A stretch of DNA of 26,974 bases from Coleofasciculus chthonoplastes F2-STO-03 (lineage in GTDB: Bacteria > Cyanobacteriota > Cyanobacteriia > Cyanobacteriales > Coleofasciculaceae): positions 1 through 26,974 of the forward strand of contig JAVJWO010000124.1 of assembly GCA_040222015.1 (NCBI GenBank), written 5' to 3'. The position numbers and the translations under genes are program-made. Below, one piece after another: positions 1-26,974 of this stretch (its first letter is position 1; each line of letters opens with the position of its first letter). Below the pieces are notes generated by a model. The model was not told the DNA's origin, did no database searches, and worked only from the letters and a program-made list of their open reading frames with translations.

Positions 1-1119
1 TCCAGGCTGGTTTATAGACAGCCCCACAAGTGCAATATTATTGGCTCCATTAAAGTCGGCATCTCCATGCCAACCACAATGCCCACACCTGAAAGTCTTG
101 CCACTACGGTAAGACTTTCCTTTTACCGGGTGAATGTGTAGGCAATTGTGACACATTTGGGAAGTATAGGCAGGGGGGATTGGGATAACTCGAACACCAG
201 CGCAAATAGCTTTGTACTCAACAAACATTCGCAGTTGATAAAATGCCCATGAATTTGAGCGTCTGCGTTCCGTCTTGCTTCTGGGTTGCTGGTTAGTTCT
301 CTCCCTAATTCCCGTAAGGTCTTCTATAGCAATAGAGGCACTATACTCAACTGCTCGTCTGACCACTGATTTGGAGATGTTGTGATTAAGCCATTGCTGG
401 TAGCGTCTTTCCCGTCCCGACAGCCGTTTCAAGACTTCTCGACATCTACGCCGAGTTGTCCTCGTGCCTTTCGGGGCACTCTTCTGGAGAGACGCCCTAA
501 CTTGATAAAACTTATCTCGCACTGACTGAATGTGCTTACCGTCCCACTTTTTGCCCTCTGATGTAACTGCAATGTCGCGCCGCCCTAAGTCAATACCGTG
601 AACCTTGTCGGCAATTGGCGAGTCTTTTGCATCGTCTTTGATTTGGATGTGCAAGTAGAAGTGACCATCACGGTGTTTGCATAGTTGAGCAGAAGTCGGG
701 TTTCTCTGTTTGAGTTTTCCTCTTTGGTAGTTGCCGACTTTTAATTCAACTCGCTCTCTGCCGTGAACGGTAGCAAGGCTTACCGTCCAGTCTTGTTCTC
801 GGAAGCGAAACAAGTCTTTGTCACAGTCGATGCTGCTTGGGGCAAATCTTTTAACAGGTTTGCCTTTTAGCTTGGCTACCTTGCGGTTGGCAGCTACACG
901 CGCACAAGCCCTAACTGCCATGTTTGCCACCAGATTGAATTTTTTCTTGATGGTTTGGTAGACCAATGACTGGATGGCAATTTTGTTGGTCAGCTTAGGG
1001 TCTGTGTTTTCGTTCACGTAGTTACAAGCGTCCGCAAACGCCTGAAGAGTTGCCTCTAAGAAGGCAACTTGTTCAGGAGAGGGTTGGAGCTTTACAACTA
1101 TTGTGAGAACTTGTTTCAT
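1..1119 (-). CDS. tnpB: RNA-guided endonuclease TnpB (IS200/IS605 family, IS1341-type solo), 3' end runs off the window
   Basis: Manual translation from ATG at 1119 (MKQVLTIVVKLQPSPEQ...) is open for 373 codons to position 1. It shows RuvC-I GIDLG, RuvC-II IAIEDL, SWAFYQLR, YTSQMCHNC...CGHC zinc ribbon and RuvC-III DADFNGANNI. Absent from the ORF track because no stop lies in the window. Confidence 0.95.
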   Translation of the reverse strand, partial: MKQVLTIVVKLQPSPEQVAFLEATLQAFADACNYVNENTDPKLTNKIAIQSLVYQTIKKKFNLVANMAVRACARVAANRKVAKLKGKPVKRFAPSSIDCDKDLFRFREQDWTVSLATVHGRERVELKVGNYQRGKLKQRNPTSAQLCKHRDGHFYLHIQIKDDAKDSPIADKVHGIDLGRRDIAVTSEGKKWDGKHIQSVRDKFYQVRASLQKSAPKGTRTTRRRCREVLKRLSGRERRYQQWLNHNISKSVVRRAVEYSASIAIEDLTGIRERTNQQPRSKTERRRSNSWAFYQLRMFVEYKAICAGVRVIPIPPAYTSQMCHNCLHIHPVKGKSYRSGKTFRCGHCGWHGDADFNGANNIALVGLSINQPG

Positions 1120-1134
1120 GGCTAAACTATACCA
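1120..1134 (-). promoter_or_regulatory. Extended -10 promoter (TGgTATAGT) 6 nt upstream of the tnpB ATG, probably a leaderless transcript
   Basis: Minus strand reads GTGGTATAGTTTAGCC-ATG, with no Shine-Dalgarno sequence. Confidence 0.55.
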
Positions 1135-1204
1135 CCACATGGGATAGAAAGAGAGAGATTGAAAATACTTCGGGGATTGACCCCTCGCATTTTCGGCTAT
1201 CCCC

Positions 1205-3187
1205 CTACCCCTTACTTCGTTGAAGGGGTAGCCCCTCGCGATTCGGGTGGTCTTCTGAAGGCTGCTCAATTGATTGGTCTTTTTCGGTACACACATCCAA
1301 ATTAAACCAGAAGGTTGTACCAATCCCCACTTCACTAACTAAATAAACTCGGCTGTGATGTTTTTCAACAATATTGCGGACAATGGAAAGCCCTAAACCC
1401 GTCCCTTCCAGGGTATGAACTCGATTCTCGACGCGGAAAAATCGATCAAAAATGTTTTCTTGATCCTCCCAATCAATCCCAATACCTGTATCAGAAATTT
1501 CCACCCGAACTTGGGGAATTTCATCCGGATGATGGGGATTGGGTTTTAGGGGATAGGCACGAATCACTACTCGTCCCCCGGATTCTGTGAATTTCAGTGC
1601 GTTGCCTACTAAGTTATCAAAGACTTGCAGCAATAAGTCATAATGCCCTAACACGGGAGGCAATTTAGGCGAAATTTCCTGTACCAGTTCAATCCCTTTA
1701 TCCCGGGCATTAAGCTGGTAGGTGCGGAGGGTTTGCTCTACGGGTCCAGCAATATCTACGGGTTCAAAGTGATAAATTCGGCAAGATGTCTCCAATCTGG
1801 ACAAATCTAAAACATCATTAACCAGACGAGTTAAACGGTCAGTTTCTCGATTCGCCGTTTCCAGAAATTCTTGCCGTTCTACCTCGCTCAAGTCTTCGCC
1901 GTATTCGTGTAGGGTTTCGATGAATGATTTGATGTTAAATAACGGCGTTCTCAGTTCGTGAGAAACATTGCTAATAAACTGACTCTTTGCCTCATTCAGT
2001 TCAACCTCACGGGTAATATCCTGCACCGTCATGGCAATACCTTTAATGCTCTCGCGATATTGGTCAAACACCCGCGTCAGCAGAATCCGAACAGTACGCA
2101 GTGTGGGTTCAGTCAGGGTAATACGGAACTCCTCTCCTTCCCGTTCCGCCGTCGTTTCGCCGCCAGCAATTTGATACAGAGGTCGCGTCAGTTCAGACTT
2201 GACGACTGGCGGTAGATGATGCAACAGATTTTCGCCAACTAGGGTATGACCATCCCAGCCAAAAATACGCCGTGCTGTCGGGTTGACCAAAATCACGTTC
2301 AATGTGGTATCCAGTAATACAGCACCATCTGCGATCGTAGATACCAAGGTTTCCAGTTTGGCTTTTTCTGCGGTTAATTCCTCAATATTTTGTTCTTCAT
2401 AACGCTCTAAGCGTTCTGCCATTTCGTTGAAGCTGGAAATCAGTTCTCCCAGTTCTCCACCCAGGGGTAAGTCAATGCGCTGCTTGAAGTTCCCTGCAGC
2501 AATATTTTTCACACCCGTGAGCAGCTCTTTAATCGGTTGGGTAATCGTCAACGCATTAAATACGGCGCCCAGAATCACCATCACCCAAATCGAGATAAAC
2601 ACAGCAATGGTGACATCTCTAGTTAAATTCGAGGAGGCGACAACCGTGGGATTGGGGTTAATGCCAATGGCTAAAACGCCGAGATAGTTCCCTTCATGGG
2701 TGAGGGGGACAAAAACATCCGTTACTTCCCCGTCTGGGGTGACATGCTGCCGAACCATCGGTAGGTCAGAGTTTTTGGCGTAGTCTTCGGGAAGCTGAAT
2801 CCGGCGTCGAATGGAGAGAGAATTGTGGACTTCCGATTCAGAAAAGGGGATGCCGAAGAAAATTCTGCCATCCTCATCCGCGTAAATCATATAGCGCACA
2901 CTAGAGGTACTGCTATAAAAACGGTGAGAAAAGCGAGCGACTTCGGTGAGATTGTTTTCGGCAATCTGAGGGGCGACATTCGCCGCCAGCAGTAGACCCA
3001 AATCCCGACCAAAACGAGTGTCGTTCACCCGGGCGTCTTGTTGAATCGTATTGACCGCCCAAAAGGTCAAGCCACTCATAATCAAGGAGACGGCTAAGGT
3101 CGCCGCCGCCATTAATCGGGTCTGGAGAGTAAACTCCGACCACCATCGTCCCAGTATCTCTCGGAAGGTTTTCAACAAAGCCAGCAA
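1205..3187 (-). CDS. nblS: Sensor histidine kinase NblS/Hik33/DspA (2 TM, HAMP, PAS, HisKA, HATPase)
   Basis: WWSEFTLQTRLMAAATL N-terminus, HAMP (ELGELISSFNEMAERL), PAS, H-box SHELRTPLFNIKSF, and N/G boxes NLVGNALKFT, DTGIGI, GTGLGL. Confidence 0.93.
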   Translation of the reverse strand: MLALLKTFREILGRWWSEFTLQTRLMAAATLAVSLIMSGLTFWAVNTIQQDARVNDTRFGRDLGLLLAANVAPQIAENNLTEVARFSHRFYSSTSSVRYMIYADEDGRIFFGIPFSESEVHNSLSIRRRIQLPEDYAKNSDLPMVRQHVTPDGEVTDVFVPLTHEGNYLGVLAIGINPNPTVVASSNLTRDVTIAVFISIWVMVILGAVFNALTITQPIKELLTGVKNIAAGNFKQRIDLPLGGELGELISSFNEMAERLERYEEQNIEELTAEKAKLETLVSTIADGAVLLDTTLNVILVNPTARRIFGWDGHTLVGENLLHHLPPVVKSELTRPLYQIAGGETTAEREGEEFRITLTEPTLRTVRILLTRVFDQYRESIKGIAMTVQDITREVELNEAKSQFISNVSHELRTPLFNIKSFIETLHEYGEDLSEVERQEFLETANRETDRLTRLVNDVLDLSRLETSCRIYHFEPVDIAGPVEQTLRTYQLNARDKGIELVQEISPKLPPVLGHYDLLLQVFDNLVGNALKFTESGGRVVIRAYPLKPNPHHPDEIPQVRVEISDTGIGIDWEDQENIFDRFFRVENRVHTLEGTGLGLSIVRNIVEKHHSRVYLVSEVGIGTTFWFNLDVCTEKDQSIEQPSEDHPNREGLPLQRSKG

Positions 3188-3240
3188 AATTGGTTGATCA
3201 GCAGTGAACGGAAACGTTCTCTTAACTTATCTTAATTCTC

Positions 3241-4491
3241 TCAAACATTGATATCTTTACGATAGTACATTCCCTCAAACTCAATACAGTCTATCGCCCG
3301 ATAGGTGGCTGCGATCGCGCCCTCTAATGTTTCCCCGGTTGCTGTCACCGCTAAGACGCGCCCGCCATCGGTTAGCATCTGTTCCTTTTTAAACTGAGTT
3401 CCGGCACAAAACACCGTAGTTCCCCGTTCCTGGGCTTGTTCAATCCCATTAATAACATGACCCTTCTGATACGCCCCCGGATACCCTTGCGCCGCCGCCA
3501 CCACACAAGCCGCCGCCCCAGATTGCCAGCTAATTGGCGGAAATTCTGCTAGTTTCCGCCCGGTACAAGCCAAGAGTAACTCGTGCAGAGGCGTTTCAAG
3601 TAACGGTAAAATCGCTTGAGTTTCTGGATCACCAAAGCGACAATTAAACTCCAGAACCGTGGGATCACCTTGAGGCGTAATCATTAATCCGGCGTAGAGA
3701 ACACCGCGATAGTCAATTCCTCGTTCCTGCAACGCCTTAACTGTGGGTTGGAGAATATCTTGTTCAATCCGTGCCATCAAGCTAGGATTCACCAGGGGAG
3801 AAGGAGCAAACGCGCCCATCCCTCCCGTATTCGGTCCCGTATCGCCTTCACCAATCCGCTTATGATCTTGAGCGGGTAATAAGGGACGAATCGTCACGCC
3901 ATCGGTTAGTGCCAAGACAGACACCTCTTGACCCGTGACACAGTCTTCAATGACCACAGCCTTAAACTTATTCTTAAACAGAAACTCAACCGCCGCCACT
4001 GCTTCCTCAATGGTTTGAGCTACCGTAACCCCTTTTCCGGCTGCCAAACCATCTGCCTTGACGACAATTGGGGCATCTTGCTGTTTCAGGTATGCGATCG
4101 CTTCATCCTTATCGGCAAACATAGCAAACCCAGGAGTGGGAACGCCAGCCGACTGCATTAACGTTTTTGCCCAAGCCTTACTCGATTCAATTTGGGCACC
4201 GGCTTGAGTTGGACCAAAAACCACCAAGTTTTGACGACGTAGGTAGTCGGTAATCCCCAATGCTAGAGGGAGTTCCGGACCCACAACCACTAATGAAATA
4301 TTATGAACTAAAGCAAACCGAGCAATTCCCGCAAAATCATCCACTCGTAAGGACAGGTTCTGACACTGTGGATTTGTCGCTGTACCCCCATTGCCAGGAA
4401 CACAGATTACTTGTTTAATGCGTTGAGATTGCAACAGTTTCCAGGCGAGGGCGTGTTCGCGTCCCCCATTGCCAACCACCAAAATCTTCAC
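3241..4491 (-). CDS. purD: Phosphoribosylamine--glycine ligase
   Basis: KILVVGNGGREHALAW, KADGLAAGKGV, QDHKRIGEGDTGPNTGGMGA, EFNCRFGDPETQ. The start is reassigned to GTG at 4491 because the ORF-track extension to 4665 runs through a REP-like repeat. Confidence 0.96.
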   Translation of the reverse strand: MKILVVGNGGREHALAWKLLQSQRIKQVICVPGNGGTATNPQCQNLSLRVDDFAGIARFALVHNISLVVVGPELPLALGITDYLRRQNLVVFGPTQAGAQIESSKAWAKTLMQSAGVPTPGFAMFADKDEAIAYLKQQDAPIVVKADGLAAGKGVTVAQTIEEAVAAVEFLFKNKFKAVVIEDCVTGQEVSVLALTDGVTIRPLLPAQDHKRIGEGDTGPNTGGMGAFAPSPLVNPSLMARIEQDILQPTVKALQERGIDYRGVLYAGLMITPQGDPTVLEFNCRFGDPETQAILPLLETPLHELLLACTGRKLAEFPPISWQSGAAACVVAAAQGYPGAYQKGHVINGIEQAQERGTTVFCAGTQFKKEQMLTDGGRVLAVTATGETLEGAIAATYRAIDCIEFEGMYYRKDINV

Positions 4492-4645
4492 GTTAGCCTC
4501 GCGCTCCCGAAGAAATGAACGATAAAGTAGACACTGCCATAAAGCAGGTGGTACAACGGATGCCGATGTACCTATGAGTGTGTGAGTTGAGCAAATGTCC
4601 TCTATTATGCCATGGTCTGTCGCCATAAGCTTGATTTTTGATTGT

Positions 4646-4707
4646 GTAGGGGCGGGTTTCACCATTAATAGTTCTTGTCACCCAACTATGACTCAACCCG
4701 CCCCGAC
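4646..4707 (+). repeat. GTAG-type REP-like inverted repeat with 36 nt loop
   Basis: GTAGGGGCGGGTT (4646-4658) pairs with AACCCGCCCCGAC (4695-4707). The same arms occur at 6314 and 12108. Confidence 0.8.
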
Positions 4708-4817
4708 CAAATCCGAGAGTTCTAACCCTTCACTTCGGAAATAGGGGGCATAGCGCGTGCCCCTTCGCTATTTATCCAACGTCCAATACGTTCTGTAAAT
4801 ATTCTTCAAAACCCAAC

Positions 4818-4866
4818 GAATGACAAATGACGAATGACAAATGACGAATGACAAATGACGAATGAC
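4818..4866. repeat. Heptamer tandem repeat (RAATGAC)x7, STRR-type
   Basis: GAATGAC and AAATGAC alternate for 7 units, abutting the photolyase stop codon. Shorter copies occur near 8584, 10825, 15915, 23100, 24355 and 25611. Confidence 0.9.
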
Positions 4867-6293
4867 TATCCTTTTTGCTGTTGATAGCGCTGTTTAAATT
4901 CTTGCTGTCGTTTTTTGTGATCCACGATGGGTTTAGGATAGCCACAACTAGAACTTTCATCCGCAGGAATTTTACCCGTCACCAGATATTTTGTATCTAG
5001 AGAACTCAGTTGGGGTAACCATTGGCGAATATACTCCCCATCTGGGTCATATTTTTGTGCCTGACTTGCTGGATTAAAAATTCGTAAGGGTTTCGGGTCC
5101 ATTCCACTGGAGGCACTCCATTGCCAGCCACCATTATTAGCCGCTAAGTCACCGTCATATAATTTTTGCATAAAATACGTTTCACCCCATTGCCAGTTAA
5201 TAATTAGGTCTTTGGTTAAAAAGCTGGCAACAATCATCCGACAACGGTTATGCATCCATCCCGTTTGATTTAATTGGCGCATGGCAGCATCAACAATCGG
5301 ATAACCCGTTCTACCTTCACACCACGCTTGAAACAGGGTTTTATCATTGTCCCAAGGGAAATCTTGAAAGGTGTCGCGATAGGGTCCTGTTGCTAATTCC
5401 GGAAAGAAATAAAGGGCGTGTTGATAGAATTCTCGCCAAGCTAATTCCTGTTGCCAAGTTTGAATACCATCACGAGTTTCATCGCTACGGCTACGTTCTA
5501 TCGCTGTTTGCGTGGCTTGCCAAACTGTGTGAATTCCGATCGCACCAAATTTGAGGGCGGCGCTGAGTCTAGATGTGCCATCAATGGCGGGGAGATTGCG
5601 TTGGTGTTGGTAGTCATTAATCGTGCGATCGCAAAATTCCTCTAGTCTCTCCTGGGCGGCTTTCTCTCCCGGTTCTAGCATTAGAGAATTGTCCCACGTA
5701 AACCCTAAATCTTTAGCCGTAGGTAACTCAATTGTGCCAACTTTTTTCACTACATCCTGTTCCGTTTCGGTGAGTCCTTCAGCATTTTTTAAGGATTCAG
5801 CGGGGGCGGCTTTGGCGTGGTCTTTCCAGTTTTTCCAGAATGGGGTATAAACTTTGTAAGGATTGCCGGAATTGGTGCGAATGTCTCCGGGGGCATGTAA
5901 GAGTTGATCCCAGAATGATTCAACCGCAATTCCTTTTTCTTCTAGGGCATCTTGTACCGTGCGATCGCGCGTTTGGGCATAGGGTTCCACATCCCGATTC
6001 CAGACTACCGCTTTGGCGTTGAGGGCGTCAGCTAGGGCGGGAATTCCTTGACTAGGATTTTGATGCAGGATTAATAATTGACTCCCCGCTTCAGCGTAGC
6101 GTTGTTGTAACTCCTGCAAGCAGCCAATCATGTACGTGACTCGTGCTGGGGCGATATCATCGCGTTCTAGGATATCTGGGTCAAGACAAAAGACTCCTAT
6201 CACCTTCTGGCTTTTTTGACAAGCCGCAGCTAGACCAATATTATCAGAAATGCGTAAATCACGGCGATGCCAGAAGAGAATCAGATCAGTCAT
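4866..6293 (-). CDS. phrA: Class I CPD DNA photolyase
   Basis: [82 protein letters not shown]. Confidence 0.95.
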
Positions 6294-6313
6294 GAATGAT
6301 GAGTTTTGAATTT

Positions 6314-6376
6314 GTAGGGGCGGGTTTAGCGTTTCTAGTTTCGCTGTCGATTATAACGTTTATTCAAAACCCGCCC
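6314..6376 (+). repeat. GTAG-type REP-like inverted repeat with 41 nt loop
   Basis: GTAGGGGCGGGTT (6314-6326) pairs with AACCCGCCC (6368-6376). Confidence 0.8.
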
Positions 6377-6428
6377 TCCGGGTTAATCAATCAAGCAAGT
6401 GCATTAAAATGGGCTAAAACTATTATCT

Positions 6429-6486
6429 AGTCAGCTTTAGCTGACTTTCGCTGACTTTAGCTTTTAGTCTTGGGTTTCAACCTAAG
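6429..6486. repeat. Double-palindrome dispersed repeat
   Basis: AGTCAGC-ttta-GCTGACT followed by CTTGGGTT-tc-AACCTAAG. Confidence 0.55.
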
Positions 6487-6551
6487 GCGTTTTAAGGCTT
6501 GTGGGTCAGTGTTAGGATAAAGCAAACGACTTACAGGTAGTGTAGTTTCAG

Positions 6552-7166
6552 ATGATTCAAATTCTACCAAAATCACTAACATTTGACGAGTTTGTTGCTG
6601 AATACGGAGATCATCCTCGCTATGAACTAATTGATGGAGAATTAGTTGACATGGAACCAACAGGTCCGCATGAACAGGTAACGGGCTTTATTAACATGCA
6701 GTTGAACCTAGCCATCGCTCATCTTAAGCAACCCTACTTTATCCCGATGCGATGTCTGATTAAACCCTTAGGTCAATCTTCAGCCTTTAAACCGGATGTG
6801 ATTGTACTAGATAGACTTGCCCTACGCGATGAACCGTTATGGCAACGTGAACCGATTATTACACTGGGAACTTCAGTCAAGTTAGTGGTTGAGGTGGTGA
6901 GTACAAATTGGCAAAATGATTATGCCCGCAAAGTGGATGATTATCAAGCCTTGGGGATTCAGGAATATTGGATTGTTGATTATCTGGGCTTAGGCGGAAC
7001 ATTTTTTATTGGTTCTCCTAAACAGCCGACGATTACTATCTGCGATTTAAAAGGAGAAACTTACGAGATGAGACAGTTTCGACGGGGAGATTATTTAGTG
7101 TCACCAATGTTTCCTGACTTGGAGTTAGACGCTGACCAAATTTTCAAGGCTGGTGTGTTAGATTAG
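6552..7166 (+). CDS. Uma2 family (DUF820) putative PD-(D/E)xK endonuclease
   Basis: YELIDGELVDMEPTGPHE, FKPDVIVL, LVVEVVSTNWQNDY..K..DY..LGIQEYWIVD. Confidence 0.9.
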   Translation: MIQILPKSLTFDEFVAEYGDHPRYELIDGELVDMEPTGPHEQVTGFINMQLNLAIAHLKQPYFIPMRCLIKPLGQSSAFKPDVIVLDRLALRDEPLWQREPIITLGTSVKLVVEVVSTNWQNDYARKVDDYQALGIQEYWIVDYLGLGGTFFIGSPKQPTITICDLKGETYEMRQFRRGDYLVSPMFPDLELDADQIFKAGVLD

Positions 7167-7230
7167 CCGTAATCCATGAATTTCGCTAGTCGTCATTGAT
7201 TTATATCAACGCCAGTAAACCCAACAGAAT

Positions 7231-7415
7231 AGGGCTAAAGCCCTGACTACGAACCCAATTATCAAGCACCAAATTCAGATAATATATGTTCCGTTCAGGT
7301 TGTAGAGACGTTGCATGCAACGTCTCTACAATGTTTGCCACACAACCCTATTTTTCAACATAACCAATAGCATGAGGACACAGATTGGATAGGGCGCACG
7401 TCTGTGCGCCCCTAC
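7231..7415. repeat. Cluster of three GTAG-type REP-like palindromes
   Basis: AGGGCT-aa-AGCCCTgaCTAC (7231-7250); perfect 30 bp palindrome TGTAGAGACGTTGCATGCAACGTCTCTACA (7301-7330); GGGCGCAC-gtct-GTGCGCCC-CTAC (7392-7415). Confidence 0.85.
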
Positions 7416-7449
7416 AGTTTCCGGGATATCTTTAAAAACAATTAACCCA

Positions 7450-8001
7450 CTATTGCTGCAAAAACGGACGCGCTAGGTAAAAGCTACAAATCGATTTAGC
7501 ATCAACCGCATCTCCCCCATGAATCGCTTTTTCTAATTGTTCGGGTGTCATCAACACCGTTTCTAAATCTTCATCCGCATCCAATCCTGGCGGTGTCTCC
7601 AATTTCTCTAAATCTTGTGCCAGAAATGCGTAAATATATTCATCAGAATACCCAGGTGCCAAGGCAAAATTCCCCAAAGATTGCCAACGGTGCGCCCGAT
7701 ACCCGATTTCTTCTTGGATTTCCCGTTGGATTGTGGTTTCGGGATCTTCTAAAGGTTCCACCGTACCCGCCGGAAACTCTAATAACCGCCGTTGTACCGT
7801 AAACCGATATTGACGCACGAGTACCAGTTTCCCCTCTGGGGTCACAGGAACCGCTAGCGCCCCACCGGGGTGACGAACGCATTCCCAGTCGCCTTTGGCT
7901 TGATTGGGAAGACGCAGGTGATTAACTTCAAAGTTAAATTTGCGTCCCTGATAAACAAAGCGTTGTCTGAGTAGTTGAGGGGGTTCTTTACCTTGAGGCA
8001 T
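7450..8001 (-). CDS. NUDIX hydrolase, ADP-ribose pyrophosphatase-like
   Basis: Nudix box GTVEPLEDPETTIQREIQEEIGY, HPGGA..VP, LVRQYR..LLEFPAG, and a downstream proline (APG) typical of the ADPRase subfamily. Confidence 0.88.
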   Translation of the reverse strand: MPQGKEPPQLLRQRFVYQGRKFNFEVNHLRLPNQAKGDWECVRHPGGALAVPVTPEGKLVLVRQYRFTVQRRLLEFPAGTVEPLEDPETTIQREIQEEIGYRAHRWQSLGNFALAPGYSDEYIYAFLAQDLEKLETPPGLDADEDLETVLMTPEQLEKAIHGGDAVDAKSICSFYLARPFLQQ

Positions 8002-8007
8002 GTCTAA

Positions 8008-8493
8008 CTATACGGGGTGAACTCCAGAACAGTCTACCCTTTGTACGAGTTGTGCGATCGCACATCCGGATACCGGTTCAACCCAGTCGGGGGCAATTTC
8101 GGCTAAGGGAACCAGGACAAAGGCTCGTTCGGTCATCCGAGGATGGGGGATTTGCAGGGTAGGGGTGTCTATTATTAAATTATCGAATAATAAGATATCT
8201 AAGTCTAGGGTTCTCGGTCCCCATCTTTCCCCCCGTTCCCGCCCGAACTGTTTTTCGATGCTGATAAGGGTTTGTAATACGTCGTGGGGGGTTAGCTGTA
8301 CGTCTAGAATCACACAACCATTGAGATAATCCGGCTGCGGCGGACCCACGGGGGCTGTTTGATACCAGCTAGACTGAGACGTGACCGTGATATCGGGAGT
8401 TTTCGCTAACATGACTATAGCCGCCTCTAGGATGGCACGGGAATCCCCCAAATTGCTGCCTAGTGCGATCGCCGATGGTTGAGAGTGTGACAC
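8008..8493 (-). CDS. folK: 2-amino-4-hydroxy-6-hydroxymethyldihydropteridine diphosphokinase
   Basis: IALGSNLGD, QPDYLNG, RWGPRTLDLDILL, IPHPRMTERAFVLVPL. Confidence 0.95.
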   Translation of the reverse strand: MSHSQPSAIALGSNLGDSRAILEAAIVMLAKTPDITVTSQSSWYQTAPVGPPQPDYLNGCVILDVQLTPHDVLQTLISIEKQFGRERGERWGPRTLDLDILLFDNLIIDTPTLQIPHPRMTERAFVLVPLAEIAPDWVEPVSGCAIAQLVQRVDCSGVHPV

Positions 8494-8601
8494 GATACAC
8501 CGTTCCGAAAAACCTATACAGGACTATGCACACCTAAGCATATCTGGACTCTACAAACTGATATCAAAACATTAACTCTCCTGACAAAGGACAAATGACA
8601 A

Positions 8602-9144
8602 TTACTCCTGAGTAATTACGCGCATCAAAGTAGCGGTATCAAAGACATCGGAGGGATAATACACCGTCTCATAATCATCGATCACGATTATCGCTTTTTT
8701 CGGTTGAGTATCCTCTCCACCCAATTGCTGCATAGCGACTTCTGGATTATTGAAACAAAACCAAACTTTGCGATCATCGCCTTGAAATCGGGGTAACTGT
8801 TTTGCGGCGGCTTCATCAACAACAAAACAAGGTATCTCGGTATTTCCTGAAAGCTGGTGATTGGGTTCGTAAGTACCACTGATAGCAATTTGACCCTGAA
8901 ATTGAACTCGACCAATCACACCATAGTTGGGTAATGAGTCAGCTTGAACCGAAACGACTTCCAGACCCATAAAGTCCTCTCCGGGTTGGAGTTGGCGGGG
9001 GTCAAAATGGTTATCAATCGCTTTCAACTCAAAGGATAAGTCTTTAGTCGGTGTCGGGGATGGGTAAGTCTTAGTGGCTAATGCAGCCGTACTCCCTAAG
9101 CTTAGGAGTGAAATAAGTGCGATCGCGGTTGGATGTTGACGCAT
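8602..9144 (-). CDS. Hypothetical secreted protein
   Basis: 180 aa ORF with a signal-peptide-like N-terminus (MRQHPTAIALISLLSLGSTAALA) and two Cys. No family recognised. Confidence 0.75.
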   Translation of the reverse strand: MRQHPTAIALISLLSLGSTAALATKTYPSPTPTKDLSFELKAIDNHFDPRQLQPGEDFMGLEVVSVQADSLPNYGVIGRVQFQGQIAISGTYEPNHQLSGNTEIPCFVVDEAAAKQLPRFQGDDRKVWFCFNNPEVAMQQLGGEDTQPKKAIIVIDDYETVYYPSDVFDTATLMRVITQE

Positions 9145-9189
9145 TGGTAAATAAACTCATTGAAGGTTAATCGATGAGGCTACACTATC

Positions 9190-9608
9190 GATCATGACCT
9201 ATATTTGCTAAACTGACGAGTTTGTACATCACTCCCCAGTATCAAAATCATGGAGTTTCCTATCAAAACGTCTTCAATATTTGCAGCTTCGCTTTTTGAT
9301 ACGAACTCGGGTCAGTTTCCGCTTCTGTACAGCAGCAAGATTCCATGATTAAATCTGGTACTAATTCTGGATATGATTCGGGTAACTTTGTCAATCCATT
9401 CTGGCGCATATAATCCCGCATGCGTTCAGCGCGAATGAAACAGTTATCCGGTTCAATTACATCTCCATTCGGCAAAATCCAACCGCAGCGCCCCAAAACA
9501 TAACCCAACGGATGATTAGAACCCGTTTTAACCCACTTCATCAAAGCAAAACCAAAATTAGACCTTGCGATCGCGCCAGCGTGTCCGATAGGACGTATCG
9601 CGTCTAAT
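9190..9608 (-). pseudogene. Degenerate Uma2-family fragment
   Basis: The ORF 9263-9544 plus its in-frame upstream sequence reads GAIARSNFGFALMKWV...LGYVLGRCGWILPNGDVIEPD..F...ER...PELVPDLIME, resembling the Uma2 GF.LPNG..R.PD and VPDL..E motifs. It has no proper N-terminus and stops early. Confidence 0.6.
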
Positions 9609-9612
9609 TATA

Positions 9613-10455
9613 TCATGAACTTCCCGGTAAGTTACTGACAAATTCTGCCAGGGTTTGTGCCGTCAAAGCAACCTCCACTAAATCCTCTAATTGATTAACT
9701 TCAAGTACCTGCAAACGTGGCTCAACATCTGGCGGAACCTGTTCAAAGCGAGTCGAGAGGATACGCAATAACTGTCGTAATGTCCCTTGTTGAAATCCTT
9801 GCTGTTGAGCTGCTTCTTCGGGTAGGGAGACAAGATTACCATCTTGATCATAAAATCGTAACCAAACCGCCGTTTCTCTGTCTATAGTTCCGTGCCAAGT
9901 TCCTACCCATAACCCCAATGTCTGACACCACAGCCAACCCTGTTCATTGGGGACTAACGGTTGATACTGTTGAGACGCATTCAAATGCCAACCCTGTAAG
10001 GAATTGGGGTCAAAGGGATTAAAGACAAAGTAATCCGGTGTTCTAAAAATGCGCTCATAAATATCTTTCTTCGTCCCCGTATCCATAGACGCTGTAGAAG
10101 GAGACATTAATTCGACAATTACATCAGGATAACGCCCCCCTTCTTCCCACACAACCCAACCTTGCCGTTCAGTCGTCCCGTCAACATTTAATACAGCAAA
10201 GAAATCGGGTTCTCTAAAATCTCGGTTCCGCGCCTGTTCACTGCTGTAATAGATAAACATATTACCGCTTGTGAAGAAATCATTGCGGTCAAGATAGGCT
10301 TGCTGCAATGACCGAATCAGGACATTTATAGCAATACGGTGGCGATTACTTTCCAACGGTTCTCGATCATCAAAAATTAAGTCAGTTGGTGGCATGGATG
10401 GTTCCCAGCCTACCCCAGTTTTGGATGTTGTCTCTTGGGTTGCCAAGTCGGACAT
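9613..10455 (-). CDS. Uma2 family endonuclease with C-terminal DUF4351-like tail
   Basis: PPTDL..D.EPLES.RH, PDFF, GWVVWEEGGRYPDVIVELMSPST, PDYFVFNP, then QQGFQQG..RQL..RF..VP...LEDL.E. Confidence 0.88.
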   Translation of the reverse strand: MSDLATQETTSKTGVGWEPSMPPTDLIFDDREPLESNRHRIAINVLIRSLQQAYLDRNDFFTSGNMFIYYSSEQARNRDFREPDFFAVLNVDGTTERQGWVVWEEGGRYPDVIVELMSPSTASMDTGTKKDIYERIFRTPDYFVFNPFDPNSLQGWHLNASQQYQPLVPNEQGWLWCQTLGLWVGTWHGTIDRETAVWLRFYDQDGNLVSLPEEAAQQQGFQQGTLRQLLRILSTRFEQVPPDVEPRLQVLEVNQLEDLVEVALTAQTLAEFVSNLPGSS

Positions 10456-10594
10456 GAGCAGCGTTCCTCTCCACTAAGGTGCTTTCTTTCTGATACCTAA
10501 ATATATCTTAACAAAAACGCGATCGCTAAGATAACAGGTCAAGGGAAACACATAATTTGAAAGAAATACTTTCTGCCACAGCCGATTGAGTAAA

Positions 10595-10655
10595 GGGCGA
10601 CCCGATCAAATTTAGTGGACACAGTTATTGATTTGTGCAAGCGGGTCGCCCCTAC
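10595..10655 (-). repeat. GTAG-type REP-like inverted repeat (variant arms) with 37 nt loop
   Basis: GGGCGACCCG (10595-10604) pairs with CGGGTCGCCC, followed by CTAC (10642-10655). Confidence 0.75.
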
Positions 10656-10850
10656 CCAATAATTAAAGATTATATGCTCCTATCGCCAACACTCCCTTTG
10701 CTGATTATCTTTATTAATCTAGGTTTATATCCATTGCCATGATTGCCGCCCAGATTTATTGTGATAGTTTGATCAAACATCGGGAAATCTCCGAAAACAT
10801 GGTCAAAATTCCTTGACATAAGACCAATGACAAATGACGATCTACTAACT

Positions 10851-12014
10851 ATGTCTCATCGTCCCATTTACCTTGACAACCACGCTACCACCCCCATGGA
10901 TGAACGGGCGCTAGAGGCAATGCTGCCTTTTTTTAGAGAACATTTTGGCAACCCTTCCAGTATTAGCCACGCTTATGGTTGGGAAGCAGAAGCAGGGGTG
11001 AAACAGGCACGACAAATCTTAGCCGATGCTATCCACGCGACACCAGAGGAAATTGTTTTCACCAGTGGTGCGACAGAAGCGAATAATTTAGCGATTAAAG
11101 GGGTGGCTGAAGCTTATTTTAGTAAAGGGCGTCATATTATTACTGTCCAAACCGAACATCGGGCGGTGCTTGACCCCTGTACCTATTTACAAAACCTAGG
11201 ATTTGAGGTCTCGCTTTTACCTGTCAAAAGGGATGGACTACTTGACTTATCTCAGCTTGAAAAAGCAATTCGTCCCGATACAATTTTAGTCTCGGTGATG
11301 GCTGCCAATAACGAAATTGGCGTATTACAACCCCTGGCTGAGATTGGGGAACTGTGTCACCAGCATCAGGTACTCTTTCATACCGACGCTGCCCAAGGGA
11401 TTGGTAAAATCCCCTTGGATGTCCAGGATATGAATATTGACCTAATGTCCCTAACTGCCCATAAACTTTATGGTCCTAAGGGTATTGGGGTGCTTTATGT
11501 CCGCCGCCGTAACCCTAGAGTTAAGTTAGCGTCACAAATTCAGGGAGGGGGACAAGAACGGGGAATCCGTTCGGGTACTCTCTACACACCGCAAATCGTA
11601 GGCTTTGCCAAAGCGGTGGAAGTGGGATTAGCTGAACAAGCCTCTGAATCTCAACGCCTCCTCCAGTTACGGGAACAGCTTTGGAATAGTCTCTCTCAGG
11701 TAGGAGGGATTTACCTGAATGGTCATCCGAGTCAGCGATTGTCAGGAAATCTGAATATTTCTGTGGAAGGAGTGGATGGTTCCGCCCTGCTGTTAGGATT
11801 GCAGCCTGTCGTCGCCGTTTCGTCGGGTTCGGCTTGCTCCTCGACTAATGTAGCGCCATCCCACGTCCTTTTGGCACTGGGACATTCAGAATCCCTAGCT
11901 TATGCTTCGATTCGGTTTGGGATTGGGCGCTATAATACAGCCGAGGAAATTGATCGGGTTGCCCAACAAGCGATCGCGACAATTGAGTCCTTGCGTCAAG
12001 CTCAAACCCCTTAA
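10851..12014 (+). CDS. iscS: Cysteine desulfurase, group I (IscS-like)
   Basis: IYLDNHATTP, FTSGATEANN, PLP lysine in AHKLYGPKG, catalytic SSGSACSS. The start is set at ATG 10851 because ATG 10827 lies within a heptamer repeat. Confidence 0.92.
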   Translation: MSHRPIYLDNHATTPMDERALEAMLPFFREHFGNPSSISHAYGWEAEAGVKQARQILADAIHATPEEIVFTSGATEANNLAIKGVAEAYFSKGRHIITVQTEHRAVLDPCTYLQNLGFEVSLLPVKRDGLLDLSQLEKAIRPDTILVSVMAANNEIGVLQPLAEIGELCHQHQVLFHTDAAQGIGKIPLDVQDMNIDLMSLTAHKLYGPKGIGVLYVRRRNPRVKLASQIQGGGQERGIRSGTLYTPQIVGFAKAVEVGLAEQASESQRLLQLREQLWNSLSQVGGIYLNGHPSQRLSGNLNISVEGVDGSALLLGLQPVVAVSSGSACSSTNVAPSHVLLALGHSESLAYASIRFGIGRYNTAEEIDRVAQQAIATIESLRQAQTP

Positions 12015-12107
12015 ACGTCGGTTCCGTAACCTGAGTGAGGGTGATGGAGGTAGTTTTGTGTGGAGTGTTGACCCTTCACTTTGTTCGAGAGCATGGCGTG
12101 TGAGTAT

Positions 12108-12168
12108 GTAGGGGCGGGTTTGACCAATAACGTTCAGAAGGAAACCTCTAATTTAACTAAACCCGCCC
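12108..12168 (+). repeat. GTAG-type REP-like inverted repeat with 39 nt loop
   Basis: GTAGGGGCGGGTT (12108-12120) pairs with AACCCGCCC (12160-12168). Confidence 0.8.
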
Positions 12169-12194
12169 TGACTAAGGTTTGAAGGAACTCCTCC

Positions 12195-12260
12195 GCTTCC
12201 CCTGTTCTCCCTGCCTCTGCTGCCTCCCCTGATTGCCCAGCCTCCCCTGTTTTCCCTGCA
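12195..12260. repeat. Degenerate 9-bp tandem repeat (GCTTCCCCT-like)
   Basis: gcttcccct gttctccct gcctctgct gcctcccct gattgccca gcctcccct gttttccct; same family as 26863-26974. Confidence 0.75.
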
Positions 12261-12322
12261 CCGATAACCCCCTCACAGCTAAACTGATAGTCTTACCCGT
12301 TAACAATCAACAATCAAAGCAG

Positions 12323-12808
12323 TATAATATAAAATTGAGGAAACAGTTGCGTACCTACAGTGACACTAGGTTCGACCTGTAGAAACTATCTCATAGATAC
12401 TGTCCGTAACTGATTCACACTTCCAGACTTTTGACTTGCACGTTACCAAACTCCAATGCTGGCCCTTGGGCGAAGGGGCATGACATTGGCTACCTGTAGC
12501 ATTGGAGAAAAAGTAGATCCATGAGAGTGTCAGTAGTCTTCAGTCACTCCCCGATCACGATTTACGTTTTCTAAGTAAAGCTAAAGTTTTTGCTTTTCAG
12601 AATCATAAAGGGTAGCCAAAGTAAGAGTGACCGATCAATTTTAGGTATGCGATTTAAGATTTTTGGTGGAAAAGGTAACTCAGACAAGCATTCAAGCATT
12701 ATTCAAGCTTGGCTCGTTTGCCTGTTCTCTAAACTAATCAGCTATCTAAAATTTCAAACTAGACAAGCTTCAGTACTTGAGCGTACTGCCAAATTTTGAG
12801 GAAATTGA
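12323..12808 (+). promoter_or_regulatory. Probable rne promoter (-10 TATAAT at 12323) and long structured 5' leader
   Basis: TATAAT at 12323-12328. Stems include CTACAG/CTGTAG and the 10 bp CTCCAATGCT (12451-60)/AGCATTGGAG (12498-507). Long rne leaders are known in bacteria. Confidence 0.5.
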
Positions 12809-14827
12809 ATGGCAAAGCAAATTATTATTGCAGAGCAATATCGGCTGGCTGCTGTCTTTTCAGAAGATCAAATCCAAGAACTTGTCGTTGCCACGGGCAG
12901 CCACCAAGTAGGTGATATTTATCTCGGCATTGTCGAAAACGTTTTACCAGGCATTGATGCCGCATTCGTCAATATCGGTGATGCCGAACGCAATGGATTT
13001 ATTCATGTCACCGACTTGGGTCCTTTGCGACTTAAACGTCGCTCTGGGGCGATTACGGAACTGCTCACCCCGCAGCAAAAAGTCTTAGTCCAAGTGATGA
13101 AGGAGCCGACGGGTAATAAAGGTCCTCGGCTGACCGGAAATATCAGCTTACCGGGTCGTTATCTGGTGCTGATGCCTTATGGACGAGGGGTTAATTTATC
13201 CCGACGGATAAAGAACGAAAACGAACGTAATCGCCTCAGAGCCTTGGCTGTGCTGATTAAACCCGCTGGGATGGGATTATTGGTTCGCACAGAAGCCGAG
13301 GGCAGAGCGGAAGAAGCTGTAATGGAGGATTTGGAGGCGCTGCAACGCCAGTGGGAAGCCATCCAGCAGGAGGCAACTTCGACCAGAGCGCCGGCTCTAC
13401 TCAATCGCGATGATGATTTTATCCAACGAGTCCTCCGCGATATGTACACAGCGGATGTGAATCGGATTGTGGTTGATTCCAATACTGGGGTCAAACGGGT
13501 AAAACAGCAGTTAGTAAGCTGGAGTGGCGGTCGATCACCGGAAGGGGTTTTAATTGACCATCACCGCGATCGCCTCTCAATTCTCGATTATTTCCGAATT
13601 AATGCGGCGATTCGAGAAGCCTTAAAGCCACGAGTCGATCTGCCATCGGGAGGCTATATTATTATCCAACCGACGGAAGCCCTAACCGTTATTGATGTAA
13701 ACTCCGGTTCCTTTACCCGTTCCGCCACGGCGCGAGAAACCGTCCTCTGGACTAACTGTGAAGCCGCGACGGAAATCGCCCGCCAATTGCGCCTACGTAA
13801 TATTGCTGGCGTAATCATCGTGGACTTTATCGATATGGACTCGCGGCGTGACCAATTACAAGTTCTGGAACATTTCAACAAAGCGTTGAAAATGGACAAA
13901 GCCAGACCCCAAATCGCCCAATTGTCAGAACTGGGGTTAGTCGAACTCACCCGCAAGCGCCAAGGTCAAAATATTTACGAATTATTTGGTCGCACTTGTC
14001 CAAGCTGTGGTGGATTGGGACATCTGGTGCATCTTCCCGGTGAGCCAGAACCTCAAGTGCAGCAAGAGCCAGAGCCTATTTCTCGCGTTGAAATCCCAGA
14101 AACCTCTGATCTTCCAGAACCCCTGGATATCCCTGGCTTTAATGAACCGGATGAACTTGAACTTAATCATCCGAGTTATCAAGAACGGGGAATCCCCAAT
14201 GGCACTAATCGCCGCCGTCGCCGTCGCCGCCTGGAGGATGTAATCTCCAAGGATGAACCTGTAGCCAAGAGCAATGTTCGCCCAATTACCCTGTCCCAAC
14301 GTTCCTCTGATGTGAGTGAAGACGTAGAGGGGATGAGGCGCGATACGACATCTGTTGAACGTCCCATCGTGTCAGACTCCAGTGAACGAGTGGGCAAACC
14401 CCAGCTCATTCGGTCGGTGGTAGAGATGGAACCGCCGGAAGTTATTCAGGTTGAGATGACGCCGGAAGAACAGGATGTTTATGCCTTGATGGGTATTTCA
14501 CCATTAGTGCGGTTAGATAAGGAGATTAGAAATCCCCGATCAGTTATGGTTTCGGTGGTGCTTCCTGGAGAAGCTGAATCGGGTTCTTCTGACAATGACA
14601 CCACTGACAATGACACCACTGACGATTCATGGGAGGATACGTCTCACCCATCAGAGGAGTCAGACTCAGAAGAGAGTTCAGACAAGGTACTAGTTACTTC
14701 TTCGGGAGAAGCCGCTGATGTTGATTTAGAATCATCGGCTGATTCAACCTCAACCAGCGAATCGGAAACAAAACCGCCTTTGATTCGTCGTCGTCGTCGC
14801 CGTTCTTCAGCAATGGAGAATGAGTGA
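12809..14827 (+). CDS. rne: Ribonuclease E
   Basis: S1 domain (LPGIDAAFVNIG), KEPTGNKGPRLT, TEALTVIDVNSG, GVIIVDFIDM, Zn-link CPSC, and the C-terminal RRRRRRSSA motif characteristic of cyanobacterial RNase E. Confidence 0.97.
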   Translation: MAKQIIIAEQYRLAAVFSEDQIQELVVATGSHQVGDIYLGIVENVLPGIDAAFVNIGDAERNGFIHVTDLGPLRLKRRSGAITELLTPQQKVLVQVMKEPTGNKGPRLTGNISLPGRYLVLMPYGRGVNLSRRIKNENERNRLRALAVLIKPAGMGLLVRTEAEGRAEEAVMEDLEALQRQWEAIQQEATSTRAPALLNRDDDFIQRVLRDMYTADVNRIVVDSNTGVKRVKQQLVSWSGGRSPEGVLIDHHRDRLSILDYFRINAAIREALKPRVDLPSGGYIIIQPTEALTVIDVNSGSFTRSATARETVLWTNCEAATEIARQLRLRNIAGVIIVDFIDMDSRRDQLQVLEHFNKALKMDKARPQIAQLSELGLVELTRKRQGQNIYELFGRTCPSCGGLGHLVHLPGEPEPQVQQEPEPISRVEIPETSDLPEPLDIPGFNEPDELELNHPSYQERGIPNGTNRRRRRRRLEDVISKDEPVAKSNVRPITLSQRSSDVSEDVEGMRRDTTSVERPIVSDSSERVGKPQLIRSVVEMEPPEVIQVEMTPEEQDVYALMGISPLVRLDKEIRNPRSVMVSVVLPGEAESGSSDNDTTDNDTTDDSWEDTSHPSEESDSEESSDKVLVTSSGEAADVDLESSADSTSTSESETKPPLIRRRRRRSSAMENE

Positions 14828-14912
14828 GGGATAAAGGGGTTTCAAAAGCGAAGCGGATTTGATATCACTCCCCAAGTCAGGCTTCACCCCTCGCCCCTCT
14901 CCCACGCTTGGG

Positions 14913-15125
14913 CTATGCATTACCCACATCTTTCTCAACATTAGCGAGAGCGATCGCTCTCGCCCTCTCCAACCCCCATTCCTACATAGCCAATTCTCAA
15001 TAAAGTTGATATTTTCTCAATAAAGGTTTGTGGTAATTTGTCAAGTATCGTGGAATTACTTGACTTTGAAAGCCTTGTTTCACAGGGCTTTCAGGATTGT
15101 TAAGAAAGATGCGTATAAAGGATAG
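14913..15125. mobile_element. 213 bp MITE with 28 bp imperfect TIRs and a 10 bp target-site duplication (IS4-like by TSD length)
   Basis: Left TIR CTATGCATTACCCACATCTTTCTCAACA matches the reverse complement of the right TIR, CTATCCTTTATACGCATCTTTCTTAACA, at 22/28. The TSD CACGCTTGGG lies at 14903-14912 and 15126-15135. Confidence 0.9.
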
Positions 15126-15248
15126 CACGCTTGGGAGAGGGAGCCAGAACAGCCCAGCCCTTAAGGGCAAGGGCAGATCCTAGTACGGATACATAGCCTC
15201 AAGGTTTGCCAGTACTGGTTTTTACCTTAAGTTGACTCTCAAAAATCC

Positions 15249-15911
15249 ATGAAAATGGAAAATTCAGCTAACTATTGTCAACTACCGGAACTATCGGGCG
15301 ATCGCAAATTGATCGCCGGAGTCGATGAAGTTGGGCGTGGCGCTTTATTTGGTCCAGTTGTGGCAGCAGCGGTTATTTTACCCGCATCGACTCTGCCCAA
15401 TTTGGCTGGTTCTGGAATGAAAGATAGTAAACAGTTAACTCGTCTACGACGCCAGAAATTGTCACAAGAGATTCAAGAGTTAGCCGTCGATTGGAGTATT
15501 GGTTATGCCACCAGTACTGAAATTGACCAAATTAATATCTTACAAGCCTCTCTGTTGGCAATGAAACGGGCTGTACTGAAGTTAAAAGTGCAGCCTGATT
15601 TATGTTTAATTGATGGGAGACAGGCATTGGTAGGTTTACCTGTACCCCAAAAAAGTCTGATTAAAGGAGATCAGCGATCGCTGGAAATAGCAGCGGCTAG
15701 CATTGTGGCGAAAGTCTGGCGGGATGATTTAGTTGGGCGTTTAGCGACGAAGTATCCTGATTATGACATAGCCGCTAATAAGGGGTACGGAACCGAACGA
15801 CATCGTTTAGCCCTCCAAGAGTTGGGTCCTTCGCCACAGCATCGCCTTTCCTTTCGTCCGTGTCAACTCAAGGATGGGGGAGTTGGGGAAGAGGGGAAAG
15901 CGATTTCCTAA
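15249..15911 (+). CDS. rnhB: Ribonuclease HII
   Basis: IAGVDEVGRGALFGPVVAAAV, DSKQL, LIDG, KGD..S..IAAASIVAKVWRD, NKGYGT..H. Confidence 0.96.
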   Translation: MKMENSANYCQLPELSGDRKLIAGVDEVGRGALFGPVVAAAVILPASTLPNLAGSGMKDSKQLTRLRRQKLSQEIQELAVDWSIGYATSTEIDQINILQASLLAMKRAVLKLKVQPDLCLIDGRQALVGLPVPQKSLIKGDQRSLEIAAASIVAKVWRDDLVGRLATKYPDYDIAANKGYGTERHRLALQELGPSPQHRLSFRPCQLKDGGVGEEGKAIS

Positions 15912-15943
15912 TTAACAAAGGACAAAGGACAAATGACAAATGA

Positions 15944-16534
15944 CTAAATGGTGGGATTATCAGCGGGTGCAAGATGCTGAGAGTTAGGCTGATTAAGGGT
16001 TTGACGAGCCGCGTTAGCCCATTGCCGATAATCCAATAGCAGTTGATGCATTAATTTATGCTTAATTCGCAGCAACACACTTTTGAGTAATCCATTTCCG
16101 GTTGTTTCAATAATGGGTTGGGGTGTCATCGATAGAGGAAAGGGAATATCCACCCGAACCTTTAAATCAGCCTTACCTTTGAGCCGAGTGGTGTTTTGCT
16201 GTTGCTCAGGATAGAGTTTTCCCTTGACCTCCAGGGTAAAGCGTTGATTGATGTAGTCTAATCCAGGAATGTCACAATCTACTGATCGCAGATGAACTGT
16301 ACCGTTAACATCTGCCCAAACTTTGAGGGTGACTCGCGGTTGAAAGGTTAACGACAGAAAATTCAATGGACGCATTTTTAGGCGAAACTGCTCTGGACTC
16401 AGTTGCTCGATCAGATTCGGATCAGCGATCGCGTGTACCAACCGCTGAGGTTGACGTAAATAGTGCTGAATGGGGGCAGGTTGTGCGGGTACAGTAATTT
16501 CTACGGATTGCGATGCAGTAAACTGGCTGGTCAT
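15944..16534 (-). CDS. DUF1997 domain protein
   Basis: F.ASQSV.I.VP.QP.PIQHYLRQPQRLV, FRLKMRPLNFL, E.TGNGLLKSVL.RIK..L..QLL.DY..W; this family is a usual neighbour of rnhB/pheA in cyanobacteria. Confidence 0.85.
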   Translation of the reverse strand: MTSQFTASQSVEITVPAQPAPIQHYLRQPQRLVHAIADPNLIEQLSPEQFRLKMRPLNFLSLTFQPRVTLKVWADVNGTVHLRSVDCDIPGLDYINQRFTLEVKGKLYPEQQQNTTRLKGKADLKVRVDIPFPLSMTPQPIIETTGNGLLKSVLLRIKHKLMHQLLLDYRQWANAARQTLNQPNSQHLAPADNPTI

Positions 16535-16840
16535 AGGGTGAGAGCAACGTTGGGTTTTGTCTAAGTTTCTTAAAGTTAATCTTACTTTAATTAAAGTTTA
16601 TTTACATAACTGGGGGGAATTTTTTAATCTTAGGGGGATGAGCGAGTCTCGTAGATGAGACCACTGCATGTAACTTAATCCTTACTCCGATTGTAGAAAT
16701 TATGCTCGCCAACCGTTATCTTCCTATAGAAGACTTTCAGTGCCTCGATCAAAGCAAAGGTTTAGTCCTAAGGACGGAAATTATTAAATCTCATTACTGA
16801 GTACAAATAAAGGTAGGAACTATAAACTAAAGCGCAGTTT

Positions 16841-17704
16841 ATGTCAATTTCAATTGCCCATCTTGGACCACCAGGGACTTACGCGGAAGCGGCAGCATTA
16901 GCTTACTGTCGCACTCTTACCCGTGAAAGTGATTCAAAACCCTCCTTATGTCCTTATCCCAGCATTGCCCAAACTCTGCACGCCGTCGCCAAAGGGCAAG
17001 CGGATTTGGCGGTGGTGCCTGTAGAAAATTCCATTGAAGGCAGTGTCACGATTACATTGGATACTTTGTGGCAACTCGATCAACTGCAAATTCAACAGGC
17101 ATTGGTTTTGCCAATCCAACATGCTCTGCTGTCACGGGCATCTCGTCTTCAGGCAATTCAAACAGTTTATTCTCATCCTCAAGCCTTAGCCCAATGTCAA
17201 GGGTGGCTGGAGAAGTGTCTGCCCTCGGTACAACTTGTAGCAACAAACTCAACCACAGAAGCCTTACAGCATCTGGATACCGACTATACGGCAGGCGTGA
17301 TCGCTTCCCAACGGGCGGCGATGCTTTATCAATTACCTATCCTGGCGGCGGCTATCAATGATTATCCAGACAACTGTACTCGTTTTTGGATTGTGGGTCA
17401 GCAATCGTCTCCTGGGGGTAGTCATACCTCCCTGGGTTTTAGCACGCCCGCCAATGTACCGGGCGCCTTAGTTAAACCCCTACAAGCCTTTGCCCAGCGA
17501 GAGATTAACCTGAGTCGGATTGAGTCTCGCCCGACGAAGCGATCGCTGGGTGAGTATCTTTTCTTTATTGATTTAGAAGCCGATGCCTCTACACCGTTGG
17601 TGCAAGAGGCACTCTCAGAAGCTGCCTCTCATACAGAAATTCTGAAAATTTTTGGCAGCTACAGCGTCATACCCATTGATTCAACCGCGCTGATTGAGAA
17701 TTAA
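16841..17704 (+). CDS. pheA: Prephenate dehydratase
   Basis: IAHLGPPGTYAE, VVPVENSIEGSV, YSHPQALAQC, NCTRFW, and ACT domain INLSRIESRP..LGEYLFFID. Confidence 0.96.
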   Translation: MSISIAHLGPPGTYAEAAALAYCRTLTRESDSKPSLCPYPSIAQTLHAVAKGQADLAVVPVENSIEGSVTITLDTLWQLDQLQIQQALVLPIQHALLSRASRLQAIQTVYSHPQALAQCQGWLEKCLPSVQLVATNSTTEALQHLDTDYTAGVIASQRAAMLYQLPILAAAINDYPDNCTRFWIVGQQSSPGGSHTSLGFSTPANVPGALVKPLQAFAQREINLSRIESRPTKRSLGEYLFFIDLEADASTPLVQEALSEAASHTEILKIFGSYSVIPIDSTALIEN

Positions 17705-17827
17705 GCTTAACGTATCACGGAAGTCCCACCCTCAATAGGCGGATTTTCGTAGCCGTCAGGAAAGAATGACGCCTATAGGGTGGGGATAGGCAGCGGATTG
17801 ACGGAGGTACGGAATCAATCAATAGAT

Positions 17828-17959
17828 TTATTTGACTGGCAATCTATCTATCCAGTCTTCAATGAGCTGAGTGACAGTTTTTTCTTTCTCTTGGGCATAA
17901 CCCTTGAGTTTTTTCATTCGCTTTTCAGATAACCTTACATGGAGGTTTTGGGTTTTCAT
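17828..17959 (-). CDS. Small ribbon-helix-helix (CopG/Arc-like) DNA-binding protein, 43 aa
   Basis: MKTQNLHVRLSEKRMKKLKGYAQEKEKTVTQLIEDWIDRLPVK*: alternating beta strand (NLHVRL), helix A (KKLKGYAQ), turn, helix B (TVTQLIEDWID). Below the ORF-track size cutoff. Confidence 0.8.
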   Translation of the reverse strand: MKTQNLHVRLSEKRMKKLKGYAQEKEKTVTQLIEDWIDRLPVK

Positions 17960-17962
17960 CGC

Positions 17963-17992
17963 GTGTTGACAATTGCAACACAAATATACTAT
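17963..17992 (+). promoter_or_regulatory. Palindromic operator overlapping a rightward promoter
   Basis: GTGTTG-acaattg-CAACAC (17963-17981) overlaps TTGACA (17966-71). TACTAT lies at 17987-92, a non-optimal 15 bp spacing. Confidence 0.55.
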
Positions 17993-18011
17993 CGTGAATT
18001 TGGTTGCTAAC

Positions 18012-18329
18012 CCAACTCTAGCGTATGGACATCAGACAGGCTAACTTCAAAGTAGCAATAAGATGCTGGTCGCTCCAAACATCGCAGCTAGGGAAAGAAC
18101 ATGACCACTGGTTCGCACAGGTTACGCCCTGCGGTAAAAGATAAACCAAGCCATGTTGTACAAGTAAAAATCTGCCTGTGGAAGACGGGCGGCTGCCTGT
18201 TGACGCTGAGTAAGACCATCACCAGGTTGAGTTCTGGACTTTCAAACGAGAAAGTACCTAACGTGGCATCGGCGAATGAAACGGGAAATCCTGAAGACGA
18301 ATAAAACCGTCCTTGTCTAGTTGAGTTGG
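18012..18329 (+). ncRNA. Structured RNA resembling an isolated group IIB intron domain I
   Basis: Nested helices with many G-U pairs: CCAACTC/GAGTTGG closing stem; GCTGGT/ACCAAGC; ATCGC-[AGCT bulge]-AGGG/CCCT-GCGGT; TGACC/GGTTA; CTGCCTGT/ACGGGCGG; CCTGTT/AACGGG; CGCTGA/TCGGCG; CCAG/CTGG; ACTTTC/GAAAGT. The intron assignment rests on recalled motif order, not on a search. Confidence 0.65.
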
Positions 18330-18363
18330 AAGCCCCAACTTCAACGAAGCAAGTTGGGGTACT

Positions 18364-19005
18364 TCACTTAAATGCATCTTTAAGGACTGTACGGGCAGCC
18401 AAATGATTGCGCGTGGAGGTAAGTATTTCCGCTTCGCGTTCCAAACGGGCTGCTGTATCCTGCATTTCTAACAACGCTTGTTGTTCTGAGGCGACGCCGT
18501 AAAGATTGCCCGCTACCCAATACGATAATTCTAAGGGAAGGTCTGGCAAGTCTTCGGGCAGCTCAATTTTCTGATCAGTCAGCTTGGCAGAAAGATGAAC
18601 GACATCTCGCAGCAATTGTTCAACGGATGTGGAAATTTCTTTTAAGTCTTTTTGTGAGGGTTGATCCTCTATCCATTCCACCAATCCGACACGATAGGGT
18701 TTTTCTCGGACGTATTCTAAAACTCGAAATCGTTGCTGACCCAGGGTTAAGACTTTCATCCGATCATCAGGCAGACGCTGGAAATGTATGATTTCAGCGC
18801 AGCAGCCAACGGCTGCGGGTTGACCTTGCACCGGGTCCCACATTAGTACCCCAAAACGCCGATCGCTCTCCAAAATCGTGTTCATCAGGATACGATAGCG
18901 AAATTCAAAGATATGGAGGGGCAGAGGACGTCCCGGAAATAGAACCACTTCTGGCAGTGGAAACAAAGGAAGTTCTCTAACAGCAATTGAGGAAGAGGAT
19001 GCCAT
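18364..19005 (-). CDS. LON peptidase substrate-binding (N-terminal) domain protein
   Basis: VRELPLFPLPEVVLFPGRPLPLHIFEFRYRI, VGCCAEI, LGQQRFRV; no ATPase or protease domain. Confidence 0.92.
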   Translation of the reverse strand: MASSSSIAVRELPLFPLPEVVLFPGRPLPLHIFEFRYRILMNTILESDRRFGVLMWDPVQGQPAAVGCCAEIIHFQRLPDDRMKVLTLGQQRFRVLEYVREKPYRVGLVEWIEDQPSQKDLKEISTSVEQLLRDVVHLSAKLTDQKIELPEDLPDLPLELSYWVAGNLYGVASEQQALLEMQDTAARLEREAEILTSTRNHLAARTVLKDAFK

Positions 19006-19188
19006 TGTGCCTTGGTGAAAAGGTTAACTGCGCTTCTTTACCTACTTTAACGGATTTTTGTTGGGACAAGAAGCCACCAAATCCTTTAAAGCTGTACTAA
19101 CTCATATCTTGTCCGGCTTTATGGCATGTCGATTACTTGTACTGATTGGGGCAAGAGCATTACCCTCCTACCCTTCTCATTTTCCACC

Positions 19189-19506
19189 CTATAACTTCAC
19201 TTCAATATCCACACCAGCCGGTAAATCCAGTTTCATCAGGGCGTCAATGGTTTTGGACGATGGCTGATAAATGTCAATAAGTCGCCGATGAGTACGGGTT
19301 TCAAAATGTTCCCGCGAATCCTTATCAACGTGGGGCGATCGCAAGACACAATAAATACGACGTTTGGTCGGTAAGGGAATTGGACCGACGGCGGCAGCAT
19401 TGGTGCGATTTGCTGTATCCACAATCTTCTCGCATGAAGTGTCTAGTAATCGCCGATCAAATGCTTTAAGACGAATCCGAATTTTTTGCTGCTGAATCGT
19501 TGCCAT
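19189..19506 (-). CDS. rpsJ: 30S ribosomal protein S10
   Basis: [38 protein letters not shown]; start reassigned to ATG 19506. Confidence 0.98.
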
Positions 19507-19628
19507 TTTTTTGAGTTGTCTAGGTTCTGAAATAATTAGGAGTTGTGAAGTGTTGAGTGTTGAATGAATGTTCCCGAACTCAGAACTCAACACTCAGAAT
19601 TCATAACGTTTTGCCAACACAGAGAATA

Positions 19629-19662
19629 AGGAGCAGAGAACAGCATCAGCCTCTCTGCTCCT
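19629..19662. other. 11 bp stem-loop in the tufA-rpsJ spacer
   Basis: AGGAGCAGAGA-12 nt-TCTCTGCTCCT. There is no U-tract, so an mRNA stability or processing role is more likely than termination. Confidence 0.5.
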
Positions 19663-19684
19663 ACTCTTTGGAGTGAGAACAGTG

Positions 19685-20914
19685 CTACTTGAGGATTTTG
19701 GAGACAACACCTGCACCGATGGTGCGACCGCCTTCGCGAATGGCAAAGCGCATTCCTTGTTCAATCGCGATCGGGTTGATTAACTCCACAGTCATTTTTA
19801 CTCGGTCTCCCGGCATAACCATTTCCACATTGCTACCATCATCAGCGGTGTAGGAATTAATTGTTCCCGTCACATCGGTGGTACGAACGTAGAACTGAGG
19901 GCGATAACCGGAAAAGAACGGAGTATGACGTCCTCCTTCTTCTTTTTTGAGGACATAGACTTCCGACTCAAACTGAGTATGAGGAGTGATAGAACCGGGC
20001 TTGGCAATTACCATTCCCCGCTCAATATCTTTCTTCTCAACACCTCGGAGCAGAATTCCGGCATTGTCACCCGCCATCCCTTCATCGAGACTCTTCTTAA
20101 ACATCTCAATGCCAGTGACGGTTTTCTTGACCGTATCCCGGAGTCCAACTAGCTCAACTTCGTCGCCAATCTTGACTTTACCGCGCTCGATCCGACCCGT
20201 GGCGACTGTCCCCCGACCGGTAATGGTGAAGACGTCTTCGACTGCCATCAGGAAGGGCTTATCCACGTCCCGTTCTGGGGTAGGAATGTAAGCATCGACC
20301 TCATCCATTAACGCATAGATCTGATCAACCCACTCATCATCACCCTTCTTAAGGTTTGGGTTAGAGGTAAGAGAATCAAGCGCCTTTAACGCCGAACCTG
20401 CCACGATGGGAATATTATCTCCATCGAATTCATAATCACTGAGGAGTTCGCGGACTTCCAGTTCCACCAATTCCAGTAATTCTTCATCGTCCACCTGGTC
20501 TTTCTTATTCAAAAAGACCACCAAGTTGGGGACGCCTACCTGCTTGGCAAGGAGGATATGTTCCCGTGTTTGCGGCATCGGACCGTCAGCGGCGGAAACT
20601 ACCAGGATCGCCCCATCCATTTGAGCCGCACCCGTGATCATGTTTTTCACGTAGTCAGCGTGTCCTGGGCAATCAACGTGAGCGTAGTGGCGATTCGCCG
20701 TTTCATACTCAACGTGAGCGGTGTTAATGGTAATCCCCCGCGCCTTTTCCTCTGGTGCCGCATCAATGTCTTCGTACTTCTTGGCGGTTGCTTGACCTGA
20801 TGCAGCCAGAGTCATGGTAATGGCAGCCGTCAACGTTGTTTTGCCGTGGTCTACGTGACCAATTGTGCCAATGTTGACGTGGGGTTTAGTCCTTTCAAAC
20901 TTTGAGCGTGCCAT
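19685..20914 (-). CDS. tufA: Elongation factor Tu
   Basis: [47 protein letters not shown]. Confidence 0.99.
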
Positions 20915-20937
20915 GAATTACGTTTTCCTTTTCTTAG

Positions 20938-23013
20938 TTATGCGTTCCCTTTGCTCTTAGCAATGATAGCTTCAGCCACGTTACGAGGCACTTCATCATA
21001 GTTGCTAAACTCCATTGAGAAGATACCTCGACCTTGGGTTTTTGACCGTATATCCGTAGCATAACCAAACATCTCGGCTAATGGAACTTTAGCAGAAACT
21101 TTGGCAATACCTTCGTCGGTACCCATCCCTTCGATTTGACCACGGCGGGAGTTGAGATCGCCCATGACATCTCCGAGAAAGTCTTCAGGCACTTCAACTT
21201 CCACTTTCATCATAGGCTCGAGTAACACTGGTGCAGCCTTCGTTACGCCGTTTTTAATTGCTATCGAACCAGCAATTTTGAACGCCATTTCCGAAGAGTC
21301 AACATCGTGGTACGAACCATCAACTAACGTGGCTTTGACATCAATGAGGGGATACCCAGCTAGGATACCCGATTCGCAGGCTTCTTTCATACCCTGCTCA
21401 GCCGGGGAAATAAATTCTCTCGGTACGGAACCACCAACAATCTTGGAGACAAATTCAAACCCACTACCGGTTTCACCTGGCTCCAATTCAATGACGACAT
21501 GACCGTACTGACCTTTACCGCCACTTTGACGGATGAACTTGCCTTCAGCTTGCACGGATTTGCGGATGGTTTCTCGGTAAGCCACCTGAGGGGCACCCAC
21601 ATTGGCTTCGACTTTGAACTCCCGCAGCATCCGATCAACCAGAATTTCCAGGTGAAGTTCACCCATTCCCGCAATCACGGTTTGATTGGTTTCTGGGTCG
21701 ATACTGACCCGGAATGTCGGATCTTCTTCCGATAAGGATTGGAGTGCTTTGGAAAGCTTCTCCATATCCTGCTTGGTTTTGGGTTCTACGGCTACCGAAA
21801 TCACCGGCTCTGGAATATAAAGCGATTCCAAAATAATCGGCGATTCTTCGTCACAAATTGTATCACCCGTTGTCGTTTGCTTGAGACCAATTGCCGCACC
21901 CAGATCGCCAGCTCGTAGCTCATCGACCTCAATCCGTTCGTTGGATTTCAAAATAATCAGCCGGGAGATACGCTCCTTCTGATCTTTGGTGGAGTTGAGA
22001 ATATAGCTACCTTTTCGCAGAATTCCGGAGTAGACCCGCATGAAGGTTAAACGACCATAAGGGTCTGACATGATTTTAAATGCCAGCGCCGATAGGGGAG
22101 CTTCATCTTTTGCTGGTCGGTTGTCCGTTGTCCCATCTGGCAATAGTCCCTGAATTGGCGGAACTTCCTGCGGAGAGGGTAGATAATCCACCACTCCATC
22201 AAGGAGTAACTGTACTCCTCTATTTTTGAAGGCTGAACCACACAGCACCGGCACAATCGTACCGGCAATCGTACCTTTACGCAGGGCAGAGCGAATTTCG
22301 GCTTCGGTGAGTTCTTCTTCTGCCAGATATTTTTCTATAAGCGCTTCATCAGTCTCAGCTACAGCTTCGATCAGCTTAACTCGGTACTCTTGGGCTAGCT
22401 CTTGAACCTTTTCCGGGATTTCGGTGTCTTGCATATCCGTACCCAGGTCATTGGTATAAATCCGGGCACGCATTTGCACAAGATCGACAATCCCGTGGAA
22501 ATCACTTTCACTGCCGATGGGAATTTGGATTGCCACCGCATTGGTACGCATCCGATCGCGGAGTTGTTCATATACTTTGAAAAAGTTAGCACCCGTGCGA
22601 TCCATCTTGTTGACAAAGGCAATCCTCGGCACCTTGTAGCGATCTGCTTGCCGCCACACGGTTTCCGATTGGGGCTGGACACCTCCCACTGAGCAGAACA
22701 CAGCAATTACACCATCTAAAACCCGCATCGAACGCTCAACTTCAATCGTGAAGTCTACGTGACCCGGTGTATCAATGATGTTAATCCGGTGATCCAGCCA
22801 GTTCGTGCTGATGGCAGCAGCAGTAATTGTAATTCCCCGTTCCCGCTCTTGCTCCATCCAGTCGGTCACGGCTGTCCCTTCATGGACTTCGCCTAGTTTA
22901 TGAACGATTCCTGAGTAAAACAGGATTCGTTCTGTTGTTGTTGTCTTGCCCGCATCAATGTGGGCGGCAATCCCGATATTGCGTATTTTCTCAAGCGGGA
23001 TGGTACGTGCCAC
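20938..23013 (-). CDS. fusA: Elongation factor G
   Basis: [44 protein letters not shown]. Confidence 0.99.
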
Positions 23014-23223
23014 AGCTACCTCCTTCGTCTGTGCCGCAAGTTTACACGTTGCGTTGCTATCTCTTTACAATTCTATACTTTGTTTAACTTTTTAGGGATT
23101 TGTCCTTTGTTCGTTGTCCTACTCGCTCCTCGAAAACTCAGACAGCGACGTTATTTTTTTCCCACGAAATCCCCAAAATTAACCTTTAGCCTCCTTGGCG
23201 CTGTCAGTTATTAGCTTACTGAA

Positions 23224-23694
23224 TTAGTAGCGATAATGAGCAAACGCTTTATTGGCATCTGCCATCCGATGGGTTTCTTCCCGCTTACGAATGGCATTCC
23301 CCGTTTCATTTGCCGCATCCATCAGCTCATTGGCGAATTTACTCGCCATACTTCTCCCTGAACGACTTCGGGAAAACTGGATCAGCCAGCGCATGGCTAA
23401 TGTTATTCCGCGTTCTGAGCGGACTTCCATAGGAACTTGATAGGTTGCCCCTCCAACCCGACGGGCTTTCACTTCTACTAAAGGAGTGACATTCCGTACC
23501 GCTTCTTCAAATACCTCTAGCGGTTCCTTTCCGGTGCGTTCTTCAATAATTTTGAAGGCGTCATAGATAATCCGAGATGCTACTGATTTTTTCCCATGAT
23601 GCATAATCCGGCGCACCATCATACTAAGCAGACGGCTGTTATAAACCGGGTCAGGGGGGACTGGACGCTTTTTAACAACTGTACGACGAGACAT
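23224..23694 (-). CDS. rpsG: 30S ribosomal protein S7
   Basis: [38 protein letters not shown]. Confidence 0.99.
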
Positions 23695-23890
23695 AGTAAG
23701 CCTTTACAAAATACATACACGGCAAATTTAACTATTTATCCTGGAACTGATTATTTTTTCTCCAGCTTTAGGAGTTGCTTGAACAAAACAAGCCACTTCA
23801 TCTCCCTATTTTCCTGATCAAGTTAACCCGAACAAACCGCTATGGGTAAGTCTAGCAGGGTTTTGGCAGATTTAGAAAAGCTCTCTTGGT

Positions 23891-24262
23891 TTACTTAGGA
23901 CGCTTGGTTCCGTACTTGGAACGACCCTGCTTGCGATCTTTCACACCCGCCGTATCTAGAGTTCCTCGAATAATGTGATATCGAACTCCGGGTAAATCTT
24001 TAACCCGTCCTCCTCTAATCATGACGACCGAGTGTTCTTGAAGGTTATGACCAATCCCTGGAATATACGCCGTCACTTCAAAACCCGAGGTCAGACGTAC
24101 CCTTGCCACTTTCCGCAGGGCTGAGTTCGGTTTCTTGGGGGTTGTCGTGTAGACGCGGGTGCAAACACCCCGCCGTTGTGGACATTGTTTCAGTGCAGGC
24201 GATTTTGTTTTCGCCTTAATTTTGGCACGTTCGCTACGAATAAGCTGCTGGATAGTGGGCAT
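23891..24262 (-). CDS. rpsL: 30S ribosomal protein S12
   Basis: [32 protein letters not shown]. Confidence 0.99.
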
Positions 24263-24315
24263 GAGTTAAGGCGCGTGAAATTCCTTGAATCGTTTGTAAG
24301 TATTGACAAATTCTG

Positions 24316-24345
24316 ATTGTACTGACTTTTAGGTAACAATGTCAA
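24316..24345 (-). promoter_or_regulatory. Sigma70-type promoter of the str operon
   Basis: Minus strand TTGACA-18 nt-TACAAT, about 54 nt upstream of rpsL. Confidence 0.75.
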
Positions 24346-24438
24346 TTTTTTGGTCTTTTGTCCTTGGTCATACTCGAAGAGCGAGAAGCAAGCTACGTCC
24401 TTTGTCCTTTAATTACTCCTTCAACCTAGGATCATTCC

Positions 24439-24771
24439 TTACGTCTTAACTCGAAACGAGTTACCACAGCCACAGGTTTCAATGGCATTGGGATTATAAA
24501 AGCGAAACCCACCGCCCATGAGATCTTCGGAATAATCCAAGGTGAGGGTAGTTAAATGCTTGGTACTTGCCTCATCCACGACAACGACGATGCCCTGACA
24601 GTCATAGACGCGATCGCTCGATCTGACGGCATCATCATCAAACTCCATAGTATAGTATAAATCTGCACATCCTCCTGGCTTCACGCCTAAGCGTAATCGA
24701 GCTTGCTGTTGCTGGCGCTTGGTTTGCAGGCGTCTTATTTCATCAGTCGCCGCTTGACTCAGTGTAATCAT
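24439..24771 (-). CDS. iscA: HesB/IscA family Fe-S cluster assembly protein
   Basis: MITLSQAA, RLGVKPGGC, LDYSEDLMGGGFRF.NPNA..TCGCGNSF; start set at ATG 24771. Confidence 0.92.
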   Translation of the reverse strand: MITLSQAATDEIRRLQTKRQQQQARLRLGVKPGGCADLYYTMEFDDDAVRSSDRVYDCQGIVVVVDEASTKHLTTLTLDYSEDLMGGGFRFYNPNAIETCGCGNSFRVKT

Positions 24772-24817
24772 CTTGACAGGCAATTCTCGAAAACTCCTTC
24801 TATTGGTCACCTGGGGC

Positions 24818-24850
24818 AAAAAAATTTCCTCCCCTAGTATTAGGGAGGAG
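24818..24850 (-). terminator. Probable intrinsic terminator downstream of the cupin gene
   Basis: Minus strand TCCTCCC-taatactag-GGGAGGA-aa-TTTTTTT. Confidence 0.55.
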
Positions 24851-24869
24851 TAAATTTGGCGTCAAGCTA

Positions 24870-24905
24870 TTGACATCCTCACCGCCCTATAAGTGCGGTG
24901 ATTCC
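24870..24905 (-). mobile_element. Orphan IS200/IS605-type right end
   Basis: Minus strand GAAT-CACCGC-acttatagg-GCGGTG-aggatg-TCAA has the guide/hairpin/cleavage-site layout of the IS608 right end (GAAT/TCAA). Confidence 0.7.
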
Positions 24906-24912
24906 TCACCAC

Positions 24913-25338
24913 CTATTCTGAGGTGGACTCGCTGCGGGCGTAGTCATCTTCATAGCGAATAATGTCATCTTCGCCAAGATACTCGCCATTCTGTACTTCA
25001 ATTAATACCAGCGGAATGACACCCGGATTTTCTAGGCGATGAGCATGTCCTTGAGGAACATAGCTGGACTGATTTTGATGAATGAATAATTCCTTATCCC
25101 CGCAAATAACCTTCGCCATGCCACTGACCACAATCCAGTGTTCACTACGATGGTAGTGCATTTGCAGACTGAGGCGATGACCAGGCTTCACCTCAATACG
25201 CTTAATTTTGTATCCTCGCCCCTCTTCCAGAACAGTAAATGAACCCCAAGGTCTTAGTTCTGTAGCGGCAGCGCCTTCGGCTGTCAACGATCTGGGTAGG
25301 GTGATCGCCGAATCTTGAGGAACTGCTTGCTGAACCAT
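24913..25338 (-). CDS. Cupin, mannose-6-phosphate isomerase type II C-terminal domain protein
   Basis: RPWGSF, KIKRIEVKPG.RLSLQMHYHRSEHWIVVSG, HRLENPG, IEVQNGEYLGEDDIIR.EDDY. Confidence 0.92.
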   Translation of the reverse strand: MVQQAVPQDSAITLPRSLTAEGAAATELRPWGSFTVLEEGRGYKIKRIEVKPGHRLSLQMHYHRSEHWIVVSGMAKVICGDKELFIHQNQSSYVPQGHAHRLENPGVIPLVLIEVQNGEYLGEDDIIRYEDDYARSESTSE

Positions 25339-25549
25339 AGTCTTTCTCCTGAAAATAGTTACGACATTAATCGCACGTAAAAACGTTTTATTGGGTTTTT
25401 AGCTATTGCCAGGTTCTCAACAACACAAAACCTAACCACAATCAACATTAGCAAATTCAGCTAAGATTTTGAATACATTAGGGGATGGATTCGTAAAATT
25501 GTAGGAAGTCTTTACATTTAGAGGCTTGAGCTTTATCAAAACTTTAAGA

Positions 25550-25679
25550 TAAAGAGTCGGACACAAGAAAAGGTGACTCATTAAGTTTTGTGAATAATTC
25601 TCAAACCCTTACAAAGGACTAAGGACAAATGACATAGGACGACCTCCACCGCTCTTCTTTTATTGTGTCCACCTACTTA
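25550..25679. mobile_element. 130 bp MITE bounded by TA (IS630-like)
   Basis: The left arm TAAAGAGTCGGACACAAGAAAAG matches the reverse complement of the right arm, TAAGTAGGTGGACACAATAAAAG, at 18/23. Heptamer repeats lie inside. Confidence 0.65.
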
Positions 25680-26974
25680 CTTATAAGGTCGGAAAAGCCC
25701 TAAACCATTGTGAACCCGGGCGGCTGTATGAGGAGAACGATCGAGAAGATGACCTCCCAAATAGAGTCCAGTCGAACTCCCCCCATCGAGATTGAGCGCA
25801 TCAACGGCTCCTAGTTGTTGCATCAACTGTGCCGTTTCGGTCAAGTTGGGTCCCCTGCCACCGACACGATTGTGCATAGCCGTAATAATTACTGTGCCAT
25901 TTGCAGTGATACCGATCGCACTCCGAATAGCAGATTGTTGGGCAAAGGCATTACTAAAGTTTTCGGCTTTGGCATCTAACACAATTTGACGATTTTGCAG
26001 TAACAAGGGACCGGCACCCAGGATATGAGGATAATTATTAAACTCAATGGGCAACGTTTTCTGTTCAATCTGAACGGTTGTACCAATAGTGAGTGATTTA
26101 GCGATCGCACTTGGATCATGTCCTCGGTTGGTAAGCAGATAACCATTAACCGGAATCACAAAGGATTCCTCTCCAGCGACTCCTCCGGGTAATTGAGCAG
26201 TAATCTGGTTATTCTGCACCACCCAAATCACTTCATTATCGGTTAAAGGGGTATAGGTTACACCCCAAGCTGGGGTATAGCGAGACATCCCGGCTTGCAC
26301 ATAACCACTATTCAGAAATAGACTCGGAAAACGTTCTCCATTTGCGGTAATTAAGGTTTCCTGGAGGCTAAGGCGTCCAAATTTAAATTGATGCTGATCT
26401 GTCCACGCGATCGCACCTCGGTTGAGAATGGGACCAGAATACCAATATCCATCCCGGCGGATCGCACCTAATGGTAATTGATTATTGCGGTTAAAGAAGC
26501 CACCATTAATCGCAGCAGCAGCTTTCCACAACTGCGCTGTTTTAATCAGGGGGGCGGTTCCCACTTGAGTTGTGGGATTACTCCACATCGGTTTCAGATT
26601 GACTTGCGGATTTTTGGGATCAACCTCTAGCCACACCACAGGAAATTGAGTATCAGCCAGTGTCACAGTCCGCTGACGCCACCAAATACCTGGTGCCCAC
26701 AGAATATCTTTTTCCACCATGGCATTGGGACGAAGTTCGATAACTAAGCGATTGGGATTGGGTAAACTAAAAACGTGCAACTGTAGACCATCTGGAATCG
26801 AAACCCCGATAGTTGTTTGGGTTTGATTCGTTTCAACTTGAATAGTCGGTTGATTGTCTAAGGCTTCCCCTGCTTCCCCTGCTTCCCCTGCTTCCCCTGC
26901 TTCCCCTGCTTCCCCTGCTTCCCCTGCTTCCCCTGCTTCCCCTGCTTCCCCTGCTTCCCCAGCTCCCCCTGCTT
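25677..26974 (-). CDS. Phosphodiester glycosidase (NAGPA) family protein, 5' end outside the window
   Basis: [30 protein letters not shown]. The frame stays open from 26780 to the window end, reading (GEA)[42 protein letters not shown]. Confidence 0.9.
26863..26974. repeat. 9-bp tandem repeat (GCTTCCCCT), at least 12 units, coding
   Basis: 10 perfect units (26863-26952) plus two variant units, truncated by the window edge. Confidence 0.97.

Follow-up and report, generated by a model that had tools for sequence, protein, structure and literature searches.

A tnpB-less IS200/IS605-family element of Coleofasciculus chthonoplastes with an arc-like gene and a structured RNA partly homologous to tnpB 3′ ends

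The window analysed here, the whole stretch of 26,974 nucleotides from Coleofasciculus chthonoplastes F2-STO-03 (contig JAVJWO010000124.1), contains at positions 17711-18367 exactly one mobile element, a small hitch-hiker of the IS200/IS605 family. The element has exact ends that belong to the same family as those of resident insertion sequences, and it carries an arc-like gene under selection and a folded RNA whose 3′ part is homologous to sequences found at tnpB 3′ ends. The best overall explanation, to which we assign a probability of about 70%, is that this is an IS605 element devoid of tnpB, in which an Arc-controlled omega-RNA is loaded onto the TnpB of its relatives.

Boundaries, ends and distribution of the element

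The element is located 3′ of a TTAA, between pheA and a Lon-N-domain gene, and its limits and terminal structures are the following:

17707..17710, plus strand: flank TTAA, target/TAM-like, immediately preceding the element
17711..18367, plus strand: whole non-autonomous IS200/IS605-family element, 657 nt, delimited by joints, empty sites and the homology stop
17725..17785, plus strand: left-end subterminal hairpin, arms 17725-17741 and 17770-17785 (inverted repeat I1/I5)
17796..17820, plus strand: second left-end hairpin, GATTGA...TCAATC, with a conserved loop (inverted repeat I12)
18333..18359, plus strand: right-end subterminal hairpin, 9-nt perfect arms 18333-18341 and 18351-18359 (repeat I4)

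The uninterrupted site was found as DNA in three of eight same-genus genomes (G001, G004 and G005), in which TTAA is joined straight to the right flank, reading GCTTAA followed at once by TTAAATGC. In the occupied site, the element stands between the same TTAA and the same TTAAATGC, with no target duplication, and one further same-genus genome carries a 153-nt relic at this position. The flank joint 17710->18368 was also observed in contigs of two public RNA-library runs, and a TC variant of it, 17710->18370, in contigs of a third. Since the element-less junction is present as DNA in congeners, the 657-nt skip in these RNA-library contigs corresponds to an empty site and not to splicing.

Both ends of the element coincide with an abrupt stop of homology among 12 copies from other genomes and 11 near-identical copies from a single genome, G106. 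Copies of the RNA part at other loci are equally sharply bounded, starting with a C after TTAA or TTAG and finishing with GTACTTCAC. Of the 12 other-genome copies, L023 alone lacked a TTAA or TTAG at the end of the element-side flank; the other 11 had one of the two, as did every one of the 11 G106 copies. Altogether, 41 distinct copies of the RNA part were recovered at other loci in other cyanobacterial genomes, so that the search for same-boundary copies proposed along with the original prediction gave a positive answer. The full arc gene was present in 14 of these 41 copies and absent from 27, and a tblastn search of all fetched loci with four TnpB proteins revealed no tnpB inside any of them; the RNA is the constant part of the family and arc the variable one. 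RNA identity ranged from 66 to 86% across several families. The element family occurs in at least 9 of 151 sampled cyanobacterial genomes, including its own, with more members among close relatives, and the 11 copies of G106 represent a copy burst.

The termini are PATE-like, consisting of imperfect subterminal hairpins at both ends, which are mutually unlike and do not form terminal inverted repeats. Across copies, the second left-end hairpin showed compensating changes in its stem around a constant loop (alignment read by eye). The right-end hairpin, which is followed by the element end TCAC at 18367, alternated in a compensatory manner between CCCCAAC/GTTGGGG and CTCCGGC/GCCGGAG. These ends are homologous to those of tnpA/tnpB-bearing IS copies of the same genome: contig C117 carries an IS with tnpB whose left end shared 94% identity with positions 17707-17822, the tnpB elements of contigs C40, C61 and C195 present the same left junction (TTAA followed by C) and terminate in GTAGTTCAC, and the right end is matched, along with tnpB 3′ ends, by the model R1 described below.

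No tnpB match was found on the contig of the element among 57 tblastn pieces, nor any Y1-transposase match; according to the list of open reading frames, the insert holds no long ORF, including any for a reverse transcriptase (RT) or maturase, and no RT-type ORF lies beside it. A blastn comparison with a plasmid collection gave no match. The lack of tnpA, tnpB and RT noted in the original prediction was thereby confirmed. Its left hairpin, ribbon-helix-helix (RHH) reading frame, operator/promoter and right hairpin ending in TCAC were all found in place, and its view of the locus as a protein-poor mobile mini-element with IS605 ends agrees with the exact ends, the empty sites and the copies at other loci. 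The genome as a whole contains 17 Y1-transposase matches, 16 of them above the Pfam cut-off, and excision and insertion would presumably depend on Y1 TnpA provided by other IS copies.

The arc-like gene and the promoter region

The left part of the element is occupied by a small gene on the minus strand and by the putative regulatory signals that separate it from the RNA:

17828..17959, minus strand: arc-like ribbon-helix-helix gene, 43 aa (ORF and homologues)
17963..17981, no strand assigned: palindrome GTGTTG/CAACAC, putative Arc operator (inverted repeats I14-I16)
17966..17995, plus strand: promoter-like site for the RNA (TTGACA, 18 nt, TATCGT)
17983..18010, minus strand: promoter-like site for arc (TTAGCA, 16 nt, TATATT; pattern match only)

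The arc gene is under purifying selection: in comparisons of 16 intact homologous ORFs, pN was lower than pS in 120 of 120 pairs, with medians of 0.25 and 0.83, respectively. Its product is predicted to adopt the RHH fold, as its structure model (pLDDT 86.8) displayed an extended N-terminus and helices at residues 12-24 and 29-38, with PutA-RHH, ParG, CopG and Arc as the best fold matches (TM 0.63-0.71), the E-values of 0.4-1.2 being due to the small size of the protein. The Pfam matches were of RHH type, weak and under curated cut-offs. The family DUF6364 matched 11 of 15 arc-family members (best E 7.4e-7), and the protein of the window itself reached 22 bits, under the cut-off of 27.3 bits. 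When the arc-family profile was compared with solved structures, no RHH chain was retrieved, the only hits being two chance matches to ribosomal protein L23. The same small protein is encoded divergently from tnpB at three other loci (L028, L031 and L035); in the present element, it is likewise encoded within IS605 ends, beside a promoter of the tnpB-side type with repeats.

The palindrome overlaps the plus-strand promoter-like site and adjoins the minus-strand one, and the repeats at the operator position vary between copies. Binding of Arc repressors to promoters of this kind has been reported for IS605 elements (bioRxiv 10.64898/2026.09.24.754181), and an analogy with the results of ChIP-seq and reporter assays contained in the available part of that work suggests that the palindrome may serve as the Arc operator, at which Arc would bind the promoter of the element. 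A promoter scan yielded two sites against 1.1 +/- 1.1 in shuffled sequences, a count that is uninformative by itself, so that the weight of these sites lies in their conservation among copies: a TAnnAT-type box occupies the same alignment column in all copies, ahead of the RNA. Contigs from public metatranscriptomes of related strains cover parts of the element, of arc and of the RNA, as sequences that carry no strand, ends or level, and the stretches left uncovered are uninformative. The RNA is predicted to be transcribed from the promoter-like site that precedes it.

Fold of the RNA and its homology to tnpB 3′ ends

The RNA region comprises about 365 nt on the plus strand, starting with GGTTGC at about position 18002, and may be divided into the following parts:

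18002..18171, plus strand: 5′ RNA domain, helices 1-9, about 170 nt (alignment A3, 21 copies)
18172..18192, plus strand: helix 10, a hairpin with a GGAAG loop, the first part in common with tnpB-linked RNAs
18199..18367, plus strand: omega-RNA-like scaffold and right end (alignment A2, 21 copies)
18368..18387, plus strand: predicted guide segment, produced by read-through into the flank, as suggested by the build of TnpB omega-RNAs (available part of PMC10691335)

The fold of this RNA is real and strongly supported by compensatory changes, and not by single-sequence folding, which was unexceptional (z = -1.5 for the plus strand and -2.2 for the minus strand). Helices 1-10 (18002-18196) comprise 46 pairs, with 91.2% of cells paired in A3; 25 of these 46 pairs had changed on both sides, and helix 10 showed such changes in six of its eight pairs. 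The 3′ part (18199-18367) comprises 32 pairs in seven helices, with 90.9% of cells paired in A2 and 15 of the 32 pairs changed on both sides. No shuffle reached as high a number in either part (0/500 each), although the structures counted were derived from the same A2 and A3 alignments, a procedure that favours the counts. In the 5′ part, the presence of 118 G-U cells against 22 A-C cells favours the plus strand. In this manner, the multi-helix fold anticipated from the single sequence was borne out by covariation. The proposed closing stem CCAACTC/GAGTTGG, in contrast, is not kept in other copies, since 59.6% of its cells were paired versus 57.2% in shuffles, a level reached by 108 of 500 shuffles. 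The reading frames of the window RNA are broken, with two short ORFs in different frames, and no TnpB-like stretch was recognised by eye in the three plus-strand frames of the region.

The last ~195 nt of the RNA are homologous to the sequence at tnpB 3′ ends of the same genome, the region that encodes omega-RNAs. The model R1, which was built only from tnpB-less copies of the element, gave 16 matches in this genome, nine of which were placed at the 3′ ends of tnpB ORFs. Scores of 22-40 bits were obtained on the tnpB loci of contigs C40, C61, C195 and C217, and R1 also matched an arc-linked tnpB at its 3′ end (L035; 44.5 bits). These four contigs carry the four intact 412-aa-type tnpB genes, which are 60-62% identical to the arc-linked TnpB, and the C40 protein retains the conserved acidic motifs (read by eye). 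In three of the four tnpB loci tested, a match to R2, the covariance model of the 5′ domain of the RNA, adjoined the R1 match on its 5′ side, at a distance of 5 nt; these R2 matches, of 18-19 bits, arose mostly through helix 10 and would not be significant genome-wide. No counterpart of the 5′ ~170-nt domain was found in Rfam or in tnpB-linked RNAs.

Two features of an omega-RNA were observed, namely a scaffold that is homologous to tnpB 3′ ends and finishes with the final nucleotide of the element, 18367, and a conserved secondary structure, derived from the same alignments that support it. The sequence of the predicted guide segment is the one that stands next to TTAA in the empty sites of congeners. 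Rfam gave no match for the RNA of the window, and nothing relevant at six tnpB or element loci, which include genuine tnpB 3′ ends of this genome and its relatives. Among other genomes, G042 yielded at E <= 0.1 tnpB-less copies and one weak tnpB-linked R1 match. In G106, with its 11 element copies and 25 TnpB zinc-ribbon matches, only tnpB-less copies were matched at the same threshold, so that no cognate TnpB is evident there, nor could one be named in G042. The expanded omegaRNA scaffold, which the original prediction had named last among its options, is the best-supported reading, and the RNA would be expected to bind TnpB and to direct its cleavage.

Interpretation and relation to known systems

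According to the proposed model, the element would have lost tnpB and tnpA and kept its two subterminal hairpin ends, on which Y1 transposase from other IS copies could act. It would also have kept the gene for a 43-aa Arc-like repressor, a palindromic operator over back-to-back promoters and a promoter-driven plus-strand RNA of ~365 nt, with Arc presumably holding down both its own promoter and that of the RNA. The 3′ ~195 nt of this RNA would correspond to the scaffold of the omega-RNAs used by the local TnpB clade, and, as the scaffold terminates at the right end, transcription continuing into the flank would provide the guide. The RNA may be loaded onto TnpB made by related IS copies, the nearest candidates being those of C40, C61, C195 and C217, and the resulting complex would cut the vacated site, composed of TTAA and the flank, after which the element would be restored by recombination. 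A protein-poor hitch-hiker could thereby make use of the retention system of its relatives. The 5′ ~170-nt domain, which would replace the tnpB reading frame, may stabilise the RNA or extend the scaffold. The idea of a cargo made up of an RHH gene with an operator/promoter and a regulated, non-splicing, structured RNA, already put forward from the sequence alone, is supported.

The headline of the original prediction was a different one, in which an IS605 element would have captured a stand-alone group II intron domain I, this RNA acting as an intron decoy or trans-splicing module. It relied on an order of intron-like motifs that no computation performed here supports, and the genome does carry two group II introns, on contig C16 (L074). 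The suggested Rfam search returned no match at the gathering score in the whole window and no group II match at E <= 10; within 17600-18500, three chance-level matches were obtained at E <= 10, none tied to group II introns or IS elements. Rfam is a weak test in this respect because, applied to the two resident introns, it recovered domain V-type models only and missed their domain I; as it also misses bona fide tnpB 3′ ends, it decides neither intron nor omega-RNA membership. When the RNA was compared directly with the two introns, the best blastn alignment covered 17 nt at E 0.9, and neither nhmmer nor R2 with filters off gave a match at E <= 10. The RNA begins with GGTTGC and lacks the GUGYG 5′ boundary, domains V-VI are absent (no Intron_gpII or D1D4 match in the window at E <= 10), no RT accompanies it, and its 3′ half is homologous to tnpB 3′ ends. 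No comparison run revealed any similarity; within the reach of sequence and structure models, the group II domain I is refuted, and this reading is scarcely credible.

The collinearity of the RNA with tnpB 3′ ends and its weak single-sequence z-scores would also be expected of a decaying deletion relic, in which functional ends carry the 3′ end of a tnpB as a passenger and the RNA has no function. This is unlikely in view of the compensatory changes in both halves (25/46 and 15/32 pairs, 0/500 shuffles as high), the conservation of the RNA across several families at 66-86% identity, its constancy in 41 copies while arc comes and goes, the promoter-like box kept ahead of it and the 11-copy burst in one genome. 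A toxin-antitoxin-like pair, with the RHH protein as antitoxin and the RNA or a small peptide within it as toxin, finds some basis in the weak similarity to the CopG and antitoxin RHH families of Pfam and in the proposal of an RHH protein as TnpB antitoxin in an archaeal clade (available part of PMC10691335). It is nevertheless very improbable, as 27 of 41 RNA copies are devoid of arc, which a toxin would hardly tolerate, the reading frames of the window RNA are broken and the substitution pattern is RNA-like. The RNA might otherwise act without TnpB as its effector, either as an Arc-controlled regulator or decoy titrating the TnpB or Arc of competing IS, or as a new catalytic or structural RNA with an active 5′ domain. 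The strong structure of the 5′ ~170 nt, with a counterpart neither in tnpB-linked RNAs nor in Rfam, and the absence of a tnpB-linked look-alike in G106 despite its 11 copies speak for this view. We consider it rather doubtful, since the conserved single-stranded motifs of the 3′ half, like its terminal pairing, recur at tnpB 3′ ends, its right-end position fits a guide RNA and nothing points to another partner. Finally, it is a speculative possibility that the 5′ domain (18002-18171) is a new functional RNA module that turned an omega-RNA into a self-sufficient selfish gene, with a protein-less or Arc-only IS605 derivative outcompeting the omega-RNAs of full-length IS for TnpB as a transposon hyperparasite, or into an Arc-gated decoy tuning TnpB activity. 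If true, this would explain why the RNA and not arc is the invariant cargo, as well as the 11-copy burst.

The two components of the preferred reading, a tnpB-less element whose omega-RNA is used by the TnpB of relatives under Arc control, have already been published separately, as RHH (Arc) repressors in IS605 elements and as stand-alone mobile omega-RNAs. Moon, Zedaveinyte, Wiegand and Sternberg described Arc-containing IS605-family transposons (bioRxiv 10.64898/2026.09.24.754181). These resemble the present element, as far as the available text describes them, in the small RHH gene within IS605 ends, divergent from the tnpB-side promoter, and in the repeats over the promoter boxes, whereas the promoter of the present element would give rise to a ~365-nt RNA in place of tnpB, and the element contains neither tnpA nor tnpB. 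The available part of that text has no non-autonomous, PATE, standalone or "without TnpB" wording. Stand-alone mobile omega-RNAs that act in trans have also been reported (PMC10691335; bioRxiv 10.1101/2023.03.14.532601). From what these sources contain in the parts available, such omega-RNAs and PATE-like elements share with the present family the ends without transposase or nuclease, an omega-RNA in need of TnpB from elsewhere and many copies per genome. Unlike them, the present family adds its own promoter, a repressor gene in 14 of 41 copies and a structured 5′ domain of ~170 nt, which was unseen in the tnpB-linked RNAs of the same genome.

The omega-RNAs (reRNAs) of the resident IS1341/IS605-type TnpB loci (C40, C61, C195 and C217) display a near-identical right-end loop, the terminal TTCAC and the same order of conserved motifs; they overlap the tnpB frame, whereas no coding constraint weighs on the RNA of the element, whose helices 1-9 are unrecognisable in them. 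IStrons, in which a group I intron is fused to IS605/IS607 elements (bioRxiv 10.1101/2023.11.20.567912, available in part), were the analogy drawn in the original prediction; they likewise combine IS605-type ends with a structured RNA within a single mobile unit, but no intron is present here. An element with arc and an omega-RNA without tnpB, or a large 5′ RNA domain of this kind, was not found in the literature searched.

What distinguishes this combination is that the nuclease gene was discarded while the guide RNA was kept and enlarged. A practical consequence is that, for a long, well-folded intergenic RNA beside IS ends, tnpB 3′ ends should be the first comparison, ahead of any appeal to other RNA classes. 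The 5′ RNA domain, with its support from covariation, may bear on the stabilisation or loading of omega-RNAs. The family offers a test of Arc control over the supply of guide RNA rather than of nuclease, and constitutes a natural case in which to ask if a guide RNA by itself is able to spread with borrowed TnpB.

Boundaries and anatomy of the inserted element

In the public RNA-library runs X3 and X5, contigs joined position 17710 straight to 18368, and a contig of run X2 showed a two-letter variant of this joint, from 17710 to 18370. Splicing was distinguished from an empty site by inspecting the orthologous locus in eight other genomes of the genus. Three of them (G001, G004 and G005) carried uninterrupted DNA reading ...GCTTAA/TTAAATGC..., one (G007) had a 15-nt duplication at this site, one (G002) retained a 153-nt relic consisting of left-end sequence plus the 3′ terminus of the small gene arc, two contained unrelated spacers, and in the last one no right flank could be located. 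The element therefore corresponds exactly to 17711-18367, the boundaries originally predicted, and is inserted after TTAA without target duplication.

In G007 (locus L061) the duplication, GAGAATTAAGCTTA..., is tandem and coincides exactly with the point of insertion; it may represent a footprint, or else an unrelated slippage event. The relic in G002 (locus L062) extends up to ...CAGTCTTCAA and is followed immediately by the right flank TTAAATGC, suggesting either a deletion from one side or aberrant excision via a TTCAA inside arc.

The element occupies the entire gap between pheA and a gene encoding a protein with a Lon N-terminal domain, on contig C124 of a 7.7 Mb genome assembled in 219 contigs. 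Its features and immediate neighbours are the following:

16841-17704, plus strand: pheA (PDT and ACT domains)
17725-17741 / 17770-17785: inverted repeats of the left-end hairpin
17959 to 17828, minus strand: 43-codon ORF, arc
17963-17981: palindrome GTGTTG/CAACAC, between the arc ORF and the RNA region
Plus strand: promoter-like site TTGACA-18-TATCGT, overlapped by the palindrome
Minus strand: promoter-like site TTAGCA-16-TATATT, adjoining the palindrome
18333-18341 / 18351-18359: inverted repeats of the right-end hairpin
18367: end of the insert, whose last bases are TCAC
18364-19005, minus strand: gene for the Lon N-terminal-domain protein

Inverted-repeat, ORF and homology searches thus bore out the anatomy first proposed, namely end hairpins, a TCAC end, a divergent 43-aa ORF, an operator/promoter, and neither tnpA, tnpB nor reverse transcriptase (RT); ORF, tblastn and Y1 domain searches of the insert revealed no tnpB, Y1 transposase or RT. 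The promoter scan alone was at chance level (two sites versus 1.1 +/- 1.1 expected); the TAnnAT box and the repeat occupy the same columns in all aligned copies. Judged by reading their translations, the genes of the surroundings (12809-14827 and 19189-23013) seem to be common housekeeping genes: one for a 672-aa RNase E/G-like protein, then minus-strand rpsJ, tuf and fusA.

IS200/IS605 ends, dispersed copies and the small gene arc

BLAST matches were found in 34 of 61 genomes, the element's own among them. In the flanked alignment of 12 near-complete copies from other genomes, homology broke off on the left at the base after the flank, which was TTAA or TTAG in all except locus L023 (11/12), and on the right at ...GTACTTCAC. 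Genome G106, from another family, harbored 11 copies that were nearly identical, each at a separate locus and bounded by the same sharp ends. One of these, L101 on contig C31, lies ~420 nt upstream of a tnpB 55% identical to the type on contig C117 of the own genome; this arrangement could be a tandem insertion at the target motif of the next IS.

On C117, a stretch 94% identical to 17707-17822 is followed by a Y1-transposase gene remnant and a 456-aa tnpB, and the full tnpB elements on contigs C40, C61 and C195 start with TTAA/C..., form a similar hairpin and end in ...GTAGTTCAC. The ends of the element are thus those of the IS200/IS605 family, of which the own genome holds 57 tblastn pieces of TnpB on many contigs and 17 Y1-transposase matches, six spanning nearly the whole domain without stops. 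A second left-end hairpin was observed at 17796-17820, its stem varying compensatingly across copies (TTGA/TCAA, AAAC/GTTT, CTGAC/GTCAG) around a loop, CGGAGGNACGGA, constant among the aligned copies; the IS on C117 that carries tnpB has this hairpin in its left end too. The hairpin may act as a terminator of arc or tnpA transcription, or be contacted by TnpA.

The own genome also holds several partial 3′ copies and a second copy, on the minus strand at C192:12699-13146 and flanked by TTTTAA/C... and ...GGGTAGTTCAC/, which lacks arc, so that forms with and without this gene coexist in one genome. A full arc stood in front of 14 of the 41 distinct RNA copies at the fetched loci and was missing from 27, two of which retained a broken remnant, and tnpB lay inside none. 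The constant cargo is the RNA, not arc.

The arc product gave only sub-threshold Pfam matches, to DUF6364 (E 2.3e-4, 22 bits against a cut-off of 27.3), RHH_10 and CopG_antitoxin, the DUF6364 match recurring in 11 of 15 family members. A model predicted from the 15-sequence alignment (pLDDT 86.8) comprised an extended N-terminus and two helices, and its best matches among solved structures were all ribbon-helix-helix proteins (the PutA DNA-binding domain, ParG, CopG, AtaR and Arc), with TM scores of 0.63-0.71 but E values of 0.4-1.2, because the protein has only 43 residues. All 16 homologous ORFs were intact (13 from tnpB-less elements, three beside tnpB), and pN was below pS in 120 of 120 pairs (medians 0.25 and 0.83), showing that arc is under purifying selection. 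At loci L028, L031 and L035 the same small protein is encoded divergently next to a full tnpB, the arrangement reported for the Arc of IS605-family transposons, which, according to the preprint's text, binds and represses the arc-tnpB promoter in ChIP-seq and reporter assays (bioRxiv 10.64898/2026.09.24.754181).

A structured RNA related to the 3′ ends of tnpB genes

The single-sequence fold of the RNA region was unremarkable (z -1.5 and -2.2), and comparison among copies was decisive instead. RNAalifold on 16 full-length copies yielded 45 pairs, 24 with compensatory double changes. Ribosum-scored consensus folding of 18002-18196 in 21 copies, with lone pairs removed, gave 46 pairs in 10 helices, with 91.2% of paired cells against 81.5% in shuffles, both-side changes in 25 pairs against 13.6 +/- 2.2, and 32-42% paired in slid controls; for 18199-18367 (21 copies) the values were 32 pairs in seven helices, 90.9% against 83.6%, and 15 pairs against 8.3 +/- 1.4. 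None of 500 shuffles scored as high for either part; these scores are flattered, since the structures were derived from the very alignments on which they were scored, and the margins are nonetheless wide. Covariation of this extent indicates a truly structured RNA, and the excess of G-U over A-C cells (118 versus 22) points to the plus strand. One copy (L042, genome G026) contains two insertions of a single ~30-nt segment, GACGCTCGAAGACTCGCTAACGCTTCGCTAT, one per RNA half and both in loops of the consensus fold, resembling a tiny nested repeat.

The original prediction interpreted this RNA as a group II intron domain I closed by a CCAACTC/GAGTTGG stem. That stem is not conserved among copies. 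Rfam gave no match on the window, a weak result, given that its D1D4 models also fail to detect domain I in the two tandem group II introns of the own genome (C16:29375-34211, locus L074), each starting with GTGCG, with ORFs of 542 and 546 codons and domain V matches of 63.7 and 58.5 bits. These introns were therefore compared directly with 17986-18367: the best blastn match had an E value of 0.9, and neither nhmmer nor R2, the covariance model of the RNA's 5′ part run with filters off, returned a match at E <= 10. For lack of significant similarity to these introns, the domain I reading was rejected.

A different kinship was revealed by R1, a covariance model built solely from the 3′ part (18199-18367) of tnpB-less copies. 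At E <= 1 it matched 16 places in the own genome, of which seven are tnpB-less copies (two of them, at contig ends, probably one locus) and nine overlap or closely follow, in the same orientation, the 3′ end of a tnpB reading frame (contigs C61, C40, C217, C96, C195, C58, C204, C47 and C189). The arc-linked tnpB of L035 was matched at 2806-2902 (44.5 bits, filters off), across the stop codon and up to the terminal ...GTAGTTCAC. In the alignments, conserved single-stranded motifs flanking a variable hairpin keep the same order, and the loop of the right-end hairpin is also the same. In G106, despite its 11 copies of the element, an R1 search at E <= 0.1 revealed no tnpB whose 3′ end resembles it. 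In three of four tnpB loci tested, R2 scored 18.4-18.9 bits with a match that stopped 5 nt ahead of the R1 hit and shared its orientation, as in the window; in the fourth (L035) it gave 4.5 bits at the same position. Since most of this score came from helix 10 (18172-18192) and its flanks, homology to tnpB-linked RNA is established for ~18172 to 18367 only, that of helices 1-9 being unproven; the element has thus retained the region where tnpB genes encode omega-RNA.

R2 matched nine of 151 class-level genomes, the own one counted; two weak matches in the latter, C216:121685-121845 (26.6 bits) and C130:88768-88922 (21.4 bits), had no accompanying R1 match.

A probable hitch-hiking IS605 derivative

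From its anatomy and homology, the element is most likely a hitch-hiking IS605 derivative, for which we infer the following mechanism. Its mobility would depend on the Y1 transposase of another copy. Driven by the promoter at 17966-17995 and extending beyond 18367 into flanking DNA, its transcript would serve as an omega-RNA and lead TnpB protein produced elsewhere to the site left vacant, namely TTAA followed by 18368 onward, exactly the sequence of the empty site in congeners. Repair of the break from a sister copy would then keep the element in place. The nuclease could come from one of four full-length tnpB genes, on C40, C61, C195 and C217, whose products share 60-62% identity with the TnpB encoded beside arc in L035; conserved acidic motifs were read by eye in the C40 protein. 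Arc would repress both divergent promoters via the palindrome.

The component parts are of known kinds: passages of PMC10691335 and bioRxiv 10.1101/2023.03.14.532601 describe omega-RNAs that stand alone, are mobilised and work in trans, as well as PATE-like elements with an omega-RNA gene. Neither the main texts of the literature searched nor that of the Arc preprint (bioRxiv 10.64898/2026.09.24.754181) contained the combination of arc with a promoter-driven omega-RNA in the absence of tnpB, or the enlarged RNA. Helices 1-9 (18002-18171), which have no recognisable counterpart in tnpB-linked RNAs, introns or Rfam, are kept with compensatory changes across several cyanobacterial families, and this 5′ domain may serve as an RNA stabiliser or as a scaffold extension, or may help the RNA to outdo the omega-RNAs encoded by full-length IS copies.
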